Positions 1 through 64,000 of a stretch of 64,000 nt of DNA are shown here, one piece after another. Both the position numbers and the translations under genes were made by a program. Source of the DNA: Candidatus Latescibacterota bacterium. Lineage in GTDB: Bacteria; Latescibacterota; UBA2968; UBA8231. Numbering within the stretch: position 1 is the stretch's first letter; every line of letters starts with the position of its first letter. Where the stretch lies: positions 2,752,001 through 2,816,000 of the forward strand of contig OZ220089.1 in NCBI GenBank assembly GCA_964291625.2, in the 5' to 3' direction. The notes under the pieces are model-generated. The model was not told the DNA's origin. It saw only the letters and a program-made list of their open reading frames with translations, and made no database searches.

Positions 1-2694
1 GCACTGGCCGTTGCAGAAGTCCAGGGCGTGCAGCATTTCGGCGTCGCCGTTGACGACGACGTTGGGATTGTGGGTGACCACGACGATCTGTCGGCGGCGC
101 TTGTTCTCCCGTATCTGCCGCACCACCAGGTCGTAGATCAGGTGGTTGTCGAGGTCGTCTTCGGGTTGGTCCAGCACCAGGGGTTCGTCGCCGTGGGCCA
201 GCAGGAAGGCGAGCATGGCGGCCGCGCGCTGCCCCGCCGAAGCCTGGCTGATGGGGCGGAAACCGGCGCCGTCGCCCCGGGGGCTGTACTCCACTCGCAG
301 GGCGTCTTCCGGGAACCAGGCGAGCAGGCCGTCCAGCAGGGTGGGTGAGCGTTCGGTCTCGCGTTCGAGGTAGTTGCTGAAGGCGCCCCCGAAACGGCCG
401 TCGCCTCCCGCGCTTGCCGTCTGGACACGCTCCTTCCATTGCGCGATGCGCTGTTCCATCTGCCGACCGTGCTCGTCGGCGGACTCTGGAAGGTCCGCCA
501 GCAAGTCCACGACACTCCCCCTGAGAGTGCCCCCATCGTCGGCCAGGATGTCGCTCTGGAAGCGGTTGTCGATCACGTTGAGGGCCTCCCGCATGGAGCG
601 CTCAACGACGCGGGCCTCGTCGCCATATGGCCGTATCGAGATGCGCACGAACCGGTTCCCGGCAAGAGCCTGGGCGAGAAACGCCGCGCGTGCGGCCGTC
701 ACGGCGCGGCGGCAATCGAGGACGCGCTCCAGGCTCTCCCGAGCCTGCGCGGCCAGCCGGTCGCGCTCTTCCGCCAACGAGTCCAGATTGGCCAGTTCGC
801 CTTCGAGCCGCTGGCGGTCCTGGATCAGGCGGCCGTATTCGCTCGGATCCTCGACGCCCTCGGCCCGAAGGTCGCGGATGAGCGTGTCATAGTCATCCTC
901 GGCCTGCTGCGCCGCCGCAGTCCAGGTGCTGTCTGCGAGTGCCCGCCGTTGCGCAGCCAGCGCCTCACTCAGACGCGCGGCCACCCTGGGCAAGTCCTGA
1001 CGGGCGGCTTCGACCGAAGAGGCCAGGCCGGCAATGATCGCCGCGGCGGCGGCATCCTCCGGTGAGTCGTCGAAGGTCCCGGCCGGCAGGTCCTCGGGCA
1101 GCAACTCTTCGGCGCGGGATTCGATTCGCCCGGCGATCTCCTCGGCGGCCTCGAACTGCCGCTCGAGCTCCCGACGCTGCTTGCGCCGGCGCTGGTAGGC
1201 CGCAAGAACGGCCTGGTGGCTCGCCTCCTCGAAGCGGCTGAGCTTGCGGTGGGTGTCCTGCCGTTCCACTTCCAGACCATCCCGAACCTGCAGCTGCGTC
1301 TCGAGTTCCCGCACCCGAGCCCGCAGCGTCCGGAAGGCGCTGACGGCTTCGGCGAGCTTCCGCATCGGACCGCTCGTATCCGCCGCATCGTCGATCACGC
1401 CGAGCAGCGCCTGCTGGTTGTCGCCGGCCAGTTCGGCGATCTGCCCCTGGTTGAAGATGCGCAAGGGAAAGCGTTGGCTGTCTACGCTCTGAACCGGCGA
1501 CTCCTGCCAGGCAGCGCCGGCATCCTCCTCCACGACAACACCCTTGGCCTCCTGGCGCCAGTGGACGCGATGCCGCACTCCGTCTCGGACCACGGTCCAC
1601 GTGATCGCGGTCGAAGCCCGCAGGCCGCCGTCCTCGCTCCGCTGCGAAGGCAGGCGGTCGAAACGCTCGAAGGTCCGCCGCACCGGACTGTGGGGGTCCA
1701 GACGGGTCAGGTCCGTGTGGCGCCTCGACGCGAGCCTGAGAGCATGGACCACCGTGGACTTGCCGGTTCCGCGTCCGCCGACCAGGGCGTTGAGCCAGGG
1801 ACTGAACTCGATCCGGGCGGGTTCGCCGCGTCCCATGAAGCGGGCATCGCCGATCTCGATCGATTCGATGAAATGAGCCGGCAGCCCGTTCGGATCGAAG
1901 GGGTCGGAGTCGTCGCTGCGCCGGATGGAAAAGCCGGGTCCGTCGAGCAGAGCCAGACGGAGTCCCTCCAGGGAGGGCACGGACATCTTCACCCAGGTGG
2001 AGTGGGAGCCGGGGATCCGCTCTCCCGACGCAGGAGCCGGGTGATGAGAGTCCGATCCGAGCACTTCGGCCCATGCGAGTTGGCGCTGCCGGTAGAGTTC
2101 GGGCGGGTCGGAGGCCGGATCGATGACCTCCATGGCGAACAGGTCGGAGCAATCGAGCAGGGGGCCGAGGCTGCTTCCGGGCAACTCCCAGGCACCCGAG
2201 GGGCCGTCTACGTGTGCGGGAATCACGATGGCTCCGCTCTCCGCGGTGGCCTTCACGACTTCAATGACCGACGCATCGGCGGCCCGGTCGCCTTGCCCGC
2301 GCACACCCTTGTATCGGACCGCCCCGAGGAGCCCGTTGATTTCCGCGGATCCCTTCGCCCTGTCGAAGAGGGCGAGCAGGTGAATGCCGGCGTTGGCCGT
2401 GATCTCGACGCCGGGGAAGAGATAGAGCGGACGATAGCCGGGGTGGTCCTGGAGTCCCTTCAGCGCCTCTTTCAGCTTGTCGATCCACTCCCCGGAGTTA
2501 TGGTCCGTAACCGCCAAGCAGTCCACCTCGGCCCGCATGAAGCCGAGCAGCCAGTCTTCCGGTGTGATCTGCCGCTGGGAACCCTGGTCTTCTCCTTTGC
2601 CGTAGTCAGCAGATGCGGGCGTATGGGTGTGGAGATCGAACTTCCACCACCGTGCCCCAGGGTAGGGCCACTCATGTCCGGTGCTGATGGTCAT
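1..2694 (-). CDS. PHP-domain + ABC/SMC-type ATPase (Ppl / TrlF-like putative anti-phage protein), 3' end beyond window edge
   Basis: Not in the ORF track because it has no stop in the window. Manual translation from ATG 2694: MTISTGHEWPYPGARWWKFDLHTHTPAS..AVTDHN..PAH..GSDSH..TWVKMSVPSLEGLRLALLDG (PHP motifs); Walker A NALVGGRGTGKST; signature SAGQRAAAML; Walker B/D-loop PLVLDQPEDDLD; H-loop VVTHNPN. Confidence 0.88.
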   Translation of the reverse strand, partial: MTISTGHEWPYPGARWWKFDLHTHTPASADYGKGEDQGSQRQITPEDWLLGFMRAEVDCLAVTDHNSGEWIDKLKEALKGLQDHPGYRPLYLFPGVEITANAGIHLLALFDRAKGSAEINGLLGAVRYKGVRGQGDRAADASVIEVVKATAESGAIVIPAHVDGPSGAWELPGSSLGPLLDCSDLFAMEVIDPASDPPELYRQRQLAWAEVLGSDSHHPAPASGERIPGSHSTWVKMSVPSLEGLRLALLDGPGFSIRRSDDSDPFDPNGLPAHFIESIEIGDARFMGRGEPARIEFSPWLNALVGGRGTGKSTVVHALRLASRRHTDLTRLDPHSPVRRTFERFDRLPSQRSEDGGLRASTAITWTVVRDGVRHRVHWRQEAKGVVVEEDAGAAWQESPVQSVDSQRFPLRIFNQGQIAELAGDNQQALLGVIDDAADTSGPMRKLAEAVSAFRTLRARVRELETQLQVRDGLEVERQDTHRKLSRFEEASHQAVLAAYQRRRKQRRELERQFEAAEEIAGRIESRAEELLPEDLPAGTFDDSPEDAAAAAIIAGLASSVEAARQDLPRVAARLSEALAAQRRALADSTWTAAAQQAEDDYDTLIRDLRAEGVEDPSEYGRLIQDRQRLEGELANLDSLAEERDRLAAQARESLERVLDCRRAVTAARAAFLAQALAGNRFVRISIRPYGDEARVVERSMREALNVIDNRFQSDILADDGGTLRGSVVDLLADLPESADEHGRQMEQRIAQWKERVQTASAGGDGRFGGAFSNYLERETERSPTLLDGLLAWFPEDALRVEYSPRGDGAGFRPISQASAGQRAAAMLAFLLAHGDEPLVLDQPEDDLDNHLIYDLVVRQIRENKRRRQIVVVTHNPNVVVNGDAEMLHALDFCNGQC

Positions 2695-3038
2695 GGCTGC
2701 TTTGCCTCTGGTTGGTTGCGGCACGTCTGCTCTCGGCATGACTGCCCGGCAATCCTGAAGGTAATTGTGCGCACGATTCCGGGCTCATTTCGCACGATTC
2801 TTGGGCACGTCCAGGGTAGCGTCCGTGCGGAAGCGTTGCTTCAACAAGCCCAGGCCGGGACGTCATCGAACGCCAGGTGGCAGCCGTTCCGGTCATGCTG
2901 TAATGATGGCGAGACAGTCCCGATTGGGCGAGCAGAGGAGCAGGCACTGTGACCATGCAGGAGATCGACGTGCTCATCGACGGCTCGGATTCCGGAAGCC
3001 GTTGCTTTAGGTTTGCCAGCTCTGGCCCATCCTCTGCG

Positions 3039-3782
3039 ATGAACACCATGCCCACCCGCAACAAAGCCGAACTGCAAGCCCACCTCGAAGCCCTCGGCGT
3101 TAAACAGGGCGACACCCTCTTCGTCCACTCCTCCTTCAAGAGCCTGGGCCCGGTCGCCGGCGGGGCGGGCACAGCGGTCGACGCCCTGCAGGCCGCCATC
3201 GGCCCCGGGGGTCTGCTCCTCATGCCCTCCTTCCACCTCGTGAAGCGCGAGGACCGGGCGCGGCTCTGGGACCATGCGGCGACGCCCTCCACCGTGGGGT
3301 GGCTCACCGAGTACTTCCGCCGCATGCCCGACACCCACCGCTCCGACCACTACTCGCACTCGGTGGCCGCCAGGGGCCCCGGCGCCGAGGATTTCGTCGC
3401 CGGCCACCTCAGCCAGGAGGGCCCGCCCTCCTCCTGGGACCGGCTTCCCTGGGGCCGGACCTACGGCACCCACTCGCCTATGTACCGCGCCTACCGCCGC
3501 GGAGGAAGGCTGCTCATGCTCGGCGTCGACTACGAGACCTCCACCTACGTCCACTTCGTGGAGGTCCTCTACTGGGACCACCTGCGGCGAACGGACCCGC
3601 ACGCCCCCCAGCCCCGCCTGGACCGCCCCCGGATCGGGGCCTGGTGGGACGACCACGGCCGGCCGGCCCGGGGGCTGGTGGGCGACTCCCCGTCCCGCCT
3701 CTTCGGCATCGACGCCTACGTCGACGCCCTGCTGGCCGAGGTCGTCGCCGCGCCCGGCCGCTACCTGGCGGCTCCGCGATGA
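3039..3782 (+). CDS. AAC(3)/YokD-family N-acetyltransferase
   Basis: LGVKQGDTLFVHSSFKSLG, LLMPSF, TPSTVGWLTEYFRR, RSDHYSHSVAARG and LLMLGVDYETSTYVHFVE motifs; start re-called at ATG 3039. Confidence 0.8.
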   Translation: MNTMPTRNKAELQAHLEALGVKQGDTLFVHSSFKSLGPVAGGAGTAVDALQAAIGPGGLLLMPSFHLVKREDRARLWDHAATPSTVGWLTEYFRRMPDTHRSDHYSHSVAARGPGAEDFVAGHLSQEGPPSSWDRLPWGRTYGTHSPMYRAYRRGGRLLMLGVDYETSTYVHFVEVLYWDHLRRTDPHAPQPRLDRPRIGAWWDDHGRPARGLVGDSPSRLFGIDAYVDALLAEVVAAPGRYLAAPR

Positions 3783-4567
3783 ACGGCCCCCTGCGCGTCC
3801 CCATCCTGGTCTACCACCACGTCTATCCGCAGGGCGCGCCGGAGCTGGATCCGGCGGCCGACGGGGCCGGCATCCTCGGCGAGGCGGAGTTCAGCCGGCA
3901 GATGCTCCACCTTGTCGGCAGGGGCTGGACCGTGGTCTCCACGTCGAGCATCGCGGACTGGCTCGCGGGCGAGGCGGAGCTGCCGGCGCGCTCCGTGGCC
4001 CTGCACTTCGACAACGGCTGGCTGGACACCCTCGAGGTCGCCTTGCCGCTGTTGCAGGAGCTGGGCATGACGGCGACCTGCTTCCCCATCACCGACGGCA
4101 TCGAGGCCGCCTCCCGGGGCGGCAGCGCCGCCGTGCGCACCCTGACCGAGGGCGTGGTGGAGAAGCCCTTCATGACCTGGGGGGACCTGCGGCGGCTGCT
4201 GGCCGCCGGCTGGGAGATCGGCGGCCACACGGCCACCCACTGCAAGATGGCGGAGAAGATCGAGGCCGAGGGCGAGGCCGGCGTCGTCGAGGAGGTGCGG
4301 TCCTCCCACGCCCTCATGGAGAGGCACCTCGGCGGGGCGCCCGTCCACTTCGCCTACCCCAGCGGATCGCGGACGGAAGAGACCGACCGCATACTGGCGG
4401 GGTACTACCGGACGCTGCGGCTGTGGCACGTGGAGTGGCCGGTGCGCTGGACCTTCACGGACCGCGGCACCTCGCCGCTGGCCGCCGACTGTCAGAACAT
4501 CGACCGCAGGATCGGCTTCGGAGATTTCGCGCGGATCTTCGAGGAGGCCGAGGCGGCCCCCGCGTGA
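3779..4567 (+). CDS. polysaccharide deacetylase (NodB/CE4 family)
   Basis: PILVYHHV, ALHFDNGW, WEIGGHTATH and FAYPSG motifs; ATGA overlap with upstream gene. Confidence 0.82.
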   Translation: MNGPLRVPILVYHHVYPQGAPELDPAADGAGILGEAEFSRQMLHLVGRGWTVVSTSSIADWLAGEAELPARSVALHFDNGWLDTLEVALPLLQELGMTATCFPITDGIEAASRGGSAAVRTLTEGVVEKPFMTWGDLRRLLAAGWEIGGHTATHCKMAEKIEAEGEAGVVEEVRSSHALMERHLGGAPVHFAYPSGSRTEETDRILAGYYRTLRLWHVEWPVRWTFTDRGTSPLAADCQNIDRRIGFGDFARIFEEAEAAPA

Positions 4568-4592
4568 GCCCCCGGGCAAGGGGCCGACTCCC

Positions 4593-5318
4593 TCAGGCCA
4601 GCCGCTCGGCGTCGTCCTCGGGCGCGTAGCCGAGCTCGGCGCGGGCGTTCTCCGTGTCCCAGTAGGCGCGCTGGTTGCCCGAGATCCCGTAGTAGATCCC
4701 GAACCTCACGTCCTCCGCCTCCACCGACCGCCAGCAGAGCTGCACGGCGTCGCGGTGACTCAGCCAGGTCGACAGGATGCGGTCGCTGCCGCGGTCGGTG
4801 ACCGCCTCCTCCGGCTGGAAGGAGCCGATGCGCAGGCAGATCACGGCGAGGCCGAAGTGGTCGGCGTAGTAGCGGCCCAGGGCCTCGCCGTGGGCCTTGC
4901 TGGCGCCGTAGAAGCTGTCGGGGCGCACGGGCATGTCGGGATCGGTGGGGATGCCCTCCTTCTCGTACATGCCGGTCACGTGGTTGGTGCTGGCGAAGAC
5001 GACGCGGCCGCAGCCGCGGCGCACGCAGGCCTCGTAGAGGCAGTAGGTGCCGAGGCTGTTCTGGCGGTGGCAGTCCATGAACGAGGCGCCCACCTCCGGG
5101 TTTCCGGCCATGTGGATCACGGCGTCGCAGCCGTCCACGACCTCCTCCATCTTGTCGAGGTCGGTGATGTCGGAGACGAAGACCTCCTCGCCGTCGCGGG
5201 CCGGCAGCACCGTCCGGTTGTAGAGCAGGCGCAGGTCGTAGCGGTCCTTCAGACCCTCGCGCAGCACCCGGCCGATGCGCCCCGCCGCGCCCGTGATCAG
5301 CACCTTCCGCTTCGCCAT
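4593..5318 (-). CDS. NAD-dependent epimerase/dehydratase family (uronate dehydrogenase-like)
   Basis: VLITGAAGRIG, VVFASTNH, PDSFYGASK, CLRIGSF and WLSHRD motifs. Confidence 0.85.
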   Translation of the reverse strand: MAKRKVLITGAAGRIGRVLREGLKDRYDLRLLYNRTVLPARDGEEVFVSDITDLDKMEEVVDGCDAVIHMAGNPEVGASFMDCHRQNSLGTYCLYEACVRRGCGRVVFASTNHVTGMYEKEGIPTDPDMPVRPDSFYGASKAHGEALGRYYADHFGLAVICLRIGSFQPEEAVTDRGSDRILSTWLSHRDAVQLCWRSVEAEDVRFGIYYGISGNQRAYWDTENARAELGYAPEDDAERLA

Positions 5319-5343
5319 ATCCTCCTCCGCGGCGCCTCGCCGC

Positions 5344-5373
5344 TTGACCTTTCCGGGGGTCGCGGCGTATTGT
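5344..5373 (+). promoter_or_regulatory. putative sigma70 promoter of the GT2/sugar transferase operon
   Basis: TTGACC-N18-TATTGT in an AT-enriched divergent intergenic region. Confidence 0.35.
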
Positions 5374-5428
5374 CAAGAACTGACGTAATCGTGTCAAATT
5401 ACAACCACTTCCCTCAATTCGACCCACC

Positions 5429-6589
5429 TTGATTCTCGCCTTCTGGGCCGCGGCGGGACTGGTCCTCTACACCTACCTGGGATACCCCCTGCTGCTCTGG
5501 GTGCTGACCCTCGGCCGCGGCCGCGGCCAGCGGGTCCCGGGACCGCCGGAGCCGCCTTCGGTCAGCCTCGTCGTCACCGCCTACAACGAGCAGGCGGTCC
5601 TGCGCGACAAGCTCGACAACACCTTCGCCCTCGACTATCCCGCCGATCGCCTGCAGGTGGTGGTCGTCTCCGACGGTTCGACGGACGCCACCGACGAGGT
5701 GGCCCGGTCCTACGAGGGCCGGCCGGGGTACGTCTTCCTCCGGCAGGAGCCCAACGCCGGCAAGACCGCCGCCCAGAACGCGGCCGTGCGCGCCGCCACC
5801 GGCGAGGTCCTCGTGTTCTCCGACGCCAACAGCATGTACGCCCCCGACGCGCTGCGGCAGCTGGTGGCGCGGCTCACGGATGATGTCGGCTGCGTCTGCG
5901 GCGAGCTGCGCTACACCAACCCCGACCGCGCCGGGGCCGGCGAGGGCGAGGGCTACTACTGGCGCTACGAGCAGTTCCTCAAGCGGCGCGAGAGCCTCCT
6001 CGGCGCCCTGGTCGGCGCCAACGGCTCGATCTACGCCCTGCGCCGGGAGCTGTTCGAGGAGCTGGATTCCCGGATCATCTCGGACTTCATCCTGCCCATC
6101 CGCCTGCGCCGCCGCGGGCACCGCGTCATCTACGCTCCGGCAGCGGTGGCCGTGGAGGAGAGCGGCCGCGGCTTCGGCCAGGAGCTCCAACGCCGCCGGC
6201 GGATCGTCGCCCGGTCGCTCTACGGCCTGTGGCGCGAGGCCGGCGCCCTCAACCCCTTCGCCCACCCCCTGCTCGCCTTCCAGATCCTCTCCCACAAGGT
6301 GGTGCGCTGGCTGGTGCCGATCCTGCTCATGGTGCTGCTGGGGTCCAGCGCCGCCGTCACCGCGGCCCAGGGCGAGCCCTACCGGACGCTGCTGGCGGCC
6401 CAGATCGTCCTCTACGGGCTGGGCCTGCTCGGCGGCCTGTTCCCGCGCGGCTGCGGACGCCTGGGCCTGTTCTACCTGCCGGCCTACTTCTGCGCCATCA
6501 ACATCGGGGCCCTCCTCGGGCTCCTCGGCGCCCTGCGGGGGCAGCGCCACACCGTGTGGAAGCCGGTGACGCGCCCCGACGCGGACTGA
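5429..6589 (+). CDS. glycosyltransferase family 2 (membrane, CESA-like)
   Basis: VSLVVTAYNE, VSDGSTD, GKTAAQN, FSDANS, GANGSIYA and RRRR motif; N- and C-terminal TM segments. Confidence 0.88.
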   Translation: MILAFWAAAGLVLYTYLGYPLLLWVLTLGRGRGQRVPGPPEPPSVSLVVTAYNEQAVLRDKLDNTFALDYPADRLQVVVVSDGSTDATDEVARSYEGRPGYVFLRQEPNAGKTAAQNAAVRAATGEVLVFSDANSMYAPDALRQLVARLTDDVGCVCGELRYTNPDRAGAGEGEGYYWRYEQFLKRRESLLGALVGANGSIYALRRELFEELDSRIISDFILPIRLRRRGHRVIYAPAAVAVEESGRGFGQELQRRRRIVARSLYGLWREAGALNPFAHPLLAFQILSHKVVRWLVPILLMVLLGSSAAVTAAQGEPYRTLLAAQIVLYGLGLLGGLFPRGCGRLGLFYLPAYFCAINIGALLGLLGALRGQRHTVWKPVTRPDAD

Positions 6590-6591
6590 TC

Positions 6592-8061
6592 TTGTCGCAG
6601 CCCTGGGTCACCCTGCTCCTGGTCGTCTCCGACTTCCTGGCCGTCAACCTGGGGACGGCGGCCCTGCTGTGGATGAAGCACGCCGGCGGCACCCTCTCCT
6701 CGGTGGAGCTCGCCTGGAGAGAGCGGCACCCCGGGGCCGCCGGCGAGGCCCCCTTCTCCTTCGCCCTCGAGTTCTACCTCTACGACGCCCTGCCCCTGAT
6801 CTGCCTGGGCTGGCTGGTGCTCTTCGTCTTCAACGGGCTCTACAGACTGGGCCCGACGACCTCCCGCTTCGACGAGGCGGTGCGCGTCTTCCGCGTCGTC
6901 ACCCTCGGCGTGGTGCTGCTCTTCATCATCACCTTCGACCTGCGCGGCGGCTTCACCTTCACCCGCGCCCTCATGGCCTCCTACTGGATCGTCCTGATCG
7001 TGCTGGTGGCGACCGGGCGGATCAGCCTGCGCAGCCTGCAGATGCGGCTGCTGGCCGCGGGCGTCGGCCGCAGCAACACCGTGATCGTCGGCACCGACGA
7101 GCGCGGCCACCGCCTGCTGCAGGCCCTCGACGCGTCGCCCGCCCAGGGCTACGAGGTCATCGGATTCGTGCGCGCCCCCGGCGAAGCGGTGGTGGCCGAG
7201 GTGGGCGGGCTGCCCGTCCTCGGCGAGGTCGAGGACCTGGGCCGCATCGTCGGCGGCCAGGGGGTGAAGGCGGTCCTCATCGCCCTGCGCTCCAACAGCC
7301 ACGAGGAGGTCCTGCGCATCGTCGACGCCGCCGGCGGCGCCGCATCGCCCGTCGCCTTCGGGATCACCCCCGACCTCTACGACATCGTCACCGGCCACGT
7401 GCGCACGCAGCAGATCTACGGCGTGCCCCTCATGGAGCTGCGGCCGCAGCTCATGCCGCCTTGGGAGAGCGCCGTCAAGCGGCTCCTGGACGTGGCCGCC
7501 GCGGTCCTCGTCCTCGGAGGGCTGGCCCCCGTGTGGATCCTGGTGGCGGCGGCGATCAAGCTCGACTCGCGCGGGCCCGTCCTGTTCCGCCAGGAGCGGG
7601 TCGGCCGCGACGGCCGGGTCTTCACCATGTACAAGTTCCGCTCCATGGTGGAGGAGGCCGAGGAGGGCACCGGTCCGGTGTGGGTCAAGGGGGCGGACCC
7701 GCGGGTGACCCGGATGGGCCGTCTGCTGCGGGGCCTGCACCTGGACGAGATCCCCCAGTGCCTGAACTTCCTGCGCGGCGACATGAGCCTGGTGGGACCG
7801 CGGCCCGAGCGGCCCTACTTCGTGGAGAAGTTCCGCGCCGGGATCCCCTTCTACATGCGCCGTTTCAACGTCAAGCCGGGGCTTCTCGGCTGGGCCCAGT
7901 CGAAGCACGAGTTCGACATGGACTCGACGGACCTGGAGCGCATCGCCGCCGAGCGCCTGGAGTACGACCTCTACTACATCGAGAACGCGTCGCTCATGCT
8001 GGACTTCAAGATCATGCTGCGGACCATCTGGTTCGTGCTGGCCGGCAAGAGCACGAGGTGA
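6592..8061 (+). CDS. polyprenyl-phosphate glycosylphosphotransferase (WcaJ/WbaP-like sugar transferase)
   Basis: 4 TM helices, CoA-binding-like domain, then KRLLDV, FRQERVG, MYKFRSM, DPRVT, LDEIPQ, GDMSLVGPRPE and YDLYYIEN; TTG start inferred. Confidence 0.9.
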   Translation: MSQPWVTLLLVVSDFLAVNLGTAALLWMKHAGGTLSSVELAWRERHPGAAGEAPFSFALEFYLYDALPLICLGWLVLFVFNGLYRLGPTTSRFDEAVRVFRVVTLGVVLLFIITFDLRGGFTFTRALMASYWIVLIVLVATGRISLRSLQMRLLAAGVGRSNTVIVGTDERGHRLLQALDASPAQGYEVIGFVRAPGEAVVAEVGGLPVLGEVEDLGRIVGGQGVKAVLIALRSNSHEEVLRIVDAAGGAASPVAFGITPDLYDIVTGHVRTQQIYGVPLMELRPQLMPPWESAVKRLLDVAAAVLVLGGLAPVWILVAAAIKLDSRGPVLFRQERVGRDGRVFTMYKFRSMVEEAEEGTGPVWVKGADPRVTRMGRLLRGLHLDEIPQCLNFLRGDMSLVGPRPERPYFVEKFRAGIPFYMRRFNVKPGLLGWAQSKHEFDMDSTDLERIAAERLEYDLYYIENASLMLDFKIMLRTIWFVLAGKSTR

Positions 8062-8086
8062 GGGTCAACCAAGGAGAAGGAGCGCC

Positions 8087-8875
8087 ATGAACGACGACGA
8101 GAGATACCTATTCGACCTGAACGGCTACCTGGTGTTGCGGCAGGTCCTCGACGCCGGCGAGGTGGCGGAGATGAACGCCGCCATCGACCACCACGGGGAC
8201 GGGCTGAACGAGCGCGACGGGTCCCTGGCGGGCGGGTCTCAGGCCCTGGCCGGCACCTCCCACCGCAAGGACCTGGGCGGCATGCTGGCCTGGGAGCGGC
8301 CCTGGTGCGAGCCCTTCCGGCGGCTCCTCGTCCATCCGCGGGTCAAGCCGCTCCTGGAGGCCATCCTCGGCCGCGGCTACCGCCTCGACCACGGCCCCGG
8401 CCTGATCGCCATGGACCGCGGCTGCGAGGGCGGTACACTGCACGGCGGCGGCGTCGAGCGCGCCGACATGTCGGAGCCCTACTTCTTCAAGGCCGACCGC
8501 ATCTACACCGGCCTGACGGTGGTGGAGTACCTCCTCGCCGACGAGGGTCCGGGCGACGGCGGCGTCGCCGTGGTCCCCGGGAGCCACAAGGCCAACCTGC
8601 CGTGCCCGCGGAGCATGAAGGACTGGGAGCGCTACCAGGAGCACGTGCTGGAGGTCAACGGCAAGGCCGGCGACGCCGTGATCTTCACCGAGACCCTGAC
8701 CCACGGCACCCTGCCGTGGACGGCGGCCCACGAGCGCCGGGCCCTGCTCTACAAGTTCAGCCCCGGCTGCCTGGCCTACGGCGCCGGCGTCCACCGGGCG
8801 GAGTACCCGGACTACGTGGCCGACATGTCCGAGGAGGAGCGGGCGGTGATGGAGGCGCCCCACATCCGGGGCTAG
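8087..8875 (+). CDS. phytanoyl-CoA dioxygenase family protein
   Basis: YLFDLNGYLVL, VVPGSHK, KAGDAVIFTETLTHGT and ERRALLYKF motifs; AAGGAG RBS. Confidence 0.82.
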   Translation: MNDDERYLFDLNGYLVLRQVLDAGEVAEMNAAIDHHGDGLNERDGSLAGGSQALAGTSHRKDLGGMLAWERPWCEPFRRLLVHPRVKPLLEAILGRGYRLDHGPGLIAMDRGCEGGTLHGGGVERADMSEPYFFKADRIYTGLTVVEYLLADEGPGDGGVAVVPGSHKANLPCPRSMKDWERYQEHVLEVNGKAGDAVIFTETLTHGTLPWTAAHERRALLYKFSPGCLAYGAGVHRAEYPDYVADMSEEERAVMEAPHIRG

Positions 8876-8882
8876 CTCCTCC

Positions 8883-10538
8883 TCAGCCGTCCACCTCGGG
8901 GACCTGCACCTCGGCCTCCAGCACCGTCCCCCGGAACCGCCCCGCGCCGTCCTGGATGCGGCCCACCGTCACCGGCAGGTCCGTCCGCACCAGCCGTCCC
9001 CGCCCCTGTCTCTCGGCGATCAGCTCGCCGTCGGCGAAGAGCCGCACGGCCTCCCCGTCGTACGTGCCCACCAGGTGATGCTCCCCCGCCGGCAGCGGCC
9101 GGGGCGCCCAGGCGCGCAGGCAGCCCCGGTCGGTGTTGACCAGGAAGCTGGGACCCGGCGCGCCGGCGTTGAGCCCGCCGTTGTGGCCCTGGTCGCACCA
9201 GCGCAGGCTGAACGAACCGCTGTCGCCGAGGGTGTCGCAGCGCAGGACGATGCCGTGGGTGACGAACTCCTCCGGGCGGCCGGGCTTGCGCCCCTGCTGC
9301 CAGGGAGCGGCGTAGAAGAACCGGCCGTCGAAGGCGCCGCCGTTGTAGCCGACGCTGTGGAGGCCGTCGGTGGCCGAGGCGTCGCGGGACTGCCAGCTCG
9401 ACGGGTCCTCGAAGGGGCGGGTCGCGTCGTAGCGCAGGTAGAAGGAGTGGAACAGGTTGTCGCGCTTTCCGGGGCCCACGTGCCGGAAGAAGGGCTGGAA
9501 GTAGACGAAGCGTCCGTCGAAGAAGCCGCCGTCGAAGCCGGTGGTGCGCAGGCCGCCGGTGGGGTCGGCGTCGTGGGCGGACCAGGCGTCCGGGTCGGCG
9601 AAGTCGCCGCGGGTGTCGAAGCGCACGATGCGGCCGTGGCCGTAGGCGCAGTAGTAGAGGAAGGTGCCGTCGAAGACGGCCCCGACCGCCATGCGGTAGC
9701 CGAGGGGCCGCGCGTCGAAGGCCTCCCACGAGGCCGGATCGTCGAAGGCCGCGGTCGTGTCGTGGCGGACGGCGAGGCCGTTCTCCAGGGGCACGAAGTA
9801 GGCGAAGCGGCCGTCGAAGGCGCCGCCGTCGAAGCACGCCGCCCGCGGCCCGAGGAAGTCCGTGATGTCCACGCTCGCATAGCTGGACCGGCTGGCGAAC
9901 TCCCCCCGCGTGTCGAAGCGCAGAACCCGGCCGCAGGGCTCGTCCTCCTTGTGGGGATCGCCGGAGAACCCCGGGCAGAAGTAGATGAAGCGGCCGTCGA
10001 AGGCGGCGCCCTGCTGCGAGTGGGCCTCGCCCATGTCGAAGGCCGACCAGCTGGCGGGGTCCTGGAAGTCGCCGGCCGTGTCGCAGCGCAGCAGGTGGCT
10101 GTGGTAGCGGTCCAGGTCGATCTGCCGGGGCACGAAGCAGACGTGGCGGCCGTCGAAGACGCCCCCGTAGTAGCCGCGGGTCTCCAGCCCCCCGGTGCGC
10201 CCCGCGTCGTACGCCCGGTAGCTGGCCGGATCGCGGAAGTCCCCGTGCGTGTCCAGCCGCAGGACCACGCCGTGGGTGGGATTCCCGGCCTCGCCGTGCT
10301 GCTCCGGCACGAAGTAGACGTAGCGGCCGTCGCAGACGGCGCCGAAGTAGCCGCGGCTCGGCAGGCCCCCGGTGGCGCCGGCGTCGAAGGCGGCGAACCC
10401 GGGCCACTCGTCGGGGGGCCGCCACTGGGAGACCAGGGCCTGCAGCGCCTCGGCGCGGCCGTCGTCGGCGGCCACCCGGGCGCTGACGGTCAGGGCCCCC
10501 CCGGGGGGAGCGGGGACGACCCGGAGGCCCTCGCTCAC
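8883..10538 (-). CDS. LamG/concanavalin-like domain with inserted 7-repeat beta-propeller (GxxFDGRxxYFxP repeats)
   Basis: GTG 10538 overlaps the upstream stop (GTGA); seven FDGR-type repeats; C-terminal HHLVGTYDGEAVRLFADG LamG motif. Confidence 0.75.
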   Translation of the reverse strand: MSEGLRVVPAPPGGALTVSARVAADDGRAEALQALVSQWRPPDEWPGFAAFDAGATGGLPSRGYFGAVCDGRYVYFVPEQHGEAGNPTHGVVLRLDTHGDFRDPASYRAYDAGRTGGLETRGYYGGVFDGRHVCFVPRQIDLDRYHSHLLRCDTAGDFQDPASWSAFDMGEAHSQQGAAFDGRFIYFCPGFSGDPHKEDEPCGRVLRFDTRGEFASRSSYASVDITDFLGPRAACFDGGAFDGRFAYFVPLENGLAVRHDTTAAFDDPASWEAFDARPLGYRMAVGAVFDGTFLYYCAYGHGRIVRFDTRGDFADPDAWSAHDADPTGGLRTTGFDGGFFDGRFVYFQPFFRHVGPGKRDNLFHSFYLRYDATRPFEDPSSWQSRDASATDGLHSVGYNGGAFDGRFFYAAPWQQGRKPGRPEEFVTHGIVLRCDTLGDSGSFSLRWCDQGHNGGLNAGAPGPSFLVNTDRGCLRAWAPRPLPAGEHHLVGTYDGEAVRLFADGELIAERQGRGRLVRTDLPVTVGRIQDGAGRFRGTVLEAEVQVPEVDG

Positions 10539-13099
10539 GAGCGCAGGACCTCCATGAGCGACATGTGCGGACGGCCGTACTCCTCGAGGTTGGACCAGCT
10601 CACGCGGCAGCCGGGGAAGGCCCGGCGCGCCGCGGCCTCGAAGAGCCGGCCGTTGAACCAGTCCACGGCGGAGCCGTCGAACTTGGCCGGCCCCTTGAAG
10701 CCCATGCGGTAGAGGCTGCGGCCTCGGCGGTTGCGGCGCCGGGGGACCTCGTGGTAGTCGGCGATGACCCGCACGATGAGGTCGATCAGCTCCAGCCCCC
10801 CCCGCGGGTGCAGGAGGTCGATGAGCAGCAGGCAGCCCTCGATGGAGCGGTTGGAGAGGTGCATCCAGACGTTGGGGGGGTACTCGTCGAGCACCTCCCG
10901 CAGGATCGCCGCCGGGTCGAGCTGCAGGCCGGCGAGGCGGCCCGGGTCGAGGAAGGAGAACCGGCCCAGGTCGGGGATGCGCACGTAGCGCTCCTCCAGC
11001 TTGAGCCCCGTGCCGCGGTCTTCCGGGTTGCCGTACAGGTCCTGCCAGAAGTGGTAGAACCGGAAGTCCCCCTCCTCCTCTCCGAGGCGCTCCCGGAAGC
11101 GCTCCCGGTAGCGGTCCAGGAAGGCGGAGGCGCCGGATCTCCCGATCGCCTCCAGCTCCTCCCGCAGCCGGTCCGCGTCGAGACCGTACTCCTCCGAGAG
11201 CAGCTCGACCTGCGGGCCGGGCAGGTAGAGGCGGGTCTCGATGGCGAAGCACTCGCCGTCGATCTGGGCCAGCTTGTCGTTGGGGAGGTTGTTGACGACG
11301 GAGGTCACGTGCACCCGCAGGACCCGCCCCCGGTAGCGTTCCAGCGGGGCCGTGGGCGCCTGGAGATCGGCCTGCACGTAGTCGAGGCGGAACCCCCGGC
11401 GCCGCTCGCCCAGCTCCTCCCGCGCCGCCTCGAGGGACGCCGGCGCGGCGTCGGCCAGCACGTAGCAGAGCGGCCCCGGCTCCAGGCGCCCGGCCCGGGC
11501 GAAGCGGGTCACCGTGTCGATGAACTCCCGGGCGTAGTCGACGCTGGAGACGCCGAACTCGACGTAGGCCAGCTCGGCGCCGGGGTCCTCGCCGCGGGCC
11601 TCGACGACCTGTTCCAGGAAGCGCCGGGCGTTGGCGCGCACCAGCTCCACGTCGGAGTCCGGGGAGCCGCTGATGCTGTCGCGGTAGTCGCGGCCGTGGG
11701 TGCCGACGTAGGCCCGCATGTGGCGCCAGAAGGTCTCGTTGAACTGCCACACCGGGCTCCGGCTGTAGGGCACCCAGTCCCCGATGACGGCGCCGCCCTC
11801 GCTCTCGGTGGAGCCGGCCCCGCGGCGGCGCAGGGCGGCGCCCACCGCCTCCTCGAGGGCGGTTCCGGTGTCGAGCTGGCGCACGTCGAGGGCCAGCTCC
11901 CACGTCTCCTCCGGCTCCCCCCCCGGGCCGACGAAGGGCCTGTAGGCGATGGGCACCCGGAAGTGCTGGGCGTAGGTGATGCGGTTCCAGTAGGTGCGGA
12001 AGGCGGGCCCGCCGGCCCCGGCCTCGACGACGCGCTCGAGGCTGCGCAGGGCGCCGCGGAAGGAGCGCACGTAGCCGTCGTCGCGCAGGCCGGGCTCGTG
12101 GACCACGGAGACGCCGCGGGTGCCAAGGTCGGCGCTCAGCAGGTCCACGTCGGAGCGGGCCCGCTCGCTCGGCGCCAGGCCCGCCGCCGACAGCACCGGC
12201 AGCAGGTCCGCGGTGCCGCTGATCGGCATCAGGTGGATGCCGGCGGCCCCGGGCAGCCGGCGGATGCGGCCGATCAGATCGGCGGACCAGCGGCGCTTGA
12301 AGGCGGTGAACTCCTCCTCGTCGAGGTCGCCCTCGGCGGCGCGGTAGTCGCGCAGCAGGGCGCGCGCCTCCGAGGAGCGGGTCCCGCAGCCGATCAGGAA
12401 GAGCCAGAACCGGAGCATCGCCGCCGAGCCGATCACGGGCACGCCGACCACCAGGGGGGTCGAGGTGAGACCGCGCGCGTGGGCTCTCTCCCACCAGGCC
12501 TCGTGGCGCTCCCACAGCAGCGGCGGCTGCAGCAGGATCGCCTGGGCTCCGGCGTCGATCTTGCGGGCCAGGCGGTCGACCCGCGCCTCGACCCGCCCCA
12601 CGAGGGGGTTCTCCACCGCCCACACGGGCAGCTCCGGCGGCAGCTGCCCCGACTCGCGCAGGCGGCGTGTCAGTTCCAGGGTCCGGAAGGCGTCCATCGG
12701 CAGCAGCGAGGCGCCGCCGGGGACCGCCCCCAGGCCGCGCCGCACCAGGTCCCCCCCCGAGAGCACCAGCAGCCCCCGGGCGCCGCCGCTCACGGCCCGC
12801 AGGATGCGGGCCTCCACCGTGCTCCGTGTGCGGGTTCCGGCGGCGATCGTGACGACCGGCTCGCGGGTCTCGTCCAGAACGTCGAAGAGGCTCTTGGGCC
12901 GCTCCCGGCGCCCGAAGAGGCGCACCGCGTCGCCGAGGCGGCCCACCAGCGGGATGTCGGGCAGGGTGACGGCGTCGACGGCGCCGCGCTCGATCAGCCG
13001 CGCATAGCGCGGCGCCTGCGCTGGGTGCGTTTGCTCGGCGGTGACCACGAACAGTCCGCGCCGCAGGCGGTCGGCGACGGGCGGGAGGGCGGCGGTCAC
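10535..13099 (-). CDS. fusion: MTHFR-like TIM barrel + class I SAM-dependent methyltransferase-like domain
   Basis: N-terminal VVTAE..DAVTLPD..LLVLSGGD..VWAVENP..RLARKIDAGAQAILLQP..GAAGIHLMP (MetF-like); C-terminal YVEFGVSS, YVLADA, VVNNLPND, LLHPRGGLELID; GTG overlaps the upstream stop. Confidence 0.72.
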   Translation of the reverse strand: MTAALPPVADRLRRGLFVVTAEQTHPAQAPRYARLIERGAVDAVTLPDIPLVGRLGDAVRLFGRRERPKSLFDVLDETREPVVTIAAGTRTRSTVEARILRAVSGGARGLLVLSGGDLVRRGLGAVPGGASLLPMDAFRTLELTRRLRESGQLPPELPVWAVENPLVGRVEARVDRLARKIDAGAQAILLQPPLLWERHEAWWERAHARGLTSTPLVVGVPVIGSAAMLRFWLFLIGCGTRSSEARALLRDYRAAEGDLDEEEFTAFKRRWSADLIGRIRRLPGAAGIHLMPISGTADLLPVLSAAGLAPSERARSDVDLLSADLGTRGVSVVHEPGLRDDGYVRSFRGALRSLERVVEAGAGGPAFRTYWNRITYAQHFRVPIAYRPFVGPGGEPEETWELALDVRQLDTGTALEEAVGAALRRRGAGSTESEGGAVIGDWVPYSRSPVWQFNETFWRHMRAYVGTHGRDYRDSISGSPDSDVELVRANARRFLEQVVEARGEDPGAELAYVEFGVSSVDYAREFIDTVTRFARAGRLEPGPLCYVLADAAPASLEAAREELGERRRGFRLDYVQADLQAPTAPLERYRGRVLRVHVTSVVNNLPNDKLAQIDGECFAIETRLYLPGPQVELLSEEYGLDADRLREELEAIGRSGASAFLDRYRERFRERLGEEEGDFRFYHFWQDLYGNPEDRGTGLKLEERYVRIPDLGRFSFLDPGRLAGLQLDPAAILREVLDEYPPNVWMHLSNRSIEGCLLLIDLLHPRGGLELIDLIVRVIADYHEVPRRRNRRGRSLYRMGFKGPAKFDGSAVDWFNGRLFEAAARRAFPGCRVSWSNLEEYGRPHMSLMEVLRS

Positions 13100-13875
13100 T
13101 TCCCGCGTCGGTCGGCGTACCCGCGCAGGGAGGCCACGTGCGACGACACTACCTGCAGACCGTAGGAGAGGGGGGTGCCCACGTTCAGGAAGCGGTAGCC
13201 CCAGTCGATCTTCTGGCGGATGTCGTCGGGCTCGGCCAGGGTCGTGCCCGTGACGATGCCGGTGCCCTCCAGCCGCCGGGGGACCTCCTCCATGATGCTC
13301 TGCACCTCTTTCGAGCCCGTCTGCCCCATCACTCCCAGGGACGCCGACAGGTCCAGGGGGCCCACCAGGATGATGTCGATGCCCGGCACGGCGGCGATCT
13401 CGTCCAGGCTCTCCCAGGCCTGCAGGCTCTCGAGCTGGCAGACCAGCAGGGTCTCGTCGTTGGCCGTGGCGAGGACGTGGTCCCAGTCCTCGCCGGCGAT
13501 CCTCGTCCACATGGGCGACAGGCCGCGGTTGCCCTCGGGCGGGTAGTGGGCCGCGTCGACGGCCCGGGCCGCCTCCTCGGCGGAGTTGACCTGGGGGATC
13601 ATGACCAGCACCGCCCCCACGTCGTAGGCCTTCTTGATCAGGCCCGGGTCGTTGTTGGCCACCCGGATCAGGGGCGCCACCCCCCGCTGCCGGGCGAGAA
13701 CGGGGATGACGTCGAGGGATTCGACCCCGTAGGGCATGTGCTCGGTGTCGATCCACAGGAAGTCGATCCCGGTGTCGAGGGTGGGGCCGGCGAAGTGGGG
13801 GGTGAAGGCCGGCAGGCCGGTGCCGAAGACGACCTGCCCGTCGGCGAGCTTCTGCTTGATCGGGTTGGGGTACAT
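13096..13875 (-). CDS. HpcH/HpaI aldolase family protein
   Basis: DFLWIDTEH, PLIRV, VMIPQV, YPPEGNRG, QLES and ILVGPLDLS motifs. Confidence 0.88.
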   Translation of the reverse strand: MYPNPIKQKLADGQVVFGTGLPAFTPHFAGPTLDTGIDFLWIDTEHMPYGVESLDVIPVLARQRGVAPLIRVANNDPGLIKKAYDVGAVLVMIPQVNSAEEAARAVDAAHYPPEGNRGLSPMWTRIAGEDWDHVLATANDETLLVCQLESLQAWESLDEIAAVPGIDIILVGPLDLSASLGVMGQTGSKEVQSIMEEVPRRLEGTGIVTGTTLAEPDDIRQKIDWGYRFLNVGTPLSYGLQVVSSHVASLRGYADRRGK

Positions 13876-13894
13876 GCGGTCTTCCTTGGGCGCG

Positions 13895-14704
13895 TCAGGC
13901 GCGCTGTGTCAAGAGGATGAAGGCCCCCAGCCCGACGCGGTACGCGGCGAAGGGAGGGGTGCCGAAGCGTTCGAGAAGTCGCAGCAGCAGGCCGATGGCG
14001 GCGTAACCGCTCACCGCGGCGGCGGCGATGCCGATGACCAGGCTGAGAACCTGCTCGCCCCCCGGGCCGGCGCCGAGCAGCTCCACCAGCTCCAGCAGGC
14101 CGGCGCCGGTGATGGCGGGCAGCCCGAGGAGGAAGGCGAACCGCGCCGCCTGCTCGCGGCGCAGGCCGACGAGCAGACCCGCCATGATCGTCGAGCCCGA
14201 CCGCGACACCCCCGGGATCAGGGCCAGGGCCTGGAACAGTCCGATCACCTGGATGCGCCAGAAGGAGAGCTCGGTCAGGTCGCGGTCGCGGCGCCCGAAC
14301 CGCTCGGCCAGCAGCAGGCAGGGGGCCAGGAGGATCAGGGCCCAGGCGATGACCGGCAGGGCCCGCGCCTCGGTGGCGATGAACCCCTTCAGCCCCAGGC
14401 CGCAGAGGACGGCGGGCACCGTGGCCGGCAGGATCGCCCAGGCGGTGAGGCATTCAGGAGAGTGGCGCAGGTCGCCGCGGCGCAGCCCCTCCGCCGCGGC
14501 CCCGGCGAGGCGGCGGATGTCCTCGGCGAAGAAGGCGAGCACCGCCGCCAGGGTGCCGAGGTGGATGGCGGCCGAGAAGGCGAGCCCCGGATCGCCCCAC
14601 CCGAGGTAGTGGGGCACGATGCGCAGGTGAGCGGTAGAGGAGACGGGCAGGGTCTCGGTGAGGCCCTGCACGAGGCCGAGGACGACGGACTGGAAGGGCG
14701 TCAT
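13895..14704 (-). CDS. uppP: undecaprenyl-diphosphate phosphatase
   Basis: GLVQGLTETLPVSSTAHL and IGLFQALALIPGVSRSGSTI signature motifs. Confidence 0.93.
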   Translation of the reverse strand: MTPFQSVVLGLVQGLTETLPVSSTAHLRIVPHYLGWGDPGLAFSAAIHLGTLAAVLAFFAEDIRRLAGAAAEGLRRGDLRHSPECLTAWAILPATVPAVLCGLGLKGFIATEARALPVIAWALILLAPCLLLAERFGRRDRDLTELSFWRIQVIGLFQALALIPGVSRSGSTIMAGLLVGLRREQAARFAFLLGLPAITGAGLLELVELLGAGPGGEQVLSLVIGIAAAAVSGYAAIGLLLRLLERFGTPPFAAYRVGLGAFILLTQRA

Positions 14705-15031
14705 GTCGTCGGCTTCGGCATCATGGCGCGGTCAATCTATTGCGGAGGCGGGGGGCTGACCACGCCGCCCAGCCGTTCAGGATCCGAGTCTCGGGGCTCC
14801 GGTGGCCAGGGCTTCTCCCGGTCGCGGAGGGAGGGAGCTTCGGGGCAGGCTCCGCGCCGGGAGGGCTTCCCGGTCCGCATGCGGCAGCCGCTGAGAGCAT
14901 GTCCTCGAGGGGACCCGCTCGCTTGCGGTCTCGGCGCGGGTTGGCTGCCGGCGTGGCAGGGAGCCGGCCGTCAGCCGGCTACCCGGCTGTCCTCGACGGC
15001 CCGAAGGAGATGTCGGCGGCTCGGCGTGGGC

Positions 15032-15799
15032 TTACGGTGCCAGGGTGGACTTCACGCCGCCCCAGGTGGCCGGCGTCACGGCGCTGGGGACGTCGATGCG
15101 GCGGTACACGAGGGGCTCGACCTGCGGCTCCGCTTCCTGGAACCACCCCTCTTCGGAGGACGGGCGACCTTGGAGAATCAGGCCCTGGCCGCCATCCAGA
15201 ATCTCGTAGGAAGTGGGCGAGTATTCGTTCATCGAGAGCCGGACTGCTTCTGTGCTCAAGTGCTCCTGGTACAGGGCCGTGAGTTCCTGCTCGAGCTCCA
15301 GGCGGTCCTCTTCGGGGAAATCGCGTCCGTCCGCGGCGCGTTCCAGTGCCTCCAGGTTGAGCCCGAACTCGGTGTAGAGGGAGACGAAGAAGTCGGTGAA
15401 GTCCCTGTCGTTGCAGGTGATCTCGATGGCGAGCAGTTCCATACCGAGGCTGTCGCCGGAAGTCACGTACGTACCGGTGCCGAGGGAGGAAGTAGTCTCC
15501 ACCGTGACTTCGGGCCAGGCTGCCCGGAACATCTGGTTCATGGAGTCGGCGTCGGCAGAGGTCAGGTCCTCGTCGTGCTCGAACTGCGGTGCCGGCAGCA
15601 GGAATCCATCTTCCATCCGTGAGTTCGAGCTGAGCTCGAAAGTGCCGTCCTCCCTGAAGGTCAGGCTTCGGGTGAACGAAGCTCCGTAGGGGTCCTCGCC
15701 GCTCGCCTCCCAGGTGCCGACGAGACTGTCCTCGACGGCGGTGAGGGGAGGGACGCAGAGGGCGAGAAAGAGGATGGAAGGCAGGTACTTGCGGAGCAT
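15032..15799 (-). CDS. secreted hypothetical protein with C-terminal TWGxxK motif
   Basis: GGAGG RBS; signal peptide MLRKYLPSILFLALCVPPLTA; acidic body starting LVGTWE; ends SAVTPATWGGVKSTLAP. Confidence 0.72.
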   Translation of the reverse strand: MLRKYLPSILFLALCVPPLTAVEDSLVGTWEASGEDPYGASFTRSLTFREDGTFELSSNSRMEDGFLLPAPQFEHDEDLTSADADSMNQMFRAAWPEVTVETTSSLGTGTYVTSGDSLGMELLAIEITCNDRDFTDFFVSLYTEFGLNLEALERAADGRDFPEEDRLELEQELTALYQEHLSTEAVRLSMNEYSPTSYEILDGGQGLILQGRPSSEEGWFQEAEPQVEPLVYRRIDVPSAVTPATWGGVKSTLAP

Positions 15800-15885
15800 G
15801 GGACACCTCCTTGCCACGGGACATGCGACATCATGCGGCCGGGGGATAGGCGACGCTTCGGGGTTTCTGCCCGTCAAGCCCGCCG

Positions 15886-17238
15886 TCAGGGGACCAGCCG
15901 CCGGCACTCCATGTAGTATCGCTTCTCCTCCGCCTCGCCGAGGGAGAAGCTCTTGCGCGGCAGCGGGCCGCTGCGCAGCACCGTGCGGAACAGGGCGTGC
16001 TTGTCGATCGACCGGGAGAGGAGCCCGGCGTTGCCGGCGCGCGAGCCCAGCTGCGTCGCCTCCTCCTCGCCGTGGATGTAGTCGAGGCGCAGGTCCCGCC
16101 GGGCGCCGAGGTCGGAGAGGAAGGCGTCCAGGGAGACGGCCTCGAGGTCGTGCCGGGGCTCGTGGACCACCACGATCCCCCACCGGGGCGCGCCGTCCCG
16201 GCCGGCGACGAAGGGCAGGTGATGCAGGCCCCGGGCCTCTAGGTCCTCCCGGGCCCGGCGCCAGGCCGCGGAAGAGTCGAAGGAATCGATCCGCGGCCGG
16301 CTGCCCTGCCCCCGGAAGAAGGCCTCCATCTCCCCCGCCAGCTCGCCGCCGTCGACGCCGAAGAGGACCCGGTGAATCGGCTCGAAGCGCAGCCCCGGGT
16401 CGTGCAGGTTGACCAGCTCCACGAGGGCGTGGCGCGACGAGTGGCCGGCCGCCTCGTCGAGACCGCCGGCCCGGTCGCGGATCCCGTCCCAGACCTGCCG
16501 GGCCGCGGCGAAGGAGTGGTTGCCGTCGCCCATGGCGTAGAGCGCCGGGGCGCCGTCCTCCAGGCCGTAGCGCCTGGCCAGGGCCTGCGGCGAGGCCAGC
16601 CGGGCGAGGGCGCCGGCGGCCTGACGGATCGCATCCTCCCCGGCCAAGTGCCAGCCGCGGACGCGGCCTCCGCCCAGCATCAGCTCCGTGTCGTAGAGGA
16701 GGGGCAGCGTCTCGTCGAAGAGGGGCTCGATGACCGTGGATTCCGGATCGTCGATGAGGACGAGGATGTGGGGCACCTCCAGGACCGCCCCCCGGCGGAC
16801 CTCCACCCGCGGCGGCAGGCGCCCGGGGTCGGTCCCCTCGGTCGTGCGGATCAGGGTCGAGGCGTCCGGGGAGAAGCTGTACTGCTCCAGGTCGAGGGCG
16901 GCGATCAGGCCCTTGCGCGAGGCGGCGTGCGGGGTGCTCCGGTCGACGAGCACGAAGCCGGGCTCCAGGGGCCGCAGGACCCCGTCGCGGAGGTAGCTCT
17001 CCATGCGCTCGTGGATGCCGCGAATCCGCCCGGAGCGGCCGGGCTCCTCCAGGAAGGCCTCGGGGAAGACCAAGTGCAGGGTGGAGGGGCGGCCCCCCAC
17101 GCGGCGGGCGGCCTCCTCCCAGTACCCCGGGTTGGAGGTGTGCTGGTCGCAGGCGATGACCGCCCACTCCTCGAGGGGCACGTCGGGGCGCGGCAGCAGG
17201 ACGCGGGGCACGCTGAGACCGATGTCGGGGAAGCGCAT
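15886..17238 (-). CDS. DUF1015 family protein
   Basis: WAVIACDQHTS, PSTLHLVFPE, LDLEQYSF, IRTTEGT, MGDGNHS and LPRKSFSLG motifs; ATG 17238. Confidence 0.85.
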   Translation of the reverse strand: MRFPDIGLSVPRVLLPRPDVPLEEWAVIACDQHTSNPGYWEEAARRVGGRPSTLHLVFPEAFLEEPGRSGRIRGIHERMESYLRDGVLRPLEPGFVLVDRSTPHAASRKGLIAALDLEQYSFSPDASTLIRTTEGTDPGRLPPRVEVRRGAVLEVPHILVLIDDPESTVIEPLFDETLPLLYDTELMLGGGRVRGWHLAGEDAIRQAAGALARLASPQALARRYGLEDGAPALYAMGDGNHSFAAARQVWDGIRDRAGGLDEAAGHSSRHALVELVNLHDPGLRFEPIHRVLFGVDGGELAGEMEAFFRGQGSRPRIDSFDSSAAWRRAREDLEARGLHHLPFVAGRDGAPRWGIVVVHEPRHDLEAVSLDAFLSDLGARRDLRLDYIHGEEEATQLGSRAGNAGLLSRSIDKHALFRTVLRSGPLPRKSFSLGEAEEKRYYMECRRLVP

Positions 17239-17406
17239 GGCGGCAGAGTGTAGCCGCGGCCGCGTACGGCAACAACGGCGGCGTCGGTGCTGGCTTGCCA
17301 GCAGCCGCGGGGGTAGCTTGGGAGCCCGCCGGGCAGCGGCTTCAGGTCGCCGCCGGCGACGCTCTCGACACCCTGGTGCCGGCATCTCGACATGGACCAC
17401 GCGGCG

Positions 17407-17626
17407 GCCGGACGGTGCGGATGGCCGCCGGACCGTGCACGCCCATCCTCGAGTCCGGGGATCGAGGCGATGGCGGTGCTCCCGGCTGCTCCTTCTGTTG
17501 GCGGCGGGGCAGCCGCCGGCCGGCGCGGATGGCCGCCGGCCCCGCGCGCACCCCTCCCTCGATCCCGGGGATCGAGCCATGACGGTGATCTCGACCTTGC
17601 TCCTTCTCGCGGCGGCGGGCGCCGCC
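17407..17626 (+). repeat. degenerate ~110-bp tandem duplication covering the start region of the FG-GAP gene
   Basis: Copy A 17407-17514 and copy B 17515-~17626 share gcggatggccgccgg, cctcga..ccggggatcgag, atg.cggtg.tc and tgctccttct..ggcggcggg. Confidence 0.7.
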
Positions 17627-20625
17627 GCTCCGGCCGTGGCAGAGGGGTCCGGCCAGTGGCTGCAGCTGCGCGGCGACCGGCACATGAGCGGCCGCGCCGC
17701 CGGCACCGGCCGCATGGCGGACGGCCCCCCCGCCGAGGCCTGGCGCCATGACATCGCCGCCTGGGAGGGCTACGCATCGGTGGGGGCGGGCGCGGGCGAC
17801 CCGGTGGTGCGCCTGCCCTTCCCCGGGGACCTCGACGCCGGATGGATCTGGCGGGAGCGGGCGGCCTGGGGGCTGGGCCCGCAGCTCCACGACTTGGCCG
17901 GCGACGGCACCCTCGTCCCCATGTCCGTGTACAACGTCTACAAGGTGGCCGCGATCCTGCCCGGGGTGGCCGGCCTGCAGCGCTTCGAGATGGGCGACTC
18001 CTTCTCCGATGGCGGAGCGGAGCCGAAGCGGGGCCGGCTCCTGGCCTACGACACCGGCGAGCCCCGCGTCGTGTGGGAGACCGAGCCCTTCGAGAACACC
18101 TGGGCCCCCAACGTCATCGTCGTCGACGCCGACGCCGACGGCCAGCTCGACCTGGCGGTAGCCACCCACTACCGCATCCTCGTCTTCGACGGAGCCACGG
18201 GCGCCACCATGATGGAGTTCCGCTACCACGACTACCGCAACTACGGCCTCTTCGCCGCCGCCGACATCGACGACGACCCCTATCCCGAGTTCGCCGTCGT
18301 CGCCGACTTCAGCATGCACGCCGAGGTCGTCGACAACGACGGCCGCGGGCTGACCCTGCGCTGGATCCGCGAGATCCAGCCCGATCCGTCACAGACGACC
18401 AAGGTCGTGCGTCCCCGGCCCTCGGCCTTTCTCGACGCCGACGGGGACGGCGCCGTGGAGGTCGTCTACAGCGTTTACGACGACACCGGGGACCGCCGCT
18501 GGCACACGATCGCCGTCGATGCCCTCAGCGGCGAGACGGTCCACGACCTTGCCGGGTGGTACCTCCACGGCCTGCACGACATCGACGCCGACGGCCGGCC
18601 GGAGTGGTTCCTGTCGCAGGCGGAGGGGGAGGCGCTGCCTCCCTACGCGCCGCTGACGGTGCGGACCCTCGACGGCGGCGGCTACGTGGAGCGCTGGAAC
18701 CACGACGGCGCCGCCTTCAGCAGCCGGCCGCTGACCGAGCTGCCCCTGACGGTGAGCACGAGCGCCTCCGACGGTCTGCGCACGGCGGTCACCGGCGACG
18801 CCGACGGCGACGGCCGGGCCGACTTCTTCGTGGTCACCCCCGCGGGCGAGGGGGAAGCGCTGACCGCCTGGGGTGCTGGCGCCGGAGGGGCCGTTCAGGC
18901 CCTGTGGACGCTCCAGGGGCCGGTGGCCGCCCGCCTGCAGGCAGAAGCCGTGGCCGACGGGGGCGCCGGCCCCGCCACGCTGGCGTGGTGGCAAGGGCGG
19001 GGCGGCGGCGGGCAGTCCCTTCGGGTGGAGGGGGCCGGCGCGCGGCTGCACCAGTTCAGCCGCCAGGACTTCACCCCCGCCGGCACCCCCGTGGTGGCCG
19101 ATCTCGATGGCGACGGCCGCGTCGAGGTGGTGGTGCAGACGGCCAACGAGGAGGTCCTCTGCCTGGAGGCCCCGGTCGCGGCGACGGGGAGGCCCGCGTC
19201 CGCTGGCAGATGCAGGGCCACGGGCAGACGAACAGCGCCCCCTGGCATTGGGGAGTGGTCGCCTCCGACCTCGACGGCGACGGCTCCCTGGAGACGCTCT
19301 TCGCCCGCGAGGCGCCAGGCGGCAACGCCAGCCTGGCGGCGGTCACCGCCGCGGGCGAGATCCTCTGGCAGACCGTCTTCGACGGCTTCGACGGCAGCAT
19401 GCCGATCTGGAACTTCAGCGGCCTCTCCTGGTGGAACACCGGCCACTTCCGCGAGGCCGGGCGCAACGACGTCTTCGTCACCCTGCGCCGCGGCAAGATC
19501 GGCAGCGAGGTCGGTTTCCTCCTCGACGGCGGGACCGGCGCCGTCGTCTGGGAGAGGAACGGCTACACCCTGCCCGTCGACGGCAGCGGCCGCAGCCTCG
19601 GGGGCCATCCGAGCGCCGCCGGCGACGTCGACGGCGACGGCCTGGAGGAGATCGTGGTCATGTGGCCGGACCGGCTCCACGTGGTCGACGGCGTCACCGG
19701 CGACGCCCAGGTCGTGCGCCAGGCCTACGGGGCCGGGCTGTCGCCCATGTTCTCCGCTCCCGCCTTCGTGGGGTACGCCTTCCCGGCGCTGGTCGACCTC
19801 TTCGGGGACCCGGCGCCGGAGCTGATCTGGGGCCACTGCGGCTACCTGAACGCCGTGCTCTCGGCCGCCGGCGACGTCTGGTGGCAGACGGAGTACCTCA
19901 ACAACACCCAGGTGCAATCGCTCATGGTTCCGGGTGACGCCGACGGCGATGGCGACCTGGAGCTGCTGGCCTCCACCGCGGAGGGGGTGCAACTGCTGGA
20001 GCCCGCCGACGGCGCCGTGCTGCAGGCGATCGACCTGGGTCCCGCCACGACCGACGTGGTCTCCGGCGACCTCGACGGCGATGGCCGGGACGAGTTCCTC
20101 CTCGGGCTGGGCGGACGCCGCTGGGCCCTCCCCGGGGATCCCGGCCTGGCCATGGTGGAGCTGGAGGCCGGCGAGCTGCGCAACGCCTGGACCTTGGAGA
20201 CCGGGGGCCGGCCGAGCGACCCGGCCCTGGCCGATGTCGACGCCGACGGCTTCCTCGACCTCGCTGCGACCACCACGGACGGCTACGTGAGGGCCTGGAC
20301 CGGAGGCGCGGTGACCGCCGTGAGCGGCCCCCTGGCCGTCCTCCCCGCGGCGGCCCGGCTGGAGCCGCCCTGGCCGAACCCCTTCAACCACCGGGTCACC
20401 ATCGCCTACCGGATCGAGGAGGCGGGGCCCGTGCGCCTGGAGGTGTTCTCCACGACCGGGCAGCGCCTGCTGCGGCTGGTCGATGGCTGGAGGCCCGCCG
20501 GGGACCACCGGGCGCTCTGGGATGGTCTCGACGCCCGGGGGCGGCCCCTGGCCAGCGGCGCCTACGTGGTCCGCCTGCGCAGCGGAGAGGTGGTGGACCA
20601 GCGCAAGATCGCCCTGCTCAAGTAG
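17579..20625 (+). CDS. secreted FG-GAP/VCBS-repeat protein with C-terminal FlgD-Ig/T9SS-type domain; 1-nt frameshift near 19172
   Basis: Signal peptide MTVISTLLLLAAAGAAAPAVA; many DxDGDG repeats in two successive frames; C-terminal PWPNPFN..LEVFSTTGQ..LWDGLD..LASGAYVVRL..RKIALLK; frames join at the C4 run 19170-19173. Confidence 0.8.
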
Positions 20626-20722
20626 GCTCAGGCGAGACCCGCGGGAGCAGCCCCGCGGATACCGGTCACTCCCCGGGCGGCCCGGCCGCAGAGGAGCGCA
20701 GGATCGCCCTGCTCAAGTAGGC
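20600..20722 (+). repeat. 28-bp direct repeat duplicating the 3' end of the FG-GAP gene
   Basis: agcgcaagatcgccctgctcaagtaggc (20600-20627) vs agcgcaggatcgccctgctcaagtaggc (20695-20722), 27/28 identical. Confidence 0.85.
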
Positions 20723-20754
20723 CGGGAGCGGCTCTCGGGACGGGACCCTGGAGC

Positions 20755-20790
20755 GAGATCCGGGCGCCTTCGGAGATCGGGGCGCCTTCG
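20755..20790 (+). repeat. 2 x 18-bp tandem repeat
   Basis: gagatccgggcgccttcg followed by gagatcggggcgccttcg. Confidence 0.7.
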
Positions 20791-20831
20791 ACGGATCCCG
20801 CGCACGCGACGGGTCCGGACGCGGATGCGGC

Positions 20832-22214
20832 TCAGTCCCCGGCGACCCAGTAGGAGTAGAGCCGGGCGTTGACGAGGTGGAACCGCAGCCGCACCGGCTG
20901 CTCCGGCAGGCCCCTGGCCCCCCACCAGCGCACCGGCAGGTCGACGCCGTCCTCCTCGATGGGGACGCAGCGGTCGGCGCCGTACCCCGGCAGGACGACC
21001 TCCTCCTCGTCGAGCAGCTCCACCCGCAGCGACCCGTGGTCCGCCTTGGCGTTGACCCGCAGCTCGCCGCCCCTCGGCTCGAAGGCCCGCGTCGTCAGCC
21101 GGCCCCCGTCGAAGCTGCCGGCCACCGAGGCGAAGCCGTCCAGGCGCAGGAAGGCGAGGCCGATCGACATCGTCCCCGTGTGCTGGTCGGCGGCGATCCG
21201 GGGGTCGAACTCCCGCGGGATCTTGGCGTGCCGCCGGGGGGTGCCGCGGTAGTAGATGTACAGGCGGCCGCCCACGGCGATCGGGGGCGCGCCGGTGAGC
21301 ATGATCTGGAAGCGGTCCCACTCGCCGATCTCCCCCAGGCCGACGAGGGGCTCTGCCGCCGGCGCCCGGTTCCAGCGCTCGCCGTCGCGGCTGGTCAGCA
21401 GCCGCAGCGTCTGCGTCTGCCGCAGGGGATGCTTGTCGAAGTGGGTGAGGAAGCCGAGGTAGTGGGCGCCGTACGGAAAGCCGGTGTTGTTGTAGAGGGC
21501 CTCCAGCTCGTGGAGGGGCGCCAGGAAGGGCCGCGGCGGGCTCCAGGAGACGAAGTCGCGGCTGACGCTCATCAGGCGCTCGGGCTGCCCCCGCAGGAAG
21601 GCGACGTAGCGCCCGGCCCCGGCGTCGATCATCAGCGACTGGGCGTCGCCCACGGGGCCCATGTCGTCGGTCCCCGGCCGCGGGTGAAAGCGGAAGAGGG
21701 GGTCGGGCGAGTGCTCCCAGCGGAGGCCGTCCGGCGAGGTGGCCGAGTAGATGCCGGAGCGCGGGCCCTCCCAGTCGTGGCTCGACCAGCCGAGGGCCTT
21801 GTAGCGGCGGTCCGGGTCCGGGTCGGCGGGGTCCTTCAGCATCGACTCCCAGTGGTCCTGGCCTTCATGGTGGGATGCCGGGATGACGATGTTGTTGCGC
21901 CTCGAACCCAGGGCCTCGTGCAGCCTCAGCTCCGGCCGCTCCCAGTGGATGCCGTCGGGGGAGGTGGCCAGGCACTGCACGTGGCCGCGGCCCTCCTCGT
22001 AGTGGCCGGCCATGTACCAGGCCTTGAAGAGCTTTTCCTCCTCGTCGTGGACCACCGACGCCGTCATCCCCGAGTGGCGCTCCCACGCCGCTTCCTGGCG
22101 CAGCACGGGGTCCGGGTGCTTGACGGCGGCGTGAAACATGCGCTCCACGCTCTCGGCGCCGTCCACGTCCTCCATGTCGACGAACAAACGCTTGCGGTGA
22201 TCGAGGGTCTGCAC
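20832..22214 (-). CDS. GH32/GH43-like 5-bladed beta-propeller protein with C-terminal beta-sandwich
   Basis: LFVD start, ATSPDGIHWERP, ATSPDGLRW, TSRDGERW, LYIYYRG, LRLDGFAS and LYSYW end. Confidence 0.7.
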   Translation of the reverse strand: MQTLDHRKRLFVDMEDVDGAESVERMFHAAVKHPDPVLRQEAAWERHSGMTASVVHDEEEKLFKAWYMAGHYEEGRGHVQCLATSPDGIHWERPELRLHEALGSRRNNIVIPASHHEGQDHWESMLKDPADPDPDRRYKALGWSSHDWEGPRSGIYSATSPDGLRWEHSPDPLFRFHPRPGTDDMGPVGDAQSLMIDAGAGRYVAFLRGQPERLMSVSRDFVSWSPPRPFLAPLHELEALYNNTGFPYGAHYLGFLTHFDKHPLRQTQTLRLLTSRDGERWNRAPAAEPLVGLGEIGEWDRFQIMLTGAPPIAVGGRLYIYYRGTPRRHAKIPREFDPRIAADQHTGTMSIGLAFLRLDGFASVAGSFDGGRLTTRAFEPRGGELRVNAKADHGSLRVELLDEEEVVLPGYGADRCVPIEEDGVDLPVRWWGARGLPEQPVRLRFHLVNARLYSYWVAGD

Positions 22215-22323
22215 CTTTCTGACGGTAGGACAATCCTCCCTGCCGGGACAGCCGCAACGACGTCCCGCGCCGGGGCGCCGACGACCTCGCCGACGGCCGC
22301 TCTCACACCTGCCGGAGCATCTC

Positions 22324-23217
22324 CTGACCCTCTTCCGGGCCGAGCGCCTCTCACCCGAGCCCATCATCCACGCCCGTCTGCCGGGCCTGGAGGGCCGGCG
22401 CGGGGCCAACATCAACGGACCCTCCCTGATCCGCGTGCCCCCCTGGGTCCGCAGGCCCCTGGGGCGTTACTACCTCTACTTCGCTCATCACGGGGGCCAC
22501 TACCTGCGCATGGCCTGGGCCGACGCGCTGACGGGGCCGTGGACGGTGCTCCCGGAGCCCGGGGTCCTGCACATGGACCAGGGGCCAGGCATCCACCACA
22601 TCGCCAGTCCCGACGTGCACGTCGACGCGGCGGAGCGCCGGCTGCGGATGTACTTCCACCAGCCGACGGAGAAAGCCGGCCAACGGTCGTATGTGGCCCT
22701 GTCCGACGACGGACTGCAATGGCAGGCGCGCGCCACCGATCTGGGTCCGTCGTACTTCCGCGTGTTCTCCCACGGGGGGTGGTGCTGCGCCTATGCCATG
22801 CGGCCGAGCCCGGGCGGGGGCCTGTTGCTGCGCTCCAGGGACGGGCTCACCGCCTTCGAGGAGGGTCCCGCGATCCTGCCGGAGTGCCGCCACGCCGCCA
22901 CCTGGGTCGAGGGCGACACCCTGCACCTGTTCTTCTCCCGGAAGGGGGATTCGCCGGAGCGCATCCTCGCGGCGGCGGTGGACCTGACGCGGCCGTGGGA
23001 GAGCTGGCGGCCGGGTCCCGAAAGGCTGGTGCTGCGGCCGGAGCTGGACTGGGAGGGTGCGGGGGCGCCGGTCGAGCCGTCGCGCCCCGGCGCCGTGCGG
23101 GGGCTCGTGCACCAGCTGCGCGACCCCGGGATCTACGAGGAGGACGGCCGGCTCTACCTGCTCTACTCGGGTTCCGGCGAGCGGGGCCTGGGCATCGCCA
23201 GGCTGCACCGCGACTGA
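22324..23217 (+). CDS. GH43-like beta-propeller hypothetical protein
   Basis: Frame open upstream of the ORF-track start (NINGPSLIRVP); GRYYLYFAHH, HIASPDVH, QLRDPGIYEEDGRLYLLYSG; start uncertain. Confidence 0.65.
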   Translation: MTLFRAERLSPEPIIHARLPGLEGRRGANINGPSLIRVPPWVRRPLGRYYLYFAHHGGHYLRMAWADALTGPWTVLPEPGVLHMDQGPGIHHIASPDVHVDAAERRLRMYFHQPTEKAGQRSYVALSDDGLQWQARATDLGPSYFRVFSHGGWCCAYAMRPSPGGGLLLRSRDGLTAFEEGPAILPECRHAATWVEGDTLHLFFSRKGDSPERILAAAVDLTRPWESWRPGPERLVLRPELDWEGAGAPVEPSRPGAVRGLVHQLRDPGIYEEDGRLYLLYSGSGERGLGIARLHRD

Positions 23218-23232
23218 GCGCGCAGCTTCGGC

Positions 23233-24018
23233 TTACTGGGCGGTGTAGCCGCCGTCCACGGGGATCGCCGCGGCGACGATGAAGCTCGCCTCGTCGGAGG
23301 CGAGGAAGGCGATGACCCGGGCGATCTCCTCGGGCTGGCCCATGCGGCCGAGGGGGTGGAGGCGCCGCATGGCGGCGTGGACCTCGTCGTCGCCGGTGAC
23401 GTTGGCGGTGAGCGGCGTGTACACGAAGCCGGGGCAGACGGCGTTGATGCGGATGCCCTCCGCCGCCAGGCGCACGCCCATGTCGCGGGTGAGCTGGACG
23501 ATGGCGCCCTTGCTGTGCGGATAGGCCGTGAAGCCGTCGGAGAAGGGCAGGGAGGTGGGGTAGCCCACCAGGCCCATGACCGAGGCGAGGTTGACGATGG
23601 CGCCGCCGCCGGAGGCGCGCATCGCCTTGACGGCGGCGTGGCACATCAGGAAGGTTCCCCGGGCGTTGACCCGCATCACCGCGTCCCAGCGCTCGTCGAA
23701 GTCGGCGGCCGGATCGACGGTGCGGGGCGTGATGCCGGCGCTGTTCACGAGCACGTCCAGGCTTCCGAAGGCGCCCGCCGTCTCGGCCACGATCCGCTCG
23801 CTGTCGGCGCGCTCCGAGACGTCTCCGATGATGCCGCGCAGGCGGCCGTCGGGAGCGTCCGCCTCGGCGGCCAGGGCCTCCAGCCCGCCGGGGTCGATGT
23901 CGGCGGCGGCGACGCGGGCGCCCTCCTCCAGGAAGCGGAGGACCGTGGCCCGGCCGATGCCGGACCCGGCGCCGGTGACGAGCGCCGCCCTGTCTTCGAG
24001 TCTGTCGGTCATCCTCAT
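23233..24018 (-). CDS. SDR family oxidoreductase
   Basis: TGAGSGIG, NSAG, YPHSK, IRINAVCPG and IPVDGG motifs. Confidence 0.9.
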   Translation of the reverse strand: MRMTDRLEDRAALVTGAGSGIGRATVLRFLEEGARVAAADIDPGGLEALAAEADAPDGRLRGIIGDVSERADSERIVAETAGAFGSLDVLVNSAGITPRTVDPAADFDERWDAVMRVNARGTFLMCHAAVKAMRASGGGAIVNLASVMGLVGYPTSLPFSDGFTAYPHSKGAIVQLTRDMGVRLAAEGIRINAVCPGFVYTPLTANVTGDDEVHAAMRRLHPLGRMGQPEEIARVIAFLASDEASFIVAAAIPVDGGYTAQ

Positions 24019-24114
24019 ACCCGGGTCGTGCCGGGCCGGCAAAGGTAGCCCGCCCGTGGTCCCCAGTCAGGACGGCCCCGGCGGCCGTCCTCCACATCGC
24101 ACAGGAGATCCTCC

Positions 24115-25581
24115 ATGCGCTGCATCATGGTGATGTTCGATTCCCTCAACCGCCACATGCTGCCGCCCTACGCCCCGGACACCTGGGTCCAGGCGCCCAA
24201 CTTCCGCCGCCTCGCCGAGCGCGCCGCCACCTTCTCCACCAGCTACGTCTGCTCCATGCCGTGCATGCCGGCGCGGCGCGACCTGCACACGGGGCGGCCC
24301 AACTTCCTGCACTGCCCCTGGGGCCCCCTGGAGCCCTTCGACGACTCGGTGCCCCAGATGCTGCAGGAGGCCGGCGTCTACACCCACCTGTGCTCCGACC
24401 ACTACCACTACTGGGAGGACGGCGGCGCCACCTACCACGGCCGCTACAGCTCGTGGGAGTTCTACCGCGGCCAGGAGGGGGACCCCCACATCGGCCAGGT
24501 CGCCGACCCCGAGGTGCCGGAGAACCTCAACCAGAAGGGGCGCCGCAGCGACTGGGTCAACCGCCCCTTCCAGCGCCGCGAGGCCGACCTGCCCCAGAGC
24601 CGCACCTTCGAGGCCGGCTGCCGCTTCATCGAGGCCAACGCCGGCCAGGACGACTGGTTCCTGCAGATCGAGTGCTTCGACCCCCACGAGCCCTTCGTCA
24701 GCAACCGCCGCTACCAGGACCTCTACCCCTCGGACTACGACGGACCCCTCTTCGACTGGCCGTCGTACGGCCCCGTCCGCGAGACCCCCGAGCAGGTCGC
24801 CGAGGTGCGCCGCAACTACGCCGCTCTCGTCTCCAAGTGCGACGCCAGCCTCGGCGACGTCCTCGACCTGATGGACCGCCACCGCATGTGGGACGACACC
24901 ATGCTCGTCCTGTGGACGGACCACGGATTCCTGCTGGGCGAGCACGGCGGCTACGCCAAGAACTGGCCCCCCCTCTACGAGGAGCTGAGCCACACCCCGT
25001 TCTTCGTCTGGGACCCGCGCAGCCCGGGGGCGGCGGGGCAGACCCGCAGCGCCCTGGTGCAGCCGGCGATCGACCTGGGGCCGACGCTGCTGCGGCTCTT
25101 CGGCCAGGAGCCGACGGAGCGCATGCGCGGCCATGACCTGGCCGGCGTCGTCGCCGAGGACCGGCCCGTGCGCGACGCCGCCATCTTCGGCTACCACGGC
25201 AACCGCGTGAACGTCACCGACGGCCGCCACGTCTACTACCGCACCTGCCGCACCCCCGACAACCAGCCCCTGAACGCCTACACCCTCCTGCCCACGGCGA
25301 TGCGCGGCTACAAGGGGCGGCTGCCGGAGGCCGGGCTCGCCGACCCCTTCTCCTTCACCCGGGGGATGCCCACCCTGCGCCTGCCGGCGGGCGGCAACAT
25401 CTCGCAGCCGGTGGAGGGCGACGTGGGCGACCTGCTCTACGACCTGCAGGCCGACCCGCAGCAGGAGAATCCCGTCGACGATTCGGAGGTGGCGGAGCGG
25501 CTCGGCGGGCGAATGGCCGACCTCATGGCCGAGTGCGAGGCGCCGGCGGAGCAGTTCGAGCGGATGGGGCTGAGCCGCTGA
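24115..25581 (+). CDS. sulfatase (formylglycine, Cys-type)
   Basis: MFDSLN, CMPARRDLHTGR, FDPHEPF and TDHGFLLGEHG motifs. Confidence 0.92.
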   Translation: MRCIMVMFDSLNRHMLPPYAPDTWVQAPNFRRLAERAATFSTSYVCSMPCMPARRDLHTGRPNFLHCPWGPLEPFDDSVPQMLQEAGVYTHLCSDHYHYWEDGGATYHGRYSSWEFYRGQEGDPHIGQVADPEVPENLNQKGRRSDWVNRPFQRREADLPQSRTFEAGCRFIEANAGQDDWFLQIECFDPHEPFVSNRRYQDLYPSDYDGPLFDWPSYGPVRETPEQVAEVRRNYAALVSKCDASLGDVLDLMDRHRMWDDTMLVLWTDHGFLLGEHGGYAKNWPPLYEELSHTPFFVWDPRSPGAAGQTRSALVQPAIDLGPTLLRLFGQEPTERMRGHDLAGVVAEDRPVRDAAIFGYHGNRVNVTDGRHVYYRTCRTPDNQPLNAYTLLPTAMRGYKGRLPEAGLADPFSFTRGMPTLRLPAGGNISQPVEGDVGDLLYDLQADPQQENPVDDSEVAERLGGRMADLMAECEAPAEQFERMGLSR

Positions 25582-25589
25582 GCCCCGGC

Positions 25590-26165
25590 TCAGCCGTCCT
25601 CGGAGAGCATCGTCTCGGCCAGGGCGAAGCAGCAGGAGGAGCGGGGCCGGCCGAGGGTCCGGGCCCAGGTGTCGCGGGGGTAGGCCTCGCCCCCCACGTC
25701 CCGCCCGTCGAGCCGGATCGCGCCGCCGCCGGCGAAGACCAGCACCGTGAAGACGATGCGCGGGTGGGCGGTGGGTGGTCCGACGAGGGGCGGCTCCAGG
25801 TCCTGCCAGGAGACGAGGACGCGACGGCCGCCGGCGACGATCTCCCAGGTCGGCTCGGTGCGGATGTCGCCGCCGGCGGACAACTGCGCGTCGACCGCCT
25901 CCATGCCGCGGTCGAAAGGCGAGGTGGGGACGACCTGGGTCTGGCGCACGAACTTGGCGAAGCCGCGGTTGTCCGTGCACAGGCCGGTGAACCCGTCGGC
26001 GCCAGGTATCTCCACGAAGGCGGCGGTGCCGGCCCCGGCGGGCGAGGTGTCGCCGCGGTAGAGGCTGACCATGCCCGTGTGGTCCTCGCGGCCCGGGCGG
26101 CGCAGGTAGGCGATCCAGTGCTGGCCCGACCACAGCAGGCTTCCGCGCGAGAGGGTAGGGGACAT
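25590..26165 (-). CDS. hypothetical protein
   Basis: Protein-like composition from ATG 26165 (MSPTLSRGSLLWSGQHWIAYL); fills the gap between the sulfatase and acnA. Confidence 0.6.
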   Translation of the reverse strand: MSPTLSRGSLLWSGQHWIAYLRRPGREDHTGMVSLYRGDTSPAGAGTAAFVEIPGADGFTGLCTDNRGFAKFVRQTQVVPTSPFDRGMEAVDAQLSAGGDIRTEPTWEIVAGGRRVLVSWQDLEPPLVGPPTAHPRIVFTVLVFAGGGAIRLDGRDVGGEAYPRDTWARTLGRPRSSCCFALAETMLSEDG

Positions 26166-26277
26166 GGCGGACAGGCTACCCCTGCGTCCCCGGGCGGTCA
26201 AGCCGAAGTTTGACATCCGCGGGGGCCGCCCTCTTCGTACGCCGGCTCCCCAAACCGACTGAACAAGGGAATCCCAG

Positions 26278-28959
<2,682 letters not shown>

Positions 28960-28968
28960 AGCGCGCCC

Positions 28969-30153
28969 GTGATCGCCAACCCCAACGTCGAGCCCCTCGC
29001 CCAGGACTTCGCCGTCGCCGCCCGGGTGCCGGACCCGGAGCGGTTCTTCTTCCATGACCCGGACATGACCCGCCTCGACGACGGCACGCTGCTGATCGCG
29101 GCCCCCGAGTGGGGCCGCCCCAACCGGGGCACGGGCCGTCACCTGCGGATGCTGCGCAGCTCCGACGGCGGCGCCTCCTGGGAGGAGCTGCCCACCCTGC
29201 CCTTCGAGGAGGGCACGCCCTTCGTCCTCGACGGCGAGCTCTACCTCTTCGCCCAGGAGACCTGCCACCAGGATGTCCTCATCGCCCACAGCCGCGACCG
29301 GGGAGAGTCCTGGTCCGACCCGTCGCGGGTCCTCGAAGGGCCGCTGTGGAACATCTCCACGGCCATGCTCCACCGGCCGGACTTCGTCTACTGGGCCATG
29401 GACCGGGACCTGCCACAGCGCACCCACGGCGGCAAGGTGATGGCCCGCATCGACCGGGCCAAGTCCCCCCTGGACCCCGGCGCCTGGAGCCTCTCCAACA
29501 TCGTCGAGGCGCCTCCCCTGCCCGCCTCCCTGACGCGGGGCCTCTACCCCGAGGAGGACCGCCCGGAGCTGAACCGCGGCTGGCCCGACCCCCTCGTCTG
29601 GCTCGAGCCCAACACCGTGGAGGTCGGCTCGCGGGTCCGCGTATTCACCCGCTGCGTCATCGACGAGTACGCCACCGCCAACGTCGCCGCCGTCCTCGAC
29701 TACGACCCGGAGGCGAACCGCCTCTCCTTCACCCAGTTCGCCGGCTGGCCCGGGGCGCAGTGCAAGTTCTACCTGATCCACGACCGGCCGGGCGGCATGT
29801 ACTGGATGCTGAGCAACCTGGCGACCAACTCCCAGGACCTCCTCGGCTGGGGGGAGCGCATGCGCGAGACCGGTTACCACGGGGGCCCGGGGAACGAGCG
29901 CCGGTGGCTGTTCCTGCACTACGGCGTCGACTGCCTCAACTGGTTCCCCGCCGGCTGCGTGGCCCGCTGGCCCGACCACGCGCACCGCAGCTTCATGTAC
30001 CCGAGCGCCGTGGTCGACGGCGACGATCTGGTCGTCCTGTCGCGCACCAGCCGCGACTCCGGCGACCAGCACGACGCCGACCTGTGCACCGTCCACCGGG
30101 TGCGCGGCTTCCGCGCCCTGGCCATGGACCTGCGCCGAGGGGGTCTGGCATGA
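28969..30153 (+). CDS. sialidase-like (BNR/Asp-box) beta-propeller protein
   Basis: Asp boxes SSDGGASW and SRDRGESW; GPGNERRWL; FMYPS. Confidence 0.65.
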   Translation: MIANPNVEPLAQDFAVAARVPDPERFFFHDPDMTRLDDGTLLIAAPEWGRPNRGTGRHLRMLRSSDGGASWEELPTLPFEEGTPFVLDGELYLFAQETCHQDVLIAHSRDRGESWSDPSRVLEGPLWNISTAMLHRPDFVYWAMDRDLPQRTHGGKVMARIDRAKSPLDPGAWSLSNIVEAPPLPASLTRGLYPEEDRPELNRGWPDPLVWLEPNTVEVGSRVRVFTRCVIDEYATANVAAVLDYDPEANRLSFTQFAGWPGAQCKFYLIHDRPGGMYWMLSNLATNSQDLLGWGERMRETGYHGGPGNERRWLFLHYGVDCLNWFPAGCVARWPDHAHRSFMYPSAVVDGDDLVVLSRTSRDSGDQHDADLCTVHRVRGFRALAMDLRRGGLA

Positions 30154-31271
30154 GCCGCGACACCGCCCCGCCGGATCACGGCTACGTCTCCTTCGAGGAC
30201 GTCTGCAAGAGCTACGACGGCCGCAGCCTGGTGGTGAGCCACGTCGATCTGCGTGTCGAGAAGGGGGAGTTCCTCACCCTCCTCGGGCCTTCGGGATCGG
30301 GCAAGACCACCTGCCTGATGATGCTCGCCGGCTTCGAGACCCCCACCTCGGGCACGATCCGCATCGACGGCCGCCCGGTGCACGACCTGCCGCCCCGCAA
30401 GCGCGGCATCGGCATGGTCTTCCAGAACTACGCCCTCTTCCCGCACATGACGGTCGGCCGTAACCTCGCCTTTCCCCTGGAGGTGCGGGGACTCGATCAG
30501 GAGGAGTGCCGGGAGCGGGTCGAGCGGGCCCTGCAGCTGGTCCGCCTCGAGGGCTTCGAGGACCGCAGGCCGGCCCAGCTCTCCGGCGGCCAGCAGCAGC
30601 GGGTGGCAATCGCCCGGGCCCTGATCTTCGATCCCGCCCTGGTGCTGATGGACGAGCCCCTCGGCGCCCTCGACCGGCGCCTGCGGGAGGAGATGCAGTA
30701 CGAGATCCGGCGCATCCACCAGAGCCTCGGCGTGACGGTCGTCTACGTCACCCACGACCAGCAGGAGGCGATGGTCATGTCCGACCGGATCGCGGTCCTG
30801 CGCGGCGGCCGCATCGAGCAGATCGACGGACCCGAGGCCCTCTACGAGGAGCCCGAGCGGTCTTTCGTGGCCCGCTTCATCGGCGAGAACAACCGCCTCC
30901 ACGGCCGCGTCGCCTCGGTGGAGGGGGAGATCTGCGAGGTCGAGTGCGGCGGCCAGGTCATCCGGGCGATCCAGGTGGCGCCCTGCGGACCGGGCGACGC
31001 CACCACCCTCTCCATCCGCCCCGAGCGGGTCTCCGTGTCGCCCGAGCCGGGCCTCTACACCAACGAGCTGGAGGCCGTCATCGAGGACATCACCTTCCTC
31101 GGCGACCACCTGCGCCTGCGCCTGGGGGTGTGCGGGCGCACCGACTTCATCGCCAAGATCCCCAACATCGTCGGCCACGGGGCCGTCCTGGCGGGCGACA
31201 GGATCCGCATCGGCTGGACCCCCACCGACTGCCGCGTGCTCGACCCCGACGACGAGGAGGGGGAGACCTGA
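30150..31271 (+). CDS. polyamine-type ABC transporter ATP-binding protein (PotA-like, TOBE domain)
   Basis: [29 protein letters not shown] and [10 protein letters not shown] motifs; ATG 30150. Confidence 0.92.
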
Positions 31272-31293
31272 GGGGGGGCGCGGCGATGCGACA

Positions 31294-31315
31294 TAGTCTA
31301 TATTGGACTACAATG
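31294..31315 (+). promoter_or_regulatory. putative TA operator and -10 element
   Basis: Inverted repeat TAGTC-N7-GACTA (31294-31310) overlapping TACAAT, directly upstream of the Phd antitoxin. Confidence 0.5.
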
Positions 31316-31353
31316 GCACCCCCATTACATTGGCACGCCGATCTGGAGGAGAG

Positions 31354-31644
31354 ATGACGGCCCGAAATCCGGAACCCCATCGCGTGTGGACCGTCGCAGA
31401 GGCCAAAGCACGCCTGTCCGAAGTCCTGCGCCGGGCCGAAGAGGAAGGGCCTCAGCATATCGGCACGCGGAAGTCTTTCGTCGTGGTCCCCGCCCACGTA
31501 TGGGCCGAGAAGGAGTCGAGGCGCCAACCGATGGGAGAGTGGCTGGTAGCCAACGTGCCCCGCGGCGCGAACCTCGATATCCCCGCAAGCAGAGAGTCCC
31601 GGCGGGAGACTCCCTTCATCTCCGAAGCGAGGGAGATGGGGTGA
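31354..31644 (+). CDS. Phd/YefM family antitoxin
   Basis: WTVAEAKARLSEVLRRAEEEGPQHI; GGAGGAG RBS; overlaps the PIN toxin start. Confidence 0.85.
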   Translation: MTARNPEPHRVWTVAEAKARLSEVLRRAEEEGPQHIGTRKSFVVVPAHVWAEKESRRQPMGEWLVANVPRGANLDIPASRESRRETPFISEAREMG

Positions 31645-32087
31645 GCGGGTTTCTTCTGGACACCAATGTGGTATCGGAGCTGACAAGGGACACACCCGAT
31701 CCGGGGGTCCTCGCTTTCCTGACCGAGCAGGACGACTTGTGGTTGTCCGCGATCGTGATGCATGAGCTGGAGTTCGGCCTGCAGCTGCTGCCGCCGGGAC
31801 GACGCCTGGACGGGTTGCGCTCGGCGCTGTCCGAGTTCATCTCGGCGTATGAGGACCGCATCCTACCCTTGGGAAGGACGGGCGCGGAGAGGGCCGCACG
31901 GCTCCGCGCGCAGGCACATCGCTCCGGTCGCGTCCTGGACGTGGGCGATGCGTTGATCGCCGGAACAGCCATGGTTCACGGCCTTTCGGTGGTGACGCGA
32001 AACGTCGGGGACTTCGCAGAGTTGAACGTCGAGATCACCAACCCCTGGTCCACCGTTGAATCAAAGGAGGATGATGATGATGAGTAA
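31641..32087 (+). CDS. vapC: VapC family PIN-domain toxin
   Basis: FLLDTNVVSEL, HELEFG, DALIAGTA and VVTRNVGDF motifs with acidic residues intact; GTG 31641. Confidence 0.9.
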   Translation: MSGFLLDTNVVSELTRDTPDPGVLAFLTEQDDLWLSAIVMHELEFGLQLLPPGRRLDGLRSALSEFISAYEDRILPLGRTGAERAARLRAQAHRSGRVLDVGDALIAGTAMVHGLSVVTRNVGDFAELNVEITNPWSTVESKEDDDDE

Positions 32088-33177
32088 GGTGAGAATGATG
32101 GCTTGTGCCCCAGTCGCCGCCGTCGTGACCATGCTGCCCTGGAACGGCGCCTTCGCCGAGGACCCGTCCCTGACCGTGGTCTCCTGGGGCGGCTCCTACG
32201 CCCGGGCCTGCGTCAAGGGCTACCACGAGCGTTTCACCGCCGAGACGGGGATCGCCATCAACCTCGAGGACTACAACGGCGGGTTGGCCCAGATCCGCGC
32301 CCAGGTCGACGTGGGCAACGTCTACTGGGACGTGGTCGACCTGGAGATCCCCGACCTCGTGCGCGGCTGCGACGAGGGCCTCCTCGAGTACCTGGAGATC
32401 GACTCGCTGGCGGCGGGCCCCGACGGCACGCCGGCGGCCGAGGACTTCGTCGAGGGCACGGTCACCGACTGCGGCCCCGCTACGATCTTCTACTCCACCG
32501 TCTACGCCTACAACGACGAGAACATCGAGGGCGAGAAGCCGGCCACCATGGCCGATTTCTTCGACCTGGAGAAGTTCCCCGGCCGCCGCGGCATGCGCCG
32601 TTCCCCGCTGGTCAACCTGGAGTTCGCCCTCATCGCCGACGGCGTCCCCCTCGACAGCGTCTACGCCGCCCTCGACACCCCGGAGGGCGTGGACCGCGCC
32701 TTCCGCAAGCTCGACACCATCAAGGACCAGATCGTCTGGTGGGAGGCCGGGGCCCAGCCGCCGCAGATGCTGGCCGACGGCGAGGTGGCCATGACCACGG
32801 CCTACAACGGCCGCATCTTCAACGCCCAGGTGCTGGAGGAGCAGCCCTTCGTCATCGTCTGGGACGGCCAGGTCCTGGACACGGGGGGCCTCGCCATCGT
32901 CGCCGGCACCCCCCGACTCGAGGCGGCGCGCCGGTTCGTCCACTTCGCCTCCACGGCCCGGGCCATCGCCGACGTGGGCCGCTACATCGCCTACAGCCCC
33001 ACGCGCAAATCGGCCATGCCCCTGATCTCCACCCACGCCGAGAAGGGCGTGGAGATGAACCCCCACATGCCCACGAGCGAGCAGAACGTCAGCCGCGCCC
33101 TGCACAACAACTGGGAGTGGTGGAGCGACCACGGCGACGAGATGAACGAGCGCTTCAGCACCTGGCTGGCCCGGTGA
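32080..33177 (+). CDS. polyamine-type ABC transporter substrate-binding protein (PotD-like)
   Basis: Signal peptide; LTVVSWGGSY, WDVVD, FFDLEKFPGRRG, LEFALIADGV and AYNGR motifs; AGGAGG RBS before four tandem ATGs, so the exact start is uncertain. Confidence 0.88.
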   Translation: MSKVRMMACAPVAAVVTMLPWNGAFAEDPSLTVVSWGGSYARACVKGYHERFTAETGIAINLEDYNGGLAQIRAQVDVGNVYWDVVDLEIPDLVRGCDEGLLEYLEIDSLAAGPDGTPAAEDFVEGTVTDCGPATIFYSTVYAYNDENIEGEKPATMADFFDLEKFPGRRGMRRSPLVNLEFALIADGVPLDSVYAALDTPEGVDRAFRKLDTIKDQIVWWEAGAQPPQMLADGEVAMTTAYNGRIFNAQVLEEQPFVIVWDGQVLDTGGLAIVAGTPRLEAARRFVHFASTARAIADVGRYIAYSPTRKSAMPLISTHAEKGVEMNPHMPTSEQNVSRALHNNWEWWSDHGDEMNERFSTWLAR

Positions 33178-33657
33178 GGGGGCAGTCCCGCGATCCGTAG
33201 CGCAGCGGGACCGGCCCTTCCCTCGGGCACCGGGCGAGAACCATGGCGGAGCGTAGATCGATGAAGACCGAGATCGAACGCGGTAGCGGCAACGTTTTTG
33301 CCGACTTGGGATTGCCGGATGCCGACGGGCACCTGCTCAAGGCGGAGCTGGTCACGCGGATCGACAGGATCATTCGCCAGCGCGGACTGAAACAGGTCGA
33401 GGCGGCAAAGTTGCTCGGGCTGTCCCAACCCGATGTGTCGCGCCTGCTGCGGGGGAGCTTTCGAGAGTACTCGATGGAGCGGCTCTTTCGCCTCCTGACC
33501 GCTCTGGGGCGCGACGTGAACATCGTGATTCGCGAGTGTTCCGAGCGACGGGGACGGCTCAAGGTCGACGCCTGATCGCGCGGCCGTGCTGCCGAGGGGG
33601 CGCGTGGGCACGGCGACAAGATGAACAAGCGCTTCAGCACCTGGCTGGCGCGGTGAG
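33130..33657 (+). repeat. 49-bp direct repeat (3' end of the PotD-like gene) flanking an XRE antitoxin gene
   Basis: 33130-33178 vs 33609-33657, 46/49 identical, both including the TGA stop. Confidence 0.9.
33243..33575 (+). CDS. XRE/HTH_37 (HigA-like) orphan antitoxin / transcriptional regulator
   Basis: GSGNVFADLG, LKQVEAAKLLGLSQPDVSRLLRG and SMERLFRLLTALG; alternative start at ATG 33261. Confidence 0.88.
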   Translation: MAERRSMKTEIERGSGNVFADLGLPDADGHLLKAELVTRIDRIIRQRGLKQVEAAKLLGLSQPDVSRLLRGSFREYSMERLFRLLTALGRDVNIVIRECSERRGRLKVDA

Positions 33658-33687
33658 CGGAGCCGATCGAAGGGAGATCAGGATGGG

Positions 33688-33933
33688 CGCGACCTACGTC
33701 GAAAGCTGGCCGCCGAGCGGGAGCTGGTCATCACCCGGGACGGCAGGCCCTCGGCTCTGATGATCAGTGTCTCGCCGGAGACCGTGGAGGACTCCTTGCG
33801 TGAGGTTCGTCGGGCGCTGTTCTCGGCCGCGGTCAGCCGTGTGCGGAGGCGGGCCGAGAAGGAAGGAATACCGGCCGACGCGGCGATTGCGGCGGCGATC
33901 GATCGGAGCAGGAGGGCCCGCGGCCTGTCTTGA
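33688..33933 (+). pseudogene. N-terminally truncated Phd/YefM-type antitoxin
   Basis: Manual translation RDLRRKLAAERELVITRDGRPSALMISVSPETVEDSLREVRRA..IAAAIDRSRRARGLS*; no start codon at the expected position. Confidence 0.65.
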
Positions 33934-34166
33934 GAGTGGTTGTCGACACCAACCCCGACAACAGCGCACTCCGCATTGCTCCTCGACTGGTCCTGCCCCC
34001 CTTGCCGGATCCCGGTGACACGCCCTTCCTGGAGGTGGCCTTGTCCGAGGGGGGGGTGACAGGGAATGCGAGCCACTTCCCCCCGGAGAGGCGGAGAAAC
34101 TGCGAAGTGCTCAGTCCAGGAGAGTTTCTCCACACGCACTTTCCTGCCGGGTCAGAGGGCGAATGA
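33930..34166 (+). pseudogene. PIN-family toxin remnant with internal deletion
   Basis: MRVVVDTN joined directly to C-terminal LPDPGDTPFLEVAL..VTGNASHF..VLSPGEFL; only 78 aa, central part missing. Confidence 0.72.
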
Positions 34167-35377
34167 CCTCCGGGGAGAACATCAGGACCCACACCCTCCG
34201 CCCCCGGCTGCGCGCCGCGGGGCTGGTCCTGCCCCTGCTGGCCTTCATCGGCCTGACCTTCATCGCCCCCCTGGGGACGATGCTGGTGCGCAGCGTCTAC
34301 GACCCCGTGGTGGCCGACGTCCTGCCGGAAACCCTCGGTCTGCTGCGTGACTGGGACGGCGAAGGGGCTCCCGCCGAGGCGGTCTTCGAGGCGGCGGCGC
34401 GGGAGCTGGTGAAGGCGCGGGCGGACCGCACCCTCGGCCAGGTGGCGACCCGCGTCAACCGCGTCCAGGGGGGGCTGCGCAGCGTCCTGACCCGCAGCGC
34501 CCGCAAGCTGCAGCGCGTCGACGAGGGGCCCTGGCGCGAGGCGATGGTCGGCGCCGACAAGGCCTGGGGCGACCCCGCGACCTGGCACGCCCTGCGCAGC
34601 GCCGGGGAGCGGATCACCGCGCGCCACTACCTCAACGCCCTCGACCTGCGGCGGCTGCCGGACGGCTCCGTCGGCCGCCAGCCGGAGGAGCGCCGCATCT
34701 ACGTGGCCCTCCTGGGGCGGACCCTGCTGGTGAGCCTCGGCATCACCGCCCTGTGCCTGCTTCTCGGCTACCCCGTGGCCCACCTGATCGCCCACGCGCC
34801 GCCGAAGCGCGCCCACCTGCTGCTGGCCCTGGTGCTCGTCCCGTTCTGGACGTCGCTGCTGGTGCGCACCACCTCGTGGATCGTCCTGCTCCAGAACCAG
34901 GGGGTCCTCAACGACGCTCTCGTGGCCCTCGGGCTGATCGGCGACGACGGCCGGCTGGCCCTGGTCTACAACATGACCGGCACCTTCGTGGCCATGACCC
35001 ACGTGCTGCTGCCCTTCATGGTCCTGCCCCTGTACTCGATCATGCGCTCCATCCCGCCGGTGCAGATGAGCGCCGCCGCCTCCCTGGGGGCCGGTCCGGT
35101 GCAGGCCTTCTTTCGCGTCTACTGGCCCCAGACCCTGCCCGGGGTGGGGGCCGGCTCGCTGCTGGTCTTCATTCTCGCCATCGGCTACTACATCACCCCG
35201 GCCCTGGTGGGCGGCAGCCGCGGCCAGCTCATCTCCAACATGATCGCCTACCACATGCAGACCTCCCTCAACTGGCCCCTCGCCGCGGCCCTGGGGGGCC
35301 TCCTGCTGGTCTGCGTCATGGTCCTCTACCGGCTCTACGACCGCCTCGTGGGGGTCGAGGGCATGAGGCTCGGCTGA
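34163..35377 (+). CDS. polyamine-type ABC transporter permease (PotB-like)
   Basis: LVPFWTSLLVRT, HVLLPFMVLPLYS, AAASLGA and GYYITPALVGG motifs. Confidence 0.9.
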   Translation: MTSGENIRTHTLRPRLRAAGLVLPLLAFIGLTFIAPLGTMLVRSVYDPVVADVLPETLGLLRDWDGEGAPAEAVFEAAARELVKARADRTLGQVATRVNRVQGGLRSVLTRSARKLQRVDEGPWREAMVGADKAWGDPATWHALRSAGERITARHYLNALDLRRLPDGSVGRQPEERRIYVALLGRTLLVSLGITALCLLLGYPVAHLIAHAPPKRAHLLLALVLVPFWTSLLVRTTSWIVLLQNQGVLNDALVALGLIGDDGRLALVYNMTGTFVAMTHVLLPFMVLPLYSIMRSIPPVQMSAAASLGAGPVQAFFRVYWPQTLPGVGAGSLLVFILAIGYYITPALVGGSRGQLISNMIAYHMQTSLNWPLAAALGGLLLVCVMVLYRLYDRLVGVEGMRLG

Positions 35378-36186
35378 TGGCCCGCTACGTCTACCTGGGC
35401 TTCTGCGCCGCCGTCTTCGCCTTCCTGGTGGCGCCGATCCTGGTGATCGTGCCCCTCAGCTTCAACGCCGAGCCCTACTTCACCTTCACCGAGGGCATGC
35501 TCCGCCTCGACCCCGAGGCCTGGTCCCTGCGCTGGTACCGCCAGATCGTCGAGGAGGATGTCTGGCGGCGGGCCTTGGCCAACAGCCTGATCATCGGCGT
35601 GGCGGCCACGGCCCTGGCCACCTCCCTGGGGACGCTGGCCGCCCTCGGGCTGTCGAGCGCCTTCATGCCCGCCCGGCGCCTGGCCATGGGGCTGCTGATC
35701 TCCCCCATGGTGACGCCGGTGATCATCGCCGCGGCGGGCATGTTCTTCTTCTACTCGGGCCTGGGGCTCTCCCAGACCCACCTCGGGCTGATCCTGGCCC
35801 ACGCCGCCCTGGGCACGCCCTTCGTGGTGATCACGGTGACCGCCACCCTGTCGGCCTTCGACACCAACCTGACTCGCGCCGCCGCCAGCCTCGGCGCCGG
35901 CCCGCTGCGCACCTTCCGCAGCGTGCAGCTTCCGCTCATCGCTCCCGGGGTCATCTCGGGGGCCCTCTTCGCCTTCGCCACCTCCTTCGACGAGGTGGTG
36001 GCCGTGCTCTTCATGGCCGGCATCGAGCAGCGCACCATCCCGCGCCAGATGTGGGCCGGCATCCGCGAGCAGATAAGCCCCGCCATCCTGGCGGTGGCGA
36101 CCTTCCTCATCCTCTTCGCGGTGCTGCTGCTGTTTGCGGTGGAGTGGCTGCGCCGGCGGTCGGCGGCGAGCGCGGCTGCCGCCTGA
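35377..36186 (+). CDS. polyamine-type ABC transporter permease (PotC-like)
   Basis: VIVPLSFN, SLRWY, AAASLGA and FATSFDEVV motifs; TGATG coupling. Confidence 0.9.
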   Translation: MARYVYLGFCAAVFAFLVAPILVIVPLSFNAEPYFTFTEGMLRLDPEAWSLRWYRQIVEEDVWRRALANSLIIGVAATALATSLGTLAALGLSSAFMPARRLAMGLLISPMVTPVIIAAAGMFFFYSGLGLSQTHLGLILAHAALGTPFVVITVTATLSAFDTNLTRAAASLGAGPLRTFRSVQLPLIAPGVISGALFAFATSFDEVVAVLFMAGIEQRTIPRQMWAGIREQISPAILAVATFLILFAVLLLFAVEWLRRRSAASAAAA

Positions 36187-36210
36187 GGGGCGGGTCCCCG
36201 GCGTCCTGAC

Positions 36211-36237
36211 GGATCGCCGCCCGGCCGGGGGCGATCC
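36211..36237. terminator. GC-rich hairpin between convergent genes
   Basis: ggatcgccgcccggccgggggcgatcc inverted repeat; no clear U tract. Confidence 0.4.
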
Positions 36238-36245
36238 TCTTCCTC

Positions 36246-37856
36246 TCAGTCGTCGAGCAGGGTCCGGGCGACCTGCCGCGCCTCGTCCAGCGTCTCGACG
36301 ACTCGCTCGCCGGGCACCTCCCGCAGGACGTCGAGGGTGTCCAGGGTCTGCTCCACGGAGCCGGAGAGACCGATGACCACGCACTCCGTCTCTTCCTTGC
36401 CGGCCACCTCGATCAGCTGGCGGATCAGCATGGCGGCGCTGTCGTCGAGGTAGGTCGCTCCCGAGAAGTCGAAGATGACGACCTCGTGGTCCTTGATGTC
36501 GCCGCCGATGACGGCCACCAGCTTGGTGGAGGAGGCGACGGTGAAGCTGCCCCGGAGGGCCACCAGGCCGACCCGGGCGGCGAAGGGGTCGGCGTCCTCA
36601 CCCTCCCGCTCGAGGAAGGTCTGGTCCAGCAGGGGCACGGATACGACGCTGTCGAGCTCCAGGCTCTCGAGCTGGCGGGCGTTGGCCATGCCCGCGGCGA
36701 TCAGGCCGATGGCCACCGCCGTCACCAAGTCGACGAAGACCGTCAGCCCCAGGGTGATCCCCATGACCAGCAGGTGCTCGCGGCGGATGCGGTGGATGCG
36801 CCTGAGCATGCGCCAGTCGATGATGTCCCAGCCGACCTTCATGAGGATGCCGGCGAGGGCGGCGTGGGGGATCGGCTCGACGAAGCGGCCGAGGCCCAGC
36901 AGCAGCGCCAGCAGGAGGACGGCCCGCAGGGCGCCCGAGACCTGGGTCTGACCGCCGGCGCGGATGTTGGTCACCGTGCCCATGGTGGCGCCGGCTCCCG
37001 GCACGCCCCCGAAGAGCCCGGAGATCATGTTGCCGATGCCCTGGCCCACCAGCTCCCGGTTGGCGTTGTGGCGCGTGCCCGTCAGCGAGTCGGCCACCAG
37101 GGAGGTGAGGAGGCTGTCGATCGAGCCGAGGAGGGCGAGAATGAGGGCCGGCTCGATGGCGCGGGCGAGGAAGGCGGCGGAGGGGATGGAGAGCTGCAGG
37201 CTCGGCAGGTCGGTCGGCACCGGTCCGATGACGGGCGCTTCGTTCAGCCAGAGCACGCCCAGGAAGGTGCCGGCGAGAAGGGCGACCAGGAGGGGGGGCA
37301 TGTACCGGGCGAGCCGGGAGGGCCAGAGCACGGCCGCGGCGAGGGTGACGGCGGCGATGGCCAAGGCGCCGAAGTCGACGCCGGCCACCGCCTCGGGCAG
37401 GGCGGCCACGGCGCCCATCGGGCCGCCCGGAGCCGTGGGCGCCCCGAGGAAGGGCATCGCCTGGATCAGGAGGATGATGATGCCGATGCCGGACATGAAG
37501 CCGGAGATGACCACGTACGGCGTGTAGGCCACGAAGCGGCCCACCTTCGACAACCCCAGGAGCACCTGCAGCAGGCCCGCGAGGACGACGATCGTCAGGG
37601 CCTCGGGAAGGGTCTCGGCGCGGCTCGTGACGATCACCGCCATGGCCACGGCCATGGGCCCCGTGGGGCCGGAGATCTGGGAGCGGGTGCCGCCGAAGAT
37701 CGAGGCGAAGAAGCCGACGGCGATGGCGCCGTAGAGGCCGGCCGCCGCCCCCATGCCCGAGGCGACGCCGAAGGCCAGGGCCACGGGCAGGCCCACCACC
37801 ATGGAGGTGACCCCGCCGAAGAAGTCCCCGCGCAGGGTCTGGAGGTTGTAGTTCAC
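36246..37856 (-). CDS. SulP/SLC26 family anion transporter with STAS domain (BicA-like)
   Basis: GDFFGGVT, LPVALAFGVASG, QISGPTGPM and NRELVGQGIGN motifs; STAS FDFSGATYLDDS. Confidence 0.92.
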   Translation of the reverse strand: MNYNLQTLRGDFFGGVTSMVVGLPVALAFGVASGMGAAAGLYGAIAVGFFASIFGGTRSQISGPTGPMAVAMAVIVTSRAETLPEALTIVVLAGLLQVLLGLSKVGRFVAYTPYVVISGFMSGIGIIILLIQAMPFLGAPTAPGGPMGAVAALPEAVAGVDFGALAIAAVTLAAAVLWPSRLARYMPPLLVALLAGTFLGVLWLNEAPVIGPVPTDLPSLQLSIPSAAFLARAIEPALILALLGSIDSLLTSLVADSLTGTRHNANRELVGQGIGNMISGLFGGVPGAGATMGTVTNIRAGGQTQVSGALRAVLLLALLLGLGRFVEPIPHAALAGILMKVGWDIIDWRMLRRIHRIRREHLLVMGITLGLTVFVDLVTAVAIGLIAAGMANARQLESLELDSVVSVPLLDQTFLEREGEDADPFAARVGLVALRGSFTVASSTKLVAVIGGDIKDHEVVIFDFSGATYLDDSAAMLIRQLIEVAGKEETECVVIGLSGSVEQTLDTLDVLREVPGERVVETLDEARQVARTLLDD

Positions 37857-37882
37857 GACGCTCTCCCGGCCGCTTCCGCGCG

Positions 37883-38734
37883 TCAGGCCGGGAGGCGGGT
37901 CCAGGCGGTCACGTGGGGGGGCAGGCGCAGGGGCCGCTTGGAGGCCACCACCTCCTGCCGCACCCGCCCGGCCAGGGTATCCACGTCGACCTGGTCGGCG
38001 GTGGCCATGCCGAACTGCTCCAGCAGCGGGACCAGGCTGCGGAAGCTGTTGGCGATGAAGGAGTAGCCCGCCCAGCCCTCGGGGCCGCCCACGGGGGACT
38101 CGAAGTGCATGTCGGGCTCGGGCAGGCCGGCCTCGACGTAGGCGCGGTAGAGGTCGAAGCCCATGTCGGTATGCGCCCCCGAGCGCTCGAAGACGCCCAG
38201 CCCCCAGTCGACGAGCTGGTTCATCAGGGGCGTGTCGTCGTGATACGTATTGCGGTAAGGGCTGAAATCGACCTCCTGGAAGGCGACGATCCCGCCGGGG
38301 CGCACGCGCGCCGACAGCTGCCCGAGGGCTTCGGCGGGATCGGCCATGTACATGAGGACCAGCCGGCCGATGAGGGCGTCGAAGTCCTGGCCGAGATCGA
38401 GGGTGCGGGCGTCTCCGGCGACGAACTCGACGTTGGCGAGCCCCGCTTCCCCGGCCCGGGCCCTGGCCGTCTCGAGGATCTCCGGGTTCACGTCGACGCC
38501 GACCACGGAACCCTCCGGTCCGACCAGCTCGGCGGCGGTCATGGCCACGTCGCCGGTGCCGCTGCCGATGTCGAGGACTCTCATGCCGCTCTCCAGGCCC
38601 GCCATGTTCAGCATCCGCCGCGTCACCGCGTCGTAGAGCTGCGACTGCTGGATCAGGCGCTCCTCCTCCTCCTTGCTGCGGCCCATCGTGTACTGGGCGT
38701 CACCCTTCGTCTCGCTCACCCGTTCCTCCTCCAT
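37883..38734 (-). CDS. class I SAM-dependent methyltransferase
   Basis: RVLDIGSGTGDV, VVGVD, FDALIGRLVLMY and RPGGIVAFQE motifs. Confidence 0.88.
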   Translation of the reverse strand: MEEERVSETKGDAQYTMGRSKEEEERLIQQSQLYDAVTRRMLNMAGLESGMRVLDIGSGTGDVAMTAAELVGPEGSVVGVDVNPEILETARARAGEAGLANVEFVAGDARTLDLGQDFDALIGRLVLMYMADPAEALGQLSARVRPGGIVAFQEVDFSPYRNTYHDDTPLMNQLVDWGLGVFERSGAHTDMGFDLYRAYVEAGLPEPDMHFESPVGGPEGWAGYSFIANSFRSLVPLLEQFGMATADQVDVDTLAGRVRQEVVASKRPLRLPPHVTAWTRLPA

Positions 38735-38765
38735 GCGGTGATGGCCTGCATCCAGCGGCGCCGCT

Positions 38766-39443
38766 TCAGCGGCTCCCGCACTTCTCCAGCCGCTGCCGGT
38801 CTTCCCGGCTCATGAACGGCCCGTGGGCCTCCAGGAACTCCGCCAGGGTCTGCGCCACCGTGGCCGTCGACGTGTCGAGGACGATCCGCCGCTGGATCAG
38901 GGACGCCTCGAACTCCTCCTCGAAGTGGGCCAGCACGTGCTCCACGTCCTGGTCGCGCACGATCGGGTGGGTGTGGGGGGCCTCCCTCATGCGCCGGCGG
39001 ATCACCTCCGGCGCCGCCTTCAGCAGGACCAGCACCGTGCCCGGCGCCTTGGCGAGCATCTCGCTCTCGAAGCGCCGCGCCATCTCGGTGCGCTGGCCCT
39101 CGGGGCTGCGCTTGGGGGCCAGGGAGTCCCGCCCGCCGTACCCGTAGTAGAGGGGCGCGTAGACCGCCTCCTCGATGACGAACCCCATCAGGTTGTGGTC
39201 GCCGTGGGAGTAGAAGGAGTCGCCCAGGTGGTAGGTCAGGGAGTAGCGCTGGAACATCTCCAGGAACTGGGGATGGACGGCCAGCACCGACTCCCGGGCC
39301 TCCGGCGTGAGCTCGCTGGAGGGCACGCTGAAGTGATCGTGGAAGTGGCTGGTCCCGCCCATGGCCTCGTCCGCCCAGTTGATCACTTCGCCGGCGAGGG
39401 TGGACTTGCCGGCGTACTCGCATCCCACGAAGACGAGGTTCAT
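38766..39443 (-). CDS. P-loop nucleoside/nucleotide kinase-like hypothetical protein
   Basis: N-terminal LVFVGCEYAGKSTLA; LVLLKAAPEVIRRR lid-like segment; C-terminal LDTS. Confidence 0.65.
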   Translation of the reverse strand: MNLVFVGCEYAGKSTLAGEVINWADEAMGGTSHFHDHFSVPSSELTPEARESVLAVHPQFLEMFQRYSLTYHLGDSFYSHGDHNLMGFVIEEAVYAPLYYGYGGRDSLAPKRSPEGQRTEMARRFESEMLAKAPGTVLVLLKAAPEVIRRRMREAPHTHPIVRDQDVEHVLAHFEEEFEASLIQRRIVLDTSTATVAQTLAEFLEAHGPFMSREDRQRLEKCGSR

Positions 39444-39451
39444 CGGCCACC

Positions 39452-39481
39452 TTGACAGGGGAAGAGGGGCCCGGCTATCCT
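39452..39481 (+). promoter_or_regulatory. putative sigma70 promoter
   Basis: TTGACA-N18-TATCCT shortly upstream of ATG 39503. Confidence 0.4.
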
Positions 39482-39502
39482 GCGGCGGCGGAATAATAGC
39501 AG

Positions 39503-40006
39503 ATGGCCACCCCCTCGCAATCCACCCCTGCCGGCCGGGCGCCCGCCTACCACCACACGCAGCCCGGCACCGTCATCGTGGCCTGCTGCGGCGCTGGCCT
39601 CCCCATCCCCTTTGCCCTCGCCGCGTGGACCAGCGGGGTCCCGCCCATCCTCTGGGCCATGTGGGCCGGGGGTCTGCTCCTGGTGATCCTGCTCTTCGCC
39701 AACCTGACGGTCCAGATCGCCGGCGAACACCTCCGGATCCGCTTCGGCATCGGTCTGATCCGCAAGCGCTGGCCCCTCGACGAAATCGAGGCCTGCCGCC
39801 CGTCCAGGACCTCCTGGGTCGATGGCTGGGGCATCCGCATGACTTCGGGGGGGTGGCTCTACAATGTCTCGGGGTTCGACGCCGTCGACCTCGAGCTGAA
39901 GGGCGGCAAGGCCTGCCGTATCGGCACCGACGAGCCCCAGGCGCTGTGCGCCGCCCTCGAGGAGGCGCTGGCCGCCCGCAACCCTCCGGATTCCGCGGGT
40001 CCCTGA
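39503..40006 (+). CDS. small membrane protein (two TM helices + PH-like domain)
   Basis: YHHTQPG, two hydrophobic helices, LRIRFGIG, GWGIR, WLYNVSG and IGTDEP motifs. Confidence 0.72.
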   Translation: MATPSQSTPAGRAPAYHHTQPGTVIVACCGAGLPIPFALAAWTSGVPPILWAMWAGGLLLVILLFANLTVQIAGEHLRIRFGIGLIRKRWPLDEIEACRPSRTSWVDGWGIRMTSGGWLYNVSGFDAVDLELKGGKACRIGTDEPQALCAALEEALAARNPPDSAGP

Positions 40007-40055
40007 CCGCGGACCCCGCGTCGCCGGGAGCGGGCGCTTCCGGCGAGCACGCGTG

Positions 40056-42677
40056 TCAGCCTTCGCCTCGGGCTCCCGCATCCGCCTCCGGCAGCAGGTA
40101 GAGTCTCCATCCTTCCCCCGACCCCGCGGTCACCACCGCCCAGTCGGGGTCGCAGGCGCCAACCGGCGTGGGCACGCAGAACGACCGCGGCAGGCGGGCG
40201 CGCAGCTCCACGTCGCCGCGCCCCTCCAGCTCCGCCAATAGAGGATCTCCCTCCTCCACCTGACTCATCTCGTACCAGCCGTCCCCGCGCTCGTACTTGA
40301 CCCCCCTGGCCACCAGCCTGGCGAGGCTTCTGCGGAGCCCGGACGCCGCCGCCGCGGCGAACTCGTGGGGGTGGGCAAGGGCCCCCTGGGGGTCGGGCGC
40401 CGAGCGGAAGATCTCCAGCAGGGTGCAGCGGGTCACCCGGACCGGCGGCGAGGCGCGCTCCAGGAGATCGGCCACGCTCTCCAGGAGGTTGGGGAGGCCG
40501 CCGCCGGCGTCGGCCAGGCTCAGCGCCGCGTCCCTCTCGGGACCCGCCACGGCCTGGGCCGCGCCCCGAGCCTGCGCCTCGAAGGCGCCGGAGCCCTTCA
40601 CTTCGATCCGCGCCCGGCCGACGGTCAGCCCCGGCCGCGACAGGGGGCGGCTCTCCAGCTCGCGGCGGGTCCCGGCCACGAGCCGGTCGGTGTCGATGCG
40701 CAGGGCGAAGCGGGTCCGGGCCTGGACGCGCTCCCAGAGCCGCCGGAACTCCGGGCTCAATTCGCCGTCCCGCCCTTCCGCAGACCGCGAGCCCGCCCGC
40801 CGCGGCGCCGGCGGCAGGATCCCGGCGCCGTACTCCTCCTCGAGGCGGCGGCGCTCCTCCTCGCCGAGGGCGGACAGGGGCCGGCCGCAGCGGCTCTCGA
40901 TCTCGGCGCGGTACTCCTCGGCGATCTCCCTCTGCAGGCCGGCGGCGTAGCGCCGGTAGCTCTCGTTGGCCACCACCGTCAGCACGTTGATCCCGCCGTC
41001 GCGCACCCGGCGGCCCTCCTGGTCGACGCACAGCCGCATGCCCCGCCCCACCTCCTGGCGCTTCCTCACCTCCGAGACCGACTGGTTGAGGGTGCAGATC
41101 TGGAAGACGTTGGGGTTGTCCCAGCCCTCGCGCAGGGCCGAGTGGGAGAACAGGAAGGCCACCTGCCTGCGGCGCCGGTCCTCGCCGGCGTCGGCCGGCC
41201 CCGGGAAGGAGAGCAGGGCCTCCTGGTCGCGCAGGATCAGGGCGTAGGCGGCCTCGTCCGCGGCGCTCTCGCCGGAGACCGAGTCGAGCCACTCCACGGC
41301 GCCGCCCCGCCGCCGGCGTTGGGCGAAGTAGCCGGCCTGCACCGCGTCCGGCTCCAGGTCCCGCCACTCCGGGTAGCCCCCCTTGAAGGCGTCGAAGGCC
41401 TCGTCGAAGAGCCGCCGGATGAGCGCGTCCGGCGCCGCGTAGTTGGCGACCCGGTCGATGAAGAACAGGGAGAGGACCTTGACGCCGGCGGCCCTCAGGC
41501 GGGCCTGCTTGCGGAGGTGCTCGTCCACGGTGAGGCGGATCTGCTCGCGGAAGAGCGCCTCCCGGTCCGGGCCGTGCTCCTCGCCGGCGCGCAGTTCCAC
41601 GCCGTTGGCGAAGCGAACCACGCCGCGGCCGGCGTCGATCTCGTCCACGTCGAAGCCGCGGTACTCGCGGCGGCCGGTCTTGTCGGCGAGGCGATCGCCG
41701 GCGCGCACGCTGACCGTGCTCTCCCGCGGCGCGCCGGCGGAGAGCTTGCGCACCGCCAGCCGCGCCGTGACGCTGCGCTTGCCGCTCCTCACGCCGGCCA
41801 GGCGCAGGTGCGGCCGCCCGGCGTCCCCCTCGCGGGCCACGGAGGCGACCTCGATGCGCTTCACCAGGCCCCGGCGGTAGGCGTCGAAGGGGGTCAGGCG
41901 GCAGACGAGGTTGTAGGGCCGCCGGTGGGTGGCGCTGTAGCGCAGGGCCAGCAGCGGGTCGAGGGAGGCCAGGGCGGCCCGGCTCCTGGGGCTCTCCATG
42001 TTCTGCGGCTCGTCGAGGACCAGGACCGGCCGGACGGCCTGGATGTACTCGATCGGCGCCCGGCCCTGGAGGCGGTCGGTGCTCCGCCGGATGACGTTGG
42101 CCGCCTTGTTGAAGGCAGCGATCGTCATCACCAGGACCTCCACGTTCCCCGAGAGGGCGAACTGGCTCACCTGGGAGCGGCTCGAGGCGTCGTACCCGGC
42201 ATGGCGCAGGACGGTGTTGCCGTAGAGGCGGGCGAAGTGGTCCCGGGTGACCCGGAGGCTCTTCAACACCCCTTCGCGGATGGCCACCGAGGGCACGACG
42301 ATGATGAACTTGCGCAGGCGGTAGCGGTGGAACAGCTCCAGGAGGGTGCGCAGGTAGACGTAGGTCTTGCCCGTGCCCGTCTCCATCTCCACGGAGAAGT
42401 TGGGGAAGCGGACGGCGCGCTTGCCCCCCGGAGCGTCGATCTCCTCCTCGAGGAAGCGCAGCCCGTCGTCGGGGCGGATCCCCTTCTCCGCCTGCACCCG
42501 ACGCAGGTTGGCCAGCAGCCGCGGCTCGTCGAGGTCGAGCCGGTTGGCCACGGCGGGCAGGTCCCCGGCACCCAGGTCCACCGCCGCCTCCAGCGGGGGC
42601 TGTCCCCGCAGCAGGCCGGCCACGGCCTCGACGGCCCGCACCTGGAAGGGCTGGTGGGCGTCGAACCGCAGCTTCAC
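40056..42677 (-). CDS. res: type III restriction enzyme Res subunit with degenerate C-terminal nuclease domain
   Basis: EMETGTGKT, LDEPQ, RYSATH, ALREGWDNPNVFQICTL and QEVGRGMRL; tail PTPVG..PDWAVV then stop with no ExK motif. Confidence 0.88.
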   Translation of the reverse strand: MKLRFDAHQPFQVRAVEAVAGLLRGQPPLEAAVDLGAGDLPAVANRLDLDEPRLLANLRRVQAEKGIRPDDGLRFLEEEIDAPGGKRAVRFPNFSVEMETGTGKTYVYLRTLLELFHRYRLRKFIIVVPSVAIREGVLKSLRVTRDHFARLYGNTVLRHAGYDASSRSQVSQFALSGNVEVLVMTIAAFNKAANVIRRSTDRLQGRAPIEYIQAVRPVLVLDEPQNMESPRSRAALASLDPLLALRYSATHRRPYNLVCRLTPFDAYRRGLVKRIEVASVAREGDAGRPHLRLAGVRSGKRSVTARLAVRKLSAGAPRESTVSVRAGDRLADKTGRREYRGFDVDEIDAGRGVVRFANGVELRAGEEHGPDREALFREQIRLTVDEHLRKQARLRAAGVKVLSLFFIDRVANYAAPDALIRRLFDEAFDAFKGGYPEWRDLEPDAVQAGYFAQRRRRGGAVEWLDSVSGESAADEAAYALILRDQEALLSFPGPADAGEDRRRRQVAFLFSHSALREGWDNPNVFQICTLNQSVSEVRKRQEVGRGMRLCVDQEGRRVRDGGINVLTVVANESYRRYAAGLQREIAEEYRAEIESRCGRPLSALGEEERRRLEEEYGAGILPPAPRRAGSRSAEGRDGELSPEFRRLWERVQARTRFALRIDTDRLVAGTRRELESRPLSRPGLTVGRARIEVKGSGAFEAQARGAAQAVAGPERDAALSLADAGGGLPNLLESVADLLERASPPVRVTRCTLLEIFRSAPDPQGALAHPHEFAAAAASGLRRSLARLVARGVKYERGDGWYEMSQVEEGDPLLAELEGRGDVELRARLPRSFCVPTPVGACDPDWAVVTAGSGEGWRLYLLPEADAGARGEG

Positions 42678-42681
42678 GGGA

Positions 42682-44535
42682 TCAGAGGGTCTTGAGGCGG
42701 CAGGCCATGGCCGCGTTGGCCGCCGCCTCGTCGGTGAGGGCCGCGTCGCGGCAGATCAGCAGGTCGTCGCGGTCGAGATCCAGGGACCGCAGGGTCTGCG
42801 CCTTCACCTCGCCGTCCAGGCAGAGATGGAAGGACTGGCCCCGCTCCTCGTCGGTGAGGCGGTAGACGGTGTTCTCCCCGGTCCCGTCGAGACGGGTGAC
42901 CCGGCCGTCGAGGCCGAAGCCCTCCTTCAGCGCCACCTCGAAGAGCACGTCCATCGGTTGCCAGCCGTCGACGAGGGGGTCGACGAACCGCTCCAGGGCG
43001 CTCTCGTACTCCGCCGGGTCGCCCTCCTCCATGGCGGGCCAGCTGCGGAAGTTGCTCTCCGCGAGTCGGAACAGCCGGAAGCCGGGGTCCTCCGCCTCGC
43101 CGCCGGCGGCGGGGCCGCCATTCTCCCGCGGCCGCGCCATTCCCCGGCGCAGGCGCTCGGCGCAGATCTCGGCGATGGTGCCCAGTCCCTCCGCCTTCGC
43201 CGCCGACTTCTCGCCCGTCGGCTCGGGCAGCTGCACCAGGATCCACCGCCGCCGCCCCCCGTCCTCGCGGTTCAGCTCCATCACCGCCTGCCCGGTGGTC
43301 CCCGAGCCGGCGAAGAAGTCGAGGACGATGTCCTCCGGTCCGGTGGCGATGGCGCACAGGTGCTTGATCAGCCGCACCGGCTTGGCGCGCTCCAGGACCT
43401 CGGCCCCGAAGAGGGAGGTGAGGTCCGTCTTGCCGGTGCGCGTGCGCCCGAAGCGCGGGTCCACCAGCAGGCTGCGCGGCCTCGAGCCCTCCTTCTCGTA
43501 GTTGCGCGTGTACACGTGGGGCCAGCGGAAGACCAGCTCGCCGCGGCGCTCCTCCACCCTCTTCCGGGACCAGCGCCAGCGCGCCACCTTGCGCCGCGGG
43601 TCGGCGTGGGGCACACGGTAGGTCCTGCCGTCGGGCCCCTCGATGGGGAAGTCCAGGCTCTCCTGGTATCCCAGGCTCGGCTTGTCCAGCCGGTCGAGGC
43701 TGTAGCGACGGCCCTCCGCGTCGGTCTCGTTGTAGCGCGTCGCCGCCGTGGCCCCTTTGTCCGCGAACAGGGCCGCGGGCCTCGACCGCCCGTAGGCGAG
43801 GATGTACTCGTGATCGACGACGATCTCCTTCACGTCCGACCCGCCCCCGGACTTCTTCTTCCAGATCAGGTCGGCCACGAGGTTCTCCTCGCCGAAGATC
43901 TCGTTGAGGAGGAGCTGCAGGTTGTGGCGCTCGTGCTCGTCGATGGAGACGAAGAGGATCCCGTCGTCGCGCAGCAGCTGGCGGGCGAGGAACAGCCGCG
44001 GGTACATCATGCTCAGCCAGGCCGAGTGGTAGCGGCCGGAGGTCTCGGGGTTGCTGGCCAGGAGGTGGCCCTGCCGGTCGCTCTGCCCGGTGAGCCGCAG
44101 GTAGGTCCCCAGTGGATCGGAGTAGTCGTCGGGATAGACGAACTCGCCGCCGGTGTTGTACGGCGGGTCGATGTAGATCATCTTCACCCGCCCGGCGCAG
44201 GCCTTGTAGAGGAGCTTGAGGGCCTCGAGGTTGTCGCCCTCGACGAGGATATTGCGCGCCGTCTCGAAGCCGACCGACGCCGCCGGCGCCGGCGCCAGGG
44301 TGGCGCGCGTCGGCACCCGCAGCAGCCGGATCGCCTCGCCCTTGCCGGCCCAGGTGAAGGAGTAGCGCTCGGGGCCGTCCTCGACGGCATCGCCCAGGGC
44401 CTGCCGCAGCCTGTCGAGGTCGAGGCGGCCCTCGCCGAAGGCTTCGGGGAAGAGCGCCTTCAGGGCTTCGAGGCGCTCCTGCGCCGGCGGGGTCGACGTG
44501 CGCCGCACCTTCCCCGGCCGGCCTCCGGGAGCCAC
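42682..44535 (-). CDS. mod: type III R-M adenine methyltransferase Mod subunit
   Basis: FTWAGK, EGDNLEALK, IYIDPPYNTG, HSAWLSMMYPRL and LDFFAGSGTT motifs; start may be GTG 44508. Confidence 0.93.
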   Translation of the reverse strand: MAPGGRPGKVRRTSTPPAQERLEALKALFPEAFGEGRLDLDRLRQALGDAVEDGPERYSFTWAGKGEAIRLLRVPTRATLAPAPAASVGFETARNILVEGDNLEALKLLYKACAGRVKMIYIDPPYNTGGEFVYPDDYSDPLGTYLRLTGQSDRQGHLLASNPETSGRYHSAWLSMMYPRLFLARQLLRDDGILFVSIDEHERHNLQLLLNEIFGEENLVADLIWKKKSGGGSDVKEIVVDHEYILAYGRSRPAALFADKGATAATRYNETDAEGRRYSLDRLDKPSLGYQESLDFPIEGPDGRTYRVPHADPRRKVARWRWSRKRVEERRGELVFRWPHVYTRNYEKEGSRPRSLLVDPRFGRTRTGKTDLTSLFGAEVLERAKPVRLIKHLCAIATGPEDIVLDFFAGSGTTGQAVMELNREDGGRRRWILVQLPEPTGEKSAAKAEGLGTIAEICAERLRRGMARPRENGGPAAGGEAEDPGFRLFRLAESNFRSWPAMEEGDPAEYESALERFVDPLVDGWQPMDVLFEVALKEGFGLDGRVTRLDGTGENTVYRLTDEERGQSFHLCLDGEVKAQTLRSLDLDRDDLLICRDAALTDEAAANAAMACRLKTL

Positions 44536-44547
44536 GAGCCGGGAGCC

Positions 44548-45693
44548 CTAGATGTACCCGGTGGAACCGTCGGGCCGGATGGGGCAGGTGCGCTGCCAGT
44601 GGACGTACTCGTCGCCGCGGATCGCCTCCTCGTTCACCTCCACGCCGAGGCCGGGGCGGTCCGGGCGCAGCTCGAGGTAGCCGTCCTTCGGCAGGTAGGG
44701 CTCGTCCACCCAGTCGTTCCAGTCGCTCTCGGTGGGCAGGATGTACTCGAGGATCCTGAAGTTGTGGCTCGCCGCCGCGAAGTGGACGTTCACCGCCGTG
44801 GCCAGCGGCCCCATGGGGTTGTGGGGCGCCACGCTCACGTAGTGGGCCTCGGCGATGGCGGCGATCTTGCGCATCTCCAGCAGTCCGCCGCAGATGCAGA
44901 CGTCGGGCTGGATGATGTCGGCGGCGTTGGCGGCGATCAGGTCGAGGAACTCGAAACGCCCGTAGAGGCTCTCGCCGGTGGCCAGGGGCACCCGCATCTG
45001 CTCGCGCAGGCGCTGCCACTGGGGGATGTGCTCCGGCCGCAGGGGCTCCTCGTAGAACAGGGGGTCGTACGGCGCCAGGGCGTCGGCCAGCTGCAGGGCC
45101 CGCACCGGCTCGAAGATCTTGGCGTGGGGGTCGAAGGCGAACTCCCAGTCCTCCGGGGTGTTGGCGCGGATCTCCTCGAAGTAGCGGGCCGCCGTCGAGC
45201 AGACGCGGCCCCAGCGGCTGGAGTCCGGCGGGACCATGTAGGGGCTGGTCTTGAAGGCGGTGAAGCCGTGCTCCTCGTTGAGCCTGTGGGCTGCCTCCGC
45301 CGCCTCCTTGCCGTCGCGCCCCCCGATGGCGCGGTAGACCCGCACCCGGTCGCGCACCGAGCCGCCGAGGAGCATGTACACGGGCAGGCCCGCCGCCTTG
45401 CCGGAGATGTCCCACAAGGCGTGGTCCAGGGCCGAGATCGCCGGCAGGCCCACACCCCCGGGGGGGAAGCGGAACTCCTGCATCAGCTTCATCATGATGT
45501 ACTCGATGCGCCGCGGGTCCTCGCCGCCGATCAGCTCGAAGAGGTAGTCGGCCACCGGCTTCACGGAGAGGTCGGGCCCGGTGGAGTAGGCCTCCCCCCA
45601 CCCGTAGAGGCCTTCGTTGGTCTCCACCTTGATCAGGGCGCGGGGGCGGTTGCCGAAGCGGGCGACGAAGGTGTTGATGGCGGTGATCTTCAC
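44548..45693 (-). CDS. mandelate racemase/galactonate dehydratase-like enolase superfamily enzyme
   Basis: GWGEA, ALWDISGK, DPHAK, YEEP, ATGE, IIQPDV and APHN motifs. Confidence 0.88.
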   Translation of the reverse strand: MKITAINTFVARFGNRPRALIKVETNEGLYGWGEAYSTGPDLSVKPVADYLFELIGGEDPRRIEYIMMKLMQEFRFPPGGVGLPAISALDHALWDISGKAAGLPVYMLLGGSVRDRVRVYRAIGGRDGKEAAEAAHRLNEEHGFTAFKTSPYMVPPDSSRWGRVCSTAARYFEEIRANTPEDWEFAFDPHAKIFEPVRALQLADALAPYDPLFYEEPLRPEHIPQWQRLREQMRVPLATGESLYGRFEFLDLIAANAADIIQPDVCICGGLLEMRKIAAIAEAHYVSVAPHNPMGPLATAVNVHFAAASHNFRILEYILPTESDWNDWVDEPYLPKDGYLELRPDRPGLGVEVNEEAIRGDEYVHWQRTCPIRPDGSTGYI

Positions 45694-45712
45694 GGGATTT
45701 CTCCAGTCGGGC

Positions 45713-47089
45713 TCAGGCGAAGAAGGTCGGATAGGCGCCGCCCTCGGCCTCGCGCCGAATCAGCAGCACCAGCTCCATGGTGTGGTAGTCGCCCCACATG
45801 CACGACTCGCCGCAGGGGATCCGGCGGCCCCGGGGCACGTGGTCCCAGCCGTTGGGGCGGTGGTAGATGGCGTGCAGGGTGATCCCCTGGTGCCGGCTCG
45901 AGGCCGCCAGGTAGGGCTCCTGCAACAGGGCCGCGGCGATCGTGAAAGCGGCGGACCGGTAGCGCTCGCCGCGCCGGCGGGAGCCCTTCTTCAGCAGGTG
46001 GTTGCCGAGGCGCAGGTAGCCCTGGGCGCAGATCGCCGCCGCCGAGGAGTCGAGGGGCTCGGCGTCGTTGAAGGGGTCGGAAGGCTGTTGGGCGTAGTCC
46101 CCGAAGGCGGCGGCGCCGGGGGCCCCCGTGTCCCAGAAGGGCACGCCGTCGGCGAAGCTGTGGTCGATGTGGAACTCCGCCGCCGCCAGGGCGGCCTTCT
46201 CCAGGGTCGACACGAGGTCCCGCTTCTTCACCCCCAGGGGCTGGAGCTGCGCCGGCGGCACGGTGCGGAAGAACTCCAGCAGCTCCGCGTAGCCGCACAG
46301 GATCCAGGAGAGGCCGCGGGTCCAGGTGGTGAACGGCGAGTAGCCCTGCTGGGTGCTGGCGCAGCGGTACTGGCCGTCGTTGGTGTTGAAGATCGACTCG
46401 TGGGCGACGCGGCCGCTCACGTCCCAGGCGTCTCGTCCCTCGCCGTAGTAGACGTTGAAGCGGGCCGTGGTCAGGGCGTGCTCCACGGCGCGGCCCAGGA
46501 GGTTGACGGGCCGGTCCCCCTCGCCCATGAGGACGTGGCCGAGGCGGTCGGCCAGGCACAGGATGCGCAGGGTGCGGATCGTGTCCGAGAACAGCGAGTG
46601 GGGGCCGTTGAAGGAGTGGATGAAACCGGTGCCGGCGGCCGTGGGCGTCCAGCGCGCCGCCTGCACTGCGCCGGAGAGCTTGACGGCCAGCTCGTAGAGC
46701 TGCAGCTCCCGCGGGTCGTGGGGGATGCGGCCCTCGAGCATCAGCCGCCGCAGGTTGCCGTAGGTGGAGAGGTTGTTGAAGCCGTGGTCGTGGACGCCCA
46801 CGTGGGAGACGTGAGGCGCCATGCGCTCCACCGTGTGGGTGCGGCCGAGCTCGAGGAAGCGCTCGTCGCCGGTCATGTCGAACTGCAGCAGGGAGCATCC
46901 GTACTGGAAGCCCTGGGTCCACTCCGTCCACCCGCGGGTGGTGTAGCGGCCGGCCTGCGTGTACACCGGGGCCCCGGCGGCCGGGTCCCAGCTGCGTTCG
47001 ATGGAGAGGATCTTGGGGCCGCTGCACTCCAGGAAGCGGTCGGTGGCCGCGGTCAGGCTTTGGGGGGTGATGTCCGCGTCGATTCGCAT
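45713..47089 (-). CDS. GH88-like (alpha/alpha)6 glycosyl hydrolase
   Basis: WTEWTQGF, HDHGFN, TQQGYSPFTTWTRG, DSSAAAI and MWGDYH motifs; ATG 47089. Confidence 0.75.
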   Translation of the reverse strand: MRIDADITPQSLTAATDRFLECSGPKILSIERSWDPAAGAPVYTQAGRYTTRGWTEWTQGFQYGCSLLQFDMTGDERFLELGRTHTVERMAPHVSHVGVHDHGFNNLSTYGNLRRLMLEGRIPHDPRELQLYELAVKLSGAVQAARWTPTAAGTGFIHSFNGPHSLFSDTIRTLRILCLADRLGHVLMGEGDRPVNLLGRAVEHALTTARFNVYYGEGRDAWDVSGRVAHESIFNTNDGQYRCASTQQGYSPFTTWTRGLSWILCGYAELLEFFRTVPPAQLQPLGVKKRDLVSTLEKAALAAAEFHIDHSFADGVPFWDTGAPGAAAFGDYAQQPSDPFNDAEPLDSSAAAICAQGYLRLGNHLLKKGSRRRGERYRSAAFTIAAALLQEPYLAASSRHQGITLHAIYHRPNGWDHVPRGRRIPCGESCMWGDYHTMELVLLIRREAEGGAYPTFFA

Positions 47090-47187
47090 GCTGCGAAGAA
47101 TAGCCGCGGAGACCGCCCCCCGCACGTCATCCGCGGGAGCCCGCCCTCCGCTTGACACCCGCCGCCGGCCGGGTGTGGTTTGCGCCC

Positions 47188-48123
47188 ATGGATCGGCGCG
47201 ACTTCCTGAAGGCCGCCTCCGCCGCCGGACTCGCCCTCGGCGCCGGCCCCGCCTGGGCCGCTCCCGGCCGCGTGCCCCGCCGGCCCCTGGGCGCCACCGG
47301 CGTCTCGGTCTCCGTCGTCGGCCTCGGCGGCATCACCGTGAGCGGCCGCGGCGAGGCCGAGGCCCGCGGCATGGTGGACCGCGCCTTCGAGCGCGGCATC
47401 GACTACGTCGACGTGGCCCCCACCTACGGCGACGCCGAGCAGCTCCTGGGCGCCGCCCTCGAACCTCACCGCGGCCGCTGCTTCCTGGCCGGCAAGACCA
47501 AACAGCGCACCGCGGCCGAAGCCGCTGCAGAGCTGGCCTCCTCCCTGGGCCGTCTGCGCACCGACCGCCTCGACCTCTACCAGCTCCACGCCCTGCGCAC
47601 CCGCGAGGACGTGGAGACCGCCTTCGGCGCCGGCGGGGCCATCGAGACCCTGCGGCAGGCCCGGGAGGCGGGCACGGTGCGCTTCCTCGGGTTCTCCGCC
47701 CACAGCGTCGAGGCCGCCCTGGCGGCGATGGACCGCTTCGCCTTCGACACCGTCCTGTTCCCCGTGAACCGCGCCCTGTGGTCCGCCGGCTTCGGCCCCC
47801 AGGTCGTCGCCCGGGCCGTGGACCAGGGCGTCGGCGTCCTCGCCCTCAAGAGCCTGGCTCGGGGCCGCTGGCCCGAAGGCGGGGAGCGCTCGCGGCCCAC
47901 CTGGTACGAGCCCCATACCGATCCGGGGCAGATCCGCCGCGCCGCCGCCTTCACCCTCTCCCGGGGCGCCGCCTCGCTGCTGCCGCCGGGCGACCCCGAG
48001 CTGTTCTGGCCCGCCGTCGACGCCTGCACCGCCCCGGCCGAGGCGCCGCCCCCGGCCGCGGAGGAAGATCAGCCCGAGGCCGGCGCCGGCGATCCCCTGT
48101 TCCGCTACCCGGCCTGGTCCTGA
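47188..48123 (+). CDS. aldo/keto reductase with Tat signal peptide
   Basis: MDRRDFLK twin-arginine motif; RRPLGATG, YVDVAPTYG, SLGRLRTDRLDLYQLH and FLGFSAH. Confidence 0.87.
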   Translation: MDRRDFLKAASAAGLALGAGPAWAAPGRVPRRPLGATGVSVSVVGLGGITVSGRGEAEARGMVDRAFERGIDYVDVAPTYGDAEQLLGAALEPHRGRCFLAGKTKQRTAAEAAAELASSLGRLRTDRLDLYQLHALRTREDVETAFGAGGAIETLRQAREAGTVRFLGFSAHSVEAALAAMDRFAFDTVLFPVNRALWSAGFGPQVVARAVDQGVGVLALKSLARGRWPEGGERSRPTWYEPHTDPGQIRRAAAFTLSRGAASLLPPGDPELFWPAVDACTAPAEAPPPAAEEDQPEAGAGDPLFRYPAWS

Positions 48124-48134
48124 AGGAACTCGCG

Positions 48135-49769
48135 ATGAACGGCGCCGATGCCCTCGTGGCCGCCCTGCAGGCCCACGGCGTGACCTGGATCTCCACCCTC
48201 TGCGGCCACGGCCTCAACGAGATCTTCGGCGCCTGCGGGCGCGCCGGCCTGCGGGTGGTGGACACCCGCAACGAGCAGACCGCGGCCTACGCCGCCGAGG
48301 CCTGGGGGCGGCTGAGCGGCGGTGTCGGCGTCTGCGCCGTCAGCTCCGGGGTGGCCCACGCCAACGCCCTCACCGGGGTGGTGAACGCCCATTTCGACGG
48401 CGCCCCCATGCTGCTGGTCACCGGTTCCGGGCCCCTGAGCACGGCGGGCCAGGGGCACTTCCAGGACTTCGACCAGGTGGCGATGGCGCGGCCGGTGTGC
48501 AAGTACGCCCGCGCCCTGGACCGCGCCGACCGCGTGCCCGAAATCGTCCACGAAGCCCTGGCCGCGGCCGTTTCGGGACGGCCGGGGCCGGTGCACCTCA
48601 CCTTTCCCATGGACGTGCAGACGGAGGCCCTCTCCGAACCTCCGGCAACGGCTCCCGCCCCCGTGGAGGACCGCCTGCCGTCGCCGGCGCCGGAGGCCGT
48701 GCGCCGGGCGGCGCAGCTGCTGGCCGAGAGCCGGCAGCCCCTGATCGTCGCCGGCAGCGGCGTGTTCTACGGCGGCGCCGGCCGCGACGTGGCCGACTTC
48801 GCCGCGGCCTGGGCCGTCCCTTGCGTCGTGCCGATCTGGGACCGCGGCTCGGTGGCCGAGGCGCGGCCCGAGTACCTCGGCGTCGTCGGCGCCGCCAGCG
48901 GCGGCCCCGCCCTGCTGCAGGACGCCGACCTCGTCCTCATGCTGGGGGCGGCGGCCGACTACCGCGTGGGCTACCTCCAGTCGCCGGCCCTGAGGGCCGA
49001 TGCCGCCGTGATCCGCGTCGACGTCGACTCCGAGCGGCTGCACCACATGGACCGCGCCGACCTGTCGGTCCTGGCCGGTCCCGCCCCCTTCCTCGAGGCC
49101 CTGGGGGACGCCTGCGCCGCCGCCGGAACCCCCGGCTTCGAGGAGTGGCTGGCCGAGACGCGCCGCCGCCGGGACGAGTTCGACTCCTCGGTGCGCGCCG
49201 ACCCCGCCGCTGGCGCCCTGCGCGACGCCGGGCTCACCGGCCTGGAGGTCTGCGAAGTCGTGGCCGCGGAGGCGCCGGAGGAGGCCGTCCTCATCGCCGA
49301 CGGCGGCAACATCGGCCAGTGGTTCCACCAGACCCTCGGCAGCCGCCGCTACCCCGGCACCTGGCTGACCTGCGGCGCCAGCGGCGTCGTCGGCTACGGC
49401 GTCGGCGCCGCCATGGGGGCGCGCCTCGGGTTCCCGCGCCGGCCGGTGGTCCTGCTCTCCGGCGACGGCGCCGCCACCTTCAACCTCACCGACCTGGAGT
49501 GCGCCGCCCGGCAGGACCTGCCCTTCGTCATGATCGTCGCCGACGACGAGGCCTGGGGGATCACCCTCTCCGGGGACCTGCGCGCCTATGGGGAGCCCCG
49601 GAGCAGCGGCCTCGGGCCCTTCGACTTCGCCGCCGCGGCCGAGGCCTGCGGCGCCCTGGGGGTCCGCGTCGAGGACGTGGACCATCTGCGCGAGGCCCTG
49701 CGCCAGGGCCTCCGGGAGTCGCGGCCGGTGGTGCTGCACGTACCCATCCGCGGAGGCCTGCCCGCATGA
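48135..49769 (+). CDS. thiamine pyrophosphate-binding enzyme (acetolactate synthase-like)
   Basis: TRNEQTAAYAA, GRPGPVHL and LSGDGA..ADDEAWG TPP-binding motif. Confidence 0.87.
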   Translation: MNGADALVAALQAHGVTWISTLCGHGLNEIFGACGRAGLRVVDTRNEQTAAYAAEAWGRLSGGVGVCAVSSGVAHANALTGVVNAHFDGAPMLLVTGSGPLSTAGQGHFQDFDQVAMARPVCKYARALDRADRVPEIVHEALAAAVSGRPGPVHLTFPMDVQTEALSEPPATAPAPVEDRLPSPAPEAVRRAAQLLAESRQPLIVAGSGVFYGGAGRDVADFAAAWAVPCVVPIWDRGSVAEARPEYLGVVGAASGGPALLQDADLVLMLGAAADYRVGYLQSPALRADAAVIRVDVDSERLHHMDRADLSVLAGPAPFLEALGDACAAAGTPGFEEWLAETRRRRDEFDSSVRADPAAGALRDAGLTGLEVCEVVAAEAPEEAVLIADGGNIGQWFHQTLGSRRYPGTWLTCGASGVVGYGVGAAMGARLGFPRRPVVLLSGDGAATFNLTDLECAARQDLPFVMIVADDEAWGITLSGDLRAYGEPRSSGLGPFDFAAAAEACGALGVRVEDVDHLREALRQGLRESRPVVLHVPIRGGLPA

Positions 49770-50421
49770 CACGGACGACCCATCCCGACCTGGAGAGCTA
49801 CCGCCTCGACCTGTTCGTCGACGAGGACGAGGTCCTGCGCAGCGTCATGCCCGAGGCCACGGCGGCCGGGGTCCCCGGGATCTCGGTGAGCGCCGACGCC
49901 GGCAAGGTGCTGCACCTGCTGGCCCGCGCCGTCAACGCCCGGCGCATCCTCGAGTTCGGGGCCCTGGCCGGGTACTCGGGCATCTGGCTGGCCCGGGCCC
50001 TGCCCCCGGCGGCCGCCTGATCAGCCTCGAGGTGGAGGAGAAGCACGCCGGCCTGACCCGGCGCAACTTCGAGCGCGCCGGCGTCGCCGACCGCGCCGAG
50101 GTCCGTCTCGGGCCGGCCCTGGAGACGATGGCCTCAGTCGAGCCGGAAGGGCCCTTCGACCTCGCCTTCATCGACGCCGACAAGGAGAACTACCCCGGCT
50201 ACCTGGACTTCTCTCTCCGGCACGTGCGCGACGGCGGGCTCATCATCGCCGACAACGCCAACGGCCACGGCCACGCCCACGAGGTGCTGGATCCGGATGA
50301 CGGCCGCCGCGGCATCCAGACCTACAACCGCCGGGTCGCCGAGGACCCGCGGCTGGTGTCGCACATCCTCCCCGTGGGGGGGTGGCTGGCGGTATCGGTG
50401 GTCGGCCGGCGGGAGGGCTGA
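49766..50421 (+). pseudogene. O-methyltransferase (CCoAOMT/COMT-like), 1-nt frameshift at the C run 50003-50007 (possibly a sequencing error)
   Basis: RILEFGALAGYSGIWLARALP in one frame continues as GGRLISLE..FDLAFIDADK..IADN in another; length 656 nt. Confidence 0.8.
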
Positions 50422-50438
50422 AGGCCGGCGCGGGTCCC

Positions 50439-51335
50439 TCAGTAAAGGATGCGGTAGAGGCGCTGGGGGTAGTCGGCCACGGCGGGGTGCTGGCGCCCCA
50501 GCAGGTGGAAGACGGAGACCATGGCGTCCTTGGCGGCCCCGTCCTTGAAGTTGCGGTCCTTCTCGACCACGGCGAACCACTCCCGCAGGGCCGTGTCGTA
50601 GTCGTTGGCGGCGGCGGCGCAGCAGCCCACGAGGTAGCGGGCCTCCATGTCGTCCGGGTCGGCGAGCAGGCGCTCGGCGCAGGCCCGGGGGCCGCCGGCG
50701 CCCTCGCAGGCAGCGCTCAGCTCCAGATGGTGCAGCAGCGCCCGGCCCTGCTCCCACTCGGGGGTCCCCTGCTCGATGCGGTCCACGAGACCGCGGACGG
50801 CCTCTTCGCCGGCGTCCTGCATGAGGCGCACGCGGGCCATTCCCAGCAGCCCGGGGCCGCTGCTCTCGTCCTCGCGCAGGACCTCGGAGAACAGGTGCTC
50901 GGCGGAGGCCACGTCGCCCAGCTCGAGCTGCTGGCGGGCGGCGTCGGCCAGGTCCCCCATCTCTTCGGTCGGCGTCGGCGGCGCGTCGGGCACGTGGCGC
51001 CGCAGGATCTCCTCCACCTGCTCGCGGGGCAGGGCGCCGGTGAACTCGTCGGCCAGCTGCCCGTTCTTGACGATCTTGACCGCCGGGATGCTCTGCACCC
51101 GGAAGGCCATGGCCAGGTCCTGGTTGGCGTCGATGTCGACCTTGGCCAGCACCACGTTCGGTCCCATTGCGGTGACCGCGTCCTCCAGGATCGGTCCCAG
51201 GGTCTTGCAGGGCCCGCACCACTCGGCCCAGAAGTCGACGACCACGACCTTGTCCCGCGATCCCTGAAGGACCACCTGCTCGAAGTTGGTGGCGTCGACC
51301 TCGACGACGCTGGCCGCTGAGGGCTGGATCTCCAT
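50439..51335 (-). CDS. cnoX: thioredoxin-TPR co-chaperone (CnoX/YbbN-like)
   Basis: VDFWAEWCGPCK, VQSIPAV, TPR helices and C-terminal RLYRILY. Confidence 0.85.
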   Translation of the reverse strand: MEIQPSAASVVEVDATNFEQVVLQGSRDKVVVVDFWAEWCGPCKTLGPILEDAVTAMGPNVVLAKVDIDANQDLAMAFRVQSIPAVKIVKNGQLADEFTGALPREQVEEILRRHVPDAPPTPTEEMGDLADAARQQLELGDVASAEHLFSEVLREDESSGPGLLGMARVRLMQDAGEEAVRGLVDRIEQGTPEWEQGRALLHHLELSAACEGAGGPRACAERLLADPDDMEARYLVGCCAAAANDYDTALREWFAVVEKDRNFKDGAAKDAMVSVFHLLGRQHPAVADYPQRLYRILY

Positions 51336-51352
51336 GCTGAGGCTCCTTCGGT

Positions 51353-52402
51353 CTACTGGGCCCGGCCGCGCCCCGCCACGGGCCACTCGTCGACCACCTG
51401 CCCGTCCTTCAGGACGAAGAGCCGGTCGTGGAGGTTGGTGGTCATGCCGCCGTGCAGGGGGATCCAGGAGAGGATCTGGCCGACGGAGAATGTATGCCCG
51501 GAGGGGGTGGTGTCCACGTGGCCGTGCTCCACGGACATCCCCTTGAGGTGGACCTCCGGATGCTCCAGGCAGTAGCCGTAGGGCACCGGGGGATAGCTGG
51601 TGAAGGCTTTCATCCCGGCGTCGACGATCGCCTGGCCGGGGACCGAGGTGGAGACGACGGTGGTCACCAGGCGCAGGGGGCAGCGCACCGGGTCGAGGTC
51701 CTCCCGGCGGCCGACGCGGGTCATGCCCTCCCAGGCGTAGGAGCCGATGCGGGTCTCGGTGCAGCCGATCGCCTTGGAGACCTCCTCGCTGCCGGTGCCG
51801 CCGCCGCTGATCATGTGCAGGGGCAAACCGGCGCCGTCGATCAGCCCGCGGACCTCGTCGAGGAAGGGGCGCGCCCCCTCGCGGCTGGGGTAGGTCATGA
51901 CGCCGAGGAACTCGGTCCCCGGCAGGCTGTCGATCCGCCGGGCCAGCTCCAGCGTCTCCCGCGGCGACTGCACCCCCACGCGGCCGCCGCCGGTGTCCAT
52001 CTCGACGATCACCCTCACCACGCAGCCGGCCGCGGCGGCGGCGGCCGAGATGCCCTCCACGGTCGCCGCCGAGTCGGCGGCCACGGTGAGCGTGGTGCGG
52101 CCCGACTTCACCAGCTCCGTAAGCCGCCGCATCTTGGGGGCGCCGACGATGTTGTAGGGGATCAGGATGTCCTCGATGCCTCCCTCGGCCATCGCCTCCG
52201 CCTCGCCCAGCTTCTGGGCGACGATGCCGACGGCGCCGGCGTCGATCTGCCTGCGGGCCACGGCCGGGGTCTTGTGGGTCTTGGTGTGCACCCGCAGATC
52301 GATCTCCAGGGCGTCGCAGGCGGCCTGGAGCTGGGCGATGTTGCGGTCGAGGACGTCGAGGTCGACGCACAGGGCGGGGGTGTCCAGCTCGGTGTAGTGC
52401 AC
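51353..52402 (-). CDS. fold-type III PLP enzyme (D-threonine aldolase / DSD1 family)
   Basis: LDTPAL, RVHTKTHK, EMDTGGGRVGV, ISGGGT, VDAGMK and SVEHG motifs. Confidence 0.87.
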   Translation of the reverse strand: MHYTELDTPALCVDLDVLDRNIAQLQAACDALEIDLRVHTKTHKTPAVARRQIDAGAVGIVAQKLGEAEAMAEGGIEDILIPYNIVGAPKMRRLTELVKSGRTTLTVAADSAATVEGISAAAAAAGCVVRVIVEMDTGGGRVGVQSPRETLELARRIDSLPGTEFLGVMTYPSREGARPFLDEVRGLIDGAGLPLHMISGGGTGSEEVSKAIGCTETRIGSYAWEGMTRVGRREDLDPVRCPLRLVTTVVSTSVPGQAIVDAGMKAFTSYPPVPYGYCLEHPEVHLKGMSVEHGHVDTTPSGHTFSVGQILSWIPLHGGMTTNLHDRLFVLKDGQVVDEWPVAGRGRAQ

Positions 52403-52404
52403 GG

Positions 52405-53490
52405 TCAGCTCCTCAGCTCCTTGAAGAACTCGAGATAGCGGGAGGAGGTCGTCTCCCAGTCGTACTCGCGGCGGCAGTAGCGGCTGGCCTCCTCGCCGGC
52501 GGAGCGGCGCTCCTCGGGGGTCAGATCGTAGAAGGCGTGGACGGCCTGGGCAAAGGCCCGGTAGTCCCCGGACGGCGCCAGCCACCCCCCCTCGCGCACG
52601 GCCTCGACGAGGGCGTCCACGGCGAAGGCGACCACCGGCGTGCCCAGGTACATCGCCTCCAGCGGCGCGATGCCGAAGCCCTCCACGTCGCCCTCGGTGG
52701 GCACGTTGGGCATCAGGAACAGGTCGCAGTGGCGCCGCAGCATGGAGCAGGTGTCGTCGTCGAGGACGCCGAGGAGCAGCACGCGCCCGGGGTCGTCGAG
52801 GCCCTCCCTGGCGGCGCGCACCGCTTCGGCGTCCGGTCCCTCGCCGACGACGAGGAGGCGCACGTCCGCGGCCAGCAGCGGCATCCCGCGCTCGACGAAC
52901 CGGGCCAGGCCCTTGCGCGGCACCATGCGCCCCACGTTCAGCAGCAGCCGGTCCCGCCCGAAGACGACGCCGTGCTCCGCCTCGAAGGCGCGGCGCAGCT
53001 CCTCGTCGCGCTCCGGGGGGAGCTCGACCGGCTCGGCGCCCAGGTAGATGAGGCGCATGCGCTCCCGGGGCACACCCCAGGCCTCGGCGGCGAGGCGCAT
53101 GGAGTTCTCGCTGTACACGGCGATGCCGTGGCAGCGAAGGGTCCCGGCCCGCATCAGGGCCCGGGCCCGGCGGTCGCGGTAGGTCATCTCCAGGCCGTTA
53201 AGGGTGCAGCAGAGCACGGCCCGGCCGCGCAGCGGCGCCAGGGTCCAGGCGAGAGAGGCCGCCACGCCGTCGCCGAAGTAGACCAGGTCGGCACGGCTCG
53301 CCAGCAGGGCCAGGGCCGCCCTGAGCCACGCCCACGGCAGGAACCACGCCAGATGCAGGACCGAGTCGCGGCCCAGGGTCACCCGGGTCACCGGCAGGCG
53401 CTGGTTCAGGTAGGTGAAGAGCTTGAGGGCGTGCGTCTGGAGGCCGCCGCGGGAGGGCGGATAGCGGCGGGAGATGAAGAGGATTCGCAT
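52405..53490 (-). CDS. glycosyltransferase family 4
   Basis: YPPSRGG, VGRMVPRKG and EGFGIAPLEAM motifs. Confidence 0.9.
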   Translation of the reverse strand: MRILFISRRYPPSRGGLQTHALKLFTYLNQRLPVTRVTLGRDSVLHLAWFLPWAWLRAALALLASRADLVYFGDGVAASLAWTLAPLRGRAVLCCTLNGLEMTYRDRRARALMRAGTLRCHGIAVYSENSMRLAAEAWGVPRERMRLIYLGAEPVELPPERDEELRRAFEAEHGVVFGRDRLLLNVGRMVPRKGLARFVERGMPLLAADVRLLVVGEGPDAEAVRAAREGLDDPGRVLLLGVLDDDTCSMLRRHCDLFLMPNVPTEGDVEGFGIAPLEAMYLGTPVVAFAVDALVEAVREGGWLAPSGDYRAFAQAVHAFYDLTPEERRSAGEEASRYCRREYDWETTSSRYLEFFKELRS

Positions 53491-53523
53491 GGCCGGGAGC
53501 GCTTGCTATAACATAGAGACTCC

Positions 53524-54168
53524 ATGGAGGCCAGGGCATTCGCGGCGGAGCTGGCGGGGACCTTCACCCTCGTCTTCATCGGTGCCGGCGCCGTCGCCGT
53601 GGGCGTCGGGGGTCTCCTGGGCGCCGCCTTCGCCCACGGGCTCGTCGTCCTCGCCTTCAGCTTCGCCTGGGGCCGCCGGGCCCCCCACATCAACCCCGCC
53701 GTCAGCTTCGGGCTCTTCGCCGCCGGGGCGGTGAGGGCGGTCCATCTGCCCGCCTACTGGCTCGCCCAGGGGGCGGGCGGCATCGTCGCCGCCTTCGCCC
53801 TCAAGCTGACCGTGGGCGGCTTCACCGACTCCCTGGGCGCCACCGTCCCGGCCCCGGGAGTCAGCCATGCCCAGACCCTCGTCCTGGAGGCGATCCTGAC
53901 CTTCATGCTCGTCACCTCCGTCCTCGTCACCGCCGTGAGCGGCCGCGGGGGCGACCTCGGGCTTGCCGCCATCGGCCTCACCCTGATCTTCTGCATCCTC
54001 ATGGGCGGGCCCCTCACCGGCGCCTCCCTGAACCCGGCCCGCACCCTGGGGCCGGGTCTGTTCACCGGCACCCTGGGCGTGTTCTGGATCTACCTCGCCG
54101 GGACGTTCCTCGGGGCCGCCCTCGCCGGAAGCCTCTACCGCGGTCTGCCGAAGGGAGAGCACACTTGA
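53524..54168 (+). CDS. aquaporin (MIP family)
   Basis: AELAGTF, HINPAVS and SLNPAR motifs; six TM helices. Confidence 0.93.
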   Translation: MEARAFAAELAGTFTLVFIGAGAVAVGVGGLLGAAFAHGLVVLAFSFAWGRRAPHINPAVSFGLFAAGAVRAVHLPAYWLAQGAGGIVAAFALKLTVGGFTDSLGATVPAPGVSHAQTLVLEAILTFMLVTSVLVTAVSGRGGDLGLAAIGLTLIFCILMGGPLTGASLNPARTLGPGLFTGTLGVFWIYLAGTFLGAALAGSLYRGLPKGEHT

Positions 54169-55631
54169 GAATCGCCGTCGCCGGCTTCGCCCACGAGTCG
54201 AACACCTTCTCCGTCCAGCCCACCCGTCTCGAGGACTTCGGCATCCTGACGGGCGGGCAGGTCCTGGCCCGGCACGCCGACACCTACCACGAGATCGCCG
54301 GCTACCTGGCCGCCGCCGTCGATCTGGACATGGAGCTCTGCCCCATCCTCTCGGCCTCGGCCACGCCCGCCGGGCCGGTCGCCCGCGACGCCTTCGAGGA
54401 GATCTGCGGCCGCATCCTGGCCGGCCTCGCGGACCTGGGCCGCGTCGACGGCGTCCTCCTCGCCCTCCACGGCGCCATGGTGGCCGAGGAGCATCCCCAC
54501 GGCGACGCCGAGATCGTGCGCCGCGTGCGGGAGCAAGCGGGCCCCGAGATGCCCATCGTCGTCACCCACGACTACCACGCCAACGTGCCGCCCTCCCTGG
54601 TGGAGGCGGCCGACGCCCTCGTGATCTACAAGACCAACCCCCACGTCGACCAGCGCGAGCGCGGCTGCGAGGCGGCGTCGATCCTGGCGCGCACCGTGGG
54701 CGGCGAGGTGAAGCCCACCATGGCCCTGGCCCGGCCCCGGCTGGTGCTGAACATCTGCTTTCACAACACCAGCCTGCCGCCGGTGCAGCCGCTCATGGCC
54801 CGCGCCGTGGAGCTGGAGCAGCGGCAGGGGATCCTCTCCTGCTCGGTCGCCGGCGGCTACCAGTATGCCGACGTGGAGTTCATGGGTCCCTCGGTGGTCG
54901 TCGTCGCCGACGGCGACCCGGAGCTGGCCCGCGCCGAGGCCGAGACCCTGTCCGCGGCCATGTGGGAGGCCCGCGGTCAGATGATCCCGGATCTGCCCGG
55001 GCCCGCCGAGGCGGTGCGCCAGGCCGCGGCCAGCCCGGAGCACCCGGTGACCCTCCTCGACGTGGGCGACAACATCGGCGGCGGCTCCACCGGCGACTCG
55101 ACCCTGATCCTGGAGCAGCTGCTGGCCCAGGGCGCCGACGGCTGGGTGGTGACCCTGTGGGACCCGGAATCGGCGCGGGCCTGCGCCGCCGCCGGCATCG
55201 GCGCCGAGGTGGAGCTCGACGCGGGCGGCAAGACCGACGACATGCACGGCGAGCCCCAGCGCGTGAAGGGCACGGTGCGCACCCTCTCGGACGGCCGCTA
55301 CGAGGAGCGCGAGCGCCGCCACGGCGGCGGCCGCCGCCACAACCAGGGGCTCACCGCGGTGGTGCGCGTGCCCTGCGGCGCGGGGGAGGGGCTGCTCGTC
55401 CTCGACAGCCGCCGCCAGCCTCCCATGAGCATTCACCAGATCACCAGCGCCGGCATCGCGCCGGAGCAGCAGAAGATCCTGGTCGCCAAGGGCGCCGTCG
55501 CCCCCCGCGCCGCGTACGAGCCGGTCTCGCGGAGGCTGATCGAGGTCGACTCGGGCGGCGCCTGCTGGATCGGCCGCGGCCCCGGGGACTACCGGCGCGC
55601 CGACCGCGGCAAGTACGAGTGGAACCAGTAA
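54165..55631 (+). CDS. M81 family metallopeptidase (MlrC-like)
   Basis: HESNTF, LALHGAM, DYHAN, PHVD and DNIGGG motifs. Confidence 0.88.
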   Translation: MRIAVAGFAHESNTFSVQPTRLEDFGILTGGQVLARHADTYHEIAGYLAAAVDLDMELCPILSASATPAGPVARDAFEEICGRILAGLADLGRVDGVLLALHGAMVAEEHPHGDAEIVRRVREQAGPEMPIVVTHDYHANVPPSLVEAADALVIYKTNPHVDQRERGCEAASILARTVGGEVKPTMALARPRLVLNICFHNTSLPPVQPLMARAVELEQRQGILSCSVAGGYQYADVEFMGPSVVVVADGDPELARAEAETLSAAMWEARGQMIPDLPGPAEAVRQAAASPEHPVTLLDVGDNIGGGSTGDSTLILEQLLAQGADGWVVTLWDPESARACAAAGIGAEVELDAGGKTDDMHGEPQRVKGTVRTLSDGRYEERERRHGGGRRHNQGLTAVVRVPCGAGEGLLVLDSRRQPPMSIHQITSAGIAPEQQKILVAKGAVAPRAAYEPVSRRLIEVDSGGACWIGRGPGDYRRADRGKYEWNQ

Positions 55632-55660
55632 CCGAGACTACCAGAAACAGGAGGAAGGAC

Positions 55661-56680
55661 ATGAGCTTGCGAATCGGCATCGTCGGCGCCGGGGCCAACA
55701 CCCGGGAGCGGCACATCCCCGGGTTCCAGGAGATCGACGGCGTGGAGGTGGTGGCCGTCTGCAACCGCTCCCGCGAGTCGGGGCAGCGGGCGGCCGACGA
55801 CTTCGGCATCCCCACCGTGTACGACGACTGGAAGGAGCTGGTCCACGCCGACGAGGTGGACGCCGTCTGCATCGGCACCTGGCCCTACCTGCACTGCGAC
55901 ATCACCCTCGAGGGCCTGGCCGCCGGCAAGCATGTCCTCACCGAGGCGCGCATGGCCATGGACCTCGCCGAGGCGCGGCGCATGCTGGACGCGGCCCGGG
56001 CCTCCGACAAGGTCACCATGATCGTGCCGGCCCCCATCAACCTGGAGACCGAGCCGACCCTGCTCGCCATGGTGGCCGACGGCGCCTTCGGCGACTGGCT
56101 GGAGATCCACGTCAGCGCCCTGACCGGCGGCTGGGACCCCGGCGCCCCCCTGCACTGGCGCCAGCGGCGCGACCTGTCGGGCAACAACATCATGGCCATG
56201 GGCATCCTCAACGAGACGGTGCGGCGCTACGTCGGCCACGACCGCGCCCTCATGGCCCACGCCCACATCTTCACCGGCGAGCGCACCGACGCCGAGAGCG
56301 GCGCGGCGAGGGCCGTGGACGTGCCCGAGAGCCTCGGCATCCTCTCCGAGCTGGAGAGCGGCGCCACCGCCGTCTACCACGTGAGCAGCGTCGCCGCCCA
56401 CGGCTCCATCTCCTTCGAGATGCACGGCACCAAGGGGTCCCTCCGGCTCGAGGGCGACAAGGCCCTCGTGGCCCTGGACGACGACGGCTGGCGCGAGCTG
56501 GTGGTGGAGCCCGAGAAGCAGTGGGGCTGGACCGTGGAGGCCGACTTCGTCGACGCCATCCGCGACGGCCGGCCGGTGACCCACACCAACTTCGAGGACG
56601 GCGTGAAGTACATGGCCTTCACCGAGGCCGTGCAGGTGAGCCTGCGCGAGGGCCGGAAGGTGGAGCTGGGGGAGCTGTAG
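55661..56680 (+). CDS. Gfo/Idh/MocA family oxidoreductase
   Basis: IGIVGAG, VDAVCIGTWP and GKHVLTEARMA motifs; GGAGG RBS. Confidence 0.88.
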   Translation: MSLRIGIVGAGANTRERHIPGFQEIDGVEVVAVCNRSRESGQRAADDFGIPTVYDDWKELVHADEVDAVCIGTWPYLHCDITLEGLAAGKHVLTEARMAMDLAEARRMLDAARASDKVTMIVPAPINLETEPTLLAMVADGAFGDWLEIHVSALTGGWDPGAPLHWRQRRDLSGNNIMAMGILNETVRRYVGHDRALMAHAHIFTGERTDAESGAARAVDVPESLGILSELESGATAVYHVSSVAAHGSISFEMHGTKGSLRLEGDKALVALDDDGWRELVVEPEKQWGWTVEADFVDAIRDGRPVTHTNFEDGVKYMAFTEAVQVSLREGRKVELGEL

Positions 56681-56699
56681 GCGAAGTAGACCGACGCTC

Positions 56700-57170
56700 T
56701 CAGTCCGGGAGGCGAGAAAGCAGTTCGTCCCGCAGGACTACCCTCAGCACGGACAGGATGCTCTCTCGTTCCCGGCCCAGCTCGTACGCGCAGCGGGCCA
56801 CCTCGGTCTTCCACTCCTCGCTCAGACGAGTCTGGACATAGGTCTCGCAGAACTCGTCCACCTGAAACGCCTGTTTGCCCCGGACTTCGGGAACGAGATT
56901 CGACGCGGTTTCCGTGGCCCAGGATCGCGCATCGAGACGCCGGGAGATCTCTTCTCCGAACTCGGTCAGCCGGAGCGGGCTGCCCTGCTCGACAGCCGGA
57001 GGTGGCAGGCGGCCCAGGATCTTCTTGATATCTTCGCGGATCTCTCGAATGGTATCCTTGATGGCGCTGACGGAGTCATCGGTGCGTCCCTTCCATTCCG
57101 CCAGCTTCCAAATGGCCCCAATCACCGCAATGCCGCCGACTACATAGATCAGTGGGTTGGTCCAGTCCAT
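56700..57170 (-). CDS. hypothetical membrane-anchored protein
   Basis: GGAGAG RBS; N-terminal TM (LIYVVGGIAVIGAIW), short coiled coil, SPLRLTEFG; visibly more A/T-ending codons than neighbours. Confidence 0.7.
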   Translation of the reverse strand: MDWTNPLIYVVGGIAVIGAIWKLAEWKGRTDDSVSAIKDTIREIREDIKKILGRLPPPAVEQGSPLRLTEFGEEISRRLDARSWATETASNLVPEVRGKQAFQVDEFCETYVQTRLSEEWKTEVARCAYELGRERESILSVLRVVLRDELLSRLPD

Positions 57171-57250
57171 CGGCTCTCCTCGCGCCCCTTGTGAAGGTAG
57201 TGGCGCCGAATCCGGCGTGCAGGGACACAAGCAAGAAGGAGGCCAGGTGC

Positions 57251-58501
57251 CTATGGGACACTACGGCCCCGGACGCCGTTGCAGAGCACGTCGAAGAGGT
57301 CGTAGTTGCGCAGCTCGCCGCGCTCCAGGGCCGCGGCCGTCTCCTCCCGCAAAGGCCGGTTGACGACGAAGGGCACCGCCGCCTCGTGGAGGCCGCCGTG
57401 GGAGCGCAGCCCCTCCGAGACGTGGGACAGGTCGTGCCACTCCGGGGTGCGCCCGAGGACGGTGCCGCGGTCGGCCAGGACCACCAGGTCGCCGATGCGG
57501 TCGGGCGGCAGCTCGTAGAGCCCGGCGGCCTGCTCCCGGGTGTGGACGGCCTCGACCCCGGGCACCCCTGCCAGCACCCGGACCGCCCGCTCCAGGCTTC
57601 CAGGCTCCACGTAGACGGTGGCGTACGAGCCCAGGGCCCCGTGGTGGACCACGTAGGGATCGGTGATCGGCAGGATCACCCGCGCCCCGGTCACGCCTGC
57701 CTCTCCCAACAGGCTCTCGAGGTACTCCACCTTCGGCGCGCCGTCCGGCCGGGTCTTGGCGTTCATGCCGTGATCGGCGGTGACGGCGACCACGGCACCG
57801 GCGCGGTGCAGGCGGCCGAGGACGGCGTCCAGCCGCGCGTGAAAGGCGATCGCCTCCGGGTCCTCCGGCGCGAAGCGGTGCTGCACGTAATCGGTGGTCG
57901 ACAGGTAGGTCACGAGGGGGCCGCCGCGCTCCAGGAGGCAGGCGCCGGCCTCCAGGCAGTACACGCTCGCCTCGGGGTCGTAGATCCCGGGGGCGGGACC
58001 CCCGACGAGGCCGGCCGCGTCCTCCAGGCCGTTGCTCTCCAGGGTCGCCTCGCCGGCCTTCTCCACCGAGAGGCGGACGCAGTGGGCGGGCAGCCCCCGC
58101 GACAGGAAGGCGAGGAGCTTGTCCTTGGCCGTCACCACCGCCACCTCGGCGCCGGCCCCCGCGAAGGCGGACAGCACGGTGGGGCACCGCAGCCAGCGGG
58201 GGTCGTTCATCATGACCTCCTCGCCGGACTCGCGGTCGTAGTAGTAGTTGCCCGGGATCCCGTGCACCGCCGGGGGGGCCCCGGTGGCGATGGAGGCGTT
58301 GTTCGGGTTCGTGAAGGAGGGGACCGCCGTGCGCGCCGTCCCGCGTGCGCCGTCGGCGGCCAGGCGCGCCAGCTCCGGCATGACGCCGGCCGCCGCCTCC
58401 AGGTAGGCGGGGTCGCAGCCGTCGATGCAGACGCCCACCACCGGCTGGCGGGGCACCGCGTAGCAGCGGCCGTTGACGGTGACCCGGTCGGCGCCGGTCA
58501 C
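57251..58501 (-). CDS. phnA: phosphonoacetate hydrolase
   Basis: VTVNGRCY, CIDGCDP, PSFTNPNNASIATG, VTAKDKL, YLSTTDYVQH, TADHGMNAK, ILPITDPYVVHHGALG and LRSHGG motifs. Confidence 0.93.
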   Translation of the reverse strand: MTGADRVTVNGRCYAVPRQPVVGVCIDGCDPAYLEAAAGVMPELARLAADGARGTARTAVPSFTNPNNASIATGAPPAVHGIPGNYYYDRESGEEVMMNDPRWLRCPTVLSAFAGAGAEVAVVTAKDKLLAFLSRGLPAHCVRLSVEKAGEATLESNGLEDAAGLVGGPAPGIYDPEASVYCLEAGACLLERGGPLVTYLSTTDYVQHRFAPEDPEAIAFHARLDAVLGRLHRAGAVVAVTADHGMNAKTRPDGAPKVEYLESLLGEAGVTGARVILPITDPYVVHHGALGSYATVYVEPGSLERAVRVLAGVPGVEAVHTREQAAGLYELPPDRIGDLVVLADRGTVLGRTPEWHDLSHVSEGLRSHGGLHEAAVPFVVNRPLREETAAALERGELRNYDLFDVLCNGVRGRSVP

Positions 58502-59571
58502 ACCTCCAGCCCCGGGGCGACGGCGACCCGCAGCCAGCGGCGCTGCCGGCTCAGGGCCAGGCCCTCCTCCAGGTCGCGCAGCGGCAGGGTCGGCCCCAGG
58601 AGGTCTTCGAAGGGGTAGCGGCCGGCCGTGCGCCCGAGGAACTCGATCCCCTGCTGCAGGTGCCGGGGCGAGTAGTTGTGCACCCCGCGGATGGTCAGGC
58701 ACTTGAAGACGATCCGCTCCCCGGTGATTCCCGCCAGGTCCGAGTCCGGGTGGACCATGCCGGCCAGCACGTAGGTTCCGCCCGTGCGCACGAGGTCCAT
58801 GCCGGCGGCCACGGCGGGGGTCTCGCCCGACATCTCCAGGACCGCGTCGACGCCGTCCGGTGCCACCTCCAGCACCCGTTCGCGCCTCTCCCCCGGGTCC
58901 AGGGCCGGGTCCAGCCCGATGGCGCCGAAGCGCCCGGCCAGGTCCCGCCGTTCCGGCAGGGGATCGCTGCACAGCACGCGCACGCCGCGCTCGCGCAGCA
59001 GGGCGCAGGCGTAGATCCCGAGGAGGCCGGCCCCCTGCACGAGGGCCGCCGCCGCCCCTTCCGGCACCTGCTCCACGCAGTTGACGGCGGTGGCCAGGGC
59101 GCAGTTGGCCGTCGACGCCACCCCGTCGGGGATCCCCTCCGGCACCGGCACCGCCGCCGTCCCGGGCCGCAGCAGCAGGTGCGTGGCGTAGGCGCCGTTG
59201 AGGCCGCTGCCGTCGTCGAGGTCGGCGTGGCCGTACTTGAACAGGTGCAGGCACTTCTCCGGCAGATGGTGGCCGCGGCAGAACCGGCACTCGCCGCAAC
59301 TGTCGGCGATGGACCAGCTCACGCGCTCGCCCACCTCCAGGCCGTCGCGCTCGCTGACCGCCACCCGGCCCACCCCCTCGTGGCCGAGCACCGCCGGCGT
59401 CGGCTGCCGCCGGCGGCCCCCGGTGGTGTGCAGGTCGGAGCCGCAGATCGTCGCCAGATCGACGGCCAGCAGGGCTTCCCCCTCCTCCAGGCTCGAGGGC
59501 AGGGGGATGCGCTCGTAGCGCAGGGGCCGTCCCGGCTCGTCGAAGACCTGGGCGAAGGCGTGGCCGGTCAC
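58498..59571 (-). CDS. zinc-dependent alcohol dehydrogenase, phosphonate-catabolism-associated (HpnZ-like)
   Basis: ATICGSDLHT, VLGHEGVG, CGECRFC..KC, LFKYGH and IRGVHNY motifs; GTGA-coupled to phnA. Confidence 0.8.
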   Translation of the reverse strand: MTGHAFAQVFDEPGRPLRYERIPLPSSLEEGEALLAVDLATICGSDLHTTGGRRRQPTPAVLGHEGVGRVAVSERDGLEVGERVSWSIADSCGECRFCRGHHLPEKCLHLFKYGHADLDDGSGLNGAYATHLLLRPGTAAVPVPEGIPDGVASTANCALATAVNCVEQVPEGAAAALVQGAGLLGIYACALLRERGVRVLCSDPLPERRDLAGRFGAIGLDPALDPGERRERVLEVAPDGVDAVLEMSGETPAVAAGMDLVRTGGTYVLAGMVHPDSDLAGITGERIVFKCLTIRGVHNYSPRHLQQGIEFLGRTAGRYPFEDLLGPTLPLRDLEEGLALSRQRRWLRVAVAPGLEV

Positions 59572-60314
59572 GGGCGGCTCTCCCGGTAGTAGGCCTCCAG
59601 CGAGTCCTGGGGCTCGAAGCCGAGGAGCCGGCGGGCCTTGGCGTTGGAGTACTTCCCGTGGGGCAGGTCGGCCATGACGAAGAACACCTCGTTGCGCGAG
59701 GGCAGCCGCGCGGTGTCGACCTCGAGGGCGCAGCGGATCGCCCGCGCCGCGTCGGCGAAAGTGACCGAGAAGGGGTTGATGTCCCCCCGTCCGCCCCGTT
59801 CGGGATCGGCGGGGTCGGCGGCGGGGAAGGAGAGGAAGAGCATGCACATCACGTGGATGGCGTGGTTGTCGCTGAAGATGCGGCAGACCTCCTGGCCCGC
59901 GGCCTTGCTGATGGCGTAGAGGTTGGTGCCGGAGTGGGCGGGCACCTCCTCGACGATGCCGAAGTCGAAGGTGTGGTAGGGCTCGCCGGTGACGGTGAAG
60001 TGGGGCCCGGTGTTGATGAAGCGGTCGTGGCCGAGGTCGACGGCGGTGCGCACGGCGTTGTACGTGCCCAGGGTGTTGACGTCCCAGGCGATCTTGCGGT
60101 GGGGCCGCAGCACCGAGCAGTTGACGATGGCGTCGCAGCCCCGGGCGGCGCGCCTCACCTGGCGCAGGTCGGCCACGTCAACGCGCATCGTCTCGTGGGG
60201 CGACCGCTCCGGCAGCTTGATGTCCGTGATCCGCAGGTCGTAGCCGCGGCCCTCCAGCTCGGAGACGACCCACGGTCCCAGAAAGCCGTTGCCGCCGAGG
60301 AGGCAGACCTTCAT
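59568..60314 (-). CDS. NAD-dependent epimerase/dehydratase family protein
   Basis: LLGGNGFLG, VNTLGTYN, LYAISK and ARRLLGFEP motifs. Confidence 0.82.
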   Translation of the reverse strand: MKVCLLGGNGFLGPWVVSELEGRGYDLRITDIKLPERSPHETMRVDVADLRQVRRAARGCDAIVNCSVLRPHRKIAWDVNTLGTYNAVRTAVDLGHDRFINTGPHFTVTGEPYHTFDFGIVEEVPAHSGTNLYAISKAAGQEVCRIFSDNHAIHVMCMLFLSFPAADPADPERGGRGDINPFSVTFADAARAIRCALEVDTARLPSRNEVFFVMADLPHGKYSNAKARRLLGFEPQDSLEAYYRESRP

Positions 60315-60985
60315 CGCGTCCTCCGCCGGGGCCGGAAGGCCGGGTAGCTCGTGGAGCGGAAGCGGGCGCCCTCGAACTCCCCCTGCACGTGGAGCACGCG
60401 GTAGCCCACGGGGCGTCCCGACTCCACGGCGGAGGCCACGGCGTCGCCCGCCTCGCCCGGGTCCACCGCCATGGCATCCGGATCTTCTCCAGCCTCCGGC
60501 AGGTGACCGAGGCGCAGCACGGTGAGGGCGATCTGCTTCGTCTGGGCGAACTCGCGGGCCACGAACTCCCCGAGGCCGGGGGCCATCACATCGGGCTCGG
60601 TAGTCGGCCGCGGCCGCCACTCGGGCGTGACCCGCAGGTCCTCGTCGTACGCGGCGAAGAGGTCCAGCGTGCTCACGTGGACGCAGTGCTCGACGCCGGC
60701 CGCCGACGCCGCGGTGAGCAGGTTGTAGGTGCAGCGGGTGCAGGCGTCGATCCACTCGGCGGCGTCGGCCGCGGCGCCCGGGGGGCCGGGGATGTGGACC
60801 ACCGCCTTCATCCCCTGCACGAGGGCGTCCGTGGCCTTGGTGTGGCCCAGCCGCGACTGCACGAACTCGAGGTCCGTCCGCAGGCGCCGCCGGTCGGTCA
60901 GCCGCAGGCGGTGCCGCCGCCGCCGCAGCTCGGCGGTGACGGCGCGGCCGAGGGCGCTCCCGGCGCCGGTGACGAGGACTCTCAT
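60311..60985 (-). CDS. NAD-dependent epimerase/dehydratase-like protein lacking YxxxK
   Basis: VLVTGAGSALG Rossmann motif; TYNLL; MAPGLGE where YxxxK is expected. Confidence 0.7.
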   Translation of the reverse strand: MRVLVTGAGSALGRAVTAELRRRRHRLRLTDRRRLRTDLEFVQSRLGHTKATDALVQGMKAVVHIPGPPGAAADAAEWIDACTRCTYNLLTAASAAGVEHCVHVSTLDLFAAYDEDLRVTPEWRPRPTTEPDVMAPGLGEFVAREFAQTKQIALTVLRLGHLPEAGEDPDAMAVDPGEAGDAVASAVESGRPVGYRVLHVQGEFEGARFRSTSYPAFRPRRRTR

Positions 60986-60998
60986 GGCAGGGCGGCTC

Positions 60999-61835
60999 TC
61001 AGCACAGGCCCGCCTCGCGGAAGGCCGTGTCCAGGGTGCGGAAGGTGAGGTCGGCGGCGGCGAAGGGATCGTAGGCCGGGCGGGCCTGGACCATCTTGCT
61101 CACCTCGGCGGTGATGTAGCCCTCGTACCCGGCGCCCTCCATCGCTCGCAGGTAGGCGGTGAAGTCGAAGGGCCCCTCGCCGGGGATCAGGAACTCGTGG
61201 GCAGGCGACCGGCCGCGCTGGTCCTTGACGTGGGTGTGGACCGAGTGCGGCGCCAGGACGGCCACCGTCCGGTCCGTGGGCAGACCGAGGACCTCGAAGT
61301 GGCTGATGTCGAAGTTGAGCTTGAGGAACTCCGAGTCGACCTGCTGCAGGAGCCAGACCGTCCGCTCGGGCGTGTCGAGGGCGGAGCCTACGTGCGGCTC
61401 GAGGGCGATGACGACGCCGGCCGCGGCCCCGTACTCCACGAGCTGTCCCACCCTCTCGACGATGAAGCCGCGCCGCGGCTCCCAGTCGTCCGGGCGGCCG
61501 CCGAGGGTGGTGTCCAGGGCGGGGGGAACGCCTCCGGCCGGCGCCCACCCGGCGCACAGGTCGACGGCCCCGGTGAGGCGGCGCCAGTTCTCGTCGTGCT
61601 CGCCGCCCTCGGCCAGCAGCGACCGGTGGCCGGCGACCGCCGGCATGTCGAGGCCGTGGTCGTCGAAGAGGGCGCGGATCCGCCGCCGCTCCCCGGCGTC
61701 GAGGGTGTCCAGCTCCGTGGACCAGCCGGGGATGACGGTGGGCTCGACACCGGTGAAGCCGAGGCCGGCGAGGTGCCCGAGGGCGTCGTCGATCGCCACC
61801 TCGGGCATGCCCCACGTGGAGTAGCCGATCTGCAC
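60999..61835 (-). CDS. sugar phosphate isomerase/epimerase (xylose isomerase-like TIM barrel)
   Basis: IALEPH, NFDISH, HTHVKD, PGEG and ITAE motifs; GTG 61835. Confidence 0.87.
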   Translation of the reverse strand: MQIGYSTWGMPEVAIDDALGHLAGLGFTGVEPTVIPGWSTELDTLDAGERRRIRALFDDHGLDMPAVAGHRSLLAEGGEHDENWRRLTGAVDLCAGWAPAGGVPPALDTTLGGRPDDWEPRRGFIVERVGQLVEYGAAAGVVIALEPHVGSALDTPERTVWLLQQVDSEFLKLNFDISHFEVLGLPTDRTVAVLAPHSVHTHVKDQRGRSPAHEFLIPGEGPFDFTAYLRAMEGAGYEGYITAEVSKMVQARPAYDPFAAADLTFRTLDTAFREAGLC

Positions 61836-61846
61836 GGAGGCCGGCT

Positions 61847-63328
61847 CTACAGGATCTGCTGCTCGAAGTTGGAGGGCACCATGTCGTGGACGTCGGAGTC
61901 GCGCAGGGCGGAGGGCGACTGCATCTCCAGGACCGCCTTCTCGTGCAGCTCGTCCATGGTTCGGCAGCCGGCCGTGGCCAGGGTGGAGCGCAGGATCTGC
62001 ACCACCAGGGGCAGCTTCTCGAAGATCGAGCCGAGATGGGGCACGTACCCGGTGATCCCCTCCTCGAAGAACAGGTCTTTCAGCTGGGCGTAGCGCCGGT
62101 GGTTGCGGGCCTTGGCGCTGCCCTCCATCCAGTACTCCTTGACGATCTCGCCGGCGGCGTTGCGCATGAGGTTGCCCGCCGACTCGGTGTAGCGGGCGAA
62201 GAAGTTGCCCAGCATGAGGGCGTCGGCCCCCAGGGCCAGGGCCACCGACATCTCGGCGGGCCCCGCCATGCCGCCGTCGGCGATGAGGGGCAGGTATTCG
62301 CCCGTGGCGTCGGCGTGGCGGTCGCGGGCCGGGCCGACGCCGAGCAGGGCCGATCCCTGGCCGCGGCCGGTGGCCTTCACCTCCTGGGTGGTGCAGCCCG
62401 AGGCGATGCCCATGCCCACCTTCACCGCGTCGGCGCCGGTCTCGGCGAGGAACTCGAAGCCGCGGGAGGTGACCACGTTTCCGGCCACCACCGGCACGCC
62501 GCAGGTCGACTTGATCCACTCCACCATCTGCCGCTGGTAGTGGGTGTGGCCGTCGGAGGCGTCGACGACGATGACGTCGACCTCGTGCTCCACCAGGCAC
62601 TGGACGCGCTCGCGGTCCTCGGGGTGGGTGGAGACCGCCGCCCCCACGAGCAGGCGCTTCTGGGCGTCGATCGACTCGTTGGGGTGCTGCAGGTGCTTGT
62701 CGAGGTCCTTCTTGAAGACCGCCGTCTGCAGGATGCCGCCGGCGTCGACGATGGGCAGGAAGCCGCGGCCGAACTTGATCATCAGCCGGTTGGCTTCCTT
62801 GAGGTCGGAGATGTCGACGCCGTACTGCACGTCGGTGCGCATGCGCTCCTCGACGGTGAGGGCGTGGTCGCGCCGCACGTCGAAGTCCTTGTCCGTGATC
62901 ACCCCCAGGAGCCTGGCGTGGAACTCGCCCGTGTCGGTCACCGGGAAGGTGGAGTAGCCGGTCTCCTCCATGATGCGGATCACGTCGGCGATCGTCTGGC
63001 GCGGCGAGAGGGTGGTGATGCTGGTCTGGAAGCCGGCCTTGAAGCGCTTCACCCGGCCGATCTTCTCGGACTGCTCCTCGATCGTCTGGCTCACCGGCAG
63101 GATGCCGATGCCCCCGAGCTGGGCGATGGCGATGGCCATCTCGGTGCCCGTCACCGCCTGCATGGCGGCGCTCAGGAAGGGCGTGTGCAGGCGCAGGTAG
63201 CCGTCGCCGCTGCGGCACAGGCGGGTGGTGAGATCGACGTTGAGGGCGTTGCCGTCGGGGGGCGTGTACCCCGGCAGGATGCGGAACTCGCGAAGGCTGT
63301 GAGACGGGCGGTCGAGAACCTTGCTCAT
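61847..63328 (-). CDS. guaB: IMP dehydrogenase (with CBS pair)
   Basis: SAAMQAV, VVAGNVVT, KVGMGIASGCTT, IADGG, YWMEGS, flap RY and EEG motifs; ATG 63328. Confidence 0.88.
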   Translation of the reverse strand: MSKVLDRPSHSLREFRILPGYTPPDGNALNVDLTTRLCRSGDGYLRLHTPFLSAAMQAVTGTEMAIAIAQLGGIGILPVSQTIEEQSEKIGRVKRFKAGFQTSITTLSPRQTIADVIRIMEETGYSTFPVTDTGEFHARLLGVITDKDFDVRRDHALTVEERMRTDVQYGVDISDLKEANRLMIKFGRGFLPIVDAGGILQTAVFKKDLDKHLQHPNESIDAQKRLLVGAAVSTHPEDRERVQCLVEHEVDVIVVDASDGHTHYQRQMVEWIKSTCGVPVVAGNVVTSRGFEFLAETGADAVKVGMGIASGCTTQEVKATGRGQGSALLGVGPARDRHADATGEYLPLIADGGMAGPAEMSVALALGADALMLGNFFARYTESAGNLMRNAAGEIVKEYWMEGSAKARNHRRYAQLKDLFFEEGITGYVPHLGSIFEKLPLVVQILRSTLATAGCRTMDELHEKAVLEMQSPSALRDSDVHDMVPSNFEQQIL

Positions 63329-63439
63329 GGCTGAGGCGTCCTCCGGCGCGGGGCCGTCGAATATAGAGAAAGAGGGCGAGAATGGGGAGGAAGCCGTACC
63401 TTGGAGTGCTTCGTTCAGAGCCGAAACAGGAGGAGTGAC

Positions 63440-63694
63440 ATGCCCTATTACATCCGAAACCGCCCCTCCCGCGACGACGTCGCCGTGCCCGGTTTCCTGG
63501 TGAGCTGCCTGCTCATGCTGATCGTGGGCGCGGTCCTGGGCATGCTGCTGGCGCCGCAGCGGGGCGAGGTCACCCGCCGCCGCATCCTGCGCCGCGCCGG
63601 CGAGGCCCGCGACGGTGTCATCGAGAAGGTCGAGGACCTGATGGTCCACCGCAGCGAGGAAGAGGCCGGCACCGATGAAGAAGCCGCTAGCTGA
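63440..63694 (+). CDS. YtxH-like small membrane protein
   Basis: GAVLGMLLAPQRGEVTRRRI; AGGAGG RBS. Confidence 0.75.
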   Translation: MPYYIRNRPSRDDVAVPGFLVSCLLMLIVGAVLGMLLAPQRGEVTRRRILRRAGEARDGVIEKVEDLMVHRSEEEAGTDEEAAS

Positions 63695-64000
63695 CGGACT
63701 GCGGGACCGCCTCGCCGGCGTCGCCGAGCGCGGCCGCGTCCTCGGGCGGGTCCTGAGGGCGCGCGCCGACGTGGCCGCCTCCCGCCGCCGGCTGCGCGCC
63801 TCCTTGCGCGAGCTCGGCGAGGAGGTCTACGCCCGCCTCGGCGAGGGCGCCCTGGAGGGCGACCACCGTCTCCTGCTCCTCAAGGAGCGGATCGACGGCC
63901 TCCACGACGAGGTCCGCCGCCGCGAGGAGGAGCTGAGCGCCGCCATGCACTCTCCCCGCCCGGCGGCCAGGGCCTCCGCCGCGGCCGCCGCCGACGGCGG
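63675..64000 (+). CDS. hypothetical coiled-coil protein (partial, runs off window)
   Basis: MKKPLADGLRDRL..LRELGEEVYARL..KERIDGLHDEVRRREEEL; open to the window end and overlaps the ytxH-like gene. Confidence 0.6.
   Translation, partial: MKKPLADGLRDRLAGVAERGRVLGRVLRARADVAASRRRLRASLRELGEEVYARLGEGALEGDHRLLLLKERIDGLHDEVRRREEELSAAMHSPRPAARASAAAAADG

What the first reader, a model, noticed from the sequence alone, without database searches (positions are those of the whole stretch)
10535..13099. MTHFR-like TIM barrel fused to a degenerate class I SAM-methyltransferase-like domain
Seen: an 854-aa uninterrupted ORF. The N-terminal ~310 aa follow the MetF pattern (TAE, LSGGD, ENP, KIDAGAQAILLQP, GIHLMP). 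After a linker comes a Rossmann methyltransferase-like region whose motif I reads EFGVSS rather than E/DxGxGxG. Known: bacterial MetF is normally stand-alone, while eukaryotic MTHFR has a different C-terminal SAM-binding regulatory domain. Inference: either a convergent SAM-sensing bacterial MTHFR or an enzyme channelling methyl groups to a substrate.
Basis: partly seen in the sequence, partly recalled or inferred. Interest (0 to 1): 0.75.

Follow-up and report, generated by a model that had tools for sequence, protein, structure and literature searches.

The report
MTHFR-like enzyme fused to MidA-like methyltransferase domain
This bacterial gene joins a divergent folate reductase to a methyltransferase-like domain whose free-standing relatives almost always sit next to a stripped-down methionine synthase, so it probably works in making methionine and may help explain how those minimal synthases get their methyl group.

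Summary
The ORF is real but lies on the minus strand: 13099 to 10535, GTG start, 854 aa, third-position GC 0.97. Both proposed folds hold.

- **N-terminal domain (residues 6-311):** matches MTHFR (VIA Z 25.2). A family profile hits human MTHFR at E 3e-13.
- **C-terminal domain (residues ~430-854):** a class I methyltransferase fold, closest to MidA/COG1565.
- **Not a chimera:** 19 full-length homologues at 44-95% identity and 13 genomic loci.

New here: 76 of 80 metagenome loci carry free-standing C-domain relatives with a normal ExGxGxG motif. In 73 of those 76, a short "core" methionine synthase follows directly, usually with MTHFR in the same operon.

The target belongs to a sister subfamily with the loop G-V-A/S-S. 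That subfamily is fused to or beside MTHFR and has no adjacent core synthase. The target's MTHFR-like half keeps the catalytic Glu and the pterin Gln but lacks the Asp120 equivalent.

The genome has a separate canonical MTHFR, so this is not the housekeeping MetF.

Best reading: a methionine/SAM-cycle protein whose C-domain either senses an adenosyl ligand or relays methyl groups. The chemistry is untested. I found no paper on this architecture.

The parts
10535..13099 (-). Whole gene, 854 codons plus TGA stop; GTG start at 13099
   Evidence: third-position GC 0.97; full-length homologues.
12155..13099 (-). Residues 1-315: divergent MTHFR-family (beta/alpha)8 barrel of the 'TQPP' subfamily. 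Glu22 (catalytic acid position) and Gln191 (pterin position) are kept. Gly116 stands where canonical MTHFR has Asp120.
   Evidence: Model pLDDT 90.5. Foldseek 8eac_A E 8.2e-10, TMt 0.73. VIA 3apt_A Z 25.2, rmsd 3.3, 273 aligned. Profile against PDB: 6fcx E 3.3e-13. Motif table; tree.
11792..12154 (-). Residues 316-436: linker helix plus a beta-rich subdomain with conserved motifs (YWNRI, HFR, WELA.D.RQ). It is shared with free-standing C-domain relatives.
   Evidence: Secondary structure. Conserved columns. No structural match covers it (notes that model residues 1-117 are barely tested).
10538..11791 (-). Residues 437-854: class I methyltransferase fold of the MidA/COG1565 type
   Evidence: VIA 5ztz_A Z 17.5-17.7 with 292 aligned, and 1zkd_B Z 16.9-17.5. 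Foldseek 4f3n E 1.6e-8 and 5zu0_A E 1.1e-6. Relatives P0056 and P0066 pass the Pfam PF02636 cut-off.
11540..11560 (-). Motif I loop, residues 514-520, E-F-G-V-S-S-V, in place of E-x-G-x-G-x-G
13096..13099 (-). GTGA: the start codon of this gene overlaps the stop codon of the upstream HpcH/HpaI aldolase gene. A GGGA lies a few bases upstream.
13096..13875 (-). Context only: upstream HpcH/HpaI-family aldolase gene (259 aa). Read from the overlapping stop and start codons, it may be translationally coupled to the target.
   Evidence: Pfam PF03328, 104.7 bits. Nearest NCBIfam models are 2-keto-3-deoxy-sugar-acid aldolases, all below their cut-offs. It is not next to the more distant homologues whose upstream DNA was available and scanned: L006-L009 and L013. 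In L005 the contig ends at the gene's start.

Best explanation
The gene encodes one polypeptide with two conserved, folded halves.

**Half 1 (residues 1-315)** is a divergent member of the methylenetetrahydrofolate reductase family. It keeps the catalytic acid (Glu22) and the pterin-binding Gln191. It has Gly116 where canonical enzymes have the pterin-binding Asp120, and a shortened loop where they have Y-P-E-x-H-P-E. By analogy with the mycobacterial flavin-independent reductases, it may work without flavin, with the invariant Asp48 after strand beta-2 standing in for Asp120. That analogy is inference.

**Half 2 (residues ~350-854)** is a MidA/COG1565-type methyltransferase-fold domain. Its glycine loop is G-V-S-S, but it keeps the ribose-binding acid (Asp550) and most of the family's conserved pocket.

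**Shown here.** The two families are functionally linked. They are fused in several independent architectures. The free-standing C-domain relatives lie in methionine/SAM-cycle operons directly upstream of a folate-domain-less core methionine synthase, with MTHFR, and less often MetK, formate-THF ligase or PurU, alongside.

**Inferred.** This protein is the fused, derived form of that module and acts in the methyl cycle, not as the housekeeping MetF. My preferred mechanism is that the C-domain binds an adenosyl ligand (SAM or SAH) and couples the activity of the attached reductase to methylation status. That would be a functional analogue of the SAM-regulated eukaryotic MTHFR built from an unrelated fold. 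Its output would feed the unlinked core methionine synthase of the genome.
For: **Folds and homology.**

**Conservation of the fusion.** 19 full-length homologues and 13 loci.

**Independent fusions of the two families.**
- P0043 and P0050: canonical MTHFR (81 and 74 bits) + DUF5981 + C-domain.
- P0033: AceK + this didomain + HMGL-like.
- P0034.

**Operon evidence.**
- A metagenome scan with the C-domain alignment kept the best 80 loci of 577 confirmed stretches.
- 76 of the 80 have a canonical ExGxGxG motif. In 73 of those 76 a Meth_synt_2-only gene follows on the same strand, with a median gap of 20 bp between HMM envelopes. Two of the three exceptions have only 21 and 425 bp of downstream DNA.
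- A clean MTHFR query finds a gene in 56 of 80 loci, DUF5981 in 47, formate-THF ligase in 20, MetK in 7. Pfam confirmed these identities in 10 sampled loci.
- The 4 loci with a non-canonical loop have 0 of 4 core synthases in ~5 kb. In all 4, MTHFR is fused or nearby.

**Tree of 74 C-domains.** A branch of length 1.07 (SH-aLRT 100) separates the 42 canonical rows from the 32 non-canonical rows. The target clade is among the latter.

**Pocket largely kept.** E514, G516, D550 and N604-L605-P606 are present; 52 of 94 subfamily-I-conserved columns are identical in the target.

**Own genome.**
- One C-domain copy only.
- A separate canonical homocysteine-methyltransferase-MTHFR fusion at 78.7 bits.
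- A 342-aa core MetE homologue with the His/Cys/Glu/Cys columns conserved.
- No MetE N-terminal domain detected.

**Other genomes.** 4 of 5 other genomes with the fusion have core-MetE-like genes.

**Active-site positions.** Taken from passages of PMC11094777 and bioRxiv 10.1101/2022.11.18.516900.
Against: - No ligand binding, flavin content or activity was or could be tested.
- The target's own sequence scores below the Pfam cut-off for MTHFR (14 bits against 24). It gives no PF02636 hit at E <= 1.
- Loss of the second and third glycines could mean loss of SAM binding, which would undercut a SAM sensor.
- The conserved motif IV and the ~500-aa size fit a catalytic methyltransferase at least as well as a sensor.
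- The target is not next to a core methionine synthase or any methionine gene. Its neighbours are cell-envelope glycan genes and an aldolase. Neighbourhoods differ among homologues.
- No SAM riboswitch was found in the window or in 15 related loci at Rfam gathering scores.
- Relatives of the N-terminal subfamily also exist alone, including in green algae. So that barrel can function without the C-domain.
- The gene is patchy: 9 of 168 genomes of the phylum.
Confidence: 0.5

Rival explanations
1. **Methyl relay.** The MidA-like protein or domain is the missing donor-side partner of zinc-dependent homocysteine methyltransferases that lack a folate domain (core MetE, or the HMT type). It would play the role MesX plays for MesD. 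The fused protein would then make methyl-THF and deliver the methyl group, giving a B12-independent, multi-component methionine synthase.
For: - A core MetE lies directly after the canonical MidA-like gene in 73 of 76 loci. This order is kept whether MTHFR lies upstream or downstream.
- In L018 a homocysteine S-methyltransferase gene lies directly upstream of an MTHFR-DUF5981-MidA-like fusion.
- Characterised core synthases do not use methyl-THF and need a partner or a corrinoid (passages of PMC7857596; search-listing abstract of PMC7005905).
- The own genome has a core MetE but no MetE N-terminal domain.
Against: - I know of no class I methyltransferase fold that uses methyl-folate (recalled, not tested).
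- The core-MetE-linked subfamily keeps a textbook SAM motif. SAM cannot be the net methyl source for methionine; that argument is made for Mmp10 in PMC7857596.
- The target's own subfamily is precisely the one NOT adjacent to core MetE.
- The planned complex prediction could not be run.
Confidence: 0.2
2. **Working SAM-dependent methyltransferase with its own methyl supply.** The C-domain methylates a protein arginine (as MidA does) or a small molecule or glycan. The attached reductase raises local methyl-group supply.
For: - The closest solved relatives are MidA-type methyltransferases.
- Motif IV and many pocket residues are conserved.
- Single-residue departures from GxGxG occur in active methyltransferases (recalled, not tested).
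- The window's neighbours are polysaccharide genes: glycosyltransferase 2, a priming sugar transferase, a deacetylase and UppP.
Against: - An MTHFR product cannot feed a SAM-dependent enzyme directly. Methionine synthase and MetK lie between them, so a fusion gives no channelling.
- The glycan neighbourhood is kept only among the closer relatives and is absent in the Poribacteria, Omnitrophica and L006-L008 loci.
- The second and third glycines of the loop are replaced in the whole subfamily.
Confidence: 0.17
3. **Non-folate function.** The barrel has been recruited for another substrate, for example a sugar acid made or cleaved by the translationally coupled HpcH/HpaI aldolase. The protein would then act in envelope or sugar-acid metabolism.
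For: - The Asp120 equivalent is lost and the flavin-side loop is shortened.
- A 4-nt GTGA overlap joins the gene to an aldolase gene.
- The L007 and L008 homologues sit among enolase-superfamily, aldo-keto reductase and GFO/IDH/MocA genes.
- The Omnitrophica fusion carries an HMGL-like aldolase-type domain and follows an isocitrate-lyase gene.
Against: - The catalytic Glu and the pterin Gln are invariant in 17 of 17 aligned full-length homologues.
- The nearest sequence relatives of the barrel are MTHFRs of methionine operons.
- No neighbour is shared across the distant homologues.
Confidence: 0.08
4. **Ordinary housekeeping MetF** that merely carries an inert extra domain.
For: Public records name some homologues 'methylenetetrahydrofolate reductase'.
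Against: - The genome has a canonical MTHFR with a much stronger Pfam score (78.7 bits against 14).
- The gene is present in only 9 of 168 genomes of the phylum.
- The C-domain is as conserved as the barrel.
Confidence: 0.03

Closest known systems
FAD-dependent MTHFR / MetF (Pfam PF02219; E. coli, Thermus thermophilus, human catalytic domain)
   Same: - Same (beta/alpha)8 fold: Z 25.2 to 3apt_A.
- Significant profile match: E 3e-13 to 6fcx.
- Catalytic Glu and pterin Gln in place.
   Different: - Gly stands where Asp120 is.
- The loop is 7 residues shorter where Y-P-E-G-H-P-E lies.
- T-Q-P-P replaces T-Q-F/L.
- The protein's own Pfam score is under the cut-off.
- It carries a ~540-aa C-terminal extension.
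Flavin-independent methylene-THF reductase Mfr (Mycobacterium; PDB 8bgr, 7wmz)
   Same: - Divergent barrel that keeps the Glu and Gln but not the canonical Asp.
- In Mfr the acid comes from the loop after beta-2 (passages of bioRxiv 10.1101/2022.11.18.516900).
- Here Asp48 is invariant at that place.
- Structural match Z 18.2.
   Different: - The structural and sequence match is weaker than to FAD-dependent MTHFR.
- No evidence either way on flavin.
- Mfr has no fused domain.
MidA / NDUFAF7 / COG1565 (Pfam PF02636, Methyltransf_28): protein arginine methyltransferase
   Same: - Best and longest structural matches: 5ztz_A Z 17.7 with 292 aligned, 1zkd_B Z 17.5, 4f3n E 1.6e-8.
- Relatives pass the Pfam cut-off.
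- An N-x-x-x-D-x-L-P-type motif IV is present. The MidA version of that motif is recalled, not tested here.
   Different: - Only 8-14% identity.
- The Z margin over other class I methyltransferases is only 1-2 units.
- The loop is G-V-S-S, not GxGxG.
- There is an extra N-terminal beta-rich subdomain.
- The genomic link is to MTHFR and methionine synthase, not to complex I.
Eukaryotic MTHFR with C-terminal SAM-binding regulatory domain (6fcx, 8qa4-6, 8uy1/2)
   Same: Same logic of architecture: an MTHFR barrel followed by a large domain that could bind SAM or SAH.
   Different: The eukaryotic entries align only through their catalytic barrel (~315-337 columns, TMt 0.37-0.41). The C-domain here is a Rossmann-type methyltransferase fold, so any likeness of function would be convergent.
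Core methionine synthases with partner proteins (MesA-D; MesD needs MesX), PMC7857596
   Same: Free-standing relatives of the C-domain are paired with a Meth_synt_2-only synthase, just as MesX is paired with MesD. The own genome has such a synthase.
   Different: - The partner here is a methyltransferase-fold protein, not DUF1852.
- MTHFR is in the operon, whereas MesD works without MetF.
- Term searches inside that paper found no mention of such a partner.
- The target itself is unlinked to its core synthase.

Membership tests
MTHFR (PF02219) | (beta/alpha)8 barrel of the MTHFR type | tested here: met
   Foldseek prob 1.00, E 8.2e-10, TMt 0.73. VIA Z 25.2, rmsd 3.3, 273 aligned over residues 6-311.
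MTHFR (PF02219) | Score at or above Pfam's gathering cut-off (24 bits) | tested here: not met
   Own sequence scores 14 bits, E 0.033. The 4 full-length homologues tested pass at 25.5-45.2 bits. The subfamily profile hits PDB MTHFRs at E 3e-13.
MTHFR (PF02219) | Catalytic acid at the end of beta-1 (E. coli Glu28, position A) | tested here: met
   Glu22 is invariant in 17 of 17 sequences. The motif F-V-[IV]-T-x-E aligns with operon MTHFRs. The role of the residue is taken from PMC11094777.
MTHFR (PF02219) | Pterin-binding Gln (Gln183, position C) | tested here: met
   Gln191 is invariant and aligns with the T-Q of human and Thermus MTHFR.
MTHFR (PF02219) | Pterin-binding Asp at the end of beta-4 (Asp120, position D) | tested here: not met
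   L-R-G-D of human and Thermus MTHFR aligns with S-G-G/S here (Gly116). Asp117 next to it is not conserved; it is D, G or H.
MTHFR (PF02219) | Bound FAD and NAD(P)H:methylene-THF oxidoreductase activity | not testable with these tools
   Only indirect evidence: a shortened loop at the Y-P-E-x-H-P-E region.
Flavin-independent Mfr | Acid residue from the loop after beta-2 replaces Asp120; no flavin | tested here: inconclusive
   Asp48 is invariant just after strand 43-46. Its position relative to the pterin site could not be measured because no coordinates were available. 8bgr gives Z 18.2.
MidA / COG1565 (PF02636) | Class I methyltransferase fold with the MidA-type extra domains | tested here: met
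   5ztz_A Z 17.7 with 292 of 401 aligned; 1zkd_B Z 17.5; 4g67 Z 16.1. Foldseek puts 4f3n, 4g67 and 5zu0 on top. The margin over other methyltransferases is small.
MidA / COG1565 (PF02636) | Pfam score at or above the cut-off (23.3 bits) | tested here: not met
   No PF02636 hit for the target at E <= 1. Relatives P0056 (29.1 bits) and P0066 (24.7 bits) pass. P0027-P0032 score 14.9-19 bits.
MidA / COG1565 (PF02636) | Motif I E/D-x-G-x-G-x-G | tested here: not met
   The target has E-F-G-V-S-S-V. The second Gly is Ala in 91% and the third is never Gly in the 32 non-canonical rows.
MidA / COG1565 (PF02636) | Acidic residue at the end of beta-2 (ribose hydroxyls) | tested here: met
   Asp550 is invariant in alignment A3 and present in 97-100% of both subfamilies. 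The role of the position is recalled from general class I methyltransferase knowledge.
MidA / COG1565 (PF02636) | SAM binding and protein arginine methylation | not testable with these tools
Core-MetE-linked MidA-like subfamily (defined here) | Free-standing gene with canonical motif I, followed directly by a Meth_synt_2-only gene | tested here: not met
   The target is fused and has a non-canonical loop. The three Meth_synt_2 genes of the genome lie outside the window. In the tree the target falls on the other side of the 1.07-long branch.
Eukaryotic MTHFR regulatory domain | C-terminal SAM-binding domain of the eukaryotic type | tested here: inconclusive
   Eukaryotic MTHFR entries align only over ~315-337 columns, which is the barrel. 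They are not among the listed matches of the C-domain model. Absence from a list does not exclude a match.

The most novel reading that the evidence does not exclude
MidA-like methyltransferase-fold proteins are the long-sought donor-side partner of a fifth kind of 'core' methionine synthase. They would take the methyl group made by the operon's MTHFR and hand it to a zinc-dependent homocysteine methyltransferase that has no folate domain. The fused MTHFR-like/MidA-like protein of these Gemmatimonadota, Latescibacterota and Poribacteria genomes would then be a single-chain unit that makes and delivers the methyl group. Together with an unlinked core MetE it would give B12-independent methionine synthesis.
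Probability: 0.2. Interest if true: 0.85.

Novelty: new variant of a known kind. Interest (0 to 1): 0.6.

Why it matters
**For this gene.** Both domain families are known. Public records call the protein 'hypothetical' or simply 'methylenetetrahydrofolate reductase'. NCBIfam has no model for the free-standing C-domain family.

**For methionine synthesis.**
- The near-obligate pairing of that family with folate-domain-less methionine synthases (73 of 76 loci) gives a concrete candidate partner. The methyl donor of such enzymes is an open question outside the corrinoid-linked cases (passages of PMC7857596).
- The pairing can be tested by simple complementation in E. coli.

**If the SAM-sensing reading is right,** bacteria would have built a SAM-regulated MTHFR from a fold different from the eukaryotic one.

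**Prior work.** I found no paper describing either the fusion or the operon with searches. Those searches cover only the held open-access library and exact terms, so prior work elsewhere is possible.

Tried and rejected
- **Plus-strand reading** of the given coordinates gives a shadow frame and was rejected.
- **Single-sequence searches of the target.** There was no PDB hit at E <= 1. Only a 14-bit NCBIfam hit to the bifunctional HMT/MTHFR model was found.
- **Conserved neighbourhood of the fused gene.**
  - None was found beyond close relatives.
  - PhyH genes recur near the gene in the window, L007 and L008, but the copies are not orthologous. BLASTP gave E 0.049 and E 3e-4 at 23% identity.
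  - The downstream LamG-type protein is unrelated to the Poribacteria upstream gene.
- **Riboswitches.** Rfam at gathering score found no SAM or other riboswitch in the window (0 matches). In 15 related loci the only match was one tRNA.
- **MetE-fusion of Phaeocystis** (PMC10861871, passages) is a different architecture: PP-binding + core MetE + Pyr_redox_2.
- **MtgC/MtgD** (PMC12478193, abstract only) is a cobalamin-based system and is not related.
- **Earlier notes of this scan.** Three look-ups found nothing.
So source names for most database proteins are unknown.
- **Complex prediction** (target C-domain alignment A4 with the own core MetE alignment A6) never entered the queue. The question of binding was therefore not examined at all.
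- **Counting caveat.** The L017 MTHFR query (labelled 'MTHFR_A') includes an over-extended 5' part and a DUF5981 domain. I therefore discarded its count of 67 and use only the clean MTHFR query (56 of 80).
- **Labelling caveat.** Regex labels in the N-domain tree mislabel L080 and L085. The aligned motif table shows M-T-G-D there.

Full report
**1. The observation**

The 854-codon ORF exists at 10535..13099, but on the minus strand. It has a GTG start at 13099-13097 and a TGA stop at 10537-10535. On the plus strand the same coordinates give only a GC-rich shadow frame.

The window is about 72% GC. The minus-strand frame has GC 0.76/0.50/0.97 at codon positions 1/2/3. Third-position GC is 0.93-0.99 in each 300-nt slice, against 0.76 for the antisense ORF.

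The start codon overlaps the stop of an upstream HpcH/HpaI aldolase gene in a GTGA.

**2. Not a chimera**

A word-indexed search returned 28 proteins:
- 19 cover 98-100% of the query (844-894 aa, 44-95% identity).
- 3 are partial.
- 6 are ~500-aa proteins that match only the C-terminal 55-57%.

In one-genome-per-species contigs, 13 of 18 pattern matches were confirmed and all 13 carry the fused frame. By record title these are:

| Record title | Loci |
|---|---|
| Gemmatimonadaceae | 2 |
| Latescibacterota/Latescibacteria | 5 |
| unclassified bacterium | 1 |
| Poribacteria | 4 |
| Omnitrophica | 1 |

Several are on megabase contigs or chromosomes. Within the window's own GTDB phylum, 9 of 168 genomes (4 of 49 genera) have the C-domain, always in open frames of 852-1119 aa. 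The gene is therefore real, conserved and patchy.

**3. The N-terminal half**

Alone, the sequence only grazes Pfam MTHFR: 14 bits, E 0.033, against a cut-off of 24. The four full-length homologues I tested pass at 25.5-45.2 bits. A profile of this half plus 22 free-standing relatives hits human MTHFR at E 3.3e-13 and the Thermus enzyme at E 1.3e-10.

The AlphaFold model of the whole protein, built on a 41-sequence alignment, has mean pLDDT 90.5 and pTM 0.86. Structural matches:
- Foldseek's best PDB matches are all MTHFRs. The top hit is 8eac_A at E 8.2e-10, TMt 0.73.
- VIA-align against 48,161 representative chains gives 3apt_A Z 25.2 (rmsd 3.3, 273 aligned, residues 6-311).
- The same search gives 3ijd (a methyl-THF-binding MTHFR-like protein) Z 20.6 and the flavin-independent reductase 8bgr Z 18.2.

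Gehl et al. define four substrate-side positions (PMC11094777, passages read). Mapped onto this protein:

| Position | E. coli residue | Here | Source |
|---|---|---|---|
| A | Glu28 | Glu22, invariant in 17 of 17 | |
| C | Gln183 | Gln191, invariant | |
| D | Asp120 | aligns with Gly116 | |

For position D, L-R-G-D of the human and Thermus enzymes lies over S-G-G/S. The neighbouring Asp117 varies between D, G and H. Position B could not be placed.

The alignments also show a 7-residue gap where canonical enzymes have Y-P-E/K-G-H-P-E.

In the mycobacterial flavin-independent enzyme, the Asp120 role is taken by Glu55 from the loop after beta-2 (bioRxiv 10.1101/2022.11.18.516900, passages). Here Asp48 is invariant directly after strand 43-46. 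That it plays the same role, and that the barrel is flavin-free, is inference. I had no coordinates to measure.

A FastTree of 52 barrels separates two groups with local support 99:
- 22 'T-G-D / T-Q' MTHFRs. These are the operon partners, the P0043-type fusions and the genome's own canonical copy.
- 30 'S-G-G/S / T-Q-P-P' sequences. These are the target clade plus free-standing relatives.

Some free-standing relatives come from green algae (Trebouxia, Symbiochloris, per source names).

**4. The C-terminal half**

From about residue 350 the protein matches ~480-560-aa free-standing proteins. Two of those pass the Pfam Methyltransf_28 (MidA/NDUFAF7) cut-off: P0056 at 29.1 bits and P0066 at 24.7 bits. 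P0027-P0032 fall just below at 14.9-19 bits.

A separate model of residues 320-854 has pLDDT 92.9. Its matches:
- Foldseek's best are the COG1565 proteins 4f3n and 4g67 (E 1.6e-8 and 2.6e-8), MidA 5zu0/5ztz (about 1e-6) and 1zkd.
- VIA-align gives 5ztz_A Z 17.7 (292 aligned) and 1zkd_B Z 17.5 (268 aligned).
- Other class I methyltransferases score Z 15-16.5 over about 200 residues.

The fold is therefore certain. The MidA/COG1565 assignment rests on coverage and on the Pfam hits of relatives, and its Z margin is small. Model residues 1-117 (full-length 320-436) form a beta-rich subdomain with strongly conserved motifs, and no listed match covers it. The language-model atlas likewise points to ~500-aa Methyltransf_28-type clusters at score 0.90, which is a lead only.

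**5. Motif I**

The loop reads E-F-G-V-S-S-V here and E-I-G-[VI]-A-S in the clade. More distant free-standing relatives read E-[LI]-G-V-G-x-G.

This is not decay. Of 94 alignment columns that are >=90% conserved in the canonical subfamily, 52 are identical in the target and 39 are kept in >=80% of the non-canonical subfamily. The columns kept in that subfamily include E514, G516, D550 (the acid at the end of beta-2), N600, D603, N604, P606, W685, E703/R704, H764, G767, D773, K806 and W814; in the target itself, positions 600 and 603 read S and N. What is lost is specifically the second glycine (Ala in 91%) and the third (never Gly).

Whether SAM still binds cannot be told from sequence. Active methyltransferases with imperfect glycine loops exist; that point is recalled, not tested.

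**6. What the two families do together**

*Fusions.* The exhaustive representative search found 433 hits at E <= 1e-3. It shows several architectures (Pfam):
- P0043 and P0050: a canonical MTHFR (81 and 74 bits) + DUF5981 (the MetV-type 'MTHFR C-terminal' domain) + C-domain.
- P0033 (2863 aa, Omnitrophica): AceK regulatory and kinase domains + the didomain + an HMGL-like domain.
- P0034: an AAA-like N-terminus + the didomain.

*Operons.* A metagenome scan with the C-domain alignment confirmed 577 of 599 pattern stretches and kept the best 80 loci. I classified the loci by motif and searched them with proteins whose identity Pfam had confirmed in 10 sampled loci.
- 76 of the 80 loci have the canonical motif.
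- In 73 of those 76, a ~335-365-aa Meth_synt_2-only ('core MetE') gene follows on the same strand. The median gap between HMM envelopes is 20 bp (range -10 to 306).
- Of the three exceptions, two have only 21 and 425 bp of downstream DNA, and one (L039) has 2 kb without such a gene.

The other genes detected across the 80 loci:

| Gene | Loci (of 80) |
|---|---|
| MTHFR (clean query) | 56 |
| DUF5981 | 47 |
| formate-THF ligase | 20 |
| MetK | 7 |
| PurU | 4 |
| homocysteine S-methyltransferase | 4 |

Many contigs end before these genes could appear.

Two gene orders recur:
- MidA-like, core MetE, MTHFR/DUF5981, (FTHFS).
- DUF5981, MTHFR, MidA-like, core MetE, MetK.

The operon MTHFRs have the canonical L/M-T-G-D and T-Q motifs.

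*The non-canonical loci.* The four loci with a non-canonical loop (L015, L016, L018, L036) have no core MetE in ~5 kb of downstream DNA. All four have MTHFR/DUF5981 fused or nearby. L018 also has a homocysteine S-methyltransferase gene just upstream.

*Tree.* I built an IQ-TREE (quick mode) of 74 C-domains. These came from 133 sequences reduced to 80 by a redundancy filter, with 6 fragments dropped. A branch of length 1.07 (SH-aLRT 100) lies between the 42 canonical rows and the 32 non-canonical ones. The target sits in a 13-row clade with support 97. Long branches in the non-canonical half make its inner order unsafe.

NCBIfam has no model for the free-standing family. The core MetE is nearest to 'methionine synthase' PRK04326, at 294 bits against a cut-off of 406.

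**7. The genome around the target**

| Feature searched in the own genome | Result |
|---|---|
| MidA-like domain | one only, the target |
| MTHFR-type barrels | two: the target, and a homocysteine-S-methyltransferase/MTHFR fusion on the other contig (PF02574 166 bits, PF02219 78.7 bits) |
| Short Meth_synt_2 genes | three, all outside the window |
| MetE N-terminal domain | no match (genome 95% complete) |
| MetH activation domain | no match (genome 95% complete) |
| Pterin-binding domain | one in a 1219-aa frame that may be a MetH-type protein; not followed up |

The best of the three Meth_synt_2 genes (locus L096, 342 aa) scores 142 bits against the operon core MetEs. It keeps the conserved His/Cys/Glu/Cys columns.

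Four of five other genomes carrying the fusion have core-MetE-like genes elsewhere. The Omnitrophica genome gave none with this query.

The target's immediate neighbours are an HpcH/HpaI aldolase, UppP, a DUF1015 protein, a LamG-type protein, a PhyH-family dioxygenase, a priming sugar transferase, a family-2 glycosyltransferase, an epimerase and a deacetylase. This set is shared only by the closest relatives. The other homologues sit in sugar-acid-type clusters, beside the cell-division cluster, or after an isocitrate-lyase gene. No riboswitch was found.

**8. Reading**

*Shown.*
- Both folds.
- The conservation of the fusion.
- The loss of the Asp120 equivalent.
- The subfamily-specific loop.
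- The strong genomic tie of the C-domain family to MTHFR and to folate-domain-less methionine synthases.

*Inferred.* This protein works in the methionine/SAM methyl cycle as a derived, fused form of that module.

*Choice of mechanism.* I prefer the idea that the C-domain binds an adenosyl ligand and couples the reductase to SAM/SAH status. My reasons:
- Asp550 and most of the pocket are kept.
- Fusion to MTHFR mirrors the eukaryotic regulatory logic.
- SAM cannot be a net methyl source for methionine, an argument made in PMC7857596.

The evidence does not exclude the bolder relay model, in which the MidA-like protein is the donor-side partner of core MetE. It also does not exclude a true methyltransferase with an unknown substrate, or a non-folate role for the barrel. 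I could not test binding between the C-domain and the core MetE because the complex-prediction queue stayed full.

**9. Comparison and novelty**

The protein works like, and is related to, MTHFR. It fails one defining residue and its own Pfam cut-off. It has the MidA/COG1565 fold but fails motif I and the Pfam cut-off. It is not built like the eukaryotic SAM-regulated MTHFR.

The literature searches I ran:
- MTHFR fusion terms.
- used to find the MidA and Mfr papers.
- core methionine synthase.
- Methyltransf_28, COG1565, DUF185.
- Pfam accessions.

None listed a paper on this fusion or on a MidA-like partner of core MetE. Term searches inside PMC7857596 found none either. These searches are exact-term and cover only the held open-access library. 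I did not read supplements.

I rate it a new variant of known kinds, of moderate-to-good interest. The main reason is the operon association, which makes an open question about core methionine synthases directly testable.

Noticed in passing
L013:5654-14245 (+) and L013:386-5548 (+): In the Omnitrophica locus the didomain is embedded in a 2863-aa protein (P0033). Its order is AceK regulatory and kinase domains, then the MTHFR-like + MidA-like didomain, then an HMGL-like domain. Directly upstream is a 1720-aa protein with an isocitrate lyase domain, and riboflavin synthesis genes follow.
   Followed up: partly
NCBIfam has no family for the MidA-like member.
   Followed up: yes
window 13096-13875 (-): An HpcH/HpaI-family aldolase gene has its stop overlapping the target's start (GTGA). 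It is nearest to 2-keto-3-deoxy-sugar-acid aldolases but scores below all NCBIfam cut-offs.
   Followed up: partly
window 15886-17754 (-): A 622-aa ORF has its DUF1015 domain only at residues 195-481, so it carries long unassigned N- and C-terminal parts. It has no NCBIfam hit.
   Followed up: no
G000:C1:1335087-1336037, C2:822747-823649, C1:2396771-2397733; G003 (8.4 Mb genome): The own genome has three short Meth_synt_2 genes and no MetE N-terminal domain. A related 8.4-Mb genome gives 9 matches with the core MetE query. This suggests an expanded family of MetE-like methyltransferases in these lineages.
   Followed up: partly
P0072, P0085, P0089, P0093, P0182, P0137 (database proteins): Free-standing relatives of the 'TQPP' MTHFR-like barrel, many with long N-terminal extensions, include proteins from the green algae Trebouxia and Symbiochloris that are labelled hypothetical.
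   Followed up: no
G000:C2:859416-860021: A pterin-binding domain (83 bits) lies in a 1219-aa open frame while no MetH activation domain was detected. This may be a MetH variant.
   Followed up: no
window 17842-20625 (+) and 8883-10475 (-): Two large probable surface proteins flank the operon. One has FG-GAP repeats plus a FlgD-Ig domain, and the other has a LamG_3 domain.
   Followed up: no
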